Source of the DNA: an uncultured bacterium
GTDB lineage: Bacteria > Bacteroidota > Bacteroidia > Chitinophagales > CAIODY01
Assembly: GCA_903857255.1 (NCBI GenBank)
Contig: CAIODY010000086.1
Span: 7,312-71,311, forward strand
Direction of reading: 5' to 3'
Length of the DNA stretch: 64,000 bases
Position numbers and translations under genes: made by a program
Shown here: positions 1 to 64,000 of the stretch, piece by piece
Layout: each line of letters begins with the position of its first letter
Position numbering within the stretch: position 1 is the first letter of the stretch
Notes under the pieces: model-generated
Seen by the model: the letters and a program-made list of their open reading frames with translations, nothing else
Told to the model about the DNA's origin: nothing
The model's database searches: none

Positions 1-1469
1 TATGCATTGTAATCCATGTTGTGCACAAAGGTGTTCATGATGCCGTAAGCCCTGCCACCATTGCTTTCCATCGAACGCATCTCTTGTACTTTCATATTCG
101 TAACACCAGCCGAAATCATGCTTTCATCAAAGTTGCCTGATTTTAATTTTTCAATTTCATCCAACAATAATTTTTTGCAATCCTCCAAACTCTGCCCCTG
201 CATTGCTTTTGCTGATAATTGAAATACATCGTAATCGGAATTATTATCAACGCCAGTGTTTGCGCCCAACACTTTTTGTTGTTTCACCAAATCCAAATCA
301 ATCAAGCCTGATGCGCCATTGGTCAATAAATTATCTACCATGGTTTGCATCAAATAATCGTTGCTGTTGCTGCCTTTCATTCTAAAACCAATCACCACTT
401 CTTCGGCATCTGGCCCGTAAACAGTTATTTCATCAGGGTTTGAGCGTTTTGTTTCAGGTTGAAAAATATAAGGCGCAACTGGTTTTGAAGCCATGTAACC
501 AAAATGTTGTTTAATCAATTCTACTGTTTTATCAGGGTCAACATCGCCACTGATAATGATTGCCATGTTGTTGGGCACATAATGTTCGTGATAATATCTT
601 TTGATAGCAGTGATAGAAGGTGATTTCAAATGTTCAATTGTTCCAATCGTAGTTTGTGTGCCATAACTATGATGCTTGAAAAGGCTTGCCATCAGTGCTT
701 CTTCCACCTTTCTGCCATCATTATCCAACGTACGATTTTTTTCTTCGTACACCGCTTCCAACTCGGTGTGAAACAAACGCAATTGCGGATTGCGAAATCT
801 TTCGGCTTCAATATTTACCCATTTTTCCATTTGGTTTACAGGAATATCATTCACATAAACTGTCATATCGGTTGACGTGAAAGCGTTGGTGCCCTTGGCT
901 CCCAAGTTGCTCACCATTTTATCGTACTCATTCGCAATTGCCCATTTCGCAGCTAAACCGCTCACACTATCAATTACATGATAAATAGCTTTTCGCTTGT
1001 CATCATTTTTTTCAGCACCATATTGTTCATACAAATTTTCAATTTCATCCAACAATGGTTTTTCTTTTGAAAAATCTTTCGAGCCATATTGGTCAGTACC
1101 TTTAAACATCATGTGTTCCAAGTAATGCGCCAAACCCGTGTGGTCGGCTGGGTCGTTTTTACTGCCAGTTTTCACAGCAATCATGGTTTGACATCGAGGC
1201 TCATTTTTATTTACCGTAATCCAAATTTGCAAACCATTTGGCAACGTGTATTTATGTGTATGCAAAGGGTCGCCAGTGAAAGTTTGCATTTCAACATTGC
1301 CTGTTTTTACATCACCACCTTTGCTCATCATTTCGGTTTTATCGCCCAAAGCTTTTTTGATTGCTGGGTCAATTGGTCGTGTGCCATGGTTTTTTATTAA
1401 TTGTGCAGGTGTTTGAGCAACGGCTGCAAACCCAAGCAGCACCAATGTTCCGAAGATGAGTTGTTTCAT
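1..1469 (-). CDS. M16 family zinc metallopeptidase (insulinase-like); C-terminal part lies outside the window; absent from the ORF track
   Basis: My own translation of the minus strand from the ATG at 1469-1467 gives MKQLIFGTLVLLGFAAVAQ (signal-peptide-like). It continues to GLAHYLEHMMFKGT, which carries the inverted zinc motif HxxEH. The frame stays open to position 1. Confidence 0.8.
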   Translation of the reverse strand, partial: MKQLIFGTLVLLGFAAVAQTPAQLIKNHGTRPIDPAIKKALGDKTEMMSKGGDVKTGNVEMQTFTGDPLHTHKYTLPNGLQIWITVNKNEPRCQTMIAVKTGSKNDPADHTGLAHYLEHMMFKGTDQYGSKDFSKEKPLLDEIENLYEQYGAEKNDDKRKAIYHVIDSVSGLAAKWAIANEYDKMVSNLGAKGTNAFTSTDMTVYVNDIPVNQMEKWVNIEAERFRNPQLRLFHTELEAVYEEKNRTLDNDGRKVEEALMASLFKHHSYGTQTTIGTIEHLKSPSITAIKRYYHEHYVPNNMAIIISGDVDPDKTVELIKQHFGYMASKPVAPYIFQPETKRSNPDEITVYGPDAEEVVIGFRMKGSNSNDYLMQTMVDNLLTNGASGLIDLDLVKQQKVLGANTGVDNNSDYDVFQLSAKAMQGQSLEDCKKLLLDEIEKLKSGNFDESMISAGVTNMKVQEMRSMESNGGRAYGIMNTFVHNMDYNA

Positions 1470-1554
1470 GTTGAATTGGTTTTTATTTTTTGATGAACTA
1501 CAAAGAAAATAAAACACGGCTGAATCTTCTATCAATAATTACTTTTGAGAAAAG

Positions 1555-1562
1555 TATTTTTG
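1555..1562 (+). promoter_or_regulatory. Bacteroidota-type -7 promoter box TAnnTTTG (TATTTTTG) upstream of aroE
   Basis: Exact match to TAnnTTTG, 13 nt upstream of the aroE ATG at 1576. Confidence 0.45.
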
Positions 1563-1575
1563 TTAATTATTTTCG

Positions 1576-2313
1576 ATGCAAAAACAATTTGGACTTATTG
1601 GTTTTCCCCTTTCGCATTCTTTTTCAAAAAAATATTTTGAAGAAAAATTTGCAACAGAAAAATTACAGAATTGTGTGTACGAAAATTTTGAAATCGAGCA
1701 TATTTCTTCATTTCCAAAATTAATTTCAGAACAGAAAAACTTGTTAGGATTAAATGTTACCATTCCTCACAAACAAGCTGTGATAAAGCATTTGGATGAA
1801 TTAGATGAAACTGCAAAAATCATTGGGGCGGTAAATTGCATCAAAATTAAAAACGGAAAAACTATTGGTTTTAATACTGATGTAATTGGTTTTGAAAAAA
1901 CATTTTCACCATTGGTAAAGCCGCATCATGCTAAAGCGTTGATTTTGGGAAATGGCGGCGCAACTAAAGCCGTTGAGTATGTTCTAAGAAAAATCGGTAT
2001 TCAATATTTGATTGTTAGTCGAACGCCAAGTATCAATCAATTGAGTTATGCCGACATTAATTTGTTTGTGATGAGAGATTTTAAAATTATTATCAATTGT
2101 ACGCCGTTGGGCATGTTTCCGAATGCGGATGATGCTCCGCCAATTCCTTATGAATTGCTCAATTGGCAACACTTGTGTTATGATTTGATTTATAATCCTG
2201 AAGAGACGCTTTTCTTGAAAAAAGCCAAAGCAAAAGGCGCAACCACACAAAATGGATTAGGAATGCTGAAAGCTCAGGCTGAAGCGGCCTGGGAGATTTG
2301 GAATAAATTATAG
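1576..2313 (+). CDS. aroE: shikimate 5-dehydrogenase
   Basis: 245 aa. Begins FGLIGFPLSHSFS and contains LNVTIPHK and the GNGGATKA nucleotide-binding loop, all typical of AroE. Confidence 0.9.
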   Translation: MQKQFGLIGFPLSHSFSKKYFEEKFATEKLQNCVYENFEIEHISSFPKLISEQKNLLGLNVTIPHKQAVIKHLDELDETAKIIGAVNCIKIKNGKTIGFNTDVIGFEKTFSPLVKPHHAKALILGNGGATKAVEYVLRKIGIQYLIVSRTPSINQLSYADINLFVMRDFKIIINCTPLGMFPNADDAPPIPYELLNWQHLCYDLIYNPEETLFLKKAKAKGATTQNGLGMLKAQAEAAWEIWNKL

Positions 2314-2319
2314 TACAAA

Positions 2320-2736
2320 ATGAAACCTTTATTTTATAAATTATCAAATGAGCAAGCAAGTGGTTTGTTTTTTATTGGGTTAATAATTTGGATTGTACAT
2401 GTTGTTTATTTCACTATTGCAACTATATTATTAAACTCAAATATTGGTGATAATCAAATGGGCTTTAATACGCTGATTGGAATAATTAGTTGTAAAACAT
2501 TTTCATGGATTGAACTTGATTATTCCTATGGGTTTGACTGCATTGTAATTTTAAATTTAAGCTTATCTTTTGTTTTTAGTTGTTTGTTGGTAACCTGTAT
2601 TTATCGAAAATTAAATGGCAAACCTCTGTTTGGAAAATATTATTGGCGATTACTTATTCTTTTGGCATTTGTAGTGTTTTTACCAGTTCCACATGAGTAT
2701 TCTTACAACAACATTTTATCACAAGTTTTTGAATAA
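2320..2736 (+). CDS. hypothetical small membrane protein
   Basis: 138-aa ORF with about 4 hydrophobic segments. It starts 7 nt after the aroE stop. No family recognised. Confidence 0.4.
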   Translation: MKPLFYKLSNEQASGLFFIGLIIWIVHVVYFTIATILLNSNIGDNQMGFNTLIGIISCKTFSWIELDYSYGFDCIVILNLSLSFVFSCLLVTCIYRKLNGKPLFGKYYWRLLILLAFVVFLPVPHEYSYNNILSQVFE

Positions 2737-2801
2737 ATGTTTTTTTACAAATTCTTTTCAAGAAAATTCCTTTTCTGTTTTTGCCTCCCTTTTTCATTTC
2801 C

Positions 2802-2809
2802 TATCTTTG
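2802..2809 (+). promoter_or_regulatory. -7 promoter box TATCTTTG with upstream TTTG (2780-2783), upstream of carB
   Basis: TAnnTTTG match, with a TTTG 18 nt upstream. This leaves a leader of about 55 nt before the GTG start at 2866. Confidence 0.45.
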
Positions 2810-2865
2810 CACACCGCCGCTAATTTTACAATTAGCTTATTATCTCATTATCAAATTATTCAATC

Positions 2866-4512
2866 GTGCCAAAAGATACATCCATAAAGTCAGTACTGAT
2901 CATAGGTTCAGGTCCAATTATTATTGGTCAGGCTTGTGAGTTTGATTACAGCGGTTCTCAGGCTGCCCGTTCGCTTCGAGAAGAAGGAATTGAAGTGGTG
3001 CTGATTAACAGCAATCCTGCAACGATTATGACCGACCCTATTGTTGCCGACAAAGTTTATTTGTTGCCATTGAATACGGAAAGCATTGAGCAGATTTTGA
3101 AAGAAAACAAAATTGATGCAGTGTTGCCAACCATGGGTGGACAAACAGCTTTGAATCTTTGCAAAGAAGCCGATGAAATTGGCTTATGGGAACAATACAA
3201 TGTAAAACTAATTGGCGTAGATATTAAAGCAATTGACAAAGCTGAAGACCGTGAAAAATTTCGCTTGTGGATGATTGAAATGGGTATTCCGGTTTGTCCT
3301 GCACATATTGCCAACTCATTTTTAGAAGGAAAAGAATTTGCACAACAAATAGGATTTCCGTTGGTACTTCGCCCATCGTTCACATTAGGTGGAACAGGCG
3401 GCGGCATAGTTTTCAAAAAAGAAGACTTGGATGAAGCCTTGAACCGAGCTTTGACAGCCAGCCCGATGCATGAAGTGCTGGTGGAAAAAGCGGTATTAGG
3501 TTGGAAAGAATATGAATTGGAATTGTTGAGAGACAACAACAACAACGTGGCAATCATTTGTACGGTTGAAAATTTCGACCCGATGGGTGTACACACGGGC
3601 GATAGCATTACTGTTGCGCCAGCTATGACTTTGAGCGATACAGCATTTCAGTTGATGCGTAATACTGCCATCAGCATGATGCGAAACTTAGGAAATTTTG
3701 CAGGCGGATGTAATGTGCAGTTTGCCATGAATCCTGAAACAGAAGAAATTATTGTGGTGGAAATAAATCCCAGAGTGAGCCGTTCATCAGCATTGGCAAG
3801 TAAAGCAACGGGTTATCCGATTGCTAAAATTGCTGCAAAACTGGCGATTGGATATAATCTGGATGAATTAAAAAATCAAATCACGAAAACAACTTCAGCA
3901 TTTTTTGAACCTGCATTAGATTATGTGATTGTGAAAATTCCACGTTGGAATTTCGATAAATTTAAAGGCGCAAATGATACACTTGGTTTCCAAATGAAAT
4001 CAGTTGGTGAAGTAATGGCAATTGGCAGAAGCTTCCCAGAAGCGATTCAGAAAGCTTGTCAGAGTTTGGAAAATGATGCGATTGGTTTGGGTTACTATGG
4101 TAAATCGTTGATGAAAAGTGAAGAGATTTTAGAAAGCATCAAAACACCGAAATGGGACAGAATATTCCGCATCAAAGATGCCTTGATGGCTGGGGCTACG
4201 GTTTCAACCATTCATAAATCAACCATGATTGATAAATGGTTTTTGTACCAGATTCAAAGCATTGTTGATTTGGAAAAACACTTAATGAAGTTTGATAAGC
4301 TTTCAGAAATTTCAAAAGAAGAAATGACGAAAGCCAAGCAAATGGGCTTTTCTGATTTACAAATTGCAAAATTTGTTGGCAACAAATGCACCGAAGATGA
4401 AGTGTATGAATATCGTAAATCATTAGGCATTACCCGAATTTTTAAAATTGTTGATACCTGTGCAGCAGAGTTTGAGAGTAAGACGAATTATTTTTATAGC
4501 ACGTTTGGGTAG
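2866..4512 (+). CDS. carB: carbamoyl-phosphate synthase large subunit, N-terminal half (carboxyphosphate ATP-grasp domain plus oligomerisation domain)
   Basis: 548 aa. The GTG start gives MPKDTSIKSVLIIGSGPIIIGQACEFDYSG, colinear with the CarB N-terminus. The ORF ends ...VDTCAAEFESKTNYFYSTFG-TAG, exactly at the linker before the second ATP-grasp half. Confidence 0.92.
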   Translation: MPKDTSIKSVLIIGSGPIIIGQACEFDYSGSQAARSLREEGIEVVLINSNPATIMTDPIVADKVYLLPLNTESIEQILKENKIDAVLPTMGGQTALNLCKEADEIGLWEQYNVKLIGVDIKAIDKAEDREKFRLWMIEMGIPVCPAHIANSFLEGKEFAQQIGFPLVLRPSFTLGGTGGGIVFKKEDLDEALNRALTASPMHEVLVEKAVLGWKEYELELLRDNNNNVAIICTVENFDPMGVHTGDSITVAPAMTLSDTAFQLMRNTAISMMRNLGNFAGGCNVQFAMNPETEEIIVVEINPRVSRSSALASKATGYPIAKIAAKLAIGYNLDELKNQITKTTSAFFEPALDYVIVKIPRWNFDKFKGANDTLGFQMKSVGEVMAIGRSFPEAIQKACQSLENDAIGLGYYGKSLMKSEEILESIKTPKWDRIFRIKDALMAGATVSTIHKSTMIDKWFLYQIQSIVDLEKHLMKFDKLSEISKEEMTKAKQMGFSDLQIAKFVGNKCTEDEVYEYRKSLGITRIFKIVDTCAAEFESKTNYFYSTFG

Positions 4513-4518
4513 ATACAA

Positions 4519-4577
4519 GCCCACAAAGACACAAAGAGCACAAAGTTTTTTCTTCGTAAACTTCGTGTCTTAGTGGA
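4519..4577. repeat. left flank hairpin of the GxxExxY cassette
   Basis: The 5' arm CCACAAAGACACAAAG(AGCACAAAG) pairs with the 3' arm CTTCGTGTCTTAGTGG at 14 of 16 positions. GCCCACAAAG (4519-4528) is the perfect inverted repeat of CTTTGTGGGC at 5020-5029. Confidence 0.8.
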
Positions 4578-4593
4578 ATAAAAAATAAAACCA

Positions 4594-4974
4594 ATGACAG
4601 AAAACGAAATTGCAAAAGAAGTGGTTGATTGTTGTTTCAAAGTTCATTCAACTTTAGGCGCAGGTTTGTTTGAAAGTGTTTATGAAGCGGCATTGGCTTT
4701 TGAATTTGATAAAAGAGGAATTGAATATACACGACAAGAACCTATTGAAGTTTATTATGAAGATGAGTTGTTGGATGTAGGTTTTAGAGCAGATTTTATT
4801 ATTGAAGATAAATTCATCATCGAATTAAAATCAGTTGAGACATTGGAGAAAGTTCATCACAAACAAATCTTGACTTATTTAAAGGTTACGGGAATGAAAT
4901 TAGGTCTGTTAGTGAACTTTAATGTTGATTTAATCAAAGATGGCATACACAGAAAAATAAACGGACAATTATAA
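4594..4974 (+). CDS. GxxExxY family protein (PD-(D/E)XK nuclease-like fold), inserted between the two carB halves
   Basis: 126 aa. Carries the signature G-LF-E-SV-Y (GAGLFESVYEAAL) and a D...E.K-like core (RADFIIEDKFIIELK), which I recognise as the GxxExxY family. Confidence 0.8.
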   Translation: MTENEIAKEVVDCCFKVHSTLGAGLFESVYEAALAFEFDKRGIEYTRQEPIEVYYEDELLDVGFRADFIIEDKFIIELKSVETLEKVHHKQILTYLKVTGMKLGLLVNFNVDLIKDGIHRKINGQL

Positions 4975-4978
4975 AATA

Positions 4979-5029
4979 TCCCACAAAGCCACAAAGAAAA
5001 AACTTCGTGAACTTAGTGCCTTTGTGGGC
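4979..5029. repeat. right flank hairpin of the GxxExxY cassette
   Basis: CCCACAAAGCCACAAAG (4980-4996) pairs with CTTAGTGCCTTTGTGGG (5012-5028) at 15 of 17 positions, with an extra CTTCGTG unit in the loop. It is a direct-repeat relative of the left flank. Confidence 0.8.
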
Positions 5030-6223
5030 GACAAAAAAATAATTATGTACAACGAATCAATCAGAAGCGACAAGAAAAAATACATCGTATTAGGCAGTGG
5101 TCCAAACCGCATTGGGCAAGGTATTGAGTTTGATTATTGCTGCACACATGGTTTGCAGGCCATTAAAGAATGTGGTCATGAAGCCATCATGATTAACTGC
5201 AATCCTGAAACAGTAAGTACCGATTTCGACATGGCGGATAAATTGTATTTCGAGCCTGTGTTCTGGGAGCATTTATGGGAAATTATTGAGCATGAAAAAC
5301 CTGAAGGTGTGATTGTTCAATTAGGCGGACAAACCGCTTTGAAACTGGCTAAACGCTTAACTGAAAAAGGAATTAAAATCATAGGTACTTCTTTCGATAG
5401 CATGGATATTGCCGAAGACCGTGGTCGATTCAGCGATTTGCTGAAAGAAATGAACATTCCTTATCCTGAATATGGCACAGCCCACACTGCTGATGAAGCA
5501 ATGGCTGTGGCAAATAAAATTGGTTACCCAGTGTTGGTTCGTCCGAGTTATGTATTGGGTGGGCAGCGTATGCGAATTGTGATAAATGATGATGAACTAG
5601 AAAATGGGGTGTTGAGCTTATTGAAACACTTACCTGATAATACCATTTTGATTGACCATTTCTTAGACCGTTGTCAGGAAGCTGAAATAGATGGCATTTG
5701 CGATGGAGAGAATTTTCATGTGATGGGGATTATGGAACATATTGAGCCAGCAGGCATTCATAGTGGCGATAGTAATGCTGTGTTACCTCCATTTAATTTA
5801 TCGCCTTTGGTGATTGTTGAAATGAAAGATTATGCCAAAAAAATTGCGATGAAATTGCAGATTAAAGGCTTGATAAATATTCAGTTTGCTATTAAAGATG
5901 GAAAAGTATTTGTGATTGAAGCCAATCCACGTGCCAGCCGTACAACGCCTTTCATTGCTAAAGCTTACCAGATTCCTTATTTGAATATTGCAACTAAAGT
6001 AATGTTGGGTGAAAAGAAAGTTACCGACTTTACTTACGAACCAAAATTGCAAGGTTATGCCATTAAAGAACCAGTTTTCTCATTCGATAAATTTCCTGGT
6101 GTGAATAAAGAATTAGGTCCTGAAATGAAATCAACGGGTGAAGCCATTCGCTTTATTAAAGACCTACGTGACCCTTATTTCCGTACGTTGTATAAAGAAA
6201 GAAGCATGCATTTGAGTAAGTAA
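5024..6223 (+). CDS. carB: carbamoyl-phosphate synthase large subunit, C-terminal half (carbamoyl-phosphate ATP-grasp domain); start is GTG 5024 or ATG 5045
   Basis: 399 aa. Contains KKYIVLGSGPNRIGQGIEFDYCCTHG and MKSTGEAIRF, colinear with the second CarB half. It is in a different frame from the N half, and no MGS-like allosteric domain follows. Confidence 0.9.
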   Translation: MGDKKIIMYNESIRSDKKKYIVLGSGPNRIGQGIEFDYCCTHGLQAIKECGHEAIMINCNPETVSTDFDMADKLYFEPVFWEHLWEIIEHEKPEGVIVQLGGQTALKLAKRLTEKGIKIIGTSFDSMDIAEDRGRFSDLLKEMNIPYPEYGTAHTADEAMAVANKIGYPVLVRPSYVLGGQRMRIVINDDELENGVLSLLKHLPDNTILIDHFLDRCQEAEIDGICDGENFHVMGIMEHIEPAGIHSGDSNAVLPPFNLSPLVIVEMKDYAKKIAMKLQIKGLINIQFAIKDGKVFVIEANPRASRTTPFIAKAYQIPYLNIATKVMLGEKKVTDFTYEPKLQGYAIKEPVFSFDKFPGVNKELGPEMKSTGEAIRFIKDLRDPYFRTLYKERSMHLSK

Positions 6224-7051
6224 CTATCTGTGCATCATCATCCAATAAACCACTACAAAGGGTAACACAAAAACAAAAGAATCAAATCGGTCTAATGCCC
6301 CACCATGTCCAGGTAAAAAATTACCGCTGTCTTTCACATTCATTTGTCGCTTAAACATACTTTCTACCAAATCGCCAATGCTGCCAAACACGGCTACCAA
6401 AGAAGCAATCACCATCCAATGTGTTGCCGAAAATTCTGTTCGGAACAGAGATAATACATAGCCTGCAACAATTGTAAAAATCAAACCACCAATTGTTCCT
6501 TCCCAAGTTTTTTTAGGCGAAATTCGTTCATACAATTTATGTTTGCCCAATAATTTTCCGCTGAAATATTGCATTGAATCACTTGTCCAAATTAAAATAA
6601 ACAAACCGAAAATCCGCCATGGATAATAAATTCCATGGTCGAATACCAAATACGAACTCATGGCTAATGGCACAACAATGTAAACTATTGCCAAAGTGAA
6701 ATAGCCGCAATTCGCCAGCACATTGCCTTTGGTGTTCATCAGCAATTCATAAATAAAAACTATCCACAGCAACAATAAAGCAATCCATGCAAATTGCGGC
6801 AACACTTTGTTTTGTGCAATCAACTGAAAAACCAATACCATGGCTGCACCAGCGGTTACACCAAATGAATTGTAAAACGATTTTACTTCAGCAAATTTTT
6901 CATCATAAGATGCAATCATTTGAAAAAACTCTTGCAAACAAAGCATCGCAATGAGTGTAATGGCGGCTGTGAATAATAGTGGCTTATGGCTGATGAATAC
7001 ACCAATCAACACTATGCCAAATACTATTCCCCAAATGATTCTTTGTTTCAT
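6224..7051 (-). CDS. cdsA: phosphatidate cytidylyltransferase
   Basis: 275 aa polytopic protein. Contains SDSMQYFSGKLLGKHKL, KKTWEGTIGG and GDLVESMFKRQMNVKDSGNFLPGHGGALDRFDS, the CdsA signature. Confidence 0.9.
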   Translation of the reverse strand: MKQRIIWGIVFGIVLIGVFISHKPLLFTAAITLIAMLCLQEFFQMIASYDEKFAEVKSFYNSFGVTAGAAMVLVFQLIAQNKVLPQFAWIALLLLWIVFIYELLMNTKGNVLANCGYFTLAIVYIVVPLAMSSYLVFDHGIYYPWRIFGLFILIWTSDSMQYFSGKLLGKHKLYERISPKKTWEGTIGGLIFTIVAGYVLSLFRTEFSATHWMVIASLVAVFGSIGDLVESMFKRQMNVKDSGNFLPGHGGALDRFDSFVFVLPFVVVYWMMMHR

Positions 7052-7078
7052 GCCATAAAAATAAGAAAGCTTGTTGGC

Positions 7079-8878
7079 TTATTTCCTTAAAATCAATTTT
7101 TCGATTTTTATTGCCGTTATCGAATAATCAACTAGTCCGTTGCTCCAAAAATAGATGTTGGTTTGATATTTTTCGGGTAAGGATGAATTGATTTTAAAAT
7201 CGAAGTGCCAACAAAACGATGGTGATGAAGTACTTTGCCCATTATTGGATGGAATAATTTGAATGGGCAATTCAGCCGATTGCCATAAAAAGGTAGTTTC
7301 ACCTTGGTTCAAGGCTAAAACAATGGCTGTTTCATTTCCTTTGAGCTGATTTCTTTCTTTATAATAGCCGCAACCTGATATTCTTATCCAATCATCGGTT
7401 CGAAGGCTCGGAAATGGTATAGTTGGCGACAATACATTTAAAAACTGGCGTTTGTTTTCGCTCACAACTGCACTATCTGTGGCTGTAAATTGCTTTTCGT
7501 ATAACATTATTTTTTTGGCAATATTGGTTGGTTTCAGAACATGTGCATCGGTTAATAGAGTGTAGTTATCCGTCACATCTTTATATACTGATGCTGATAA
7601 AAATTGACCATCGGGAATAAATTTGTCGTTATAGCCTAAGTGAATGAGCAACCATGTTTGCAGTAAGTTGATGAAAATAAAGCTAATTATTATTGTTTTG
7701 AACAAAAAGAGGAACCATTTTTTGGTTTTCAATTCATTTAATGCGGCAGCTAAAAACAAAGCAAGCACAGGTGTTATTTCTACGGCGGCTCGGGTTGGTA
7801 TTCCGCCGCCGGCATAGGTCCAATCGTGCCACGAGAATATTACAAATATCCAAAGCACTAAAAAAACGTAAAATAACAATGCCGCTTTTTTAAATTTTAT
7901 AAACAAAAAACCCCCACTCAAGGCTGCTAATGCCGATAAGGGTGAATGGGTGAACCAACCTTGCTTTTTATCGAATAAGCCTAACCCAATCATGGCATGG
8001 GTAAAATTAAATTGTTCTCCATTGGCTTCATAAAGATTCATGAACCAATGATGGCAAGTGATTTTCCAATATAATAATTGTAAAAAAAACAACAAAAAGG
8101 CAATGATGCTGCCATATACGGCGACTTTATAATAAGGTTTTGAAAAAAATTGGGGTATTTTTTTCCATAACAATAATATTGCTGGCAATATTATCATCAA
8201 ATTGGTGCCGCGGCATAATATTGCCAATGCTAATGCACTAATAGCCCAAAAAATATACCTTGGATAAGGGCTGTTTTGCAATTTAATTATTGCCCATAAG
8301 AATAAAGCTACGCAACAAAACCCGTAATTGTGCGAAAAATGATTAAATCCTATGCCATAAGCTAATAACATAGTGCCGAGAGCAATGGCCACCACCGCAA
8401 ATTTTGATATTTGCGCTGAAAAAAACTCTTTTACAAACAACCATGAAAAATAATTGCCAATAAGAAAATAAAATATGCCCGATAAATAGCAAAGCAACTG
8501 AAAAGGCAATGAAAATCCATCAGCGTCATAGCCAAAAACGGTAGCAAATAGATAAGCTACCATAAAAAATGGTAATTGCATCAAAGCAACGCCTATGGTA
8601 TATTTATTTGTAACAATGGTACCGTTGTGTAATAGCACTTCGCCGCCAAAAGCTATATTAGGATAAGGTGCTAATGCCTTATTAAGCCAATGCAAATAAT
8701 TAAAATCGTGATAAATAAAAGTGGCTGGCAAAAAATGATAATAACCCGAAGCATCCCAGTTGATAAAATTGCAAGTGTTAATCCAATGCCAAGGTGCAAA
8801 AAGGAAAATAAGTAAAACAATGCCAAATGATTTTAATAAATTATATATTGTGCGTATAAAATAGCTGTTCATTTTCAT
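7079..8878 (-). CDS. large polytopic membrane protein, possibly a GT-C-type (ArnT/PMT-like) glycosyltransferase
   Basis: The ORF track gives 603 aa from a TTG, and I prefer the ATG at 8878 (MKMNSYF). It has more than 10 hydrophobic helices followed by a soluble tail of about 170 aa. The family assignment is by architecture only. Confidence 0.45.
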   Translation of the reverse strand: MKMNSYFIRTIYNLLKSFGIVLLIFLFAPWHWINTCNFINWDASGYYHFLPATFIYHDFNYLHWLNKALAPYPNIAFGGEVLLHNGTIVTNKYTIGVALMQLPFFMVAYLFATVFGYDADGFSLPFQLLCYLSGIFYFLIGNYFSWLFVKEFFSAQISKFAVVAIALGTMLLAYGIGFNHFSHNYGFCCVALFLWAIIKLQNSPYPRYIFWAISALALAILCRGTNLMIILPAILLLWKKIPQFFSKPYYKVAVYGSIIAFLLFFLQLLYWKITCHHWFMNLYEANGEQFNFTHAMIGLGLFDKKQGWFTHSPLSALAALSGGFLFIKFKKAALLFYVFLVLWIFVIFSWHDWTYAGGGIPTRAAVEITPVLALFLAAALNELKTKKWFLFLFKTIIISFIFINLLQTWLLIHLGYNDKFIPDGQFLSASVYKDVTDNYTLLTDAHVLKPTNIAKKIMLYEKQFTATDSAVVSENKRQFLNVLSPTIPFPSLRTDDWIRISGCGYYKERNQLKGNETAIVLALNQGETTFLWQSAELPIQIIPSNNGQSTSSPSFCWHFDFKINSSLPEKYQTNIYFWSNGLVDYSITAIKIEKLILRK

Positions 8879-9141
8879 AAAATTGACCAATTTAATGATA
8901 GTAAAAACCTACTTAATAATATTCTTATTTTTTCAAAATAGTCATTCAAAAGCCAATCATTCGTCATTAGTAAACTACAAGTGAAAAAAGTAAAATTGAA
9001 TGACCGACCGTAAAAATATCCAAGCCGAAATATGTCGAATGCCAATGTAGGAGTCTATTTCATCCGCAACACCAAAACAGAGTAGGTGGTGAAGTTTGTG
9101 AAAGAGTAAACAATAATTAGTTAAAGTGTCTACAAGAAATT

Positions 9142-9176
9142 AAAAAGGCTGTATGAATTTTTCAGCAAGCCTTTTT
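9142..9176 (-). terminator. weak candidate intrinsic terminator downstream of the paaN-like gene
   Basis: AAAAAGGCT (9142-9150) and AGCCTTTTT (9168-9176) form a 9-bp stem around a 17-nt loop. On the minus strand the stem is followed by a T-rich tract. Few of the base pairs are GC. Confidence 0.3.
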
Positions 9177-9195
9177 TGTATTTTCTAAAAACCTC

Positions 9196-10836
9196 TTACG
9201 CCATTGCCCTATGCCCAACCCACACAAATCTTCTGTTTACAAAATCAGCATTGGTAAAAGTGGCGTTGCCAGCAGGATTGCCGCCTGTAACATGAAAATC
9301 ACTAAAACCTGCATGTTGATTCACCCATATAAATCCTGTTAAATTCATGCTTACAGGAGCGAACACCTGACTCATTTCATCTTCAATTTTTGCCGCCATA
9401 TTTTCATCAGTTGTGTAAGCAGCGCAAGTGATAGCACCATGATTGGCGCACATTTCTTTTGCTAATGAAATAGATTGGTCGGTATTTTTTGTTTTTATTA
9501 AAATTACAATTGGTCCGAATAATTCTTGTTCGTAAACGCTTTTGTCTGCTGCATCGCAAACAATGATGGAAGGCGAACAAGTTCTTGCTTCAGGAAATTC
9601 ATCGTTGGAAACCTTGATGGAAGCCAGTTCTACCTTGCCACCAACTTTTGAAATATTCAAAACTCTGTTTAATGTTACTTCATTTTGAATGGCACCCAAA
9701 GTTCCAGCAGCCATTTTAGGATTAGTAGAAATGGCTTGCACAGCGGCTTTAAACTTTTCAACGGCTTCTTCAAACGTGATTTCTACATCACCATTTTTTA
9801 TTTTTTCGGCGATGAAAAAGTTTTGTGGTGCTGTACACATTTGCCCTGAATATAACGAAACGCTGAATGCTAAATTTGAAAACACGTCTTCCAGATTTTT
9901 TGCCGAATCGATGATAACGCTGTTCACACCTGCTTTTTCGGTGAATACAGTTTTATCTTTCAATGATTCCACATAATTACCAAATGCCGAACCACCAGTG
10001 TAGTCAATCAATTTTACAGATGGATTTTCGCATAATTCTTTAGTGATTAAATGCGATGAAACATCAGCAGCTAATTGCACCGTGTTTACATCCACGCCAG
10101 CATTTTGAAAAGCTTTTTGCATTTCTGCAATCGCAATGGCAATCGGCAAAATTGCCTTTGGATGCGGCTTCACAATAGTTGCATTGCCTGTGATTAAATC
10201 AGCAAACAAACCCGGTAAAGTATTCCAAACAGGAAATGTGGAGCAACCAATCACCAAACCAATTCCTTTCGGAACAGCAACAAATTTTTTGTTCAACGTG
10301 ATGTTGAATTTGCCCATCGGTTTTTCCCAAGTAACATTTTTTGGGTAAGATGAAATGGCTGCAAAGCCTTGTGCAATGGCTTCTAACGCTCTATCATTCG
10401 CATGAGGTCCACTTGCTTGAAATGACATCATGAATGATTGACCAGTGGTGTGTTGTGTTGCCAAAGCAATGTCGAAAAACCTTGCTTTTATATTTTCTAA
10501 AGCATCAATTAAAATATCAGCACGTTGTTCAACAGAAATTTTTCTCCAAGCATTTTGCGCCGCAGATGCTTTGCCAATCAATGTTTCTACACCATACAAT
10601 GGATATTGAATGCCTAATTCTTTTTGTGTGTAAGGTGAAACTTCTTCGCCACCCCAAGCGTTTTCGCCACTTTGCAGCAATTCAGAAAATTTATTGCCTA
10701 CAATATTTTTGTAAAAATCTTGCGCTTTTGCCATGCCTTCATCGCCATACGCTTTGGGATGTTCAGGATATTGCGCAAAGAATTTTCTTTCGTTATTCGC
10801 TTGAATTGCTCTTTCAATAATTGCTTGATGTTTCAT
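9196..10836 (-). CDS. paaN: aldehyde dehydrogenase family protein, PaaN-like (phenylacetate degradation ring-opening/aldehyde dehydrogenase type)
   Basis: About 546 aa from the ATG at 10836 (MKHQAIIERAI). It has aldehyde dehydrogenase-fold length and motifs such as FTEKAGVNS and SGQMCTA (catalytic Cys region). The N-terminal FFAQYPEHPKAYG is as I remember for PaaN-type proteins. Confidence 0.6.
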   Translation of the reverse strand: MKHQAIIERAIQANNERKFFAQYPEHPKAYGDEGMAKAQDFYKNIVGNKFSELLQSGENAWGGEEVSPYTQKELGIQYPLYGVETLIGKASAAQNAWRKISVEQRADILIDALENIKARFFDIALATQHTTGQSFMMSFQASGPHANDRALEAIAQGFAAISSYPKNVTWEKPMGKFNITLNKKFVAVPKGIGLVIGCSTFPVWNTLPGLFADLITGNATIVKPHPKAILPIAIAIAEMQKAFQNAGVDVNTVQLAADVSSHLITKELCENPSVKLIDYTGGSAFGNYVESLKDKTVFTEKAGVNSVIIDSAKNLEDVFSNLAFSVSLYSGQMCTAPQNFFIAEKIKNGDVEITFEEAVEKFKAAVQAISTNPKMAAGTLGAIQNEVTLNRVLNISKVGGKVELASIKVSNDEFPEARTCSPSIIVCDAADKSVYEQELFGPIVILIKTKNTDQSISLAKEMCANHGAITCAAYTTDENMAAKIEDEMSQVFAPVSMNLTGFIWVNQHAGFSDFHVTGGNPAGNATFTNADFVNRRFVWVGHRAMA

Positions 10837-10854
10837 TGATAAAATTTTGAGGTG

Positions 10855-10862
10855 CAAATATA
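10855..10862 (-). promoter_or_regulatory. -7 box (TATATTTG on the minus strand) upstream of the paaN-like gene
   Basis: The plus strand reads CAAATATA, the reverse complement of TAnnTTTG. It lies 18 nt upstream of the ATG at 10836. Confidence 0.4.
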
Positions 10863-10904
10863 AATGGAAGAGTTTGTAAAGTTTGAAAAGAAATCATCAA
10901 CTCA

Positions 10905-11783
10905 TTAATCTTCCAACACACCAAATTTCCCACGATTAAAATCATTTACTGCTTGCACCAATTCTTCTTGTGTGTTCATCACAAACGGACCATAAGATGC
11001 AACAGGTTCGTCAATCGGTTCACCGCTCAATAGCAGTATTATAGCATCTTCTAAAGGTTCAATCGTAATTTCTTCACCATCATTTTTAAACAAAATAAAA
11101 TGGTCAACATCAGCTTCTTGCGATGAATTTACTTTCACTTTTCCTTCTATCACAACAAATCCTGTGTTGTAATTAGCAGGAAAATTTACAGTCAGTTTTG
11201 CTCCTTTTTTTAGCCGAGCATTATACATTTCCAATGGTGTAAATGTGCTTGCAGCACCTTTTATACCTTTCAATTCACCAGCAATCACTTCTACATATCC
11301 GCCGTCATTTGGCAACAAATATTTGCCCATTTTCGAGTTGGAAATTTCCTGATATTTCGGTGGACTCATTTTATATTTTGCAGGCAAATTCACCCACAGT
11401 TGCACCATTTGAAACATACCGCCTTTTTTTGCAAACTCTTTTTCGTGGTATTCTTTATGCAAAACACCCGATGCTGCTGTCATCCATTGCACATCGCCTT
11501 CGCTGATAATACCGCTGTTGCCAGCACTATCGTGATGCGCCACCTTGCCATGATAAGCAATGGTAACGGTTTCAAAGCCTCGATGCGGATGCACGCCAAC
11601 ACCACGGGGCGTATCGGTTGGTGGAAATTCAACTTTTGAATTATAATCTAACATGAAAAACGGGCTCATCCTTTTGTTGCCCATGTTATAACCACTTGGA
11701 AAAAAATTGTGCACTCTGAAACCATCGCCCACCATGTGTGCAGCAGGTGGTGGCAAAATTTGTTGAACTGATTTTGTTGTCAT
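10905..11783 (-). CDS. pirin family protein
   Basis: 292 aa. Contains HPHRGFETVTIAYHGKVAHHDSAGN, the cupin metal-binding motif typical of pirins. Confidence 0.88.
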   Translation of the reverse strand: MTTKSVQQILPPPAAHMVGDGFRVHNFFPSGYNMGNKRMSPFFMLDYNSKVEFPPTDTPRGVGVHPHRGFETVTIAYHGKVAHHDSAGNSGIISEGDVQWMTAASGVLHKEYHEKEFAKKGGMFQMVQLWVNLPAKYKMSPPKYQEISNSKMGKYLLPNDGGYVEVIAGELKGIKGAASTFTPLEMYNARLKKGAKLTVNFPANYNTGFVVIEGKVKVNSSQEADVDHFILFKNDGEEITIEPLEDAIILLLSGEPIDEPVASYGPFVMNTQEELVQAVNDFNRGKFGVLED

Positions 11784-11821
11784 GTTGAAATTATTTTATC
11801 GCTATTAAAACAATGAAAGTT

Positions 11822-11849
11822 AAAAATAGTTGTATAGACAACTATTTTT
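11822..11849 (-). terminator. intrinsic terminator-like hairpin after the LTA-synthase-family gene
   Basis: Perfect 12-bp stem formed by AAAAATAGTTGT and ACAACTATTTTT around the loop ATAG. It lies 8 nt downstream of the stop at 11857, and the T-run is part of or follows the stem. Confidence 0.55.
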
Positions 11850-11856
11850 TGTAAAA

Positions 11857-13731
11857 CTAAAAACTTAAATACTCATTCATCAAAGTTTGCAAATAAGCTT
11901 TTGCTTTTTTTGCATTCTCATTTTGCTGATTCCCTTTGCCAATAATTTGGTTCAAAGGCTTTTCCCATCTGCCTTCTGATGAATCTGTTATAAATCCACC
12001 GCCTTCGGTAAAACTATAATAAGCAAAATCTTTTGTGTAAGGATTGAATAAATTTTTACTCCAGTGAAATGGATAGTTAATATTGCGGATGCTGGTTTGA
12101 TGCAAAATTGTTTGAACAATATCGTTCTGCGAACAGGTTTTTGTTATCACTTTTCCTTTCCATTTATCACTAATTGCACCACCACAAAACAACAATGGAA
12201 TATGACAATGTTTTGCCGCATGTTCATCATTTATATTCAATGGCGAATCATGGCTATGGTCTGAAACCAGCACAAACAGTGTGTTTTTATACCAATTTGT
12301 TTTTTTAGCAGCAGCAAAAAAATCAGCCAAACATTTATCTGAATAATGAATCGAATTTAAATACGGTTTTAAATAATCGCCTTCTTTTATTACTTCAGGC
12401 ATGGGTGCATCAAATGGCGAATGAGTGCTCACGGTGAATAAGGAAGTAAAAAATGGTGTTGGAAAATGATTAATATTTTGTAACCAAGTTTGCAACATCA
12501 ATGAATCGTGAATGCCTAATTTGCCTGATGGAAAATCTGGAAAGTCTTTCTGTTCCTTTATTTCATCAAATCCGAAATAATACAAGTAGCTTTTGATGTT
12601 GCCATAAATTAATTGTCCACCAAAATAAAATGAAGTGTAATAACCATTTTCTTTCAATGGTTGAGTAATGCAATGCAGCTTCGGATATTTTTCTGGATTG
12701 GCAATGATGGAAGTAATTGGTTGTGCAGGATATGCACTCAACACGGCTGGAATGCCTTGGTCACTCAATGTTCCAGAAGCATAACAATTTTTAAAAACAA
12801 TCCCTTCCTTACACAATTCATCAAAGTGTGGCGCAATATTTTTCATGCCTCCAAATGATTCAATCACATCTGCACTCCAACTTTCTAAAATTATGATAAC
12901 GATATTTGGGTGCATCAATTTATTATCTCTCAAAACAAAAATTGTAGTATCATGACAGCCAGTAAAGAATAAATCGTCAACATTTTTTTTGGCTTCCATA
13001 TCGCTGAATTGCTTGTAAGGATTGCCTTCTAAAATTTTTTTATTTTCGATGTAGCTGTGAATTAAAGCCCAGCTTGGGTTTACAGCTACTTCGTTGAAGA
13101 AATTATTTTTAGAAAAATAAACTTCACTTTCGTTGATTGGCACTGGTTGCAATCCGCCACGAATGCCAACTATTAATAAAAATGCGCCAATTAGTAAAAT
13201 GAAAATGGATGAAATACTTTTCTGTAAAATTGAAAATTCAATTTTAAAAACCCATTTGCCAATTATTTTTTTTATAAAGTAGAATTCGAAAAAAGTAAAA
13301 AACAAAACCATTAAAGTGCCTTGAAGCCAATATTTCAAACCTGCCGAACGAATTACTTCAGTTGGGTGTTGCAAATGGCTGAATAATTTAAAATTTATTT
13401 TTACCGCCATTTCGCGATAAACTACCACATCGATTGCCGATAAAAAATTGACTAAAAACAATTCGAAAAAAATCAACCAAAAAATAATTTTCGCAATTTT
13501 TTCGAATTGAAAAAACTGTGCTATTAATCCAATTAAAAAAGGCAAAGTAGTTAAATAGCAAGCTGTTGAAAAGTCCAACGGTAAGGGCTTGTAAAGCAAT
13601 TGCAAAACATTTGCAAAAGTAAATTGCTGCAAATGCACTGAATTGAAAATCAAAAATAAAAAACGATTGATGGCAAACACCAACAAAATGCTGATGAAGA
13701 ATTGAATGATTTTATTGATAAAATATTTCAT
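11857..13731 (-). CDS. LTA synthase family protein / sulfatase-type phosphoglycerol (or phosphoethanolamine) transferase with an N-terminal membrane domain
   Basis: About 624 aa from the ATG at 13731 (MKYFINKIIQFF). It has 5 or more TM helices followed by an alkaline-phosphatase-superfamily domain (IILESWSAD, LVSDHSH). Confidence 0.7.
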   Translation of the reverse strand: MKYFINKIIQFFISILLVFAINRFLFLIFNSVHLQQFTFANVLQLLYKPLPLDFSTACYLTTLPFLIGLIAQFFQFEKIAKIIFWLIFFELFLVNFLSAIDVVVYREMAVKINFKLFSHLQHPTEVIRSAGLKYWLQGTLMVLFFTFFEFYFIKKIIGKWVFKIEFSILQKSISSIFILLIGAFLLIVGIRGGLQPVPINESEVYFSKNNFFNEVAVNPSWALIHSYIENKKILEGNPYKQFSDMEAKKNVDDLFFTGCHDTTIFVLRDNKLMHPNIVIIILESWSADVIESFGGMKNIAPHFDELCKEGIVFKNCYASGTLSDQGIPAVLSAYPAQPITSIIANPEKYPKLHCITQPLKENGYYTSFYFGGQLIYGNIKSYLYYFGFDEIKEQKDFPDFPSGKLGIHDSLMLQTWLQNINHFPTPFFTSLFTVSTHSPFDAPMPEVIKEGDYLKPYLNSIHYSDKCLADFFAAAKKTNWYKNTLFVLVSDHSHDSPLNINDEHAAKHCHIPLLFCGGAISDKWKGKVITKTCSQNDIVQTILHQTSIRNINYPFHWSKNLFNPYTKDFAYYSFTEGGGFITDSSEGRWEKPLNQIIGKGNQQNENAKKAKAYLQTLMNEYLSF

Positions 13732-13737
13732 TGTCAG

Positions 13738-13745
13738 CAAAGGTA
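13738..13745 (-). promoter_or_regulatory. -7 box (TACCTTTG on the minus strand) immediately upstream of the LTA-synthase-family gene
   Basis: The plus strand reads CAAAGGTA, 6 nt from the ATG at 13731. This supports the shorter start. Confidence 0.4.
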
Positions 13746-13920
13746 AATCAATTAAGTTGTTGAAGATTGCAATGATAATATATTGGTTGAGTATTGGGCA
13801 AAATAATATTAAAGTATGATTAAATGCGATAGGCATTTTGTCGCTCTCCACACCACATCGTTAAAAAAAATCAAAAAAAGAAATTTCAATTTTCTTTTCA
13901 ATGACTTAGTTTTGTTCACC

Positions 13921-15255
13921 ATGAAAATTATTTTTTCAGCTAAAAATTATTTGCTCGTTTTATTGTGCAGCCTACTGTTGCTTTCAAATGCAGCGCAGGC
14001 GCAAGTTTGGATAAAATCAAAAGGCAAGCCTGTGGTAAAGAAAAAAGATGATTGGGATTATTCACCATCAAAAACCCAACCCAAAAAAGAGGAAGATGAT
14101 TCGCATGTAACACCTGTGGGTACAGTGCAGCTCACCGCTTCGTTCATCATGAACAAACGTGAAATGTGCCCGACCGATTCAGTAAAACTAACTTACCGAG
14201 GCAATGCCCGAAGCTACCCTGACGCTTATTACAATTGGCAATTTCCGGATAGTTCAACTTTCAGTGAAGGCTCAGTAGGCGTGATGTATTTGAAAATAAA
14301 AAAACCAGGGGTATATCGCATCAGCATCAAATTAACGGGCGATGAATCGAAATACAGAGCATCAAAAATTTATACCGATTCTATTGAAGTATTGGCACCA
14401 CCCAACTCATTTTTTGAAATTAATAAAAAACAGGTTTGCCGTGGCGAACCGATTGAAGTGGATTATGCTGGCGATAAAAAAAATTTAGAAACCTATACCA
14501 ATTTTGCTTGGACATTTGATGGCGGATTTCCATTCACCGAAAAAAATAGTACACATCAAAAAGTGTTTTGGGATGTGCCATGCACTGGCAATGGCATCAT
14601 TATGAAAACAGTGAAATTATCAACAACTAATCAAAGTGGTTGCACTTCTTCATCGAGACAACGTGTGAGAATTATTTCGCCTACTGCACAAATTTCAATG
14701 AGTAACGAACATCCTTGTAATGGCGAAGTGTTGAACGTAAAAGCGGTTACTTGCTTGCACGATGCCGACACAAAATATATTTGGGATTTTGGTTCTGGCA
14801 TTGATGCTAATCCATCTATTCAGGGCGGCGAACAAAAAGTAGTGTATTACAATATTACTGATTATCCAACTTCGGACATGGTAAAATTGCAAGTGGTGCA
14901 AGAAGGTTGTTATTCTAACATCGACTCCGTTTTCTTAGATATTTATCCTTTGATTTTAGCTGATTTTACAGTGAATAAGGATACTTTAAATTCAGGCGGA
15001 ACAGTTACTTTCAACATCGGCGACGTGTTTTCGTGTGACGGTGGTGGAGAAGTTAAATACCAATGGAAATTTCCTGATGGCAATATTCTGAATTCAAAAA
15101 ACAACAAAGAAATTTCGGTACAATTCAACAACAATTATGGTTCACCAGCTATTGTTTATCCATCGCTCTATATAGTGCAAGATAAATGTAAAAGTCGTGC
15201 ATTTACGCTGCCCATCTATCTTTCTGATATGAGTACATCGCAAAGCGAAAAGTAA
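13921..15255 (+). CDS. secreted protein with about four PKD/Ig-like Cys-containing repeats
   Basis: About 444 aa from the ATG at 13921 (MKIIFSAKNYLLVLLCSLLLLSNAAQA, a signal peptide). It has recurrent C...Y.W.F pattern modules, for example YYNWQFPD, FAWTFDGG, YIWDFGSG and YQWKFPDG. Confidence 0.55.
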   Translation: MKIIFSAKNYLLVLLCSLLLLSNAAQAQVWIKSKGKPVVKKKDDWDYSPSKTQPKKEEDDSHVTPVGTVQLTASFIMNKREMCPTDSVKLTYRGNARSYPDAYYNWQFPDSSTFSEGSVGVMYLKIKKPGVYRISIKLTGDESKYRASKIYTDSIEVLAPPNSFFEINKKQVCRGEPIEVDYAGDKKNLETYTNFAWTFDGGFPFTEKNSTHQKVFWDVPCTGNGIIMKTVKLSTTNQSGCTSSSRQRVRIISPTAQISMSNEHPCNGEVLNVKAVTCLHDADTKYIWDFGSGIDANPSIQGGEQKVVYYNITDYPTSDMVKLQVVQEGCYSNIDSVFLDIYPLILADFTVNKDTLNSGGTVTFNIGDVFSCDGGGEVKYQWKFPDGNILNSKNNKEISVQFNNNYGSPAIVYPSLYIVQDKCKSRAFTLPIYLSDMSTSQSEK

Positions 15256-15258
15256 AAT

Positions 15259-16275
15259 TTAAATAATTATTTTTTGATTAATGGCTTTTACCAAAGTTGG
15301 ACCTTCATAAATAAATCCTGTGTAAACCTGCACTAAATCTGCGCCAGCGTTTAATTTTTCAATCGCATTATTCGCTGACATTACACCACCACTGGCAATA
15401 ATAGGTACTTTGTTTTGCAATTGCTGATGCAAATATTTCACTACTTCTGTTGAACGATTCTTTAATGGTGCGCCGCTCATGCCACCAGTTTCTTTCGCAT
15501 TTTCATGCGTTAAATTTTCCCTTGAAATGGTTGTGTTGGTTGCAATCAACCCATCTAATTGAGCTGTGATGGCTATTTCAATAATATCGTTTAATTGTTC
15601 GTTGGTTAAATCAGGCGCAATTTTTAGTAATAAAGGTTTGCGTTTTGCTTTGGTTGAATTCAATTTTTGCAATTGATTCATGATATTCATCAAAGGTTCT
15701 TTATCCTGCAAAGCCCTTAACCCTGGCGTATTTGGCGAACTTACATTCACTACAAAATAATCCACATAATCATACAAGCAATTAAAACATTTGATGTAAT
15801 CATCCACCGCATTTTCGTTGGGCGTAATTTTGTTTTTACCAATATTTCCGCCAACAATAATTTTAGATTTTCGGTTTTTCAATCGCTGTGCAATCATTTC
15901 CATTCCGTCATTATTAAAACCCATTCGATTGATGATGGCTTTGTCTTCGGGCAATCGAAATAGCCTTGGTTGCTCGTTTCCAGCTTGTGGCAATGGTGTA
16001 ACTGTTCCAATTTCAACAAACCCAAAACCTAAGTTTTCCCATTCATCAATTAGCAAAGCATTTTTATCTAAACCAGCTGCCAATCCAACAGGATTGGGAA
16101 ATTTTATCCCGAAAACTTCACGACTTAATTTTTCGTTTTCAATTTGATAAATGCTTCGCAAAATGGTTTTTGCAAACGGAATTTTGCCAATCATCTTCAT
16201 CCATGAAAATGTAATGTGATGTGCTTTTTCAGGTTCGAATGAGAATAATAATGGGCGAATGAAAAATTTGTACAT
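15259..16275 (-). CDS. pyrD: dihydroorotate dehydrogenase (quinone), class 2
   Basis: About 338 aa from the ATG at 16275 ([11 protein letters not shown]). Contains [35 protein letters not shown] and IIASGGV. Confidence 0.9.
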
Positions 16276-16293
16276 GGTATTTTGCAAAGAAGA

Positions 16294-17205
16294 TTATTTG
16301 CCATCAATTATCACAGGCGAATTGTTTTTATTGCCCATGAAAATAATTTTGCTGTTGGGCGAACTGGCTAATTCTTTCATCGCTTTTATTTGTTCGTATT
16401 GCAATTGCTTATCCGTCAATCCTTCGCTGATGATGTGCTGATAATCGGCTATACCTTGTGCCTCTACTCGTTTTCGTTCGGCTTCTTGTTTTTCTTTTTG
16501 CAATACAAACTGCATTTTTTGCGCTTCTTGTTCTGCCTGAATTTTTTCTTCGATGGTTCCTTTTACACTGGCTGGCAATGCAATATTTCTAATCAATAAT
16601 TGCTCTAAAATCAACCCTCTGTTTTTGAAATTCTCATCAATGCTTTTCGAAATTTTATCCTGAAATTCTTCACGTTTGGAAGAATACAATGATACTGCAT
16701 CGTAAGAAACTGCATTGTCTCTAATTCGTGTTCGTGTAATTGGTCGAACGATTTTATCGGTATAATCTAACCCTACTTCTCTTAATAAATTTGGTGCTTC
16801 GGTTGGTACCACCCTGTATAGAATTGTTAAATCAATCACGACCTCCAAACCGTCTGCCGTCAACACTCTTATCGCATCATCACCAGTTTTATTGCCTTCA
16901 TCGCGGATAGCACTCATGGTGTAGTTTTGTGTTTTAATGTCCATTAATTTCACATCCATCAATGGATTTACGAAATTCATTCCACTGGTTAAAACATCGG
17001 GTTCAACTTTGCCAAACAAAGTTTTTACGCCAACTTGCCCCGAACCTACTTGTACAAAACAAGCAGTAAGTACGCCCAAAACCATGATTAAAACTCCTGC
17101 TAACCGAACAATGTTGGTAATGCGTAAAGTCTGTGGATTAGGACTCAAGCGGCTTGCAGCCAATGCGGCGATTAAAATAATTAAGCCAATAATAAAAAGT
17201 GCCAT
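16294..17205 (-). CDS. SPFH/band 7 (prohibitin-like) membrane protein
   Basis: 303 aa. It has an N-terminal TM segment, an SPFH core (VLTADGLEVVIDLTILYRV) and a C-terminal coiled coil rich in E, Q and K. Confidence 0.8.
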   Translation of the reverse strand: MALFIIGLIILIAALAASRLSPNPQTLRITNIVRLAGVLIMVLGVLTACFVQVGSGQVGVKTLFGKVEPDVLTSGMNFVNPLMDVKLMDIKTQNYTMSAIRDEGNKTGDDAIRVLTADGLEVVIDLTILYRVVPTEAPNLLREVGLDYTDKIVRPITRTRIRDNAVSYDAVSLYSSKREEFQDKISKSIDENFKNRGLILEQLLIRNIALPASVKGTIEEKIQAEQEAQKMQFVLQKEKQEAERKRVEAQGIADYQHIISEGLTDKQLQYEQIKAMKELASSPNSKIIFMGNKNNSPVIIDGK

Positions 17206-17219
17206 GATTTATTTTTTTG

Positions 17220-17227
17220 CAAAACTA
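17220..17227 (-). promoter_or_regulatory. -7 box (TAGTTTTG on the minus strand) upstream of the SPFH-pyrD unit
   Basis: The plus strand reads CAAAACTA, 14 nt upstream of the ATG at 17205. Confidence 0.4.
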
Positions 17228-17289
17228 TGCAACTGCAATTATGTTTTCATTTTATTATTATGAACCTAAAAACATTTTCGTTTAAAACC

Positions 17290-17297
17290 TATCTTTG
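17290..17297 (+). promoter_or_regulatory. -7 box TATCTTTG upstream of panD
   Basis: Exact TAnnTTTG match, 9 nt before the ATG at 17307. The ORF-track start at 17295 is the TTG inside this box. Confidence 0.5.
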
Positions 17298-17306
17298 CCA
17301 ACTACT

Positions 17307-17651
17307 ATGCAAATTGAAATTTTAAAATCAAAGATTCACCGAGCAACTGTAACAGATGCTAATTTGAATTATGTGGGCAGCATCACTATTGATGAAGCAT
17401 TGATGAATGCTGCCAATTTAATTGAACATGAAAAAGTGCAAGTGGTGAACAACAACAATGGTGAGCGTTTTGAAACTTATGTTATCAAAGGCGAACGCAA
17501 CAGCGGCGTAATTTGTTTGAATGGCGCAGCCGCCAGAAAAGTGCAACCCAACGATATTGTCATCATTGCAAGCTATGCTACAATGGACTTTGAGGCTGCA
17601 AAAACATTTAAGCCTTCGGTAATTTTCCCCGATTCGAAAAACAAAATTTAG
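17307..17651 (+). CDS. panD: aspartate 1-decarboxylase
   Basis: 114 aa. Begins [30 protein letters not shown], which includes the G-S self-cleavage site. Confidence 0.92.
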
Positions 17652-17661
17652 TTTTCATTTT

Positions 17662-18669
17662 ATGAATAAACGCATCAAAACTATTCTTCAGTTTTTTATT
17701 TTTTTACTTTTAGGAATAGGCATTGTGTGGTGGATTTTTCACAGAATGAGCGATGAGCAATTGGCACAATGTAAAAATGCTTTGCTCAATGCTAATCCTT
17801 ATTTAATTGCCGCAGCCTTTGCCTGTGGCTTGTTGGCACATTTCATCAGAGCGTTGCGATGGAAATTATTGATGGAGCCGCTGGGCTATCATCCAAAAAT
17901 TGCGAACACTTATGCCGCAGTTTTAATTGGCTATTTAGCCAATTTGGCTTTTCCGAGATTGGGCGAAGTAACTCGTTGTGGTGTGCTGACGAAATATGAA
18001 GAAATTCCTTTTGAAAAAAATTTTGGAACAGTCATCGCCGAGCGAATTTTTGATACACTTTGTTGGTTGGTATTGGTTGTAATAACTGTGCTGATTGAGT
18101 TTGACAGGATTTACGCTTATTTCAAAACAACAATTATTGATACCATTGTGATGAAATGGCAAAACAGCAGCAACTTAAAATGGTTGCTGGTAGTAGGTTT
18201 CATCATTGCTTGTGTGATTGGATTTATTTTCATCAAAAAAGTTTTGAGCCGAAATGAAAAAATAAAATCGTTCATTGAAGGCTTAACAAGCGGATTGAAA
18301 GCTATTTTGAATCTGAAAAAAAAATCAACATTTTTTCTGTACACCATTTTAATTTGGGGCTGTTATTCCTTCACTCAATATCTTGGATTATTGTGTGTAC
18401 AAGAAACATCGCATCTCACATTTTGGGCAGCATTAACTTGCATGTCGTTTGGTAGCTTTGGCTTTGTATTGCCCACCCAAGGCGGATTGGGCGGTTATCA
18501 TGCTATCATTCCACAAGTATTAAAATTGTACAACATCCCCGAAGGAATTGGTTTAGCATCGGCTTGGGTAAACTGGGGTGTGCAACAAATTGCGGTGGTT
18601 GTTGGCGGATTTTTATCTTTCATTTTCTTACCAATTTTTAATAAAAACAAACAAGATGTTGGGGCTTGA
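17662..18669 (+). CDS. flippase-like / lysylphosphatidylglycerol-synthase TM-region family membrane protein (UPF0104)
   Basis: 335 aa with about 8 TM segments. Contains the RALRWKLL and FPRLGEVTRC motifs typical of this family. Confidence 0.65.
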   Translation: MNKRIKTILQFFIFLLLGIGIVWWIFHRMSDEQLAQCKNALLNANPYLIAAAFACGLLAHFIRALRWKLLMEPLGYHPKIANTYAAVLIGYLANLAFPRLGEVTRCGVLTKYEEIPFEKNFGTVIAERIFDTLCWLVLVVITVLIEFDRIYAYFKTTIIDTIVMKWQNSSNLKWLLVVGFIIACVIGFIFIKKVLSRNEKIKSFIEGLTSGLKAILNLKKKSTFFLYTILIWGCYSFTQYLGLLCVQETSHLTFWAALTCMSFGSFGFVLPTQGGLGGYHAIIPQVLKLYNIPEGIGLASAWVNWGVQQIAVVVGGFLSFIFLPIFNKNKQDVGA

Positions 18670-19066
18670 AAAAATTGAACACATTGGCATTGCCGTTAAA
18701 AATTTAGAAGAAAGTAATTTGCTTTTTGAAAAAATTTTAAACACCAAATGTTATAAAATCGAGGAAGTTGAATCAGAGGGTGTTAAAACATCGTTCTTCC
18801 AAAATGGGCCCAATAAAATGGAACTGTTACAAGCCACCAGAGCCGATTCGCCCATTGCTAAGTTTATCGAAAAAAAAGGCGAAGGTATACATCACATCGC
18901 TTTTTCAGTAAAAAATATTAGAGAAGAAATGCAACGCTTAAAGGCAGAAGGTTGTCTATTATTAAATGATGAGCCAAAAGTGGGTGCTGACAACAAATTG
19001 GTTTGTTTTATTCACCCAAAATCGGCAAATGGCGTATTGATTGAATTGTGTCAGGATACAAATTAA
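18656..19066 (+). CDS. mce: methylmalonyl-CoA epimerase (VOC/glyoxalase fold)
   Basis: 136 aa from the ATG at 18656. Contains MLGLEKIEHIGIAVKNLEES, GIHHIAF and HPKSANGVLIELCQ. It overlaps the upstream gene by 14 nt. Confidence 0.85.
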   Translation: MLGLEKIEHIGIAVKNLEESNLLFEKILNTKCYKIEEVESEGVKTSFFQNGPNKMELLQATRADSPIAKFIEKKGEGIHHIAFSVKNIREEMQRLKAEGCLLLNDEPKVGADNKLVCFIHPKSANGVLIELCQDTN

Positions 19067-19168
19067 CAATTAGTAGTGGGTATCTTGTTATGGGAATAAA
19101 AAGCAATATCAAAAGCAAGAATTACTTTTAGGCAAAGAAATTTTTTCTCAATTATATTTTCAAGTCTT

Positions 19169-19588
19169 ATGAAACAAAAAAAATCTTTAGTAGTTATTTT
19201 ATCATACATAGCGGCTGCTATTTTTATTCTGAATGGTGTTTTCAAGATTTTAAATCTTTTCCCTGAATTTGATTTCATGGAAAAAATGAATTTTTCAAAA
19301 CCTGGTTCATACAATCAAACTGCTGCTATCATTGTAGGCATTTTAGAAATTGCAGGCGCAATTGGTTTGTTAATTCAATCGGCAAGAGCAACGGTTAGTT
19401 TCCTTTTAATACTTTTAGTGGTTGGTGCAATTGGTTCTGAAATTGGTGCCGATTTTCATATCATGAGAGTATTGATGCCAGCTGCGGTGTTTGTTTTATT
19501 GGCTGCTATTGCCTATTATGACAACATGATTGCTGCCGAAGAAGAAGAAGAAGAAATTGAACATCGCTTCGATAATGTGAAGCAATAA
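19169..19588 (+). CDS. DoxX-like small membrane protein with an acidic tail
   Basis: 139 aa with 4 hydrophobic helices. The C-terminal run EEEEEE is encoded by (GAA)6. Confidence 0.4.
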   Translation: MKQKKSLVVILSYIAAAIFILNGVFKILNLFPEFDFMEKMNFSKPGSYNQTAAIIVGILEIAGAIGLLIQSARATVSFLLILLVVGAIGSEIGADFHIMRVLMPAAVFVLLAAIAYYDNMIAAEEEEEEIEHRFDNVKQ

Positions 19589-19702
19589 TTATTTGCATTA
19601 AACCTTCCTTTCAATTTACCATCTATCCTTTTTTGAAATTATTTTAGTTTCAATTTAAAATTTCGTTAGCAACGAATTACATTTACTTTTTTGAAAAATT
19701 CA

Positions 19703-22180
19703 ATGACTGGAAAGTTAGCCGCCCTTTTTTTACTCCTCGTTTTCCCAACATTTTTATTTGCTCAAACCAAACAATTGAGTGGGAAAATTATTGATGCACA
19801 AACACAAGAACCAATTGGTTTCGCCACTATATATTTAATTGGAACAACCAATGGCGCAACAGCTGATGCTGCTGGAAATTATAGTTTGCAATACGATGAT
19901 AAATGCGATTCAGTTGAGTTTTCAACCATTGGTTATTCAAAAATAAGAATGAAATTAATTGGTGCACCAACTCAAACTATTAATGTTGAGATGGAACGAG
20001 CATCGTTTTCGTTTAAGGCTGTAACACTGCATCTGGGTCAGGACCCAGCTTATACGCTGTTCAAAAGAATACAATTACATAAGCGTAGAAACGACAAAAA
20101 CCAGCTCATTAATTACAAGTACCTTGTTTACAATAAATTAGAATTGGATGTAGATAAAATTGCTGATAAAGTTAATAGTAGCAAAATGTTAAAGCCATTT
20201 GGCTTCATCAAAAATTACATTGATAGCACTTCGGAAGACAAACCCTTTTTACCAGTTTATCTCACCGAATCGTTAAGCGATTTTTATTATCGCAAAAGCC
20301 CAAAAAATCAGAAAGAAGTTATCAAAGCCACACAAATGGCTGGTGGCACTGATGAAAGTCTTTCACAATTTTTAGGCACGATGTATCAAGATGAAAATTT
20401 GTATGAAAACCGATTGTTGTTGATGGGTGTGTATTTCATCAGCCCAATTGCCAACGGCGGATTGTTTTATTATCATTACAAAATTACTGATACTGCTTTT
20501 ATTGATGGCAGAAAATGTATCAAACTTTCATTTCAACCCAAGCGCACTGGCGAAAATACTTTCATTGGTGAAATGTGGGTGAATGATACTTCGTGGGCAA
20601 TTAAGCAAATTAGCATGACCACTTCGGCTGATGCGAATATTAATTTTGTAAAAAAAATAAGTGTGTTTCAATCATTCTCACCACTCAATGATTCGGTGTG
20701 GATGATGACGAAAGATAAATTCATTGTCAGTTTTAAAACTGGTGGCAAAAGTAAAATTGGAGTGATTGGCAGAAAAACCACTTTGTATAAAAACATTGTG
20801 GTGAACAATCCATTGATTGATACTGCATTTGCTGACCATCAAGATTTAATTTTAGTGCAAGGGGCTGCCAACAAAACCAATGATTTTTGGGCAAATAATC
20901 GCCCTGATTCATTATCGAAAAATGAAAAAAATATTTACAAATTAGTAGATACTATTCAAAAAGTACCAGCCTTCAAGCATTACAAACAATTGTTTACAAC
21001 CCTTGCCACTGGCTATTTTCAAAGCGGTTATTTTTCATACGGACCTTACTATAATATTTTTGCTTTGAATCACATCGAAGGACCACGAGTTGGTTTTGGA
21101 ATTTCAAACAGCGAATTGGTGAGTACCAAATTGTGGCTCAATGCCCAATTTGCTTATGGTTTCACCGATAAAAAAGTGAAGTACGATTTGAATGCTTGGT
21201 ATATTTTTAAAAAATTACCACGAAGTGAATTTAAGATTCGGTATGTGAATGATGTGGTTACTTACAATTTATTAGATGAGCAATTGGGCGAAAATAATTT
21301 GTTCAGTTCGTTGATTCGCAGAGTGCCGTACTATTCAAAACTAACGCATTTAGAAGAAACAAAATTCTCTTTCAACAAAGAATTTAAAAGTGGTTTTGGT
21401 GAAAAAATCACTTTTCAACACAGCTCCATTCATCCTTTTTTTGATAATTATTATTATCCAAATGGTGTGGCTGATGTGAACCCAAGTTTTGTCAACACAC
21501 AAATCACTTTAACCAGTCGATTTGCATATCACGAAAAATTTATTGCTGGTGATTTCCTTCGAGCCAGCATTGGTAGCGATTATCCGATTGTTACTTTTGA
21601 AGTGAAACAAAGTGTGAAAGGATTTTTGAATAGTGAATTCAACTATCAAAAAATAAAATTGCAAATTGATGGCAACAAAAATACCGGCACCATTGGTAGC
21701 TTTTATTATTCAATAAGTGCTGAAAAAGTGTTCGGAAATTTACCGATGATTTTGTTGGATGTATTGCCAGGCAACGATACTTATTATTACGACAAATATT
21801 CTTTCAACAACATGACTCGTTATGAATTTATTGCTGACAGATTAGTAAGTGCTCGATTGTATGAATATTTTGGCGGCTTTCCTTTGACTTATATTCCAGC
21901 CATTAAAAAATTGAAATGGCGTACATTCGTTGGTGGTAAAGCAGTTTGGGGCGACATGAGTGAAGCTAACAAAAAATTAAATGGCTACAGCGATAACAAT
22001 GTTATCAATCCATTTTCAATTCCTAATAAAGAACCTTACATGGAATTAGGCACTGGCATCGAAAATATTTTCAAGGTTTTTCGCTTAGATTTTGTGTGGC
22101 GATTAAATTATTTAGATAAAGCTACTCATCCTTATGCTCAACCATTTGGAATACGTGGAAGCTTGCAAGTTGAATTTTAA
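19703..22180 (+). CDS. carboxypeptidase-regulatory-like domain plus DUF5686-type outer-membrane-associated protein
   Basis: About 825 aa from the ATG at 19703. It has a signal peptide, then GKIIDAQTQEPIGFATIYLIGTTNGATADAAGNYSL (CarboxypepD_reg-like), and ends in an aromatic residue (...LQVEF). Confidence 0.55.
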   Translation: MTGKLAALFLLLVFPTFLFAQTKQLSGKIIDAQTQEPIGFATIYLIGTTNGATADAAGNYSLQYDDKCDSVEFSTIGYSKIRMKLIGAPTQTINVEMERASFSFKAVTLHLGQDPAYTLFKRIQLHKRRNDKNQLINYKYLVYNKLELDVDKIADKVNSSKMLKPFGFIKNYIDSTSEDKPFLPVYLTESLSDFYYRKSPKNQKEVIKATQMAGGTDESLSQFLGTMYQDENLYENRLLLMGVYFISPIANGGLFYYHYKITDTAFIDGRKCIKLSFQPKRTGENTFIGEMWVNDTSWAIKQISMTTSADANINFVKKISVFQSFSPLNDSVWMMTKDKFIVSFKTGGKSKIGVIGRKTTLYKNIVVNNPLIDTAFADHQDLILVQGAANKTNDFWANNRPDSLSKNEKNIYKLVDTIQKVPAFKHYKQLFTTLATGYFQSGYFSYGPYYNIFALNHIEGPRVGFGISNSELVSTKLWLNAQFAYGFTDKKVKYDLNAWYIFKKLPRSEFKIRYVNDVVTYNLLDEQLGENNLFSSLIRRVPYYSKLTHLEETKFSFNKEFKSGFGEKITFQHSSIHPFFDNYYYPNGVADVNPSFVNTQITLTSRFAYHEKFIAGDFLRASIGSDYPIVTFEVKQSVKGFLNSEFNYQKIKLQIDGNKNTGTIGSFYYSISAEKVFGNLPMILLDVLPGNDTYYYDKYSFNNMTRYEFIADRLVSARLYEYFGGFPLTYIPAIKKLKWRTFVGGKAVWGDMSEANKKLNGYSDNNVINPFSIPNKEPYMELGTGIENIFKVFRLDFVWRLNYLDKATHPYAQPFGIRGSLQVEF

Positions 22181-23608
22181 TCAGCGTTTGTTGTTGTTGA
22201 GCGATTCCTCTACTTTATCGCGAAGCCACGAAAGTTCAGTTACATTAATGGATGTTGCCAACTCTGCTTTTAGTTGTATAATTTTTTTTCTGTCAGATGT
22301 TGATACTAATTTTTTTACGTACACCACAAAGTTGTTGTAATGAATTCTAAGATTCTCGGCAATATCTTTTTTTCGCCTAAGCAACATTTTAAAGCTATCT
22401 AAAAGGGCTACCAACGAATCTATTTCTTCCAATTCATAAAATGTTTTTATCAGCGCAACTTTTGCATCCAGCAAATAAAATACATCGTCATATTCCACTT
22501 GCTGCAATAGCTCCAGCACTTTATCATATTCTTTTTTGAAAAAATAAACTCGTGCCATTGAAAAAGTAAAAGCATTTTCTTGGTGTTCAATCGGCAATTG
22601 ATTTTTGTACTCTACAATAAATTTTTCAATCCAATTAAATTCTCCTAATCGCAAACCAGTAGTAATAATATTTTTGTATTCATAAGGGCTTAATTCATTA
22701 TTCACCTGAATCAATTTTTTGGCAAGCGTTTCCTTGTAAATATGAAACAACTCACGGTAATAATTTAACGACCCCGAATTTATTTTTTTGATACAATATT
22801 GAATAGCATGAGCGTACATCTCACGAGCTAAAGGCTTTTCAAAGGATTTACTGTTTTCTAAAAGTAATTTTTTTAGTTGCTGAAAATGTTGTTCGTTTTC
22901 TTTTTCTAATTGCGTTAAAAGAATGTGATAGAAAATATTGATGACAGGAATTTCCTTGTACGAAGTGTTTTTTAGGTGCAATAGTATTTCATCCATCAAT
23001 ACCAAATCAGCATCAATATTGGTGATGTTCTTGTAATGTAAAATTGCACAACAGCATTGCAATTTCATAATCAGGTAATACTTGTCTAAATAGTTCATCA
23101 CACTTTTTAGGTTCTTATCATCTTTTCGGCTATTTAATTTTTCTTGATAATTATTTTGTTCAGCTTCAATTAAATATTGCTGATAATAAAATTCACTATC
23201 GTGTAAAGTTTGCTTCAAATGCTCTGTTTTAGACTGCTTCAGCAAATGTGGCAATTGTGCCATCGCACGTTTTTCATTCATACTTTGCAACACATATACA
23301 TTTTGAAGCGTCTTATTCTGACTGAACTTATGATAAGCCAAAAATCTTTCAGCTTCTTTTAATAAATCAGAACATACTCGGTGAAACTTTGCTTTGTCAT
23401 ATTTCTTGCTCGGAAATATTTTTTTCCAAAGGTCTAATTCAGTTTGTTCAATCGGTTTTGTTTTTTGTAAAGAAGGCAATATTGCTGCAAAGCAGCGAAT
23501 GATGTCATCATTGTAATTAAAATAAATACTTTTCAAAAAATCAGCAAATCGTTGCCGTTCTTGATGCGAAAAAGTTTTCAGCAGTTTAAATACTTTGGAA
23601 TTTTTCAT
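22181..23608 (-). CDS. hypothetical all-helical (TPR-like) protein
   Basis: 475-aa ORF with no signal peptide and a helix-rich, repeat-like composition. No family recognised. Confidence 0.45.
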   Translation of the reverse strand: MKNSKVFKLLKTFSHQERQRFADFLKSIYFNYNDDIIRCFAAILPSLQKTKPIEQTELDLWKKIFPSKKYDKAKFHRVCSDLLKEAERFLAYHKFSQNKTLQNVYVLQSMNEKRAMAQLPHLLKQSKTEHLKQTLHDSEFYYQQYLIEAEQNNYQEKLNSRKDDKNLKSVMNYLDKYYLIMKLQCCCAILHYKNITNIDADLVLMDEILLHLKNTSYKEIPVINIFYHILLTQLEKENEQHFQQLKKLLLENSKSFEKPLAREMYAHAIQYCIKKINSGSLNYYRELFHIYKETLAKKLIQVNNELSPYEYKNIITTGLRLGEFNWIEKFIVEYKNQLPIEHQENAFTFSMARVYFFKKEYDKVLELLQQVEYDDVFYLLDAKVALIKTFYELEEIDSLVALLDSFKMLLRRKKDIAENLRIHYNNFVVYVKKLVSTSDRKKIIQLKAELATSINVTELSWLRDKVEESLNNNKR

Positions 23609-23736
23609 AGTTCAAAAATTAAAGGTTAAATTTGAAAAACAAAAGTATGAAAAAAGTGAGTGCGTAGAATAAAATGAAATTGTTATTGGATGCTGTGTTT
23701 TTATTGAGAATTTTTGTATCATGAAATAGAACCAAC

Positions 23737-26700
23737 ATGAAAAAAATTAGTGCATTTTTATTAATAGTTTTTTGCTTTTGCTACCATGCAAATTCGCAGT
23801 CGTTGCTCAACAGCATGGGCTTTGAAAGCGGTAATTTGACTGCTTGGAATTGCTACACTGGCACTTGCTGCCCCATCAACACTTTAACATTAGGGGTTGT
23901 AAATGGGCGTCATACGGTGGTTTCGGGCAATGGAACAGATGCTTATGGAAATTTTCCAATCGTGTGCCCTTGGGGTGGAAATTTTTCTTTGCGAATTGGA
24001 AACGATACTGCAGGCGCACAAGCCGAGCGTTCAACTTTCGATTTGCATGTTGATTCAAATAATTATTTCATGACGGTTGCTTATGCCGCAGTGGTTCAAT
24101 TAGCTGGGCATTCTTCAACCGTTTCATCCCGATTTTATTTTCGTGTAAAAGATACTTCGGGCAATCTGATTTTCAATTCAGCACAATGTGCGGCATGCAA
24201 TAATATTCCTTATCCAAGCAATTTACAAACCAGTACAATTAATGCAAGCGTTCAATTTTTGCCATGGACACAGCAAGTTGTAAACTTGAAACATTACATT
24301 AATCAGCAAGTAATTTTTGAAGTGATTGCTGGTGATGATTCAACAGGTAATCAATTTGGATATGGCTATTTCGATTTGGTGAGTGCTGGAAATTTAACTG
24401 CCAACGATTCGAGATGTGCTGGCAGCAATAATGTTACAATAATTGCACCATCAGGCTTTGCGGCTTATCAATGGTTTGATGCAAACCATACTTTTTTAAG
24501 CAGCGCACAAAATTTAATCATCAATTCATCCAATTGGCAGGCCTTGGTGGGTAAAAGTTATTATGCGGTTTGTACGCCAACATTGGGCGCAGGAATTATT
24601 GACACTATTTATTGGAACATCAAACCCAATACCAGAGCCATTCCGCAAGGAGGTTTTTCAAATTCGTTGTTGTGTAATAATGTTGGAATTAATTTTTTGG
24701 ATTCATCAATAATAAATAGTGCTGACCCAATTGCTAGCATTCAATGGAATTTTGGTGATGCCTCCAGCGCGAATAATTTAAGTACATTAACTAATCCAAC
24801 GCATCAATATTTGCAAAATGGAAATTATACAGTTACTCAAAATTTGATGAGCATTTATGGATGCAGCAGCTCATTTCAAAAAAATATTTTTATCAACGCT
24901 GCGCCAAAAGCCTTTGCTGGCGCAGATGACAGTGTTTGCACTAATCAATCCATCATTTTAGGAGCAACACCAGCAGCAACAGGTGGCAGCGGAAATTATA
25001 ATTTTCAATGGACAAGCACCGGCAATTTATCCAATGCAACTAGTGCAAATCCTTCAGCAAAATTTATCACACCTTCTATCGCCATTTTAAATGTTACCGA
25101 TAATCAAACACAATGTTTTGCAATTGATTCTGTAAATATTTTTATCACTTCCAATTGCCCCAATCATCCTCCTGTAGCTGTTGATGATGCTGCTTATTTG
25201 GCATATCAGCAAAGCAAACTAATTGCTATTTTGCAAAATGATATTGATAATGATGGCGTTGGTCAATATCAAGGAAATTTAACAACAGCTTCTGTAACTA
25301 TTGTTCCTGCTGCATTTCACGGCACAGTAGTTTTAACGAACAATCAAATTCAGTATACTACTATTTTAGATTCAACCATCAACGATACTATTTATTATGT
25401 GGTTTGTGATAATGGCACACCCAACTTTTGTGATACAGGAATGTTGGTAGTGCATTGTTTCAAATCATTAAAAGTAAATTTGGGCAATGATATTTTGCTT
25501 TGTTATGGCAACTCATCTACTGCCAGCATTTATCCTGTAACTGGCGGCAGTGGCGCATTTCAATATAGTTGGAATCCATCCACAAATTTATCTTGCACCA
25601 ATTGTGCTAATCCACATTTCCAAGATTTAGCCACCACCACTTATCAATTGAAGGTGATTGATTTATTGACACAACAACAAGATTCGGATGCTATAGTTGT
25701 AAAAATCGATTCGCCAAAAATTTCATTAGGCAATGATGTAGCTACCACTTTTAATTTTCCAAACACCACATTACATGCACAAAATTTAGGCTCATCATCA
25801 ATTTTGAATTACACTTGGAATCCGCTTCCATCAGGCATTTGCAACAATTGTGCTAATCCTGTTTATGCACCATCTTCCACTACTAATGTTACTGTTTCAA
25901 TTGTTGATTTAAATGGCTGTTCGGCAACTGATACTGTAATAGTTTACGCCTGTTCTATTGATTGTGTTTACCCAGGCGATGCGGATAAAAATGGTGTTGT
26001 AAATAATTTCGACATCTTCAATCTTGGCTTGGGATATGGCTTTACAGGCGCAGCACGAATTAATCAATCGAATGTTTGGGATGGTTATCCTGCACAGAAC
26101 TGGAATGATACAGTTGCTAATAATTTGAATGCAAAATATGCTGATTGCAATGGCGATGGAATAATTAATGCCAATGATACCAATGCGATAAGCCTCAATT
26201 ATGCCAGTGTTCATGCGGCTTTGACGCAAACTAATCAACTTCCAATTTATGTTACGCTGCCTCATTCTGTTTTACGCGATAGCGCAAGAGTGTATTGCGG
26301 AATTGCAATTGGCGACAATTTAAAAAAAGCTGAAAATGTTTACGGCTTTGCGTTTACATTTCATTTTGACCCATTGGTGGTGGACACAAACACTATTAAT
26401 TTTCAATTGAGCACACCAAATTGGTTGTTTACAGGCAACAACGATTATTTGCAAATCAAAAAATATTATCGCTCAAATGGCTCAATAGATGTGGGTTTTG
26501 TAAGGAATGACCGAATTGGAAAAAGCGGTTTTGGTAATGTGGCAACTGTTACAATTGATATTACAACGGGTAATGTTTCTGGTAAATTATCATCGCTTGT
26601 GAAAGATTATATCATGCATTGCAGCATCAGCGATATTAGAATTATTGATGCTAATGGGAATATTGTTCAATCAGTTGCTTCGCCTGATAGTGCTACCATC

Positions 26701-26988
26701 GAATATACACCAACAGGAATTGCAAACATCGAATGGACTAAAAACGTAGTATTGATGCCAAATCCAGCACAAAACGAATGCAGCATTTCTACATCAGCTG
26801 ATGTTTATTTGAAAGAAATAATTATGCAAAATGTGTTGGGCGAAACTATGCGAACACTGAAATTTGAACACAATAACAATCAGCAACAAGTTTCATTATT
26901 TACTCAAAATCTTCCGAATGGAATTTATTTGGTCAACATTATCACCAATAAAGGAAAAGCTGTGAAAAGCTTGCTGATTCAGCATTAG
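23737..26988 (+). CDS. large secreted multidomain T9SS cargo protein (PKD, SprB-like repeats, cadherin/tandem-95-like, dockerin-like pair, cohesin-like, T9SS C-terminal sorting domain)
   Basis: 1083 aa with a signal peptide. PKD-like: IQWNFGDAS...HQYLQNGNYTVT. GGSGxYxYxW-type modules occur three times. Cadherin-like: PPVAVDDAAY...LQNDIDNDG. Ca-loop pairs: DADKNGVVNNFD and DCNGDGIINAND. The C-terminus is LMPNPAQNECSIS...GIYLVNIITNKGKAVKSLLIQH. Confidence 0.8.
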   Translation: MKKISAFLLIVFCFCYHANSQSLLNSMGFESGNLTAWNCYTGTCCPINTLTLGVVNGRHTVVSGNGTDAYGNFPIVCPWGGNFSLRIGNDTAGAQAERSTFDLHVDSNNYFMTVAYAAVVQLAGHSSTVSSRFYFRVKDTSGNLIFNSAQCAACNNIPYPSNLQTSTINASVQFLPWTQQVVNLKHYINQQVIFEVIAGDDSTGNQFGYGYFDLVSAGNLTANDSRCAGSNNVTIIAPSGFAAYQWFDANHTFLSSAQNLIINSSNWQALVGKSYYAVCTPTLGAGIIDTIYWNIKPNTRAIPQGGFSNSLLCNNVGINFLDSSIINSADPIASIQWNFGDASSANNLSTLTNPTHQYLQNGNYTVTQNLMSIYGCSSSFQKNIFINAAPKAFAGADDSVCTNQSIILGATPAATGGSGNYNFQWTSTGNLSNATSANPSAKFITPSIAILNVTDNQTQCFAIDSVNIFITSNCPNHPPVAVDDAAYLAYQQSKLIAILQNDIDNDGVGQYQGNLTTASVTIVPAAFHGTVVLTNNQIQYTTILDSTINDTIYYVVCDNGTPNFCDTGMLVVHCFKSLKVNLGNDILLCYGNSSTASIYPVTGGSGAFQYSWNPSTNLSCTNCANPHFQDLATTTYQLKVIDLLTQQQDSDAIVVKIDSPKISLGNDVATTFNFPNTTLHAQNLGSSSILNYTWNPLPSGICNNCANPVYAPSSTTNVTVSIVDLNGCSATDTVIVYACSIDCVYPGDADKNGVVNNFDIFNLGLGYGFTGAARINQSNVWDGYPAQNWNDTVANNLNAKYADCNGDGIINANDTNAISLNYASVHAALTQTNQLPIYVTLPHSVLRDSARVYCGIAIGDNLKKAENVYGFAFTFHFDPLVVDTNTINFQLSTPNWLFTGNNDYLQIKKYYRSNGSIDVGFVRNDRIGKSGFGNVATVTIDITTGNVSGKLSSLVKDYIMHCSISDIRIIDANGNIVQSVASPDSATIEYTPTGIANIEWTKNVVLMPNPAQNECSISTSADVYLKEIIMQNVLGETMRTLKFEHNNNQQQVSLFTQNLPNGIYLVNIITNKGKAVKSLLIQH

Positions 26989-27096
26989 AAGCAGTTTTTA
27001 TTTGTCATTTAAAACGTTATTTAACAATTCATTATTGCTTGCTCTACAATTTTTTGTGTTGTAGTTCGTCTTATTCCAAACTATCTTGCAAAAAAA

Positions 27097-28653
27097 ATGA
27101 TGAACAATATTCAAATTCTGTGGGCTGATGATGAAATAGAAATGTTGAAATCGCATTTACTATTTTTAAAAGAAAAAGGTTATGAAGTAATGCCAGTTAC
27201 CAATGCACACGATGCTATTGATGCCGTGAAGGAAAAACATTTCGATGTTGTTTTCTTAGATGAAAATATGCCAGGCTTATCGGGCTTGGAAGCATTGCCA
27301 CAAATTAAAGCCATTCATCCGCAAATGCCTGTGGTGATGATTACTAAAAGCGAAGAAGAAAATATTATGGAAGATGCCATTGGGCAACAGATTGCAGATT
27401 ATTTAATCAAGCCTGTGAAGCCCAATCAAATTTTGTTGTGTTTGAAAAAATTGATTGATAATAAACGATTGGTGAGCGAAAAAACATCATCGAATTTCCG
27501 ACAAGAATTTCAACAAATGATGATGGCTTTGAGCAATGCCAACGATGCACAAGAATGGGCTGAAGCTTACAAGAAAATTATTTTTTGGGAATTGGAATTA
27601 GATAAAAATGACAGCAAAGAAATGCAGGAAGTGTTGGCAATGCAAAAGAGCGATGCCAACAATGAATTTGCAAAATTTGTTTCAAAAAATTATCTCAATT
27701 GGATAAACAAACCGAATGATTCAACACCTACATTAAGCCACCGAAGTATGGTTCGGAATGTATTGCCTTATTTATCGCAATCGCAACCCACTTATTTAAT
27801 TGTGATTGATAATTTACGATTTGACCAATGGAAAATGATTCAACCTTTGTGGAGTGAATTTACAAAATTGGTAGATGAAGATTTGTATTTTTCTATTTTA
27901 CCCACAGCTACACAATATGCTCGTAATGCGATTTTCAGCGGATTGATGCCATCTGAAATTGCTCGGCGTTATCCTGATTATTGGCGTGATGAGCAAGATG
28001 AAGGCAGCAAAAATATGTTTGAAGAACAATTGCTGGGCGAATTATTAAAGCGCAATAATTTGAACATAAAATATTCTTACACCAAAGTTTTACATAATTA
28101 CGAAGCAAAAAATTTAGTAGATAATATTTTGAATTTGCAACACAATCAACTGAATGTGATTGTTTATAATTTTATGGATATGCTAAGTCATGCTCGAACT
28201 GAAATGGAAGTATTGAAAGAATTAGCCAGCGATGAAAAAGCTTATCGCAGCCTGACTTACAGCTGGTTTGAACATTCACCATTATTAGAAGCATTAAAAA
28301 AATTGGAAGGGAAAAATGCTCAAATTATTTTAACAACTGACCATGGTTGCATTCGTGTAAGCAAGCCAGTAAAAGTAGTTTCAGACCGTGAAGCCACCAC
28401 AAATTTGCGTTATAAAACAGGCAAAGCAATTCAGTACAATGCAAAAGAAGTGTTTGAAATTTTGAAACCAGAAGATGCAAAATTGCCACAACAAAATTTA
28501 ACCAGTCGTTATATTTTCACAAAAGGAGATGACTATTTTGTGTATGCTAATAACTTCAATCAGTTTGCTAATTTTTATCGCAACACCTTTCAACATGGTG
28601 GTTTATCAATGGAAGAAATGATGGTGCCGATGATTAGAATGCAAACAAAGTAA
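27097..28653 (+). CDS. porX: T9SS response regulator PorX (receiver domain plus PglZ/alkaline-phosphatase-like domain)
   Basis: 518 aa. The receiver domain reads ILWADDEIEMLKSHLLFLKEKGYEV...VVFLDENMPGLSG...KP. The C-terminal PglZ-type domain includes ILTTDHGC. Length and architecture match PorX. Confidence 0.8.
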   Translation: MMNNIQILWADDEIEMLKSHLLFLKEKGYEVMPVTNAHDAIDAVKEKHFDVVFLDENMPGLSGLEALPQIKAIHPQMPVVMITKSEEENIMEDAIGQQIADYLIKPVKPNQILLCLKKLIDNKRLVSEKTSSNFRQEFQQMMMALSNANDAQEWAEAYKKIIFWELELDKNDSKEMQEVLAMQKSDANNEFAKFVSKNYLNWINKPNDSTPTLSHRSMVRNVLPYLSQSQPTYLIVIDNLRFDQWKMIQPLWSEFTKLVDEDLYFSILPTATQYARNAIFSGLMPSEIARRYPDYWRDEQDEGSKNMFEEQLLGELLKRNNLNIKYSYTKVLHNYEAKNLVDNILNLQHNQLNVIVYNFMDMLSHARTEMEVLKELASDEKAYRSLTYSWFEHSPLLEALKKLEGKNAQIILTTDHGCIRVSKPVKVVSDREATTNLRYKTGKAIQYNAKEVFEILKPEDAKLPQQNLTSRYIFTKGDDYFVYANNFNQFANFYRNTFQHGGLSMEEMMVPMIRMQTK

Positions 28654-28730
28654 TATTTTCATTTCCTTTATCAACAAAGCAAAGTGTAAATTTCATGCGG
28701 CTTTGCTACTCATTCATAGTGAAGCAATTT

Positions 28731-28738
28731 TAATTTTG
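28731..28738 (+). promoter_or_regulatory. -7 box TAATTTTG immediately upstream of the GT2 gene
   Basis: Exact TAnnTTTG match, 4 nt before the ATG at 28743. Confidence 0.4.
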
Positions 28739-28742
28739 TGCT

Positions 28743-29873
28743 ATGATGAATTTCGATTTTCAATTGATTTTAAACATTTTACTCTACGCATTTTATGGCG
28801 TTGGCGGCATTCAAATTTTATACTACTCATTTTTTTTTAGCCGCATCATTTTTTTGAAAACAAAGAAAAAAGAAGATGGCAACACACCACCAGTTACTGT
28901 AATTATTTGTGCAAAAAATGAATTAGAAAATCTACAAAAAAATCTGCCTTCGATTTTAGAACAAAATTATCCGCAGTATGAAGTGATTGTGGTGAATGAC
29001 AATTCGCAAGATGGCAGCAACGATTTTTTAAGTCATCTCAAATCGCAATATGCACACTTAAAAGTGATTGACATTTTGCAAGAATCAAGAACCTTTAAAG
29101 GTAAAAGATTGGCTCTGGGATTGGGTTTGAAAGGCGCAAAAAATGAATGGTGTTTATTAACTGATGCTGATTGTGCACCAGCAGGCAGCAATTGGTTGAA
29201 TAAAATGCAGCGCAATTTTCGTGCGCCAAAAGAAATAGTTTTGGGTTATGCACCACATTTAAAACAGGCTGGTTTTTTAAATAAGTGCATCAGATTTGAA
29301 ACTTTTTTTACTGCTTTTCAGTATATCAATTTGGCATTGAGCGGTTTGCCATATATGGGTGTGGGCAGAAATATGGCTTACAAAAAACAATTTTATTTTG
29401 ATAACAAAGGCTATATGCCGCAGTCAGACATGATTTCAGGCGATGATGATTTGTTTATCAATAAAGTGGCAAGCGGAAAAAACACAAGAATTGAAATTGA
29501 TTCAGCCACATTTATGTATTCGATGCCAAAGCTGACTTGGCAAAATTGGTTTTTGCAAAAACGCCGCCACATAAGCACTGGCAGCAAGTATAAGAAGATT
29601 CATAAGTGGTTGTTGGGATTGCAAAGTATTTCGCAATTTTTGTTTTATGTTTTATTGATGGTGTTGTTGGTTTTTAAATTTCAATGGCAAATTGTGATGT
29701 TGATTTTTGGCGTCAGATTTTTGTTACAAGCCGTTGATTATGCAGTAGCCATGCGCCGTTTCAAAGAAGCAGATTTGTTTTGGTTGTTCCCAATATGGGA
29801 TGTTTTGCAGGTAGTTTACAATATTATTTTGTTGCCTTCCTTATTTAAAAAACCGTCATTGCAATGGAAGTAA
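28743..29873 (+). CDS. glycosyltransferase family 2 membrane protein
   Basis: 376 aa. Contains VTVIICAKNE, VIVVNDNSQDGS and LLTDADCAP (DxD region), plus C-terminal TM helices. Confidence 0.75.
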   Translation: MMNFDFQLILNILLYAFYGVGGIQILYYSFFFSRIIFLKTKKKEDGNTPPVTVIICAKNELENLQKNLPSILEQNYPQYEVIVVNDNSQDGSNDFLSHLKSQYAHLKVIDILQESRTFKGKRLALGLGLKGAKNEWCLLTDADCAPAGSNWLNKMQRNFRAPKEIVLGYAPHLKQAGFLNKCIRFETFFTAFQYINLALSGLPYMGVGRNMAYKKQFYFDNKGYMPQSDMISGDDDLFINKVASGKNTRIEIDSATFMYSMPKLTWQNWFLQKRRHISTGSKYKKIHKWLLGLQSISQFLFYVLLMVLLVFKFQWQIVMLIFGVRFLLQAVDYAVAMRRFKEADLFWLFPIWDVLQVVYNIILLPSLFKKPSLQWK

Positions 29874-30466
29874 ATCCTAATTTTTCAGAAAGTTCAAAAG
29901 AAGATTTTGAATTGATTCAAGCTGCATTGAAGCAACATACTTCAGCGGCTTTTGAAAGATTATTGGTGAAATATAAAGAGCCTGTTTTTCACATGGTTTT
30001 GAAGATGGTGAACAATCGCGATGATGCTGAAGATATTACCATTGAAGCATTGGGAAAAGTTTTTAATAAACTTGGGCAATACAATGCCAATTGGGCTTTC
30101 AGCACTTGGTTGTATCGTGTTGCAACTAATTTGGCAATTGATTTTATTCGTGCAAAACGTATTGATACTTTATCTATTCATCAGCCTTTGCAAAATGAAA
30201 AAGATAAAGACCATTCGCACAATATTCCATCTGAATCACCTGACCCTGAAGAAGTTTTTATAAAAAAACAACGGGCTGAAAATCTGAAAATAACTTTAGA
30301 AAAACTGAATGATAAATATCGCAAATTGATTGAATTGCGTTATTACAAAGAGTTGAGCTACGAAGAAATTGCCGCCGAAATGAACATGCCCGTAGGTACT
30401 GTGAAAACGCAACTTTTCAGAGCGAAAGAATTTTTGTATTCTATTTTGAAGAACAGTAGTTTGTAA
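29864..30466 (+). CDS. ECF-type RNA polymerase sigma-70 family factor
   Basis: 200 aa. Region 2 reads DAEDITIEALGKVF...WLYRVATNLAIDFIR and region 4 reads LSYEEIAAEMNMPVGTVKTQLFRAKE. It overlaps the GT2 gene by 10 nt. Confidence 0.85.
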   Translation: MEVNPNFSESSKEDFELIQAALKQHTSAAFERLLVKYKEPVFHMVLKMVNNRDDAEDITIEALGKVFNKLGQYNANWAFSTWLYRVATNLAIDFIRAKRIDTLSIHQPLQNEKDKDHSHNIPSESPDPEEVFIKKQRAENLKITLEKLNDKYRKLIELRYYKELSYEEIAAEMNMPVGTVKTQLFRAKEFLYSILKNSSL

Positions 30467-30477
30467 TTCACTACATT

Positions 30478-32358
30478 TTATTTTCCAAACATCTCATCTA
30501 ATGTTTGCTGTGATACGCTGTGATAGCCACCTCTGGCTTTAGCATAAATTTGCTTCGCCAATTTTTTTCCACTTTCTGTTTTATTCATTTCACCATAAAG
30601 GGGCAATAAAAATTTTCTTCTACCTACTGTGCAAAGAAATTTTTCCATTGCTGAATTAATTTTTGTGTAGTTATTTTTCAAACACAAATAATACCAAGCA
30701 TCAGCAATTTCGCAATTATTATTTCCTGTAAAATGATAGGCAGCATCCAAATCATCCAATTGTTTTTGGGATAATTTTTCGGGCAAATTATTGATGAAGT
30801 GCAACCATTCATGTGTACTCCATTTTGCCGTTGCATTTTTATCCAACTCATTTTTTGTTGTAAAATTTTTGATTTGCAAATCAATTGCAACAAACCTTGA
30901 AGCATTGATGATTGGTGCATTTGCAGGCAATCCTGTTTCGTAAATCCATTCGTTGATATTTACTTTGGTGAATTTTTCTTTGTTCGATTGAATCAAATTA
31001 TTGTTTAAAAAATCAACAAATTCTTCGGTAGTAACCGATTGAAAAGCATGTTCGGTAAACCAACTTTTTAAAAACAAATCCCATTTTTCTCTGCCAACAG
31101 TTTCTTCCATCAATCGTAAAAATAAATAGCCTTTGTTGTAAGCAATATCATTCATGCCATCATCAGGATTTCTACCTTTTAAATCTAATTTCAATTTTGT
31201 GTCAGGATTTTTTTCGCCAAAATCTTTCAAAGTATTTTGCAAATCTTGCACACACAGATTTGCTTCCATATCGCTGTAATCCTTGCCATATAAGGCTTCC
31301 ATGATTCTGAATTGAAAATACATCGTGAAACCTTCATTCAACCAAAAATCATTCCATGTCGCATTCGTACATAAATTCCCACTCCAACTATGCGCCAATT
31401 CATGCGCTACCAACGAAACTAAACTTCTATCACCAGCAATAACAGTTGGCGTTGCAAAAGTTAAACATGGATTTTCCATGCCACCAAAAGGAAAACTTGG
31501 TGGCAACACAATCACATCATATCTGCCCCAAGCATAGCTACCATAAAGGTTTTCAGCCACATCCACCATTTTGCCCATGTCAGCAAATTCCCAAGCTACT
31601 TTGTCAACCATTGGCAGTTCAGCATAAACTCCACAACGCTCATTAATTTTTTTAAAAGCAATTTCACCAATCGCCAATGCCATTAAATAACTGGGAATCG
31701 GCTTCGGTTGAGCATAATGATATTCACCTGAAGCATTGATGGATTGCGGATTATCAGCCACACTCATCACCGCCATTAAATTTTTTGGGCAATGAATGGT
31801 GGCATCATAAGTGAAGCGAACACCTGGTCCATCCTCACATGGAATCCATGTACGAGCCAATATCGCTTCGGATTGTGTGAACAAAAATGGTTGCTTTTTG
31901 CCAGCTGTTTGCTCAGGCTTCAACCATTGAACAGCAGCGGCATTGGGCGATGTGTGATAGAATATTTTTACCGATTTTGTGGTAGATGAAATTGGAATAT
32001 GCAATGCGCTTCCTAAAATTTTATCAACAGATTTTAATTCAAAATTGGTAGTTGTTGAATCATCATTCAATGTGATTTTTTCAATTGTTAAATCATGCGT
32101 ATCGAAAATAATTTCATTGGCATTGTTTACTCTTTCAATTTGCCAATTGGCATAACCACTTAAAATATTTTTTTCAAAATCCGCATTTAAGTTCAATGAA
32201 AGATGCTTCACTACAGCATTTTCGGGCTGTGCATACGAATTATAATCGTGACTCATATCAGTTGAATTATTTTTTTGTGGATGAGTTTTTTTTGTTCCAA
32301 CATAACCGATTAAGCAAATGATGATAACAAAAAATGTAGTAGTAATTATTTTATTCAT
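30478..32358 (-). CDS. M1 family metallopeptidase (leukotriene A4 hydrolase/aminopeptidase-like)
   Basis: 626 aa. Contains GGMENP, HELAHSWSGN (HExxH) and WLNEGFT, plus a C-terminal Leuk-A4-hydrolase-like helical domain. Confidence 0.85.
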   Translation of the reverse strand: MNKIITTTFFVIIICLIGYVGTKKTHPQKNNSTDMSHDYNSYAQPENAVVKHLSLNLNADFEKNILSGYANWQIERVNNANEIIFDTHDLTIEKITLNDDSTTTNFELKSVDKILGSALHIPISSTTKSVKIFYHTSPNAAAVQWLKPEQTAGKKQPFLFTQSEAILARTWIPCEDGPGVRFTYDATIHCPKNLMAVMSVADNPQSINASGEYHYAQPKPIPSYLMALAIGEIAFKKINERCGVYAELPMVDKVAWEFADMGKMVDVAENLYGSYAWGRYDVIVLPPSFPFGGMENPCLTFATPTVIAGDRSLVSLVAHELAHSWSGNLCTNATWNDFWLNEGFTMYFQFRIMEALYGKDYSDMEANLCVQDLQNTLKDFGEKNPDTKLKLDLKGRNPDDGMNDIAYNKGYLFLRLMEETVGREKWDLFLKSWFTEHAFQSVTTEEFVDFLNNNLIQSNKEKFTKVNINEWIYETGLPANAPIINASRFVAIDLQIKNFTTKNELDKNATAKWSTHEWLHFINNLPEKLSQKQLDDLDAAYHFTGNNNCEIADAWYYLCLKNNYTKINSAMEKFLCTVGRRKFLLPLYGEMNKTESGKKLAKQIYAKARGGYHSVSQQTLDEMFGK

Positions 32359-32367
32359 GCAATGAAA

Positions 32368-34554
32368 TTAAGGGGCTAAACTAAATCGTACTTTGATACC
32401 TGCTTTTACAGCAGTGATAGGGAATGCAGACGATGTGGCTGGTATTGTTCGGCGATAATCATAGAACAATTGCACATTCACTCTGTTGCTCACTACATAA
32501 TCAATATGCGGCGCAATGCCGATGCTCTTCATCCCTTTTGTTGGCACATTAATATTTTGGTCGAGCTTGTAATTAATTGTTTTATCGTTGCGATAAGAAA
32601 CATCAACTCTGAAAGTTAAATCGTTATCAAGCTTCACTTTTTTCTTTCCATTTCTGAATGGCAATACAATTCCTTTTTTCTTGAAACCTACGCCAGTAAC
32701 TATTTCCTGTGCTCTGGTTTCGCTCAATTGATAATCGATGAAACTCATGTTGAGCATCCGACTTTGTTTATATTCTACTTTGGTGGTGAGGTTATTTACC
32801 CAAGTAATGTCAATGCCAAGCAGCGGCACAAATTGCTCGGTGATGCTCATCATCGGCACATTAAAATAGTTGATAAAATTTCGATTGAGTGAATCAATTG
32901 CCAGCGGCATCATCAAGCCATTGAAGTACGAGCCCAAAATAAAATCTGGATTAGTCATGTAGCTTCCTACATTAAATGTGCTGTTGTAAGCATGCGATAA
33001 AGTGGCTTGCTTAATATATTTTTTGAGCAACGGAATCTTACTCAATCCAGTGTATGACACTCTCCAATTGGGCTTTGGCAGCATTTTAAATAAATCATCT
33101 AACGATGCATTTTGCAAATTCGGATTAGCATAGGTAGCTAAAAATGCTGGAATCAAAACAGCTTGTGAATAGGGTCCGTAGCCTCTGTAATAAGATTTGA
33201 ATGAATCATCTTTTACTTGGCTGTAAGGATTTGCCATCCCTAATTGACTGGAAATTTCTAAGCGTTTGTTTTCGAATTTTGTAAACAAACTTGATACACC
33301 ATTTTTATCTACCTTATCAAAAAAAGTATTCAATGCAATGAATGAAACGGAGAAACTTCCGTTTACCACTTTGCTCAAAGCTGCAAAATTGCTGAATGTA
33401 TCTTGGCGTTTAAAATTTTCAGAAAGATTTCGAGTGTAATTTCTGGTAACGGTTAAATCAATTCGCATATCGGTAATGGGTTCCAATTGTGCAGTAATAT
33501 TCCACGTTTCAGTGTGTCGCTGTGTGAACGGTGTAAACTGCCCTGGGTCATTTGTTAAATCGTTGATGCCTGCCATGGTGTACAAATAATTTGGTGAAAT
33601 TTGTTTGCCTAATAAAAAATCCCAACCTGGCTCTTGCCATGATGAATCCATGCCTAAAAATTTTGTACCTCGGGTATAGCCTGGCAATACAGTTCCATTA
33701 TCTTCTGAAATGTTGGCAGTGATACGTTTCAATGACATCAAGGGTTTCAGGAAAGTGTACAGCACAGGATTTAATCGCGGTTCTTCATCTTTTTTCTTTT
33801 TCTTTTTATCATTTTTTCCGTTTTTCGAATCACTTTTTGAAGGGTCGTCTTTTGCATTTTTGTCTTTTATTTCTACACCATTTTTATCTTTCTCATCTTT
33901 TTTTGCTGTGCTATTTTGTTGAAGTAATGTTTTGGTATTGTAGCGTTTTAAGAATTTTATTTTGTTGTACAAATTATTAAAATTGAATTCGGTATTCAGC
34001 TGTTTGTTTTGTGTGTTTTGCAAAGTATTACCCAGCGTTACATACGAGAGTGGTGCTGCTGTCCAAGCATACGTTGCTGTGTATGAAGCTCGAGAAGTAA
34101 CCCAATCAGTTAAAGGAAATTTGCTTAATGGAATATTGTAGCTGCCATTGATTGATTGATTAAAATTGGTAGTGCGCTTAAAATCTTTTATCAAATTAAT
34201 AATCGTATCACGTTTTGCTTTCGTATCAATGCGCCCGTAAGGCTCATCAATCCTCGATAAATTAGTAGCTGTATAATCAATGGTGATACTTTTTGCTGGC
34301 TCAAATTTCACACTATAATTTCTGCTCATTTTAAAATATTTGTTGAAAGTGGCTGGCAGAGCCAATTCATCAGGCGAAAATTTTCGCAAATGGGATTCAC
34401 CAAATTGCCTATCCACATCGGCTTTGAAAGAGATGTTGCTCGGCAATAAATTAAAATTCAAATCACGAACTAAAGCAGTCCATTTTCCGCCGACATTAAA
34501 CCAACCAAAAGGCTTGATAGACTTAGGTTTGATGGCATAATTATAACATGCCAC
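32368..34554 (-). CDS. sprA: T9SS translocon SprA, C-terminal fragment (separated from the N-terminal fragment by a frameshift)
   Basis: 728-aa ORF that continues the upstream 1712-aa ORF after a +1 frame change at about 34545-34567. The two together total about 2440 aa, matching the roughly 2400-aa SprA. It has a beta-rich C-terminus. Confidence 0.8.
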   Translation of the reverse strand: MACYNYAIKPKSIKPFGWFNVGGKWTALVRDLNFNLLPSNISFKADVDRQFGESHLRKFSPDELALPATFNKYFKMSRNYSVKFEPAKSITIDYTATNLSRIDEPYGRIDTKAKRDTIINLIKDFKRTTNFNQSINGSYNIPLSKFPLTDWVTSRASYTATYAWTAAPLSYVTLGNTLQNTQNKQLNTEFNFNNLYNKIKFLKRYNTKTLLQQNSTAKKDEKDKNGVEIKDKNAKDDPSKSDSKNGKNDKKKKKKDEEPRLNPVLYTFLKPLMSLKRITANISEDNGTVLPGYTRGTKFLGMDSSWQEPGWDFLLGKQISPNYLYTMAGINDLTNDPGQFTPFTQRHTETWNITAQLEPITDMRIDLTVTRNYTRNLSENFKRQDTFSNFAALSKVVNGSFSVSFIALNTFFDKVDKNGVSSLFTKFENKRLEISSQLGMANPYSQVKDDSFKSYYRGYGPYSQAVLIPAFLATYANPNLQNASLDDLFKMLPKPNWRVSYTGLSKIPLLKKYIKQATLSHAYNSTFNVGSYMTNPDFILGSYFNGLMMPLAIDSLNRNFINYFNVPMMSITEQFVPLLGIDITWVNNLTTKVEYKQSRMLNMSFIDYQLSETRAQEIVTGVGFKKKGIVLPFRNGKKKVKLDNDLTFRVDVSYRNDKTINYKLDQNINVPTKGMKSIGIAPHIDYVVSNRVNVQLFYDYRRTIPATSSAFPITAVKAGIKVRFSLAP

Positions 34555-37500
34555 CTTTATATTTTTTCAACACATCGCTTTCGTATGTTGGGTTGTGTTT
34601 AACCGTTTGTGTGAACGAATAACTGACGTTGAAATTTTCAATATTGGTAGGCAAATTCAATTTTCCTAAGGCAGTTTTTTTCGGTCGGTTGATTCTGACA
34701 TTGGTAAAATTCAAACTTTTAATTCCTACATAATCCACCGCAACATTTTTTATTGAGTCGGCATAACCCTTGCCACGTAAGGCTTTTGCTTGTGCTAATT
34801 CATCTTTCAATTTTACATCTAATTGAAAAGGGTCGTATTGTGGTGTGCTAAATTGTTCGCTGGTGCTGGCGTACAAAGGCAATTTCATACCCAACTTTGC
34901 TGGCAATAATTTCCCTAATTCCATTGTTCCAGCTACATTGTATTGGTAGAAATTATCTTTAAAACGCTGTGCAATTTTTTGCTCCAATGAGCCATAGCCA
35001 ATCGTATGCAAACTGCCTGAAGCCGTGATAGTACCTAAATCTGCAATTTTAATGTCAGTTCTTAACAAAGCTGCATAACCACCTTGTTCATCAAAACCGC
35101 TGACACGTAATTCATCAAACCAAACTTCGGCGCATTTACTTTGTCCGTCATCATTATCGCCCGGAACTGTTCCCCGTTGCGGATTTCGAACCCCCAACAT
35201 ACAAGTTTTAACTAAGCCTAAATCAGGCGTTCCTTTCACTGTTAAAATAATTCCATTGGCATAAGTAACGCTGAAAGCCGTATAGTTGGGCTTGTTTTTG
35301 GCTATTCGCTTTTGTTTCAAACCAGTCATTGAATCTAAAGTGATATCAACAGTGTTGGCATCGGGCCACACAACTGATGCGTCAGTTGCACCAGCAGCAG
35401 TTACTGATAATGGAACTGCATACTCGTAATAGTTGTCTGTAAAGTCAGTTCCGAAGCGGATAAAGGCATACAAATCTTTATTGTTCAATGCTGGGTTTCC
35501 TGGTACTGATTCACAATGCGTAAAGAATTTTACGTGCTTGAAAGTACGCATATCCAAAGTTAGATTTTTGTAAACTGCTTTTGCATCACCATCACTCAAA
35601 CCACAAACGTGCAATGAAATAGATTGCTCATTTTGCAACACATTGGCTGTGGTTGTTAATTGTTGTTGGCGAATAATGCCTGGCGGCATAACGTAGCCCA
35701 CTGGCTGTTTTGAAGCATTTTCTTCTACACTCACAGTAGTTACATTAAAGTATGCACCAGTGTTGTGGTCGCTTGGTAACTGCTCGGTGGCTTGCGCTAA
35801 TGAGAAAGGATATTTACGCCATTGATTTCTTGTGAATTGAAATTGTGGTAAACGTACAATCAATGAATCAGAAAAGCCTGTTAAAAATAATCTTACAAAA
35901 CGAATTGATTTGAAATCTTGAATATCGCCCACTTTTTTTTCATAACTATTAATTGGCACTTTGAATTGATAATACTGCACATTTGCTGTTGTTCCGTCTT
36001 TCAATTTTACTGGTGCAACTCGTATGTCGTTAATAAAATTTGTACCAATAGCCATGTTTGCCGAAAGATGAACCCGATACTGAAAATAATTTTCAGCTTC
36101 GCTCAAACTATTGTCTTTATTGATGTCTTCCGACTCTGGAATATTTGTAGCAGCGGTTGAATAACTTTCAGGCGATTGTTGGTCAGTTGGTGAATTGCCT
36201 TGTGGATTATTGTATTTTTTGTAGCGTTGCAAAATTGGTGTAACAGCATTATCATAATCAGTCCCACGATAAAAATGGTAATCATCATTTGATGGGTCGG
36301 CTGCCGCTGCTGATTTTACAGCCGCTGTAAATGGCTGTCCGTCAGCACCAATGCCTGTGTTGATAAGAGCTAAATACTTTGCATATTGTGTTTGTTCTTG
36401 TGCATCATTGCAACCATCATAACCCACATCTTGCAAGGCTCTTACATTTGGGTCAAGGTCGAATGATGTAGTAATCGGTTGTTGGTTGGTTGGCACAAAA
36501 CCCCAAATAGTGCCTTGTTTGGCACTTGAATCTGCAACATCGCCAGGCAAACCATTTTCATAAAATTTTCTCCCATCACGTAAAATATCTTCGCTTACAG
36601 TTCCTAAATTAAAATACAAATCGCCTGTATTGCTTGATGCAGCGCCATTTGTGCTATATGGGTCCATCATCCAAAATTCAATAAATTCGATGTTGGCAGC
36701 TTCAAAATCGTTGTAATCAATCGGGCGCATGATGCCGCCCCAGCGGCGTTGAGGATTAGCTAAAGTACCATCGCTATTCATTCCTTTGATATCAAAATTG
36801 TATGCTCCTTTTCTGTTCGGATTATAAAACAAATCGAATGAAGTGAAAGTGAGTGGTGTACCTGGCGCTAATTGTTTGTCAGGAAATAATTCAGTTTGTG
36901 CAATCTCTCTTACAAATAAATTTGATTGTTCTTTATCACTTGTAAGTGAAGTTGGGAAACCATTTCCGGGTCTTGTAAAAAATGGGTCAATATTGTACCA
37001 AGCAAATTTTGCACGATTATAACCATAGCTGATGGTGTCATTTGTGTGATTGTATGTTAGTGCATGAGATTCAGGAAATAATTCATTACCTGTTGCACCC
37101 TTGGTGGCGTAAGCTGGTGTGCTGGCTAATGCCCAGCTGGTGAGCGGAAATTTCAAATCGTAGCTACTGGCTGCGCCTTCAAAATCATCGATGTAAACTT
37201 CGCCATCTTGCCCAATTACTTTGCTATGACCTGGGTTGAATTTTGCACCTTCGGCATTGATAGTAATTTTCGATTTTTCTTTGGTGGAATAAAATTTATT
37301 CACCAAACTGGTGATGAATTTACTTTGCTGATTGTAGTGCAAATCAACACCCATAATGGTATTGCTGATGGGGTCATCACCTATCAAAACTTTTTGTGTA
37401 AATGGTCGTTCGCTCAAGTGTAACCAAGTTGCACCCAAATTCATGTGCTCGTTTACATAGTAGTCAAACCTATTACCAATAAAGGTTTTCACCTGTCCCA

Positions 37501-39679
37501 ACCCTGCCATCGCATTGTTCTCGAATTTTATTTTGATGGGCTGACCGCTATTCATAATTCCATCATTCAAAATTTTTACTCTACCCAAATTGTAATCAAC
37601 CGAGTAATCAACATTCTCTTTTAAATCTTGTCCGCCACTCGAAACTTTTACTGAACCTGGCGGCAAATTGAATGCCCCCAAATAAATATCGCTGGTTGAA
37701 TTTGATTTGTAACTGCCTTTGATGTTGAAGCGATTTTTTTCAGGATGTTGTTGCGCTTCGGTTTTCGTATTGTCATACAATTCTTGGAAAACATAGTTCT
37801 GTGCAATGTATTGGTCGGCTTGATTGTTTTGAAACTTGGCTTTCAAATCGCTGCCAAATGGCTCTATCACTGGGAAAATCAAACGACCATTTTGCGGAAT
37901 GATAGTGATGTTGGGAACAAAATCAAAAATTCCATCGGGGAAAGGGTCGTTTTGCGAATTCAATCTATCCAAATTTAACAATCGAATTAACGGAATACCA
38001 GCCACCGAACCATCAGATAAATAGCGCTTTTCACCACCGCCCGATGTTAAATAAGTTACATCCAGTTTAAAATCATTGGGCGAAATTTGATACGCACCAA
38101 GTGAGTAAATATTTTTCATCATCCAGCGCCACATTGGCAAAGTGGTGTTAGCGGTTTGCCCTTTTAATAATTTCAAAAACAAAACATTTTGCGATGATGG
38201 CACACTGCCTGCTGTGCCTTGTGTGGTAACGGTTGGCATGTCATCTGAAAATTCCCCCACCTTATAATTTTTTCCGTTGTAGGTGTATTCGTAAGCAACA
38301 GCCAACACATCGCCCGAATTCAAAGTTTGTTGCAACGAAATAAAACCCAAATTTGGATACAAAGTATATTCAGTTGCTGCCAATTTTCGAGCATAAGTTT
38401 TTTCGTACACCAATGGATTTGGGTCGTTGGTAAATGTTCCACTCGTGATAGTATTTACAACTGTATTGGTGTTGCGGCAATTGGGGTTGTTTTTTAAAGT
38501 TTGATACAAATTATTGTCGTAGTTATCAGGTGTTTTTACAACGCCAGATTTTGTCCAAATGCTTTGGTATGGGGCATTTTCAGCTAAATCCATAAAACCA
38601 ACTACATCTCTCACATTATCAGTTACACCAGTTTTGTTGGTTATCCAAACCTCTGCCCGAATAATGTTTACGCCCGATTCAACCAATGGCAATTTGCTCA
38701 ACCATTTGTCATAATTATCATGAAAATATTGCGATAAAAAAAAGTGTTTGTTCTCTTCATATTGGTCGGCTTGTATTGCAAATGTTTGTGTTTGTGCGCC
38801 GCCCTGAATATTGATTTCCTGTGAGGTTGATTTTTGTTGCGACATTACTGATGTAACATCTAACCTGCCAAATTTTAATTTTGTTTTTATCCCAAACAAG
38901 GTTTGATTACCCGAAATCAATGAATTGTTCAATGGCAAACTCACATTACCAGCATTGATACTTTGCAAAATTTCATCCTCATGCCCAGTGTATTCTAATT
39001 TGATTTGATTTTCAAAATCGAAAGTTGCTTGCGTATTATAGTTGGTGGTGAGTTTTAATTTATCACCAATTTTGCCCACCAAATTCATGTTGATGTTCAT
39101 ATCGAAATTAAAACCACCTTGCTTTTTTGCTGCTTGAATTAATGTTGGATTATCTACTTTTTGCCTATTCATTCCAAACGTTAATTCCACATTTCCAGTT
39201 GGTCTGATATCTACACCACCAGGTCCAAAAAGTCTATCAATCAACTGATTGCTGCCAACGAGCTTTGGCATTGCTCCTTTATTTTCAATCAAACTATTCG
39301 CATTGTTGCGTTGTTGCCAATAATCACTTTGTTGCTTATCGTATTCGTATTTCAAATACTCATCAAAAGTCATGTAGGTCGGGTTGCGATAATATTGGCT
39401 GCCGATGGTTTCAATTAAAACATAACGATTAGTAGTTGGGTCGTACTCCACTTTTTGTTGCACATTGGCTGGCGTTTTTAAATCAATATTATCAGCAGGT
39501 TTGTTATTGATGAAATCGCCACTTTGGTCTTGCAATGGATAATGCAAAGTGCCTGTATCAGCAGGGTTTTGAAGCTTTTCAACAAATATTTGAATAGGCA
39601 AAAACATCGCCTTACTGCTGTAAATCACCAACAGTAAAACCATTAAAAAACTTGCCTTTACAATTATTTTAAATCGCAC
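34541..39679 (-). CDS. sprA: T9SS translocon SprA, N-terminal fragment
   Basis: 1712 aa. After a signal/TM segment the N-terminus reads HYPLQDQSGDF...KVEYDPTTNRYVLIETIG...NPTYMTFDEYLKYE, as in SprA/Sov. It lies next to ruvA, as I recall for other Bacteroidota. Confidence 0.85.
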   Translation of the reverse strand: MRFKIIVKASFLMVLLLVIYSSKAMFLPIQIFVEKLQNPADTGTLHYPLQDQSGDFINNKPADNIDLKTPANVQQKVEYDPTTNRYVLIETIGSQYYRNPTYMTFDEYLKYEYDKQQSDYWQQRNNANSLIENKGAMPKLVGSNQLIDRLFGPGGVDIRPTGNVELTFGMNRQKVDNPTLIQAAKKQGGFNFDMNINMNLVGKIGDKLKLTTNYNTQATFDFENQIKLEYTGHEDEILQSINAGNVSLPLNNSLISGNQTLFGIKTKLKFGRLDVTSVMSQQKSTSQEINIQGGAQTQTFAIQADQYEENKHFFLSQYFHDNYDKWLSKLPLVESGVNIIRAEVWITNKTGVTDNVRDVVGFMDLAENAPYQSIWTKSGVVKTPDNYDNNLYQTLKNNPNCRNTNTVVNTITSGTFTNDPNPLVYEKTYARKLAATEYTLYPNLGFISLQQTLNSGDVLAVAYEYTYNGKNYKVGEFSDDMPTVTTQGTAGSVPSSQNVLFLKLLKGQTANTTLPMWRWMMKNIYSLGAYQISPNDFKLDVTYLTSGGGEKRYLSDGSVAGIPLIRLLNLDRLNSQNDPFPDGIFDFVPNITIIPQNGRLIFPVIEPFGSDLKAKFQNNQADQYIAQNYVFQELYDNTKTEAQQHPEKNRFNIKGSYKSNSTSDIYLGAFNLPPGSVKVSSGGQDLKENVDYSVDYNLGRVKILNDGIMNSGQPIKIKFENNAMAGLGQVKTFIGNRFDYYVNEHMNLGATWLHLSERPFTQKVLIGDDPISNTIMGVDLHYNQQSKFITSLVNKFYSTKEKSKITINAEGAKFNPGHSKVIGQDGEVYIDDFEGAASSYDLKFPLTSWALASTPAYATKGATGNELFPESHALTYNHTNDTISYGYNRAKFAWYNIDPFFTRPGNGFPTSLTSDKEQSNLFVREIAQTELFPDKQLAPGTPLTFTSFDLFYNPNRKGAYNFDIKGMNSDGTLANPQRRWGGIMRPIDYNDFEAANIEFIEFWMMDPYSTNGAASSNTGDLYFNLGTVSEDILRDGRKFYENGLPGDVADSSAKQGTIWGFVPTNQQPITTSFDLDPNVRALQDVGYDGCNDAQEQTQYAKYLALINTGIGADGQPFTAAVKSAAAADPSNDDYHFYRGTDYDNAVTPILQRYKKYNNPQGNSPTDQQSPESYSTAATNIPESEDINKDNSLSEAENYFQYRVHLSANMAIGTNFINDIRVAPVKLKDGTTANVQYYQFKVPINSYEKKVGDIQDFKSIRFVRLFLTGFSDSLIVRLPQFQFTRNQWRKYPFSLAQATEQLPSDHNTGAYFNVTTVSVEENASKQPVGYVMPPGIIRQQQLTTTANVLQNEQSISLHVCGLSDGDAKAVYKNLTLDMRTFKHVKFFTHCESVPGNPALNNKDLYAFIRFGTDFTDNYYEYAVPLSVTAAGATDASVVWPDANTVDITLDSMTGLKQKRIAKNKPNYTAFSVTYANGIILTVKGTPDLGLVKTCMLGVRNPQRGTVPGDNDDGQSKCAEVWFDELRVSGFDEQGGYAALLRTDIKIADLGTITASGSLHTIGYGSLEQKIAQRFKDNFYQYNVAGTMELGKLLPAKLGMKLPLYASTSEQFSTPQYDPFQLDVKLKDELAQAKALRGKGYADSIKNVAVDYVGIKSLNFTNVRINRPKKTALGKLNLPTNIENFNVSYSFTQTVKHNPTYESDVLKKYKGGML

Positions 39680-39718
39680 AATTAATCTTAATTCTAAAAA
39701 ATATTTTCGTAAAAAAAA

Positions 39719-40309
39719 TTACATCGACCGCAACGCTTCTTTTATCAAAGCCTCAATGGTATTGATGTTGGGCTGGGCTTTCATCACTTTTTTAATGCCA
39801 GCATCAGCTTGCACACGTGAAAAACCTAACGCCATTAAAGCATTTAACGCTTCATTTTGAATATTATTATGTGCAAATGATGATGCTTGAACGCCTTTGC
39901 CATCGCCCATTTTCAGCATTTTATCTTTCAACTCTAAAATCATGCGCTTGGCAGTTTTGGGTCCAATGCCTTTTACTTTTTCTAACAAGGCCACATTTTC
40001 ACTCACAATTGCTTGCTGAATATCGCTGGCTTGCATAGATGATAAAATCATTCGAGCTGTTGAACAGCCAACGCCCGAAACGCTGATTAATTGCTGAAAT
40101 AATTGCTTTTCGCTTTCTTCGGCAAAGCCATAAAAGGTGTGTGCATCTTCGGTAATTTGCTGATGCACATGCAGTTTCACTTCAGTTTCACTTTGAATTT
40201 TTGTGTAAGTATTCAGCGAAATATTGATGAGATAACCAATGCCATTATTTTCCAACACTACAAATGCTGGATTTTTTTCAGCCAATTTACCTTTGATGTA
40301 AGCGTACAT
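39719..40309 (-). CDS. ruvA: Holliday junction branch migration complex subunit RuvA
   Basis: 196 aa. Contains MYAYIKGKL...VVLENNGIGYLINISLNTY...FGF, the HhH motifs LISVSGVG and VKGIGPKTAKR, and the C-terminal domain III. Confidence 0.92.
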   Translation of the reverse strand: MYAYIKGKLAEKNPAFVVLENNGIGYLINISLNTYTKIQSETEVKLHVHQQITEDAHTFYGFAEESEKQLFQQLISVSGVGCSTARMILSSMQASDIQQAIVSENVALLEKVKGIGPKTAKRMILELKDKMLKMGDGKGVQASSFAHNNIQNEALNALMALGFSRVQADAGIKKVMKAQPNINTIEALIKEALRSM

Positions 40310-40447
40310 TTTTTGTTATTAAAATTAGGAAGCAAGATAGAAAACAACTCGAAAATGTTCGCTGCACAAAGGCTTGAAAGATTCAAAAACTATTCACATC
40401 AAAATATTGATTAACTATAAAATAAAGCGGAGAGATTTTTTTTGATG

Positions 40448-40594
40448 CTACTTCGAAAAAAATAAACTCATCAGCCAAGCGATGTAAAACAAAAACGCTA
40501 CAAAGGCAATGGCAATCAGCATTCGCACTTGTTCAGCTTTTTTGAATTGCTCGTTTGATTTTTCTATTTCTTCAAATTCTTCAGGCGTAAGCAT
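40448..40594 (-). CDS. candidate 48-aa single-pass membrane peptide (too short to appear in the ORF track)
   Basis: My own translation gives MLTPEEFEEIEKSNEQFKKAEQVRMLIAIAFVAFLFYIAWLMSLFFSK. It starts 8 nt after the stop of the CoA-transferase B gene on the same strand. Confidence 0.3.
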   Translation of the reverse strand: MLTPEEFEEIEKSNEQFKKAEQVRMLIAIAFVAFLFYIAWLMSLFFSK

Positions 40595-40602
40595 GATGGT
40601 TT

Positions 40603-41259
40603 TTAAATTTTCATTTCAGGCACATCGCCTTCGATGATTAATTTACCAGCCGTTTTCGATTTTATTTCTTCTACACTTACACCAGGTGCACGTTCTACAA
40701 GCTTGAATCCGTGCGGTGTTATGTCCATCACACACAAATCGCTCACAATTCTTTTTACACATTTTACGCCAGTTAAAGGCAAAGTGCATTTTGGTAAAAC
40801 TTTACTTTCACCTTTTGGATTGGTGTGCATCATGGCCACAATAATATTTTTTGCCGAGGCTACTAAATCCATTGCACCTCCCATTCCTTTTACCATTTTG
40901 CCAGGAATTTTCCAATTAGCAATATCACCTTCTTCACTCACTTCCATTGCGCCAAGTACAGTTAAATCAACCTTTCCAGCACGAATCATTCCGAAACTTT
41001 CAGCAGAATCGAAAAATGCGCCACCAGGAATTACTGTTACAGTTTCTTTACCTGCATTTATCAAATCTGCATCCACAGCGTCTTCTGTTGGGTAAGGCCC
41101 CATTCCCAAAATTCCATTTTCACTTTGAAACATTACCGAAATTCCCTGCGGAATGTAGTTGCTCACCAATGTTGGAATGCCGATGCCAAGATTAACATAG
41201 TAACCATCTTTTAATTCTTGTGCAATGCGTTTTGCGATTTGATATTTATCGAGTGCCAT
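40603..41259 (-). CDS. 3-oxoacid CoA-transferase subunit B
   Basis: 218 aa. Contains [17 protein letters not shown] and GAMDLV, typical of the class I CoA-transferase beta subunit. Confidence 0.88.
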
Positions 41260-41267
41260 TTTTATTT

Positions 41268-41340
41268 ACGATTTTTTGATTGACGATTCACGATTGAAAT
41301 GAATTTTCATTTCCTCATTTTCTAATCTTCTAATTTGCTA
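41268..41340. repeat. short tandem heptamer/octamer arrays plus a small palindrome in the CoA-transferase A-B spacer
   Basis: The sequence reads ACGATT..GATTGAC GATTCAC GATTGAA, then the palindrome GAAATGAA-TT-TTCATTTC (41296-41313), then TTCTAATC TTCTAATT TGCTAATT. Confidence 0.6.
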
Positions 41341-42028
41341 ATTGTACAGTACGTCTTTCAATTCTTTTTTCATAACCTACGCCTTGAAAGATTCGATGCA
41401 CATATATTCCAGCCACATCTACTTCATCAGGGTCAATTTCGCCAGGTTGTAATAAATGCTCTACTTCTGCAATAGTTATATCACCAGCTTTCGCCATTGA
41501 AGTAGAAAAATTTCGTGTTGCTTTTCTGAAAACTAAATTTCCCATTGTATCACCTTTCCATGCTTTTACAATAGCAAAGTCAGCATGCAAAGCCATTTCC
41601 ATCAAATGCATCTTGCCGTTAAACTCACGAACTTCTTTGCCAACTGCTACTTCAGTTCCATAACCTGCCGGAGTAAAAAACGCAGGAATACCCATCGCAG
41701 CCATTTGAATTCTTGTAGCCAATGTGCCTTGTGGAATTAAATCAACTTCTAATTCGCCTGCTAATAATTGTCTTTCAAATTCAGCATTTTCGCCCACATA
41801 GCTGCTCATCATTTTTTTGATTTGACGAGTTTTTAAAAGTAATCCTAATCCAAAATCATCTACACCTGCATTGTTTGAAATGCAAGTCAAGTTTTTTACA
41901 CCACTTTTTACTAAAGCTGTGATACAATTTTCTGGAATTCCATTCAGCCCAAATCCACCCAGCATCAGCGTTTTGCCGTCTTTAATGTCTTTTATTGCTT
42001 CTTCAGCATTCGCAACTACTTTATTCAT
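41330..42028 (-). CDS. 3-oxoacid CoA-transferase subunit A
   Basis: 232 aa. Contains GKTLMLGGFGLNGIPE, SNNAGVDDFGLG and GELEVDLIPQGTLA. Confidence 0.88.
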   Translation of the reverse strand: MNKVVANAEEAIKDIKDGKTLMLGGFGLNGIPENCITALVKSGVKNLTCISNNAGVDDFGLGLLLKTRQIKKMMSSYVGENAEFERQLLAGELEVDLIPQGTLATRIQMAAMGIPAFFTPAGYGTEVAVGKEVREFNGKMHLMEMALHADFAIVKAWKGDTMGNLVFRKATRNFSTSMAKAGDITIAEVEHLLQPGEIDPDEVDVAGIYVHRIFQGVGYEKRIERRTVQLAN

Positions 42029-42037
42029 TTTGTGAAA

Positions 42038-42388
42038 TTAATTATTCAGTTTTGATAAATTGGTTACCACCTGCACATACATTTCATCCATTTCTTTTGG
42101 ATGTGAGGTGTAATATTTTAACGATTGTTTGAAACGATTTGTATTGATATTGTAATGACCGAAAATTGTTTCAAAATCTTTTTTCAACACCACATTGCTC
42201 GAATCAAAAGTAACTCGGCGAAGTTGTGCATCAGCATCAGCCAAGTGCATATCAGTTAAAATCAAAATCATCGAATCTTTTGAAATAATTGATACTGCTG
42301 GCTTTTCAGCATTTTTTTTCGATGCACAAGAAATCATAATTAAAATTATTCCGAGCAATAAAATTGAATTGGATGAAAATAATCTCAT
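42038..42388 (-). CDS. DUF4296-type lipoprotein
   Basis: About 116 aa from the ATG at 42388. It has the lipobox-like ILIMISC followed by MILILTDMHLADA, as I remember for DUF4296. Confidence 0.5.
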   Translation of the reverse strand: MRLFSSNSILLLGIILIMISCASKKNAEKPAVSIISKDSMILILTDMHLADADAQLRRVTFDSSNVVLKKDFETIFGHYNINTNRFKQSLKYYTSHPKEMDEMYVQVVTNLSKLNN

Positions 42389-42391
42389 GCT

Positions 42392-42399
42392 CAAAAATA
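42392..42399 (-). promoter_or_regulatory. -7 box (TATTTTTG on the minus strand) upstream of the DUF4296 / CoA-transferase unit
   Basis: The plus strand reads CAAAAATA, 4 nt upstream of the ATG at 42388. Confidence 0.4.
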
Positions 42400-42451
42400 A
42401 GGACTGAATAAGTAAGCAGTTATTATTTTCTTGAAAATTGGTTTCATTTTT

Positions 42452-44401
42452 TTATTTTGATTGTTCGTACAACCAAACGGATTTATTTTGTCGATTCAAA
42501 TTTTTGAAAATTATTCCATTGTAATTCAGCACAGAATCATTTGTGTTTGTTGAAACAATGCAATCCAAATGATTGATTTGATTGGGAATTGATTTTGAAA
42601 TGTTGTTGCTAACATTGATATGAATAGCATGCCTATTTGTTGCATAAATATTGTAAAACAGCGGATATTCCCAATCGTCCCAAGCCATTATCAAGCCAAT
42701 ATTCTTAAATTTTTGGTGTTCCATTTTTTCAATAACGGCGGCATATTCAACAGATGCTTCGGGTTTGTAGGCAAAATAGTTTTTAAATCTATCAGCTCGA
42801 AAATTTACATTTTTCGTTAGCGCAATATTGGTAACTAATGGTCGCATAGAATTAAACACGATGATAAAATATGCTCCCAAAAGCAATAGCAACAGCAATA
42901 TTTTGGTGGGGTTCAAAAAATAATTTCGCAAGCTGATGACATAACAAATGAGTGGCACGGCAAACAAAAACAAGGTGGAATGAATACGTGTTTGCCAGGG
43001 AGACCACTTAATATTGTAACAGAAAAAAAATAATTGTGCTAAAAAAATCAACCAATAAATAGTCGTTATTTTTAGGAATGATTTATTTTTTATCACACTA
43101 AAACCAATTGTGACAACGGCAAAAAAAATCAAAATAATTTGAATTGAATTAGGTGCATCATCTTCATTGTTTGGAATATTTGGCGGTGCGCTGAAATGAG
43201 TATTATTGAAATTATACGCCGAACTGTTCATGTCTATATGAAGCAGATTGTGTAATTTGTTTAGCATTTTCGATTCAATAATGTTCAACGGATACGGACC
43301 GAAATGCAACGCAACATGTTTTGAAAAATTTGATAGAAAAATCATTGGTGAATGTTTTTCGAAAGTGTACATTTTCGATTCTTCTTTATCGGCTCCTAAA
43401 ATAGAGCTACTAAGTGCATAATTTCTTGAAAAATGAGCAGCATTAATACTTAACGCAATTACCCCAGCCATAATAAGAAAACTTATCAGCTTGATTTTTT
43501 TTGCTTTTATAATTTGAAAAACAACAGCAGAAATGAGTAGCAATAAAACCGGAAAAAGAAAAATGTAAGCAGTTGCTTTTGTGAAAATTCCCAAACCAAA
43601 AGCGCAACCGAAAAGAACGAAATATATCAACCTATTTTCTTTGAAACTTTTTGCGGCAAAATAAACAGCATTCAGCACAAAAAATGCCACCACCACATCG
43701 TTTTGTGTACACGATGCTTGCAAAATTATTTCAGGAATTGTTACGCTTAAAACGATTGCATATAGCTTGTAAACACTGCTCAATTCAAACAATTCAACAA
43801 TTAAAACAATTGCAAAAAGTGAGAATAAAAAGAAAAAAAATTGAACCGAATTAGCAAAAAAATCTGCGTTACTCAACACATTGAAATGCATCATCACAAA
43901 CTCTGCAAATGGTGGCTGATATACTTGTCGGAAAATATGACTCGGAAAATGTTCAACTGAATTTTGGCTCAACCACTGAACAATTCTACCCAAATGATAA
44001 GTCATCGAATCCCAATTATTTGGAGGATAAATTACCCCTTGAATAAAAATTAAAATCAAAATTCCAACCACTAAACCACTCAATAAAAAATCAAATTTTC
44101 TGATTTTTTTTACCGAATTAAGTATCGTTGATTGCAACTTTTTAAAAGTTTTCTCAATTTTTTTTCTGTTATAAAAAAGAAAGAAAAAATTGATACTCGT
44201 AATTAAAACCCAACTGAAAAAAATGCCTTTATAATTTACTTGATGGAATAAGCTAAGTAGCTCTGTAATAGCCGTCAATACTATCGAAAAACTCAATACA
44301 GTGGTCAGAAGTAGTTCCTTCCAATTTAATTTTTCATGCAGAGTAATTGCTAAATTTATAAACAATACAACAAAACACACCAACAAAATAATAATGCTCA
44401 T
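42452..44401 (-). CDS. large polytopic membrane protein, possibly a GT-C-type glycosyltransferase
   Basis: 649 aa with 12 or more hydrophobic helices. It has an early loop YPPNNWDSMTYHLGRI and a soluble tail of about 100 aa. No family verified. Confidence 0.45.
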   Translation of the reverse strand: MSIIILLVCFVVLFINLAITLHEKLNWKELLLTTVLSFSIVLTAITELLSLFHQVNYKGIFFSWVLITSINFFFLFYNRKKIEKTFKKLQSTILNSVKKIRKFDFLLSGLVVGILILIFIQGVIYPPNNWDSMTYHLGRIVQWLSQNSVEHFPSHIFRQVYQPPFAEFVMMHFNVLSNADFFANSVQFFFFLFSLFAIVLIVELFELSSVYKLYAIVLSVTIPEIILQASCTQNDVVVAFFVLNAVYFAAKSFKENRLIYFVLFGCAFGLGIFTKATAYIFLFPVLLLLISAVVFQIIKAKKIKLISFLIMAGVIALSINAAHFSRNYALSSSILGADKEESKMYTFEKHSPMIFLSNFSKHVALHFGPYPLNIIESKMLNKLHNLLHIDMNSSAYNFNNTHFSAPPNIPNNEDDAPNSIQIILIFFAVVTIGFSVIKNKSFLKITTIYWLIFLAQLFFFCYNIKWSPWQTRIHSTLFLFAVPLICYVISLRNYFLNPTKILLLLLLLGAYFIIVFNSMRPLVTNIALTKNVNFRADRFKNYFAYKPEASVEYAAVIEKMEHQKFKNIGLIMAWDDWEYPLFYNIYATNRHAIHINVSNNISKSIPNQINHLDCIVSTNTNDSVLNYNGIIFKNLNRQNKSVWLYEQSK

Positions 44402-44435
44402 TTGAAAAATTATTTAGAATAAATGTTGTTGAATT

Positions 44436-46673
44436 TTATTGAATCAAATCTTTCACTTTTTTAAATGCAATCTGATTGGCATCGTTGTATAATGCATGAT
44501 GCAGGCTCTGTTTTTCTTTTGTAGTCAAATGAAAACTCAATGATGCTCGGCGTTCATCTTTTGATGGTGTATATTCAAAGCGCAATACGTACATGTTTTT
44601 CGGAAACGTATTATTCATCAAATACAGTAAATTATTTTGATGATAATATTGAAATTCAGGCGAATTGGAAAGCACGTTGGTAATGGGATTTATCATTTGT
44701 GATAAAGCTGTTTCTTCATTGTTTTCCAAGCTAATGTTGCTTCGATTGTAATCAGTGATTTGAATAAATAAAACACCAGCCGTGTTATCGCTTATCCATT
44801 TTCTAAACGCATTCAAAAATCGAATACTGGTTTCAAAACCATAATTATCCCGAACGCCAGCATCCATCACATCCAATCGAGGATTGGTAGGCAAACTGAT
44901 AGTTGGCAATACAAACGGAAAAGTACAATTCACCCGAAGTGCGCTGGTGAATAAAACACTGTCCGCATCACGTGTTTTGAAAAAATCTCTAAAATCAACG
45001 GCATCAATTTTCGGGTCAGCAATGCGCTGTTCATTGTAATTCGGGCGTACCATATAATTTAAAGGTTGCGGCGAAACCATCAAGAAACGCCCATCATTCA
45101 CAATAGTTCCATTTAAAATCATCATTGGAATTTCGCTGCTAAATTCAGGTGAATAATAATCCATCAGCTTTTTATTTTTGAACAATTCAAAAGTGTTTTC
45201 AGTGAATTGCTTTTCAAACATATAGCCTCTATCTTTTTTATACGTTTCTTTATTTAAAGAAAAATGTTGCCAAGGCAAAAACAAATCATTCACCGCAATG
45301 GTTGATGCTATTGGGTTTAGCAAATCTAACCCGATGGCATTGAGCCATTTTTTGTCGTGCAAGTTTATTTCGGGATGCAATTGTCGCTGATAATACAACT
45401 CACGAAAATAAGATGCTCCAATCATCCCACCCGAGCCACCAGTAATGAGTTGGGCATGTTGCATCAAATCACCGTTAGTCATGCTATCTAAATATTGCAA
45501 CACACTAAATGTCCAAAATGCGCTTCGAGAGCCGCCTCCACTAACATTCAAAAAAACCATGTAGGGTTTTACATCATTAGCAATTGCAGCTTTCTTTTTC
45601 CAATTTTCTAAAATTTGAATAGTATGATTATTTGCCGATTTCAACTTGTTTGAATCAGTCATGTTACCCAATGTGGTTGCATTGTAGGGCAAATCAGTGC
45701 CTTCATAATGCAAGCCATAAAATTTATTTTTTGAGTTGAATAAATCATCTTTCGAAAAGATATTCATCAATACAAACAAGAAAATAAAAATGGTGGTGCG
45801 CCATCCTCGAAGCCAATAACTAAATGCGCCAACCAAAATTGTAATTACCGAGAAACATAGATAAACACTGGCTCCAGCAGGAATTCGGAACAATGGCAAT
45901 TCCATCAACGAACCAAAAGCCAACAACAAAACAATGGTTGAAATTTCGATAAAAAGCATGTTGAAATAATGTTGCTTATACACTTGCCTGATTAACTCTT
46001 TGCTGTAATGATTCACCAATCGGGTGTGCCGAATACTGAAAGGCGAATTCAAATAATAATCAACGCGAATTATTTTTGGTTCATTGTTTACATCATCGTT
46101 TTCAATCGCTTTTTGCAAATGCGATTTTGCTTTATTGCCTTTTTTTGTAGCAGTTTTTTTTAGCCACGAAAAGGCATTTTTATTAGTGCCAAAAAAATAA
46201 GTAAGTGTAACTAAAATAATGCTGCAAATGCCAGCCAGAAAGCCTTCCACGTCCATCACTTTGTTGAAATGCGAAGCAAATTCTAAGTTGTGTTGAAACT
46301 GAATAATGTTGTAAGTATAAGTAAAAATAAATGCCAGAGGAATAATAGAGTTGTTGATGCAAAATTTTATAAACGGCTCACGAACTGCAGCTAAAAATGG
46401 AAATCGCCAAGCATGTAAAATGTAAGTAGTGATTTGCCAAATCATGATGAAACCACCAGTAGCTAAACCAACAATAAAAAAACTTAAAAAATTTACTTTG
46501 CCCAAATATTCAGGGTCGAGAAATAAATACGGTCCGCCAAATTTACTGCCGAAACCTGCACCCACAAACCCAAACAACATCAACCAAAACAAAGCCAACA
46601 CCTGATGTTTCTTGAAGTGCATCAAGGTGATTTGAAATGGAAACGAATAATAAAAGTGGCGAATGAATTTCAA
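44436..46673 (-). CDS. patatin-like phospholipase with an N-terminal multi-TM domain (TTG start at 46673, or ATG at 46622)
   Basis: 745 aa. The oxyanion region is NVSGGGSRS, the nucleophile elbow is ITGGSGGMIGASY (GxSxG) and the catalytic Asp motif is MDAGVRDNYG. Confidence 0.75.
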   Translation of the reverse strand: MKFIRHFYYSFPFQITLMHFKKHQVLALFWLMLFGFVGAGFGSKFGGPYLFLDPEYLGKVNFLSFFIVGLATGGFIMIWQITTYILHAWRFPFLAAVREPFIKFCINNSIIPLAFIFTYTYNIIQFQHNLEFASHFNKVMDVEGFLAGICSIILVTLTYFFGTNKNAFSWLKKTATKKGNKAKSHLQKAIENDDVNNEPKIIRVDYYLNSPFSIRHTRLVNHYSKELIRQVYKQHYFNMLFIEISTIVLLLAFGSLMELPLFRIPAGASVYLCFSVITILVGAFSYWLRGWRTTIFIFLFVLMNIFSKDDLFNSKNKFYGLHYEGTDLPYNATTLGNMTDSNKLKSANNHTIQILENWKKKAAIANDVKPYMVFLNVSGGGSRSAFWTFSVLQYLDSMTNGDLMQHAQLITGGSGGMIGASYFRELYYQRQLHPEINLHDKKWLNAIGLDLLNPIASTIAVNDLFLPWQHFSLNKETYKKDRGYMFEKQFTENTFELFKNKKLMDYYSPEFSSEIPMMILNGTIVNDGRFLMVSPQPLNYMVRPNYNEQRIADPKIDAVDFRDFFKTRDADSVLFTSALRVNCTFPFVLPTISLPTNPRLDVMDAGVRDNYGFETSIRFLNAFRKWISDNTAGVLFIQITDYNRSNISLENNEETALSQMINPITNVLSNSPEFQYYHQNNLLYLMNNTFPKNMYVLRFEYTPSKDERRASLSFHLTTKEKQSLHHALYNDANQIAFKKVKDLIQ

Positions 46674-46941
46674 AATGAAATTTAATTTCAGCTAAAATAA
46701 AGCAATTAGCAATCGCTTTTTTTTATTCAACTATCCACACATTTTTTTTTGTCTAAATTTTTTTACGTTATTAAATTGTTTATCAGTTATCCACCTTGCA
46801 GGTAGGGCAGGCTTGTTGAACCATTATTAAATTTCTAATTTGGGCATGTTCTTTCATCTACAAAAGCTCTCTTCTTTTAAAAAAAATCCAAAAGCATGGT
46901 ATGAATTCATTCGCAATTCTACCAACAACTTTTTTCTGCCT

Positions 46942-46949
46942 TATTTTTG
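46942..46949 (+). promoter_or_regulatory. -7 box TATTTTTG upstream of tcdA
   Basis: Exact TAnnTTTG match, 12 nt before the ATG at 46962. The ORF-track start at 46947 is the TTG inside this box. Confidence 0.5.
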
Positions 46950-46961
46950 CCAAATTTTAAA

Positions 46962-47696
46962 ATGATGCAACAACAAATTCCACAGTGGATGAGCCGAACC
47001 GAACTGGTATTGGGCGAAGAAAAAATTTTGAAACTCATGCAATCGCATGTGCTGGTGGCAGGCTTGGGCGGTGTAGGTGGCATCTGCGCCGAAGCCATTG
47101 CAAGGGCTGGTGTGGGCGAAATGACGATTGTAGATGCTGATGTGGTAGAAGCCAGCAACCGCAATAGGCAATTAGTGGCTTTGAGCAGCACCGAAAGCAA
47201 ACTGAAAACACAAATTTTAGCCGAACGATTATTGGATATTAATCCTGAATTGAAATTGCATGTGTTTGATGCTTATATAAAAGAAGAAAAAACACAAGAA
47301 ATATTAGATGCCGCCAAGTACGATTACGCCTGCGATTGCATCGATACTTTGAGTAGCAAAGTTTACTTCATCAAAAATTGTTTGGATAGAAAAATACCCT
47401 TGGTCAGCTCAATGGGAGCAGGCAGAAAAATAGACCCGACAAGAATTAAGATTGTTCCGATTGAAGAAACGTTTAAATGCCCATTGGCTTTTGATGTTCG
47501 CAAGCGATTGAATCGCTTAGGCATCAACGGCGGCTTTGATGCCGTGTTCAGCGATGAATTAATTACCGATGATAAAATTACTATCAACCCAAAAGGCAGT
47601 AAAAAGCGTTCGTTTATTGGTACGGTGAGTTATATGCCACCCATCTTTGGCTTGTGTTGCGCCAGTATGGTTATCAGAAATTTGAACAACAGTTAG
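46962..47696 (+). CDS. tcdA: tRNA threonylcarbamoyladenosine dehydratase (ThiF/E1-like)
   Basis: About 244 aa. Contains VLVAGLGGVGG...VDADVVEASNRNRQ and DCIDT, and length and motifs match TcdA/CsdL. Confidence 0.8.
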   Translation: MMQQQIPQWMSRTELVLGEEKILKLMQSHVLVAGLGGVGGICAEAIARAGVGEMTIVDADVVEASNRNRQLVALSSTESKLKTQILAERLLDINPELKLHVFDAYIKEEKTQEILDAAKYDYACDCIDTLSSKVYFIKNCLDRKIPLVSSMGAGRKIDPTRIKIVPIEETFKCPLAFDVRKRLNRLGINGGFDAVFSDELITDDKITINPKGSKKRSFIGTVSYMPPIFGLCCASMVIRNLNNS

Positions 47697-47699
47697 CAA

Positions 47700-47921
47700 T
47701 TATTCGTTAGTGAACAATTGTTTTTCTTCGGCAAAGTTTCCTTCGTTATCATGCATCAGCATCAGTTGCCACTTGAATTTCCCATCTTGGCTGTTGCCAA
47801 ATTTGGTAAATAATTCAAAATCGCTTTGCGCTGCAATCACTGAATCGTAGTTCATTACACTTCTTAAAGGTGCATCATCTTTATAAAATGTAATCACAAT
47901 TTGTGCAGCTGTTAATGGCAT
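47700..47921 (-). CDS. hypothetical 73-aa protein translationally coupled to the Crp/Fnr regulator gene
   Basis: The ORF reads MPLTAAQIVITFYKDDAPLRS. Its ATG overlaps the regulator's TGA (TGATG). No family recognised. Confidence 0.4.
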   Translation of the reverse strand: MPLTAAQIVITFYKDDAPLRSVMNYDSVIAAQSDFELFTKFGNSQDGKFKWQLMLMHDNEGNFAEEKQLFTNE

Positions 47922-48496
47922 CAAGCAACAGTTTTTTGCTTTCTCAATCTGCTTAGATGTTGAGGCGTTACACCCAAAAACGAAGCAAGATGTTGCAATG
48001 AAACATTTTGCAACAACACACTTTGATGATTCAATAAATAATCATAGCGTTCTTCAGCCGAGTTGATTTGCAATAGTGCAATTCGCTTTTGTAAATTGAT
48101 AGAAAGACTTTCATATACTTTTCGAGTGATGTATTGTGTGGCTGGAATTTCTTGATATAGCTTTTCAATATCACTTCTTTTTATCACAAACAATTCAGCA
48201 TTGGTTGCAGCTTGCAGGCACTCTCTCGATTCAGATTTGGAGTTAAAACTTTTTATAGAAGTAATAAATTCGTTGGGAAAAGCAAAGTAGCATGTAGTTT
48301 CTTCATCGTGCTTGCTTAAATAATAAAATCGCACGATACCCGATTTTAGAAAGGCAACTTCATCGCATCGTTCGCCAATGCCAACAAAATATTTGTCTTT
48401 GGCTAAATGTCTTTTTTCAAAATGAGATAACACATAATCGGTTTGTTGCTTGTTAGTTTTAATGAGGTTAGTAATCGTTTTTCGAAGTTCTTCCAT
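47921..48496 (-). CDS. Crp/Fnr family transcriptional regulator
   Basis: 191 aa. It has a cNMP-binding-like beta-roll (VAFLKSGIVRFYY) and a C-terminal HTH (SLQHLASFLGVTPQHLSRLRK). Confidence 0.75.
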   Translation of the reverse strand: MEELRKTITNLIKTNKQQTDYVLSHFEKRHLAKDKYFVGIGERCDEVAFLKSGIVRFYYLSKHDEETTCYFAFPNEFITSIKSFNSKSESRECLQAATNAELFVIKRSDIEKLYQEIPATQYITRKVYESLSINLQKRIALLQINSAEERYDYLLNHQSVLLQNVSLQHLASFLGVTPQHLSRLRKQKTVA

Positions 48497-48722
48497 TTTG
48501 TTTGTAGTGAATATTTTTTTTTAGTTTTTAACAACATAAAAATTAATAGTGGTTGCCGCAAAAGTCGAATGAAGCATTGAAGCAACATAGAACAAATGTT
48601 AAAAAACAGTTGGCTTAACAAAACATAAGTTGTGCCAAATTTTTTTAAATTGATTTTGATGGTGATAATTTTGTAAAAACCTCATTCAATACAATTCATT
48701 ATTCCCGTTAGCGAAATAAGAT

Positions 48723-48730
48723 TATTTTTG
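48723..48730 (+). promoter_or_regulatory. -7 box TATTTTTG upstream of the aminotransferase gene
   Basis: Exact TAnnTTTG match, 17 nt before the ATG at 48748. Confidence 0.45.
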
Positions 48731-48747
48731 CTCTACAAATTAGCATT

Positions 48748-50028
48748 ATGTCACTCAAAGTTTCTACCAAAGCCGCCAATTTAATTGGTTCTGAAATCAT
48801 CAAATTAGCAGGTGAAATCAATCAGAAAATAAAAGAAGGACATAAAATTTACAACCTCACCATTGGCGATTTTAATCCGAATTTATTTCCTATTCCAACT
48901 TTGTTGAAAGAAGAAATTATCAAAGCTTACGAAGCCAACGAAACCAATTATCCACCTGCTGATGGCATGGCTGATTTGCGAAAATCGGTGGCTAATTTTT
49001 TGAAAAAATATGAAGGATTAGATTATCCAATTGACCAATTATTGATTGCTGGCGGCGGCAGACCCTTGATTTATGCAGTGTATCAAACCTTGTTGGATGA
49101 AGGCGATAAAGTAATTTATCCTGTGCCATCGTGGAATAATAATCACTATTGCCATTTGAGCGATGCACAAAAAATTGAAGTAGAAGCAAAACCCGAAAAT
49201 GGTTTTATGCCTACGGCTGCTGAAATTGCACCTTTCGTGAAAGATGCTACCATACTGGCTTTGTGTTCACCATTAAACCCAACAGGCACAGTTTTTTCAA
49301 AACAGCAACTCACTGAAATTTGCGAATTAGTTTTAGCAGAAAACAAACGCCGTGGCGAAAATCAAAAACCATTGTACATTTTATACGACCAAATTTATTG
49401 GATGCTAACCATGAATGGCATTGAACATTTCAACCCCGTAAGTTTATTTTCGGAAATGAAAAACTACACCATTTTTGTAGATGGCATCTCTAAATCGTTG
49501 GCTGCTACTGGTGTTCGGGTGGGTTGGAGTTTTGGACCTGCGGAAGTAATCAGTAGAATGAAATCAATTTTGGGGCATATTGGTGCATGGAGTCCGAAGG
49601 CTGAACAAGTTGCTACCACTCATTTTTTAAACAATGAAAAAGCGGTGGAAGAATATTTGGTGGATTTAAAAAACAAAATCAATGCTCGATTCGATTTGAT
49701 TTATAAAGGCTTCAAAGCTTTGAAAGCGGAGGGTTTTGCGGTGGATATTATTTCGCCACAAGGTGCCATTTATTTATCAGCACAATTTGCGATTAAAGGT
49801 TTTACCACAACCGATGGAAAAATAATTTCAACTACTGAAGACATCACTTCGTATTTATTAAATCAAGCGCAATTAGCCATTGTACCTTTCACAGCATTTG
49901 GCTGTCATAGTGGAACTGACTGGTATCGTATTTCGGTTGGAACAATTTCGGTAGAAGAAATCCCGATGCTACTCAACCAATTAAAAAGTGCTTTAAAAAA
50001 TTTGCAACTACCAACAACACGGGCTTAG
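48748..50028 (+). CDS. pyridoxal-phosphate-dependent aminotransferase, class I/II (aspartate aminotransferase-like)
   Basis: 426 aa. Contains LTIGDFNP, YPPADG, NPTGTV and the PLP-lysine region DGISKSLAATGVRVGW. Confidence 0.8.
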   Translation: MSLKVSTKAANLIGSEIIKLAGEINQKIKEGHKIYNLTIGDFNPNLFPIPTLLKEEIIKAYEANETNYPPADGMADLRKSVANFLKKYEGLDYPIDQLLIAGGGRPLIYAVYQTLLDEGDKVIYPVPSWNNNHYCHLSDAQKIEVEAKPENGFMPTAAEIAPFVKDATILALCSPLNPTGTVFSKQQLTEICELVLAENKRRGENQKPLYILYDQIYWMLTMNGIEHFNPVSLFSEMKNYTIFVDGISKSLAATGVRVGWSFGPAEVISRMKSILGHIGAWSPKAEQVATTHFLNNEKAVEEYLVDLKNKINARFDLIYKGFKALKAEGFAVDIISPQGAIYLSAQFAIKGFTTTDGKIISTTEDITSYLLNQAQLAIVPFTAFGCHSGTDWYRISVGTISVEEIPMLLNQLKSALKNLQLPTTRA

Positions 50029-50139
50029 TTTTTGGGCAATTTTAAATCATTATTATTTTATTGCTTTAAAGGCGATTTCTGCTTTTACAATCGGCAATCT
50101 TTTTTTATCTTCGCCGCTCAATTTTAATAAAATCAGCAC

Positions 50140-51027
50140 ATGCCCGGTCAATTAAAAGAAGTTAGAGCAAGGATTTCATCTGTAACCAGTACACAACAAA
50201 TCACCAAAGCCATGAAAATGGTTTCGGCGGCTAAATTGCGTAGAGCGCAAGATAGAATTATCCAAATGCGCCCGTATAGCAAAAAGCTAAGCGAAATGTT
50301 GCAAAACATTGTGAGCGGCGAATCGGATGTAGAAATAAAATTAGCACAAGCACGTGCCGAAGAAAAAATATTGATTGTGTTGGTAACCAGCGACCGTGGC
50401 TTATGCGGCGGTTTTAATTCTAACTTAATAAAAACAGTTAGAGTGTTGGTGAAAGAAAAATATCAAGCACAAGCTGATAAAGGCAATGTAGAAATTATGT
50501 GCATTGGCAAAAAAGGAATGGATGCTTTGAAAAAAAGTTTCAAAACCAATGATGCTCATGTTGGCTTGTTCGGCAAATTGAGTTTTGATAATACTGCTGA
50601 AATTGCACAAGAAATGATGAACGGTTTTGTATCGGGTAAATATGATAAAATAGAAATCGTGTACAGTCAATTTAAAAATGCTGCTACACAAATTTTTGAA
50701 GCTGAACAATTTTTACCAGTTCCGAAATCAGCTCCCAAAGCCAGCGCAAAGGGTTCAACAAAAAATTCGGAATTCATTTTCCAACCATCAAAGGTGGAAT
50801 TGATAAATGAATTAGTTCCTAAAATTTTAAAAACACAATTGTACAAATGTGTGTTAGATACCAACGCCAGCGAACATGGCGCACGGATGACTGCGATGGA
50901 CAAAGCAACTGAAAATGCACAAGAATTATTGAAGGATTTGAAATTGAAATACAACAGAGCTCGTCAGGCTGCAATCACAACTGAATTGACTGAAATTGTG
51001 AGTGGTGCTGCGGCTTTAGAAGGATAA
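50140..51027 (+). CDS. atpG: F0F1 ATP synthase subunit gamma
   Basis: 295 aa. Contains LKEVRARISSVTSTQQITKAMKMVSAAKLRRAQ and the C-terminal ITTELTEIVSGAAALEG. Confidence 0.92.
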   Translation: MPGQLKEVRARISSVTSTQQITKAMKMVSAAKLRRAQDRIIQMRPYSKKLSEMLQNIVSGESDVEIKLAQARAEEKILIVLVTSDRGLCGGFNSNLIKTVRVLVKEKYQAQADKGNVEIMCIGKKGMDALKKSFKTNDAHVGLFGKLSFDNTAEIAQEMMNGFVSGKYDKIEIVYSQFKNAATQIFEAEQFLPVPKSAPKASAKGSTKNSEFIFQPSKVELINELVPKILKTQLYKCVLDTNASEHGARMTAMDKATENAQELLKDLKLKYNRARQAAITTELTEIVSGAAALEG

Positions 51028-51074
51028 TTTATTTTAGAAAATCTATTTTATAAAAACTAAATCAACGCAATAAA

Positions 51075-52574
51075 ATGAAGAAAAATATTTTGTTCTTTTC
51101 ATTTTGTTGCGTTGCTGTTTTTAGTACAATTCTGTTTTTTTCTTCCTGCAAAAAAGGTTTGATTGGCGATTTGAATTCGAATCAACCACCAAACACACAT
51201 ACCATCATTGATACCATCATTCGAAGCGGTACAAATCGTTTTCAATCTATTGTAAAAATTCAATGGTGGGGCGATGACCCTGATGGTTACGTGGCATAGT
51301 ACGAATATACTTTTGATAAAGTAATCAGCGTTAACACCGCTTGGCATAAGGTTTTTGGGCTTGATTCAACTTTCACTTTGATAACACCTGCTGGTGTTGA
51401 CACAGCCGATTTTAGTTTTAATATTCGTGCAGTTGATAACAAAGGTGCGGTTGACCCAACGCCTGCTCATGTGGGATATCCTGTTCGAAACACAGCGCCA
51501 ACCATAGTTTTCAGCCCTGGCATTTATAACCCAACTTATACTTTTCCTGTTGTTCGTTTGTATTGGCAAGCCACTGATTTGGATGGTGCTGATAATTTAG
51601 ACCATTTAGAATTGATTTGGAACGATACGACTTTACGCCCTGTAAAGCTTGACCCATCAGTAGTTAGCGCAATTTTTGAAGCGACAAGTTTAACCAATAA
51701 TATTACTACCACAAGAATTTATCCGAACAATAATATTGCAGCATTGGATAGTGTGGTGAGTAATTTCAAATTGCAAAATAACAACAAACTTTACATCAGA
51801 GCAGTTGATAAATCAAACACCAAAAGCCCATGGGTGGCTTCTTACAGCATTTATGTTCGCAAACCTTCCTCACCAATTTTGTTGATTGATGCTTATACTT
51901 CCCCATCAACTTCGGCTGAAATTTTTTACGGGCAACGCATGGTGAACAAAGGTTACAGCACTTTTGATACAATAAAATTGTTTGAAAAAAATGGCGGACA
52001 ATTCACTCAATTAGCTGCTGATAATGCAACACAAGACAAGATTTTCAAATTGTTCAGCAGCATCATTTGGTTTGGAGACAATACTAACAACTCCTTATTC
52101 TTAGCACAAAAAACAACCAACGATTTTTTTGCCAACGGGGGCAAAATGTTTATGGCAAATAAATTAGAAAGTTTGTTTGATGAAAATTCGCCACTGCTAA
52201 GCCTTACGCCAGCTCAATCACTTTTTTTAAATAAAGATACTACTTTGCTTTTGCAGGTTGATTCATTAGCCAGTTCAACAAAATCGGGTTTTCCAACTTT
52301 GAAAAATACGGCTTACATTCCTGTTATCAAGCCCATGCAATTGTTACCGGGCTCTGTAAATTTATATTCATCACATTTGTCGGTGAAAGATAATGTGAAT
52401 AATCCACCACCTCCATATCCCCTTTGGACGGGCACTTCGAGCATCATTGCCGAAAAATTAAATTCAAACAATGTGCCTGTAATGATTTACAGCGAAGTGG
52501 AATTACAATCATTAAATGGCAACAACAATATTGATTTGATGTGGGCAAAAATTTTAGGAGAGTTGGGTTTGTAA
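51075..52574 (+). pseudogene. lipoprotein gene interrupted by one in-frame TAG (51297-51299); the two ORF-track pieces 51075..51299 and 51378..52574 share a frame
   Basis: The lipobox is FFSSC. The motif WWGDDPDGYVA-TAG-YEYTFD continues in the same frame (51075, 51297 and 51378 are all congruent mod 3). A second WQATDLDGADN repeat follows. Confidence 0.65.
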
Positions 52575-52623
52575 ACTTTCTTTTGCTTGTTGTGTTACCT
52601 TCGTAAATAAATTTTCAGAAAAA

Positions 52624-53142
52624 ATGGAAGCAAAAAAATGTATTGATTCACTCACCATCATGACAGAATTAGTGTTACCCAATGATGCTAATTTATTGGG
52701 CAATTTGATGGGTGGAAGATTGCTGTATTGGATGGATATTGCTTCGGCTTTAAGTGCTTCAAAACATGCCAACGCACAAGTAGTTACCGCTTCGGTTGAT
52801 AATGTTTCTTTTCAACATCCTATCAAATTAGGCAGCGTAATTACGATTGAAGCAAAAGTATCACGAGCTTTCAAAACCTCGATGGAAGTGCATTTGGTGG
52901 TGTATGCACAAACACTTCGCCAAGGAAAAAAAATAAAAAGCAACGAAGCTTTTTACACTTTTGTGGCATTGGATGAAAACGGAACACCAGTAGAAGTGAA
53001 TCCAGCAATTGCTGAAACTGACGATGAAAAAAAATTGTTTGATAGTGCTATGCGCCGCCGTGAAATACGATTGGTTTTAGCTGGCAAAATAAAAGCGCAT
53101 GAAGCCGAAGGCTTAAAAGCTTTGTTTGGAAATTTGGATTAA
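52624..53142 (+). CDS. acyl-CoA thioesterase (hotdog fold)
   Basis: 172 aa. Contains TELVLPNDANLLGNLMGGRLLYWMDIA and VDNVSFQHPIKLG. Confidence 0.82.
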   Translation: MEAKKCIDSLTIMTELVLPNDANLLGNLMGGRLLYWMDIASALSASKHANAQVVTASVDNVSFQHPIKLGSVITIEAKVSRAFKTSMEVHLVVYAQTLRQGKKIKSNEAFYTFVALDENGTPVEVNPAIAETDDEKKLFDSAMRRREIRLVLAGKIKAHEAEGLKALFGNLD

Positions 53143-53157
53143 TAAAATAAAATCTAC

Positions 53158-54306
53158 TTGATTTTGAAGAAAATTTTTTTCGACAAAAAATTTCTTTTGT
53201 GGTTGTACATCATAGTTGCAATAGGCATTGCAGCGCAATTAATCATTGAGCAACACACCATCAATTCCACTTCGTTTAATAATTTCAAGATTTTTAAAAA
53301 TGCTTTTGGTCTTTTAATTAGCCATCAAAATTTATACATTGAGCATCCACAATTTTATTTTGATTTATACAAATACAGTCCTTCATTCGCAGCTTTGATG
53401 TTGCCATTTTATTATCTGCCTGATTGGCTTGGGATAAGCGTTTGGAACTTGTTGAACACTTTGGTTTTGTTTTTTGCAGTCTATTCCTTACAGCAAATTG
53501 ATGCAAAAAAACGAGCGTTGATTTTACTTTTTGTGTTGTTAGAAATGATTACTTCTATTCAAAATTCACAAAGCAATACGTTGATTGCAGGCTTGTTGAT
53601 TTTTGCATTTTCGTTGTTTGAAAAAGAAAAAATATTTTGGGCTGCTTTGTGCATTGTGCTTTCGTTTTACATCAAAATATTTGGTGCTGCTGTGTTTGTG
53701 CTATTTCTGTTTTATCCGAATAAATTGAAGTTCATTTTTTACTCGGCGTTTTGGACAATCCTCATTTTTTTAATGCCGCTATTTTTTGTTTCGATGAAAG
53801 ATTTGGCTTGGCAATATCAAAACTGGCTAATGCTGCTAATCAACGACCAGCAAGCTTCTTACGGCAATTCCATGATGGGTTTGATACATGCTTGGCTGCA
53901 TATTGATGTGAATAAAACGCTCACCATGCTGGTTGGTTTATTGCTTTTAATTGTTCCATTTATAAAAACGATGAAAGAAAATATTTTTCAAAATCGTATC
54001 GCCGCATTTTGTTTGATTTTATTATGGATGATAATTTTCAATCATCGTTCTGAATCGCCAACATTCATTATTGCTTCGGCTGCTGTGGCATTATGGTATT
54101 TCTCAAAAACAGAAAAAAGTGTTCTGAATTTGGTTTTACTTTTTGTTGTTTTAGTTTTTACAAGCGTTATCACCACCGACATTATTCCATTGCCTAACAA
54201 GCGATATTGGTTGATGGATATGGCTTTGAAGGTATTGCCGTGTGTTTTAGTTTGGCTGAAAATTTTGTTTGATTTTTATCTAAATAAAAAAGAGCGTTTC
54301 CGATAA
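53158..54306 (+). CDS. polytopic membrane protein, possibly a DUF2029/GT87-like glycosyltransferase
   Basis: 382 aa with a TTG start and about 10 TM helices. Contains YKYSPSFAALMLPF, which resembles the DUF2029 family. Not verified. Confidence 0.45.
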   Translation: MILKKIFFDKKFLLWLYIIVAIGIAAQLIIEQHTINSTSFNNFKIFKNAFGLLISHQNLYIEHPQFYFDLYKYSPSFAALMLPFYYLPDWLGISVWNLLNTLVLFFAVYSLQQIDAKKRALILLFVLLEMITSIQNSQSNTLIAGLLIFAFSLFEKEKIFWAALCIVLSFYIKIFGAAVFVLFLFYPNKLKFIFYSAFWTILIFLMPLFFVSMKDLAWQYQNWLMLLINDQQASYGNSMMGLIHAWLHIDVNKTLTMLVGLLLLIVPFIKTMKENIFQNRIAAFCLILLWMIIFNHRSESPTFIIASAAVALWYFSKTEKSVLNLVLLFVVLVFTSVITTDIIPLPNKRYWLMDMALKVLPCVLVWLKILFDFYLNKKERFR

Positions 54307-54320
54307 ATCAGAAACGCTCT
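54291..54320. terminator. bidirectional intrinsic terminator between convergent genes
   Basis: Perfect 10-bp stem formed by AGAGCGTTTC and GAAACGCTCT around a 10-nt loop. It is flanked by an A-run upstream and TTTTAAA downstream, and it overlaps the stop at 54304-54306. Confidence 0.7.
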
Positions 54321-54340
54321 TTTAAATTGGGCAAATTAAA

Positions 54341-54661
54341 TTACCAACGGTTGTTACCGCCGCCATTGCTATTGCTGCCGCCACGAGAGAAAGATGGTTT
54401 TGAATTATAACCTTTGTCTTCTTTCGGACGAGCTTCGCTCACTCTGATAGGGCGATTGTCAACCATGCCACCGTTTAATGAAGCGATTGCTTTTTTAGCA
54501 GCTTCATCATCAGGCATTTCAACAAAACCGAAACCTTTGCTGCGGTTAGTGAATTTGTCCATAATTACTTTGGCTGAAGATACACTTCCGAAATCTTCAA
54601 AAAATCCTTTTAAGTCGCTGTCGTTAACATCGAAACTTAAATTTGAAACATAAATGTTCAT
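54341..54661 (-). CDS. RRM-type RNA-binding protein with a Gly/Asn-rich tail
   Basis: 106 aa. RNP-2 is IYVSNL and RNP-1 is KGFGFVEM. The C-terminus is SRGGSNSNGGGNNRW. Confidence 0.88.
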   Translation of the reverse strand: MNIYVSNLSFDVNDSDLKGFFEDFGSVSSAKVIMDKFTNRSKGFGFVEMPDDEAAKKAIASLNGGMVDNRPIRVSEARPKEDKGYNSKPSFSRGGSNSNGGGNNRW

Positions 54662-54794
54662 TTGTAAATGAATTAAAAAATTAAAAAAAATGAGATAAAA
54701 AGGCAGGAGCAGAAAAATTAAATAGACTGATTAGCAGAAACGCAAACGAGCAAAAAACTTAAATACTAAATGCAATAATACTCACGATACGCTG

Positions 54795-54802
54795 CAAAGA
54801 TA
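54795..54802 (-). promoter_or_regulatory. candidate -7 box (TATCTTTG on the minus strand) giving a leader of about 125 nt for the RRM gene
   Basis: The plus strand reads CAAAGATA. It is the only TAnnTTTG match I see in the 197-nt upstream spacer. Confidence 0.3.
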
Positions 54803-54858
54803 AGTGATAAACTTGAAAGCAACTAATTAAACAGGAATTTAGTAATAAATATACTTTT

Positions 54859-55809
54859 CTAATTATGAAGAGTTAAAGATGCTTTTTGCTGCATTTTGTT
54901 TTCATAAGCTATTGCCGCTTCACGAACCCAAGCACCTTCGTTGTGATATTTGATATGATGCTCCATGCGCTGATGATTGCAAGGTCCATTGCCATTCACT
55001 ACATTCAAAAACTCATCCCAATTGATTTTTCCGAATTCCCAATTCAAAGTTTCTTTGTTGTACTTCAAATCTTTATCAGGCACTATCAAACCAATATGGT
55101 GAGCTTGTTCAACCGTTCTGTTTACAAAACGCTGACGTAATTTATCATTGCTTTCTACTTTAATTTTCCAACGCATTGATTCAGAAGTATGCACCGATTC
55201 AGCATCATGAGGACCAAACATCATCAGTGCAGGCCACCACCAACGATTCATCGCATCTTGTGCCATTTCTTTTTGTGCAGCAATACCTGTCATCATCTTC
55301 GCCATAATTTCATAACCCTGACGTTGATGAAAACCTTCTTCTTTACAAATGCGAATCATCGCTCTTGAATAAGGACCATAAGAACATTTTGCCAGCATCG
55401 TTTGATTCACAATAGCAGCGCCATCTACCAACCAACCAATTGCCCCGATGTCAGCCCAATTTAATGTTGGGTAATTGAAAACGCTTGAATATTTTGCCTT
55501 GCCAGTTTGCAATTGTTCAATCATTTCAGCTCGGTCAATTCCAAAAGTTTCAGCCGCTGAATACAGATATAAACCATGTCCGCCTTCATCCTGAATTTTT
55601 GCCAACAAGATTTTTTTAGCTCTTAATGATGGTGCTCTTAAAACCCAATTTCCTTCGGGCTGCATACCAATCACTTCAGAGTGTGCATGCTGCGACATCT
55701 GACGTAATAAGGTTTTGCTGTATGCTTCCGGCATCCAATCCTTTGGTTCTATTTTTTCGCCAGCTAAAATTCTGGCTTCAAATTTTACTAATCTTTGTTC
55801 GTCAGTCAT
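54859..55809 (-). CDS. paaA: 1,2-phenylacetyl-CoA epoxidase subunit A-like di-iron oxygenase
   Basis: 316 aa. Contains [36 protein letters not shown] and EEGFHQ, the ferritin-like di-iron ExxH motifs of PaaA. Confidence 0.78.
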
Positions 55810-55824
55810 GTTGATTTTGTTTTA

Positions 55825-56002
55825 AAACACATAGACACATAGTTGCTTATTTTTACTTCAACTTGAATTCTATGTTTGAAAATTTATTTTCTCTTTTTAG
55901 TTAGAATTTACTTTTTAACAAGATTGAATAGAACATCATAGAAAGCTTCGCTTTTTATTTTTTGGAAAATGAGTTTTGAAATTTCTATGTGTCTATGTGT
56001 TT
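55825..56002. repeat. gene-less element bounded by a perfect 18-bp inverted repeat built of CACATAG units
   Basis: AAACACATAGACACATAG (55825-55842) is the exact reverse complement of CTATGTGTCTATGTGTTT (55985-56002). The 142-nt AT-rich interior contains degenerate half-units (TTCTATGTTTG, ATCATAGAAAG) and no ORF. Confidence 0.75.
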
Positions 56003-56008
56003 AATGTA

Positions 56009-57163
56009 TTATAAAGTTCCTCTTCTTGCTTGCTCGGCTTCAATGCTTTCAAACAATGCTTGGAAGTTGCCTTTACCAAAGGATTTTGCGCCTTTGCGTT
56101 GAATGATTTCGTAAAATAAAGTTGGACGGTCTTCCACAGGTTTGGTGAAGATTTGCAACAAATAGCCTTCTTCATCACGGTCAACCATAATGCCCCATTT
56201 TTTCAATTCGTTTAAATCTTCTTCAATGATGCCCACTCTATCTCGAACAGTATCGTAGTAAGTGCCGGGAACATACAAGAATTCAACGCCACGTTTTCTC
56301 ATTTCAGAAATTGTGAAAACAATATCATCAGTTGCTACCGCAATGTGCTGACAGCCAGGGCCATTGTAGAAATCCAAATATTCTTGCACTTGTGAATTTT
56401 TCAATCCTTTTGCAGGCTCATTGATTGGGAATTTGATATAACCATTTCCGTTGGTCATCACCTTACTCATCAAAGCAGTATATTCAGTTGAAATGTCTTT
56501 ATCATCAAAGGTTACCAGATTATAAAAGCCCATTACTTCGCCATAAAATTTACTCCACATATTCATTTCACCCAAGCTTACATTACCTACCATGTGATCA
56601 ACGTATTTCAATCCTGTAGGTGTTGGTTGATATTCTGTTTGCCATTTTTCATAACCTGGCAAAAACACACCATTATAGTTTTTTCTTTCGATGAACAAAT
56701 GAACAGTATCACCATAAGTATGAATACCTGAAATGCGAACCACACCATTTTCATCTTTCACTTCATGTGGCTCAATGTATGATTTGGCGCCACGGCTGAC
56801 TGTTTGTTCGTAAGCGTCATAAGCATCATTCACCCACAAGGCAATTATTTTTACACCATCACCATGTTTTTTCAAATGTTCTGAAATGGCATCATTATTT
56901 AATGGTGTAGTTAATACCAATCTGATTTTTCCTTGTTGCAAAACATAACTTGTTCTATCTCTTACGCCTGTTTCCAAGCCAGCATAAGCCAACTCCTGAA
57001 AACCAAAAGCTGTTTTGTAATAATGTGCTGATTGCTTCGCATTGCCCACATAAAATTCAACATAATCAGTTCCTAAAATTGGCAGGAAATCTTGCGCTTC
57101 AGGAAATATTTTTTTTGTTTCAACGTAATCGAAATTTTTTACGGCTGTTAAATCAGGTATCAT
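56009..57163 (-). CDS. hppD: 4-hydroxyphenylpyruvate dioxygenase
   Basis: 384 aa. Contains VEFYVGNAKQSAHYY, QHIAVATDDI and the C-terminal FGKGNFQALFESIEAEQARRGTL. Confidence 0.92.
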   Translation of the reverse strand: MIPDLTAVKNFDYVETKKIFPEAQDFLPILGTDYVEFYVGNAKQSAHYYKTAFGFQELAYAGLETGVRDRTSYVLQQGKIRLVLTTPLNNDAISEHLKKHGDGVKIIALWVNDAYDAYEQTVSRGAKSYIEPHEVKDENGVVRISGIHTYGDTVHLFIERKNYNGVFLPGYEKWQTEYQPTPTGLKYVDHMVGNVSLGEMNMWSKFYGEVMGFYNLVTFDDKDISTEYTALMSKVMTNGNGYIKFPINEPAKGLKNSQVQEYLDFYNGPGCQHIAVATDDIVFTISEMRKRGVEFLYVPGTYYDTVRDRVGIIEEDLNELKKWGIMVDRDEEGYLLQIFTKPVEDRPTLFYEIIQRKGAKSFGKGNFQALFESIEAEQARRGTL

Positions 57164-57210
57164 TTTGTAAAAGTTATTTTGTTATTAAATTGATTATTGC
57201 AGTTTGAAAA

Positions 57211-58407
57211 TTACATCAGCAAACCTTCTTTCACACTAGGATGCTTTGCGCCATTGAGCCAGCTTTGGTAATATTCTTCAATCTCTAAATTCATGGCATC
57301 TGAAGTGATTTTTACAGGATTGAATGGGTCAATCATCACTGCTAATTCATTTGTTTCTTTTTTACCAATACTTCTTTCAATAGCACCAGGATGCGGACCA
57401 TGAGGCAAGCCACCAGGATGCAAAGTGATTTGTCCTTTTTGGATATTATTTCTGCTCATGAAATCGCCATCTACATAATACAATAATTCATCGCTGTCAA
57501 TATTGCTGTGATGATAAGGCGCAGGAATTGCTTGCGGATGATAATCATACAAACGAGGCACAAACGAGCAAATCACAAAGTTTTTGCCTTGGAATGTTTG
57601 GTGAATCGGTGGAGGCATGTGAATGCGACCTGTGATGGGTTCGAAGTTGAAAATTGAAAATGCATAAGGGTAGCAGCAGCCATCATAGCCTACTACATCG
57701 AATGGATGATTTTCATACACGTAAGGATAAATCAATCCACGTTTTTTTATTTTGATTAAAAAATCACCTTGCTCATCATGCGTAACTAAATTTTGTGGCA
57801 TTTTAAAATCACGTTCGCAGAACGGAGAATTTTCTAAATATTGTCCATAATTATTTCTGTAACGAGCTGGTGTTTCAATAGGTCCATGCGATTCAACAAT
57901 CAACAAACGATTATCATGGTCGTTGAATTTTAATTGATAAATCGTGCCTCTCGGAATGACGATGTAATCACCATATTCAAAATTGATAGTGCCATACATG
58001 GTGTGCAACATACCGCTGCCTTTGTGTACAAACAACATTTCATCCGCATCCGCATTTTTATAGAAGTAATTTTTCATGCTGTTTTTCGGTGCAGCAATTC
58101 CGATGGTCATGTCATCATTTACAAACATGGTTTTGCGACTATCCAGATAATCTTCCTCGGGTGCAGCATCAAATGTCAGATAGCTTCTTGCCTGCAAATT
58201 ATCTTCTACCATCACTTTCGGACGAACTGAATAAGGCTTGCCAATTTCTTTCACTCGGGTTGGCGGATACAAATGATACACCAATGACGAAAGCCCTGCA
58301 AAACCTTCTGTTCCAAACAATTCTTCGTGATATAAATTTCCATTTTCCTGACGGAAAACTACGTGACGCTTTTGTGGAATTAAACCTACCTGACGATATA
58401 CTGGCAT
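57211..58407 (-). CDS. hmgA: homogentisate 1,2-dioxygenase
   Basis: 398 aa. Contains MPVYRQVGLIPQKRH, HEELFGTEGF and the cupin region with HPGGLPHGPHPG. Confidence 0.9.
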   Translation of the reverse strand: MPVYRQVGLIPQKRHVVFRQENGNLYHEELFGTEGFAGLSSLVYHLYPPTRVKEIGKPYSVRPKVMVEDNLQARSYLTFDAAPEEDYLDSRKTMFVNDDMTIGIAAPKNSMKNYFYKNADADEMLFVHKGSGMLHTMYGTINFEYGDYIVIPRGTIYQLKFNDHDNRLLIVESHGPIETPARYRNNYGQYLENSPFCERDFKMPQNLVTHDEQGDFLIKIKKRGLIYPYVYENHPFDVVGYDGCCYPYAFSIFNFEPITGRIHMPPPIHQTFQGKNFVICSFVPRLYDYHPQAIPAPYHHSNIDSDELLYYVDGDFMSRNNIQKGQITLHPGGLPHGPHPGAIERSIGKKETNELAVMIDPFNPVKITSDAMNLEIEEYYQSWLNGAKHPSVKEGLLM

Positions 58408-58530
58408 GATGAAATAATTTTGGGCAAATATTTCACAAAGCCTTCTTTGAATTACATGACGATTGTCAAGTGGTGAGATGATTTAGGTCAAGGTTTTGCT
58501 TTTTATCGAATCAAAAAAACTTAAAAAACT

Positions 58531-58578
58531 TGCGCAACCAAAAAGTTGCACATATATTTGCAACCGATTAGTTGCATA
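58531..58578. promoter_or_regulatory. two tandem palindromic operator-like sites bracketing a -7 box upstream of the ArsR-family gene
   Basis: The palindromes are TGCGCAAC-N6-GTTGCACA (58531-58552) and TTTGCAAC-N6-GTTGCATA (58557-58578). TATATTTG (58553-60), a TAnnTTTG match, lies between and overlapping them. Confidence 0.55.
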
Positions 58579-58585
58579 TCGAAAT

Positions 58586-58924
58586 ATGAAAAGAGATATT
58601 TTTCAGGCAATCGCCGACCCGACACGAAGAGCCATCATCAGTTTAATCATGGTGCAAGCCATGACACCCAATGCTTTGGCAGAAAAATTTGATAGCAGCC
58701 GACAAGCTGTTTCGAAGCACATAAAAATTTTGCAGGAAAGTGGTTTGGTGAAAAGCGAACAAATTGGAAGAGAAATTTATTACCAAGTGGAAGCAAAAAA
58801 ATTAAAAGAAATAGATAAATGGCTCGAGCCTTTCCGCCAATTGTGGGAAGACCGATTCAATAATCTGGATAAGTATTTAGCTAAAATTCAAAAAGAACAA
58901 AACGATGCAAAACGAAAAAAATAA
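58586..58924 (+). CDS. ArsR/SmtB family transcriptional regulator
   Basis: 112 aa from the ATG at 58586. Contains FQAIADPTRRAIISL...LAEKFDSSRQAVSKHIKILQESGLV (winged HTH). Confidence 0.82.
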   Translation: MKRDIFQAIADPTRRAIISLIMVQAMTPNALAEKFDSSRQAVSKHIKILQESGLVKSEQIGREIYYQVEAKKLKEIDKWLEPFRQLWEDRFNNLDKYLAKIQKEQNDAKRKK

Positions 58925-59366
58925 TACAGCCGACCGTGAACTAAAAATCTCACGATTACTTGATGCACCAGTTGAAATAGTATGGGAAGTTTGGACAAAT
59001 CCTGAACATCTCAAAGAATGGTGGGGACCAAATGGTTTCACAAATACTATTCATCAAATGGAAATGGTGGAAGGCTCGGAGTGGCTGCTGACCATGCATT
59101 CAGCCGATGGCACAGATTATCCAAACAAAAGTATTTTCACTGAAATTGTGTTGCACAAAAAAATTGCTTTCAAACATCTCAATCCGAATTTCATTACAAC
59201 AATTGAATTTGAATCGAAAGACAATCAAACATTGATGCAATGGCACATGCTGTTTGACACTGTTTTAGAATTTGAAGCCGTTGTAAAAACTTTCAAAGCA
59301 GACGAAGGCTTGAAACAAAACATCGAAAAACTTTCTGTTTATTTATCAAAACAAAAATCAAAATGA
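58905..59366 (+). CDS. SRPBCC (AHSA1/START-like) domain protein
   Basis: 153 aa. Contains ISRLLDAPVEIVWEVWTNPEHLKEWWGPNGF. It overlaps the ArsR gene by 20 nt. Confidence 0.75.
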   Translation: MQNEKNNTADRELKISRLLDAPVEIVWEVWTNPEHLKEWWGPNGFTNTIHQMEMVEGSEWLLTMHSADGTDYPNKSIFTEIVLHKKIAFKHLNPNFITTIEFESKDNQTLMQWHMLFDTVLEFEAVVKTFKADEGLKQNIEKLSVYLSKQKSK

Positions 59367-59992
59367 GTAAAATAATTTTCGATTGCGGAATTTCATTAGA
59401 TGGATATTTCGCTGGTGATAACAGAAGTCCGCAAAACCCAATGGGTGGCGTTTCGCCAAAAATTCATGGTTGGATGTTTAAGCAAAAAGTATTTTGGAAA
59501 AACATTAATGTTGAAAATGATAGCGCTGAAGATGGCGAAGATGGAAAAATAATTGATGCCGTTTTTGCTCGAACAGGCGCATACATCATGGGCAAACGCA
59601 TGTTTGAAGAAGGCGAAGTACATTGGCAGGAAGATTTGTACAAAACAGATGTTTTTGTTTTGACGCATGAAAAAAGAGAACCGTGGATTCAGAAAGGAAC
59701 AACGACTTTTTATTTCGTGAATGATGGAATTGAAAGCGCATTGACGCAAGCAAAAAAATCAGCGAAAGGAAAAGACATCAGAATTCAAGGTGGTGCGAAC
59801 ATTATTCAACAATATCTGCAAGCAGGGCTGGTTGACGAGTTCACCATTCATATTGCGCCTGTGTTTTTAAGAAGTGGCATCAGATTGTTTGAAAGCATTT
59901 CAAACGAAATTTATGATGTGGAAATTGTCAACATCACACCTTCTGAACTCACTACACACCTGACTTACAAGCTTAGTAGAAAGCAATCGTAA
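59363..59992 (+). CDS. dihydrofolate reductase family protein (RibD C-terminal domain-like)
   Basis: 209 aa. Contains ISLDGYFAG, GKRMFE and IQGGANIIQQYLQAGLVDEFTIHIAPVFL. It overlaps the upstream gene by 4 nt (ATGA). Confidence 0.75.
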   Translation: MSKIIFDCGISLDGYFAGDNRSPQNPMGGVSPKIHGWMFKQKVFWKNINVENDSAEDGEDGKIIDAVFARTGAYIMGKRMFEEGEVHWQEDLYKTDVFVLTHEKREPWIQKGTTTFYFVNDGIESALTQAKKSAKGKDIRIQGGANIIQQYLQAGLVDEFTIHIAPVFLRSGIRLFESISNEIYDVEIVNITPSELTTHLTYKLSRKQS

Positions 59993-60026
59993 TTATTTTT
60001 TCAACGCATAAAATTTTAAAAAAATC

Positions 60027-60521
60027 ATGACAACAATTTTTCAAACCCACTACGATATAAATTTTGAACAACAAAAAGTTTTTGTTCAACGCACATTCAA
60101 TGCACCATTGGATTTGGTGTGGAGAGCATGGACTGAACAAGAAATTTTAGATGAATGGTGGGCACCAAAGCCTTGGAAAGCAAAAACAAAAACGATGGAT
60201 TTTAAAGCTGGCGGAAAAAGATTTTATGCCATGGTAAGCCCCGAAGGACAAGAGTTTTGGTCAATCGAAAAATATATTTCTGTCAATCCGAAAAGCAATT
60301 TCAAAATGTCAAATGCATTTGCTGACAAAGATGAAAATCCTGAATTGCCTGGTTCTGATTGGGATTTGAATTTCAGTGAAGAAAACAATTCAACAAAAGT
60401 GAGCATTGAAATTTACAATCAATCATTAGAGCGAATGAAGCGAATGATTGAAATGGGCTTTGAAGGCGGCTTTGCGATGGGGCATAATCAGTTAGATGAA
60501 GTTTTAAAAACGTTGAAATAA
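60027..60521 (+). CDS. SRPBCC (AHSA1/START-like) domain protein
   Basis: 164 aa. Contains [31 protein letters not shown]. Confidence 0.75.
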
Positions 60522-60525
60522 AATT

Positions 60526-60996
60526 ATGGCAGTAAATAAAACGCAAGTAATTGCCGAACCTGAAAAGTAGGAAATACTTATCACTCGTGGCTTTGATGCG
60601 CCTGCCGAATTTGTGTATCGTGCATTTTCAGAAGCCGAAATTTTTGAACAATGGATGACAACGAAAGTGTTGCAATTTGATTTTAAAAAATTGGGGGCTT
60701 ATCAATTTCAAACTAATGATGCTGCTGGAAATGTAGCATTCAAGGCATCTGGCGCATTTCACGATGTTGTTTTGAACGAAAAAATTGTTCGCACTTTTGA
60801 AATGGAAAATTCACCTTTTTCAACTCAATTAGAATTTTTAGAGTTTGAAAATGTAGAAAATGGAAAGTGTAAATTAACGATGCACTCCATTTTTAAATCG
60901 GTAGAACTTCGTGATAAATTATTGCAACAGCCATTTGCATTTGGGTTAAATATGGCGCACGACCGACTACAAATCATCATCAACAAACTAACATAA
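60526..60996 (+). pseudogene. third SRPBCC paralogue, interrupted by an in-frame TAG at 60568-60570
   Basis: The ATG at 60526 gives MAVNKTQVIAEPEK-TAG-EILITRGFDAPAEFVYRAFSEAEIFEQWM in a single frame. The ORF track only reports the part from 60613. Confidence 0.65.
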
Positions 60997-60999
60997 ATC

Positions 61000-61383
61000 A
61001 TGGAAAAAAGGAACAAAATTATTTATTGGATTGCTACAGCTTTATGTGCTGTAGGCATTCTCAGCAGTGGATTACAGCAAATTTTGAAAACAAAAGAAAT
61101 GGTAGAAATGATAACGCATTTGGGCTATCCAATTTATTTTATGCAGCTAATTGGGGTATGGAAAATTTTAGGAGTGATTGTTATTCTGATTCCAAACTTT
61201 AAACTGATGAAAGAATGGGCTTATGCCGGATTATTTTTTGTGATGACGGGTGCTTTACTATCGCATTTGCTTTGCGGAAATTTTGGTGTGAAAGAAATTT
61301 TAGGACCATTGTTCCAAACCATTTTTATCATTACATCTTGGTATTTTAGACCTGCCGATAGAAAAATAAATTTAGCCAATTAA
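61000..61383 (+). CDS. DoxX-like family membrane protein
   Basis: 127 aa with 4 TM helices. Contains GYPIYFMQLIGVWKILGVIVILIP...EWAYAGLFF. Confidence 0.6.
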   Translation: MEKRNKIIYWIATALCAVGILSSGLQQILKTKEMVEMITHLGYPIYFMQLIGVWKILGVIVILIPNFKLMKEWAYAGLFFVMTGALLSHLLCGNFGVKEILGPLFQTIFIITSWYFRPADRKINLAN

Positions 61384-61395
61384 TCAATTTGTAAA

Positions 61396-61953
61396 ATGAA
61401 AAAAGAATTGTCGGCAAAACTTTGTGAAAAATTATTCAACACTTTAAAACAACGCTTTGAGAAAAATAAAAATCGGCATCAAGGAATAGAATGGACTTCC
61501 GTGCAAACAAAGCTGCAAGCCCATCCCGAAAAAATTTGGTCGCTAAATGAAATGGAAAAAACAGGTGGCGAACCCGATGTGGTCGGGCATGATAAAAAAA
61601 CAGGCGAATTCATTTTTATGGATTGTTCGGATGAAAGCCCTGCTGGCAGAAGAAGTGTGTGCTACGACCATGAAGCATTAAATTCAAGAAAAGAACACAA
61701 ACCCAAAGATAGTGCTATGAACATGGCTACTGAAATGGGAATTGAATTGTTGACTGAACAAGAATATCGTGAATTGCAACAACTCGGAAAGTTCGATTTT
61801 AAAACATCAAGTTGGGTGAAAACACCTACCGCTATTAGAAAATTGGGCGGTGCAATATTTTGCGATTGCCGCTTCGATACTGTTTTTGTGTATCATAATG
61901 GTGCCGAATCTTATTATGCAGCAAGAGGATTTAGGGGCAAAATAAAAATTTAA
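61396..61953 (+). CDS. DUF4256 domain protein
   Basis: 185 aa. Contains MEKTGGEPDVVG and FDFKTSSWVKTP, as I remember for DUF4256. Not verified by a search. Confidence 0.5.
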   Translation: MKKELSAKLCEKLFNTLKQRFEKNKNRHQGIEWTSVQTKLQAHPEKIWSLNEMEKTGGEPDVVGHDKKTGEFIFMDCSDESPAGRRSVCYDHEALNSRKEHKPKDSAMNMATEMGIELLTEQEYRELQQLGKFDFKTSSWVKTPTAIRKLGGAIFCDCRFDTVFVYHNGAESYYAARGFRGKIKI

Positions 61954-61979
61954 TTTTGCAAAAAATAATTCGCAGAAAC

Positions 61980-62558
61980 ATGAATCCGAAAGTTAATTTC
62001 TTTTTTAAAAAAGCCAGCAAATGGCAATCAGAATATGAACAGTTGAGAACTATTGTGCTCGATTGTAAACTCACCGAAGAATTGAAATGGGGTTGCCCGT
62101 GCTATATATTTGATGGTAGCAACATCGTGTTGATTCATGGTTTCAAAGATTATTGTGCATTGCTTTTTATGAAAGGTGTTTTGCTAAAAGATGCGAAAGG
62201 AATTTTGATTCAGCAAACTGAAAATGTGCAAGCTGCTCGGCAAATTCGATTTACCAATTTGAATGAAATTGTAAAATTGGAAACCACTTTGAAAAAGTAT
62301 ATTCAGGAAGCGATTGCCATAGAAAAAGCTGGTTTGAAAGTGGCATTGAAAAAGCCAACTGAATTTAAAATGGCAGAAGAATTTCGACACGTTTTAAATG
62401 AAATGTTGGATGTAAAAAAAGCTTTTGAAGCACTCACACCAGGTCGGCAACGTGCTTATTTGCTGCATTTTTCAGCACCCAAGCAATCGAAAACTCGTGA
62501 AGCACGAGTGGAAAAAAGTATCCCGAAAATTTTACAAGGAAAAGGATTGGATGATTGA
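61980..62558 (+). CDS. YdeI/OmpD-associated family protein (DUF1801-like N-terminus)
   Basis: About 192 aa from the ATG at 61980. Contains FFFKKASKWQSEYEQLRTIVLDCKLTEELKWGCPCY and LTPGRQRAYLLHFSAPKQSKTREARV. Confidence 0.62.
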   Translation: MNPKVNFFFKKASKWQSEYEQLRTIVLDCKLTEELKWGCPCYIFDGSNIVLIHGFKDYCALLFMKGVLLKDAKGILIQQTENVQAARQIRFTNLNEIVKLETTLKKYIQEAIAIEKAGLKVALKKPTEFKMAEEFRHVLNEMLDVKKAFEALTPGRQRAYLLHFSAPKQSKTREARVEKSIPKILQGKGLDD

Positions 62559-62698
62559 ATTTTTGGCGTTGTTTCTTTATTCGCCTTCCTTGGTAGTCCT
62601 AATTACTCTCAATAACAAACATGACTTTCGTCATGCCGATAGCTTGCGTTCAAAAATAATTTTGCATAAAAATTATCATTACGCCCAAAGCTACTTCC

Positions 62699-64000
62699 AT
62701 ATCAACTAATTGTTTTCACTGCGGTGAAACCTGCGATACTACGATTCATCTTGAAGAAAAAAACTTTTGCTGCGAAGGTTGCAAACAAGTTTTTTTATTG
62801 TTGAATGATAACAATCTATGCGCCTATTATGATTTCGATAAAAACCCAGGACTCACTGCCAAAGGGAAGTTTGCTGGCAATCGCTTTGCCTATTTAGATG
62901 ATGAAACCACTGTAAAAAAAATCGTTTCGTTTTCAAGTGAAACATTGATGACGGTAACCTTTTATCTGCCACAAATGCATTGTGCTTCGTGTGTTTATTT
63001 GTTAGAAAATTTGCATCGTATTAATGCTGGGGTAATAAAATCGCAAACCAATTTTCAACGAAAAGAAATTTTTATTTCGTTCAATCCGCAAATCATCAGT
63101 TTGCGAAAAGTGGTAGAACTCTTATCCTTTATAGGTTACGAGCCGTTGATTAATTTACAAAGCACTACTACTGAAAAGAAAAAAGCAGCTGTCAACAAAC
63201 CTGCGATTTACAAAATTGGTGTTGCAGGTTTTGCATTTGCCAATATTATGATGCTAAGTTTTCCTGAATATTTTTCGGGTGGACACATTGAACAGCAAGG
63301 TTTGAAACAAACATTTTCTTACTTGATTTTTGCTTTGTCGCTGCCAGTTTTATTTTGGTCAGCAAGCGAATTTTTTATTTCTGCTTTCAAAGGTTTTCGA
63401 CAAGGCATCATCAATATTGATGCGCCAATTGCTTTAGCCTCACTGATTGCATTTTCAAGAAGTTATTATGAAATCCTTACTGGTAGCGGTGTTGGCTTTT
63501 TAGATTCCGCCACAGGCATTGTATTTTTTATGTTGGTAGGTCGCTGGTTTCAAAACAAAACTTACGATTCATTTTCGTTTGACAGAGATTATAAATCTTA
63601 TTTCCCTTTGGGTGTAACCAAAATTCTGAATGGTATCGAAAAACAAATTACTGTTACTCAATTGCAAAAAGGCGATACCATTTTAATTCGCAATGGCGAA
63701 TTAATTCCTGCTGATTCGGTTTTGAAAAAAGGAGCTGCTAACATTGATTATAGTTTTATCAGCGGCGAAAATTTGCCTGTTTCAAAATTGAATGGCGAAT
63801 TGATTTATGCTGGTGGAAAGCAAGCTGGAACTGCGATTGAGTTGGAAGTGGTAAATGATGTTTCGCAAAGTTACATCACACAATTGTGGAACAATTCTGT
63901 ATTCAGAAGTGCAAAAAACACCAAAGAATCTTTCATCCATCCGTGGAGTAGATATTTTACCATCGTGCTTTTTAGCATCGCAATTGGAGGCGCAATTTTT
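62699..64000 (+). CDS. ccoI: heavy-metal (copper) translocating P-type ATPase, CcoI/FixI-like; 5' end unresolved, 3' end outside the window; absent from the ORF track
   Basis: My own translation gives ..STNCFHCGETCDTTIHLEEKNFCCEGCKQVFLLL.., then the HMA-like LPQMHCASCVYLLE, TM helices and the actuator domain (GDTILIRNGELIPADS). The frame is open from 62669 but has no ATG, GTG or TTG before the Cys motifs. Confidence 0.75.
   Translation, partial: MSTNCFHCGETCDTTIHLEEKNFCCEGCKQVFLLLNDNNLCAYYDFDKNPGLTAKGKFAGNRFAYLDDETTVKKIVSFSSETLMTVTFYLPQMHCASCVYLLENLHRINAGVIKSQTNFQRKEIFISFNPQIISLRKVVELLSFIGYEPLINLQSTTTEKKKAAVNKPAIYKIGVAGFAFANIMMLSFPEYFSGGHIEQQGLKQTFSYLIFALSLPVLFWSASEFFISAFKGFRQGIINIDAPIALASLIAFSRSYYEILTGSGVGFLDSATGIVFFMLVGRWFQNKTYDSFSFDRDYKSYFPLGVTKILNGIEKQITVTQLQKGDTILIRNGELIPADSVLKKGAANIDYSFISGENLPVSKLNGELIYAGGKQAGTAIELEVVNDVSQSYITQLWNNSVFRSAKNTKESFIHPWSRYFTIVLFSIAIGGAIF

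Follow-up and report, generated by a model that had tools for sequence, protein, structure and literature searches.

What occupies the space between the two halves of carB in this bacterium, and does it govern how the second half is made? In the 64,000-nt stretch of DNA that was analysed (hereinafter the window, from genome G000), the two halves are separated by a 535-nt spacer whose occupant is a small GxxExxY gene with a hairpin at each end. An earlier note compared this arrangement both with the intervening sequences of 23S rRNA and with hairpin-ended mobile DNA, and suggested that translation of the C half of carB may depend on this structure. The reading we favour, with moderate confidence, is that 4519-5029 is a copy of a GxxExxY cassette whose heptamer units serve as DNA binding or cutting arrays, and that it is a long-term resident of the split carB.

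Architecture of the cassette in carB

The segment contains two foldbacks, 4519-4576 and 4980-5029, which enclose an intact GxxExxY gene and are built from CAC-N-AAG units in tandem, together with the complements of these units. The features of the locus are as follows.

2866-4512, + strand: carB N half, 548 aa, CPS.A-like, ending in ...YSTFG-TAG (Pfam CPSase_L_D1, D2, D3)
4429-4506, + strand: allele-specific 78-nt block left of the junction
4519-4576, no strand: left foldback, from sequence, inverted repeat and folds
4522-4528, 4530-4536, 4539-4545: CACAAAG units of the left foldback, 5' arm
4546-4551: TTTTTT loop of the left foldback
4552-4558 (CTTCGTA), 4561-4567 (CTTCGTG), 4569-4575 (CTTAGTG): units of the left foldback, 3' arm
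4594-4974, + strand: GxxExxY / PDDEXK_3 gene, 126 aa (PF13366, TIGR04256)
4980-5029, no strand: right foldback, from sequence, inverted repeats and folds
4982-4988, 4990-4996: CACAAAG units of the right foldback, 5' arm
4997-5002: AAAAAA loop of the right foldback
5003-5009 (CTTCGTG), 5012-5018 (CTTAGTG), 5020-5026 (CTTTGTG): units of the right foldback, 3' arm
5030-5044, + strand: A-rich leader CGACAAAAAAATAATT between the right foldback and the predicted C-half start
5045-6223, + strand: carB C half as predicted, 392 aa, CPS.B-like, without an MGS/allosteric domain

The units recur with a period of 8-9 nt, and the chance expectation for tandem CACAAAG doublets is 0.05 in the window. As the earlier note had described, each flank folds on itself and is repeated, in direct orientation, by the other. 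Specifically, 4521-4545 and 4552-4576 are complementary at 19 of 25 computed positions (14 of 16 in the earlier count), and 4980-4996 and 5012-5028 at 15 of 17, while the flanks agree at 94% between 4520-4537 and 4980-4997 and at 70% between 4539-4588 and 4990-5039. An inverted repeat at the outer ends follows of necessity from this direct-repeat relation of the foldbacks. The perfect 10-bp outer inverted repeat (GCCCACAAAG / CTTTGTGGGC), previously termed a terminal inverted repeat, exists and is explained in this way; the long-range inverted repeat as a whole, 4519-4557 / 4991-5029, spans 39 nt at 85%.

The number of heptamer units differs among G000, G005 and one metagenome contig, and a lake metagenome contig has one 8-nt unit missing at 4981, in the right foldback. 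An apparent empty-site joint, in which one metagenome contig from X5 links 4551 to 5003 with 32 other letters between, has sides of only 25 nt and was rejected; this contig probably derives from another foldback.

The split of carB and the start of its C half

On the NCBIfam NF003671 profile (1058 positions), the N half covers 1-541 and the C half 544-925, and the locus is a split CPS large subunit, two ORFs cut between the synthetase halves. carB is split in 7 of 11 genomes of the family, with identical scars (...STFG-stop / ATG-TAC-AAC...), and intact in two congeners, G001 and G006. The cargo between the halves varies: related genomes have toxin-antitoxin modules or a different GxxExxY cassette there, and the split alleles of G004, G008 and G010 have no hairpin.

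Of its 78 positions, the block left of the junction differs at 4-5 from the G004 and G005 split alleles and at 21 and 22 from the G001 and G006 intact alleles (Fisher p ~1e-11), whereas carB outside the block differs from these intact alleles by 3-5%. As the 78 nt are allele-specific, the junction state was exchanged by homologous recombination or reflects an old polymorphism; an exchange may have been a gain in G000 or a repair in G001 and G006. Splicing that restores carB was rejected, since the N half has a stop codon and the C half an ATG of its own and intron families gave no match. The length of the insert, 535 nt, is not divisible by 3, and the host product is not restored as it would be with a group I/II intron, an intein or a homing-endonuclease insertion.

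The earlier note placed the start of the C half inside the right hairpin and suggested that its translation depends on that structure. Comparison of the alleles bears out neither. ATG-TAC-AAC-GAA (5045) is kept in 7 of 7 split alleles of the family, and the corresponding MYNES start is conserved in the hairpin-less G004, G008 and G010 as well. GTG 5024 is in frame with the C half in G000; the equivalent GTG of G005 lies 20 nt ahead of the ATG and is thus out of frame, and comparison with the other split alleles rules out GTG 5024 as the start. Every split allele, with or without a hairpin, has before its ATG an A-rich leader that corresponds to 5030-5044 and is about as long. Judged by this conservation, the C half is predicted to begin at ATG 5045, outside the hairpin.

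A putative nuclease gene between the foldbacks

The 126-aa product matches Pfam PF13366 (E 3e-41) and NCBIfam TIGR04256 (E 1e-42). Its PD-(D/E)XK core is intact, with E27, D67, E77 and K79 in invariant alignment columns. The AlphaFold2 model has a pLDDT of 88.7, and among PDB folds it most resembles Cas4 SSO0001 and lambda exonuclease; a search of solved structures by sequence gave no match. On the basis of the model, the protein has a nuclease fold and is a putative PD-(D/E)XK nuclease. Assignment to a defence system or to a phage was rejected, as no PADLOC match was found and the PHROG matches were only weak and Cas4-like.

The gene is under strong purifying selection. The copies in G000 and G005 differ at 33 of 375 DNA positions (8.8%) and at only 3 of 125 amino acids, and the carB sequence flanking the cassette is 7-9% different between the same two genomes. 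With a divergence as great as that of carB, the gene shows no sign of recent self-mobility.

Heptamer-armed cassettes in many phyla

Comparison of the flanks of GxxExxY genes in relatives, which the earlier note had called for, revealed the same kind of arms in nearly every one of 79 homologues, which come from many phyla. The most frequent flank 7-mer of these loci is CACAAAG or CGCAAAG, and the flank-to-flank inverted repeat is well above shuffles in 45 of them. Three architectures, arm-gene-arm (25), foldback-gene-foldback (21) and arm-gene-foldback (11), together describe 57 of the 79 loci. We refer to them informally as heptamer-armed GxxExxY cassettes, with arms that are inverted arrays of 2-4 tandem units at a period of 8-10 nt. 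The carB cassette has all four defining features of this class, namely the gene, the inverted arrays, the clade-linked unit and the gene-less copies.

The unit type follows the protein. CACAAAG-flanked proteins form one clade (support 99/92), and the unit-type label changes 3 times on the protein tree against a shuffled mean of 11.5, with none of 500 shuffles as low. The GxxExxY gene of G003 belongs to the CGCAAAG clade yet has CACAAAG arms, and a strict one-protein-one-unit rule is therefore broken. Four further GxxExxY genes of G000 each have different arms. In the literature, we found no paper describing heptamer-array arms of PF13366/TIGR04256, and the sole survey found that classifies the family gives its function as 'Unknown' (PMC3424549).

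None of the genomes examined has more than one copy of the carB cassette type, which lies only at carB in G000 and G005. No transposition, target-site duplication or second insertion site was seen, and with copies 8.8% apart the cassette does not qualify as an autonomous, IS- or MITE-like mobile element. Thus, of the proposal of hairpin-ended mobile DNA, the cross-phylum cassette family, the gene-less foldback copies and the differing carriage among congeners stand, and transposition does not.

A selfish reading, which we regard as unlikely, would treat GxxExxY cassettes as autonomous elements whose 126-aa nuclease reads a heptamer code, with ends that favour sites before start codons and possibly make junctions. 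The loop at residues 83-88 (LEKVH with CAC units, LA-x-VH with CGC units) would then set base 2 of the unit, and the foldback ends would be built or selected to lie 10-25 nt upstream of start codons. Gene junctions could be occupied in this way without polar damage and might, as in the split of carB, even be created by the element; the alleles at the carB junction of the family would document, as a natural series, junction occupation or creation.

Gene-less arrays ahead of start codons

A scan for foldbacks of any heptamer was dropped, with 374 matches against 180 in a shuffled genome, being too noisy because the genome is AT-rich, and was replaced by a genome-wide search for CAC-N-AAG doublets. 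The heptamer arrays proved not to be unique to carB, as G000 has about 11 gene-less ones. There are 21 doublets in G000, against 2 for the reversed control pattern, 4-24 in congeners and 0-1 in sister genera. G006 has 24 doublets, yet the cassette is absent from it; G001 has the fewest among the congeners (4) and gave no GxxExxY match at E <= 1e-20 in a search with the carB cassette protein. All 11 gene-less arrays lie outside ORFs of at least 100 aa, with the exception of one array that overlaps an open frame at the frame's start. Seven of them end at most 25 nt before the start codon of an ORF of at least 230 aa, whereas 16% of random intergenic-like positions lie so near a start (binomial p 4e-4), and the order of array, leader and ATG seen at the carB C half recurs at 7 of the 11.

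Dispersed arrays of this kind would also fit a putative site-specific endonuclease, maybe specific for ssDNA or hairpins, for which they would mark cut sites in incoming or replicating DNA. Cutting would modulate transformation or recombination, and the arrays at the nuclease's own gene would serve autoregulation, not mobility. The precedent is Ssn/NTS, in which copies of a hairpin-forming repeat (SRM) flank, left and right, the small stand-alone gene of the nuclease that cuts them; the motif lies on both sides of 42% of ssnA homologues (PMC11893778). As in the carB cassette, repeat variants of Ssn/NTS go with protein variants and extra gene-less repeats are dispersed. The strong purifying selection on the carB cassette gene, its stable residence, the dispersed cognate arrays and the recombinationally mosaic junction are consistent with such a role. 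However, Ssn/NTS has a GIY-YIG nuclease, one conserved hairpin and hundreds of NTS copies, whereas the carB cassette has a predicted PD-(D/E)XK protein of a different superfamily, 2-3 tandem heptamers in inverted arrangement and about a dozen copies per genome, and neither a GIY-YIG nuclease nor the SRM hairpin motif is found in it. Several mutually different pairs of GxxExxY gene and array also coexist within one genome. We rate a function of this kind as distinctly unlikely.

Alternatively, the arrays may be primary, a dispersed REP- or MITE-like repeat of the genus that influences adjacent genes from their 5' leaders, be it as a promoter, 5'-UTR element, host-factor binding site or the like, with GxxExxY as only an occasional passenger or as its maintaining enzyme. 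The number and placement of the gene-less arrays, the same order of array, A-rich leader and ATG at the carB C half, and the abundance of doublets in the cassette-less G006 all speak for it, as does the TTTG in CTTTGTG, the core of the Bacteroidota -33 and -7 promoter boxes. But in other phyla, with other promoter types, similar arrays of quite different heptamers surround GxxExxY genes, and the unit type follows the protein clade. Moreover, G001, with no GxxExxY match at the above threshold, has the fewest arrays, the array-less split alleles keep the same start context, and a strict TAnnTTTG box is, by eye, absent from 4900-5044. These points make the primacy of the arrays improbable.

Folding and pairing of the foldbacks

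The comparison with 23S rRNA intervening sequences implies that the arms pair in the polycistronic carB transcript, that RNase III cuts there, and that expression of the C half needs this processing. Stem-bounded, ORF-bearing intervening sequences of 23S rRNA have a similar layout. Fold prediction for 4500-5060 agreed with the earlier note in that the long-range stem is present in both the MFE and the centroid RNA structures. The local hairpins also exceed shuffles, with -19.1 kcal/mol (z -4.3) for the left and -17.2 (z -3.8) for the right on the + strand, and -28.9 (z -7.3) and -21.3 (z -4.0) on the - strand; as ssDNA, their z-scores are -2.7 to -5.2. No intrinsic terminator is predicted in 4300-5200, and A-runs, not T-runs, lie downstream of the hairpins. 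With no terminator between the genes, read-through is plausible.

The pairing signature does not support excision by RNase III. Mismatches in the arms are mostly non-wobble (149) and show no strand bias, 41 being G·U-compatible in the sense and 46 in the antisense direction. Complementarity is 92% in the unit cores and 76% in the spacers. The unit logo is C-A-C-n-A-A-G, loosest at position 4, which is degenerate and changes without in-register compensation. An Rfam search returned chance-level matches only and no RNA or intron family. DNA-level arrays are favoured because of the lack of G·U bias, the better conservation of cores than of spacers and the lack of a terminator or Rfam match. Against this, the spacers are still 76% complementary, as selection for a stem would also give, the hairpins beat shuffles, and the long-range stem is the dominant feature of the RNA fold prediction.

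For the source organism, the locus was found in lake metagenome DNA contigs only. One metatranscriptome match is restricted to conserved carB sequence at 85-99% identity and is therefore probably from a relative. In a cyanobacterial relative, one metatranscriptome contig is uninterrupted across the right foldback, which is weak evidence because the contig is assembled and DNA carry-over is possible. Together with the retention of the same leader and ATG in split alleles without any hairpin, these observations leave processing of an RNA stem as the least probable of the explanations considered.

Discussion

In the favoured reading, the cassette would be a 126-aa PD-(D/E)XK nuclease gene placed between foldbacks of a clade-specific heptamer. 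The heptamer units would be conserved sequence words, most likely putative DNA binding or cutting sites of the encoded nuclease, and unlike a base-paired RNA stem under selection; the interaction of nuclease and arrays is one that we infer. The cassette would be long resident and vertically inherited under strong purifying selection, and may have been swapped between congeners along with the junction, by homologous recombination through carB. carB would be made as two polypeptides, as are CPS.A and CPS.B of Aquifex, with the C half translated from ATG 5045.

By analogy, REP/RAYT (REPtron, REPIN) and Ssn/NTS appear to be the closest published systems. As in REP/RAYT, a single-copy enzyme gene lies between inverted palindromic repeats that also occur as gene-less intergenic copies. 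In contrast, RAYT is a Y1/HUH transposase and REPs are single imperfect palindromes, whereas the carB cassette has a 126-aa PD-(D/E)XK protein and far lower copy numbers; its only family matches are to PDDEXK_3 and GxxExxY, with no Y1/HUH (IS200/IS605-like) transposase.

The likeness to 23S rRNA intervening sequences (S23p or four-helix-bundle ORFs, RNase III) lies in a small ORF that can be looped out by complementary arms and that sits in an essential gene without destroying its function. However, the host here is carB and not an rRNA helix; it is protein-coding, with a stop of its own for the N half, a start of its own for the C half and no rejoining of the two. Moreover, the ORF belongs to another family, and no sign of RNA processing, covariation or a G·U signature was found. 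Integron cassettes (an ORF with an attC hairpin) are likewise promoter-less, about 0.5 kb long and ended by an imperfect hairpin. An attC origin was rejected, as the cassette borders have no GTTRRRY / RYYYAAC core sites; furthermore, the hairpins lie on both sides and consist of tandem units, and in the first 10 kb of the window no integrase ORF was noticed.

The split CPS of Aquifex aeolicus, made as CPS.A and CPS.B, is functional according to the account in PMC6022934 (citing Ahuja 2001). As far as that account goes, its large subunit likewise consists of two ORFs cut between the homologous synthetase halves, whereas the split described here is polymorphic within a genus and has selfish-looking cargo at the junction. 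At least three families of this Bacteroidota order tolerate a carB that is split where CPS.A meets CPS.B. Within one genus, the alleles of this junction in an essential gene are variously empty, filled, or filled with other cargo. The locus also supplies evidence for movement of the junction state by homologous recombination and for maintenance of the gene by purifying selection, together with the observation that gene-less arrays lie a short way ahead of start codons. The protein family PF13366/TIGR04256 is large and extends across phyla. If the arrays are recognition sites of the nuclease, the cassettes would constitute a third nuclease-plus-cognate-repeat system beside REP/RAYT and Ssn/NTS, and the family might yield small, programmable, sequence-specific nucleases.

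A GxxExxY nuclease cassette between the halves of carB

Three consecutive ORFs in this part of the window encode the carB N half, a 126-aa protein and the carB C half. The features are:

2866-4512: carB N half, 548 aa, C-terminal YSTFG, then TAG
4520-4576: left foldback, CCCACAAAG-A-CACAAAG-AG-CACAAAG / TTTTTT / CTTCGTA-AA-CTTCGTG-T-CTTAGTGG
4594-4974: GxxExxY ORF, 126 aa; PF13366 (PDDEXK_3), E 3e-41; TIGR04256 (GxxExxY), E 1e-42
4980-5028: right foldback, CCCACAAAG-C-CACAAAG / AAAAAA / CTTCGTG-AA-CTTAGTG-C-CTTTGTGGG
5045-6223: carB C half

The repeat finder detects local arms of 25 nt (76% complementarity) and 17 nt (88%), a long-range inverted repeat of 39 nt (4519-4557 versus 4991-5029, 85%) with a perfect outer 10 bp, and left and right flanks that are direct-repeat relatives of one another. 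Both hairpins are more stable than their own shuffles, as RNA (z -3.8 to -7.3) and as ssDNA (z -2.7 to -5.2), and the − strand folds better because CACGAAG opposite CTTTGTG gives G·U pairs on that strand. Only 0.05 tandem CACAAAG doublets are expected by chance in the window, so the foldbacks are real. These results agree with the earlier note, which described hairpin ends built of heptamers and closed by a perfect 10-bp terminal inverted repeat. The long-range stem it proposed is present in the MFE and centroid structures of 4500-5060. The terminal inverted repeat follows automatically, because each flank is palindromic and the flanks are direct repeats of each other.

In a contig from lake metagenome X5, the 5' arm of the right foldback is shorter by exactly one 8-nt unit (window 4981-4988); the unit number of this foldback thus varies within the population. 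A 340-nt contig from X4, a run labelled seawater metagenome, is identical to window 4553-4892 (GxxExxY gene), and the organism or a close relative is apparently not restricted to lake samples.

The junction of split carB carries variable cargo

The cut in carB falls at the CPS.A/CPS.B boundary (profile positions 541 / 544). A CPS split at this boundary is described as active in Aquifex (PMC6022934). The C half ends at profile position 925 of 1058 and has no MGS-like allosteric domain. Because intact carB of related genomes is likewise only about 940-965 aa, this absence is an order-wide trait and not a truncation.

carB junction in the window's genome (G000) and other genomes; genus relative to G000
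G001, G006; same genus; intact, about 950 aa, ...YSTFDSANESIRSD...
G007, G009; sister genus; intact
G000, G005; same genus; split, window's cassette inside
G003; same genus; split; CACAAAG arrays, UPF0175-like gene, another GxxExxY gene
G004; same genus; split; remnant CACAAAG arm, UPF0175/PIN toxin-antitoxin pair, 373-aa ORF
G002; same genus; split; two spacer alleles in one assembly
G010; sister genus; split; nucleotidyltransferase-like fragments
G008; third genus; split; UPF0175/PIN pair
G029, G034; other families; halves on separate contigs amid unrelated sequence

In G003, the left CACAAAG arm is doubled and flanks the UPF0175-like antitoxin gene (C145; L041, reverse strand, 1-900). The G002 alleles lie on contigs C161 (L032:3080-3700) and C326 (L033:1-640). 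One is a CGCCAAG-type GxxExxY cassette with 55% identity to the window protein, the other a PIN-domain toxin-antitoxin module, and both lead into ATG-TAC-AAC-GAA. Small selfish genes seem to gather at this junction, which resembles a hot spot for them. The window's cassette type is single-copy in every genome examined and is confined to carB.

The halves in G034 (C15:105312-106949 and C24:42511-43683) and G029 (C206 and C15), with ends YSSFEG-stop and YSTYEEKSITV-stop, are probably unlinked, since they lie on separate contigs with unrelated flanks; the split at the CPS.A/CPS.B boundary thus recurs in the order. In G031, a 57%-complete MAG, an apparent frameshifting deletion of about 75 nt occupies the same place in carB.

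Apart from 78 nt left of the junction, carB of G000 is 95-100% identical to the intact alleles of G001 and G006. Within the 78-nt block, 21-22/78 positions differ from these, whereas the rate in the rest of carB is 3-5% (Fisher p about 1e-11); only 4-5/78 differ from the split G004 and G005 alleles. Hence either the junction state has moved among lineages by homologous recombination, or it is an old polymorphism with exchange suppressed next to the indel. The scars are identical in all split alleles, whatever the cargo. Together with the cassette-free splits in other families, this slightly favours a cassette that settled in a junction already present over one that itself cut carB.

Start codon of the carB C half

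In 7/7 split alleles of the family, the N half ends with STFG and a stop codon (TAG, TGA or TAA), and the C half opens with ATG-TAC-AAC-GAA after a short A-rich leader. This opening is kept in G004, G008 and G010, which have no hairpin before the ATG. In G005, which has the same cassette (98% amino-acid identity), the last unit also contains a GTG, but it is out of frame, 20 nt upstream of the ATG. GTG 5024, which the earlier note placed inside the right hairpin as a possible start, is rejected on these comparisons, and its in-frame position is read as coincidence. By conservation, the start is predicted to be ATG 5045, outside the hairpin and 16 nt past the foldback. The related proposal that translation of the C half depends on melting of the hairpin finds no comparative support, as G004, G008 and G010 start without one.

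Heptamer arms across the GxxExxY family

We fetched 80 homologue loci (56-98% identity) from Bacteroidota, Acidobacteriota, Cyanobacteriota, Verrucomicrobiota, Ignavibacteriota, Chloroflexota, Planctomycetota and other phyla; statistics refer to 79. Nearly every gene lies between xCGCAAAG or xCACAAAG units and, at its other end, the complements of these. CACAAAG or CGCAAAG is the top flank 7-mer found de novo in most of the 79 loci, and the flank-to-flank inverted repeat exceeds the best of 20 shuffles by >10 score units in 45. Recurring architectures are arm-gene-arm (25 loci), foldback-gene-foldback as in the window (21) and arm-gene-foldback as in G005 (11). From this comparison, the heptamer-arm layout belongs to the gene family.

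G000 itself contains four further GxxExxY genes, each with its own distinct short-unit inverted arrays (ACGCAAA-, CACATAG- and CACGGAT-type). A paralogue (C12:3409-3779; ACGCAAA / TTTGCGT arms) is frameshifted, with two tblastn pieces in different frames, and resembles a copy in decay whose arms persist.

Gene-less arrays

The heptamer hairpins are not unique to carB: a genome-wide search gives 21 CAC-N-AAG doublets in G000, against 2 for the reversed-pattern control. Congeners have 4-24 and two sister genera 0-1. G001, the lowest congener (4), has no GxxExxY match at E <= 1e-20 to the window cassette's protein. The 11 gene-less loci of G000 outside carB, many of them half-decayed foldbacks, all lie outside ORFs of at least 100 aa, apart from a single locus that reaches into the beginning of an open frame. 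From the end of the CTTnGTG arm to the start codon of an ORF of at least 230 aa the distance is <=25 nt at 7/11 loci and <=60 nt at 9/11, versus 16% and 28% of random intergenic-like positions, a rough control (p 4e-4 and 3e-4). The carB C half has a like layout, its ATG beginning 18 nt after the last unit.

These seven gene-less CTTnGTG arrays, outside the window (C6:15718, C7:8950, C47:564, C57:17466, C67:17601, C81:56353, C115:102429), end 6-24 nt upstream of the ATG of a long ORF, each with an A-rich tail (e.g. GTGgttcaaaaaaataaacaATG), a layout shared with the carB C half. G000 has two more gene-less foldback families, mostly about 60-170 nt: one has ACCACATAG...CTATGTGGT ends, the other CACGGAT/CACAGAT units. 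Their loci are C5:32400, C70:32759, C108:15965, C25:19500 and C120:3133, and also C35:3106, C48:8619, C23:28764 and C23:32126. Both match the arms of other GxxExxY genes of G000 at C43:73638-73982 and C113:16035-16349.

The arms as probable DNA sites

The earlier note likened the cassette to an intervening sequence whose RNA stem is cut by RNase III. Were an RNA stem under selection, an excess of wobble pairs would be expected on the strand that is transcribed. Paired-arm mismatches at the 79 loci do not show such a bias: 41 are G·U-compatible in the sense and 46 in the antisense orientation, and 149 are neither. Unit cores are kept above spacers (92% versus 76% complementarity). The CACAAAG-clade logo is C-A-C-n-A-A-G, loosest at position 4, with unconstrained spacers; position-4 variants (A, T, G) in G000 and G005 lack in-register compensation, and unit number differs between the two. 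The cassette region has no predicted terminator and no Rfam family match, and this organism was found in none of the RNA runs searched. One metatranscriptome contig of a cyanobacterial relative's cassette runs unbroken from the gene interior through the right foldback into neighbouring sequence, which argues weakly against obligatory cleavage. The RNase III reading is not supported. Combined, these results favour arms that would act at the DNA level, as arrays of sequence-specific sites, with an RNA role less likely.

The nuclease and its units

G22, G24, E27 and Y30 (the GxxExxY motif) and D67, E77 and K79 (the classical PD-(D/E)XK set) are invariant in a 40-homologue alignment. AlphaFold2 models the protein with high confidence (pLDDT 88.7), and the model's top PDB matches are Cas4 SSO0001, lambda exonuclease and LHK exonuclease. 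Between G000 and G005, 33/375 nucleotides but just 3/125 residues differ, which indicates strong purifying selection. Divergence about equals that of adjacent carB (7-9%), and the gene is functional and long resident, not a recent arrival.

In a maximum-likelihood tree of 79 GxxExxY proteins labelled by flanking unit, CACAAAG-flanked proteins form a clade (support 99/92; 10/11 members so flanked). The label changes 3 times, against a shuffled mean of 11.5 (0/500 shuffles as low). The exception is the G003 protein, nested in a CGCAAAG clade on a long branch, yet with CACAAAG arms at the same carB junction. Over its first 40 residues it is 78-80% identical to CGCAAAG-clade relatives, against 60% to the window protein. 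Its loop at residues 83-88 is LEKVH, as in the CACAAAG clade, and includes E85, which is absent from all 50 CGCAAAG-associated proteins. Convergence at a candidate specificity loop could explain this, as could a gene-conversion tract or a chimeric gene. Overall, unit type and protein travel together.

The closest published systems work alike but belong to other families: Ssn/NTS, whose GIY-YIG nuclease is framed by hairpin repeats and cuts those flanking its gene (PMC11893778), and REP/RAYT, where RAYT is a Y1 transposase. For the GxxExxY cassette, we infer the nuclease-array interaction, the route to new sites and any host benefit or cost. A PD-(D/E)XK survey lists PF13366 as 'Unknown' (PMC3424549). 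In the literature searched, the unit strings are absent, the name GxxExxY occurs in three papers, in passing in the two listed, and we found no account of heptamer-armed GxxExxY cassettes. By its gene and arms, the window's cassette is one copy of a widespread, hitherto apparently undescribed GxxExxY nuclease cassette.
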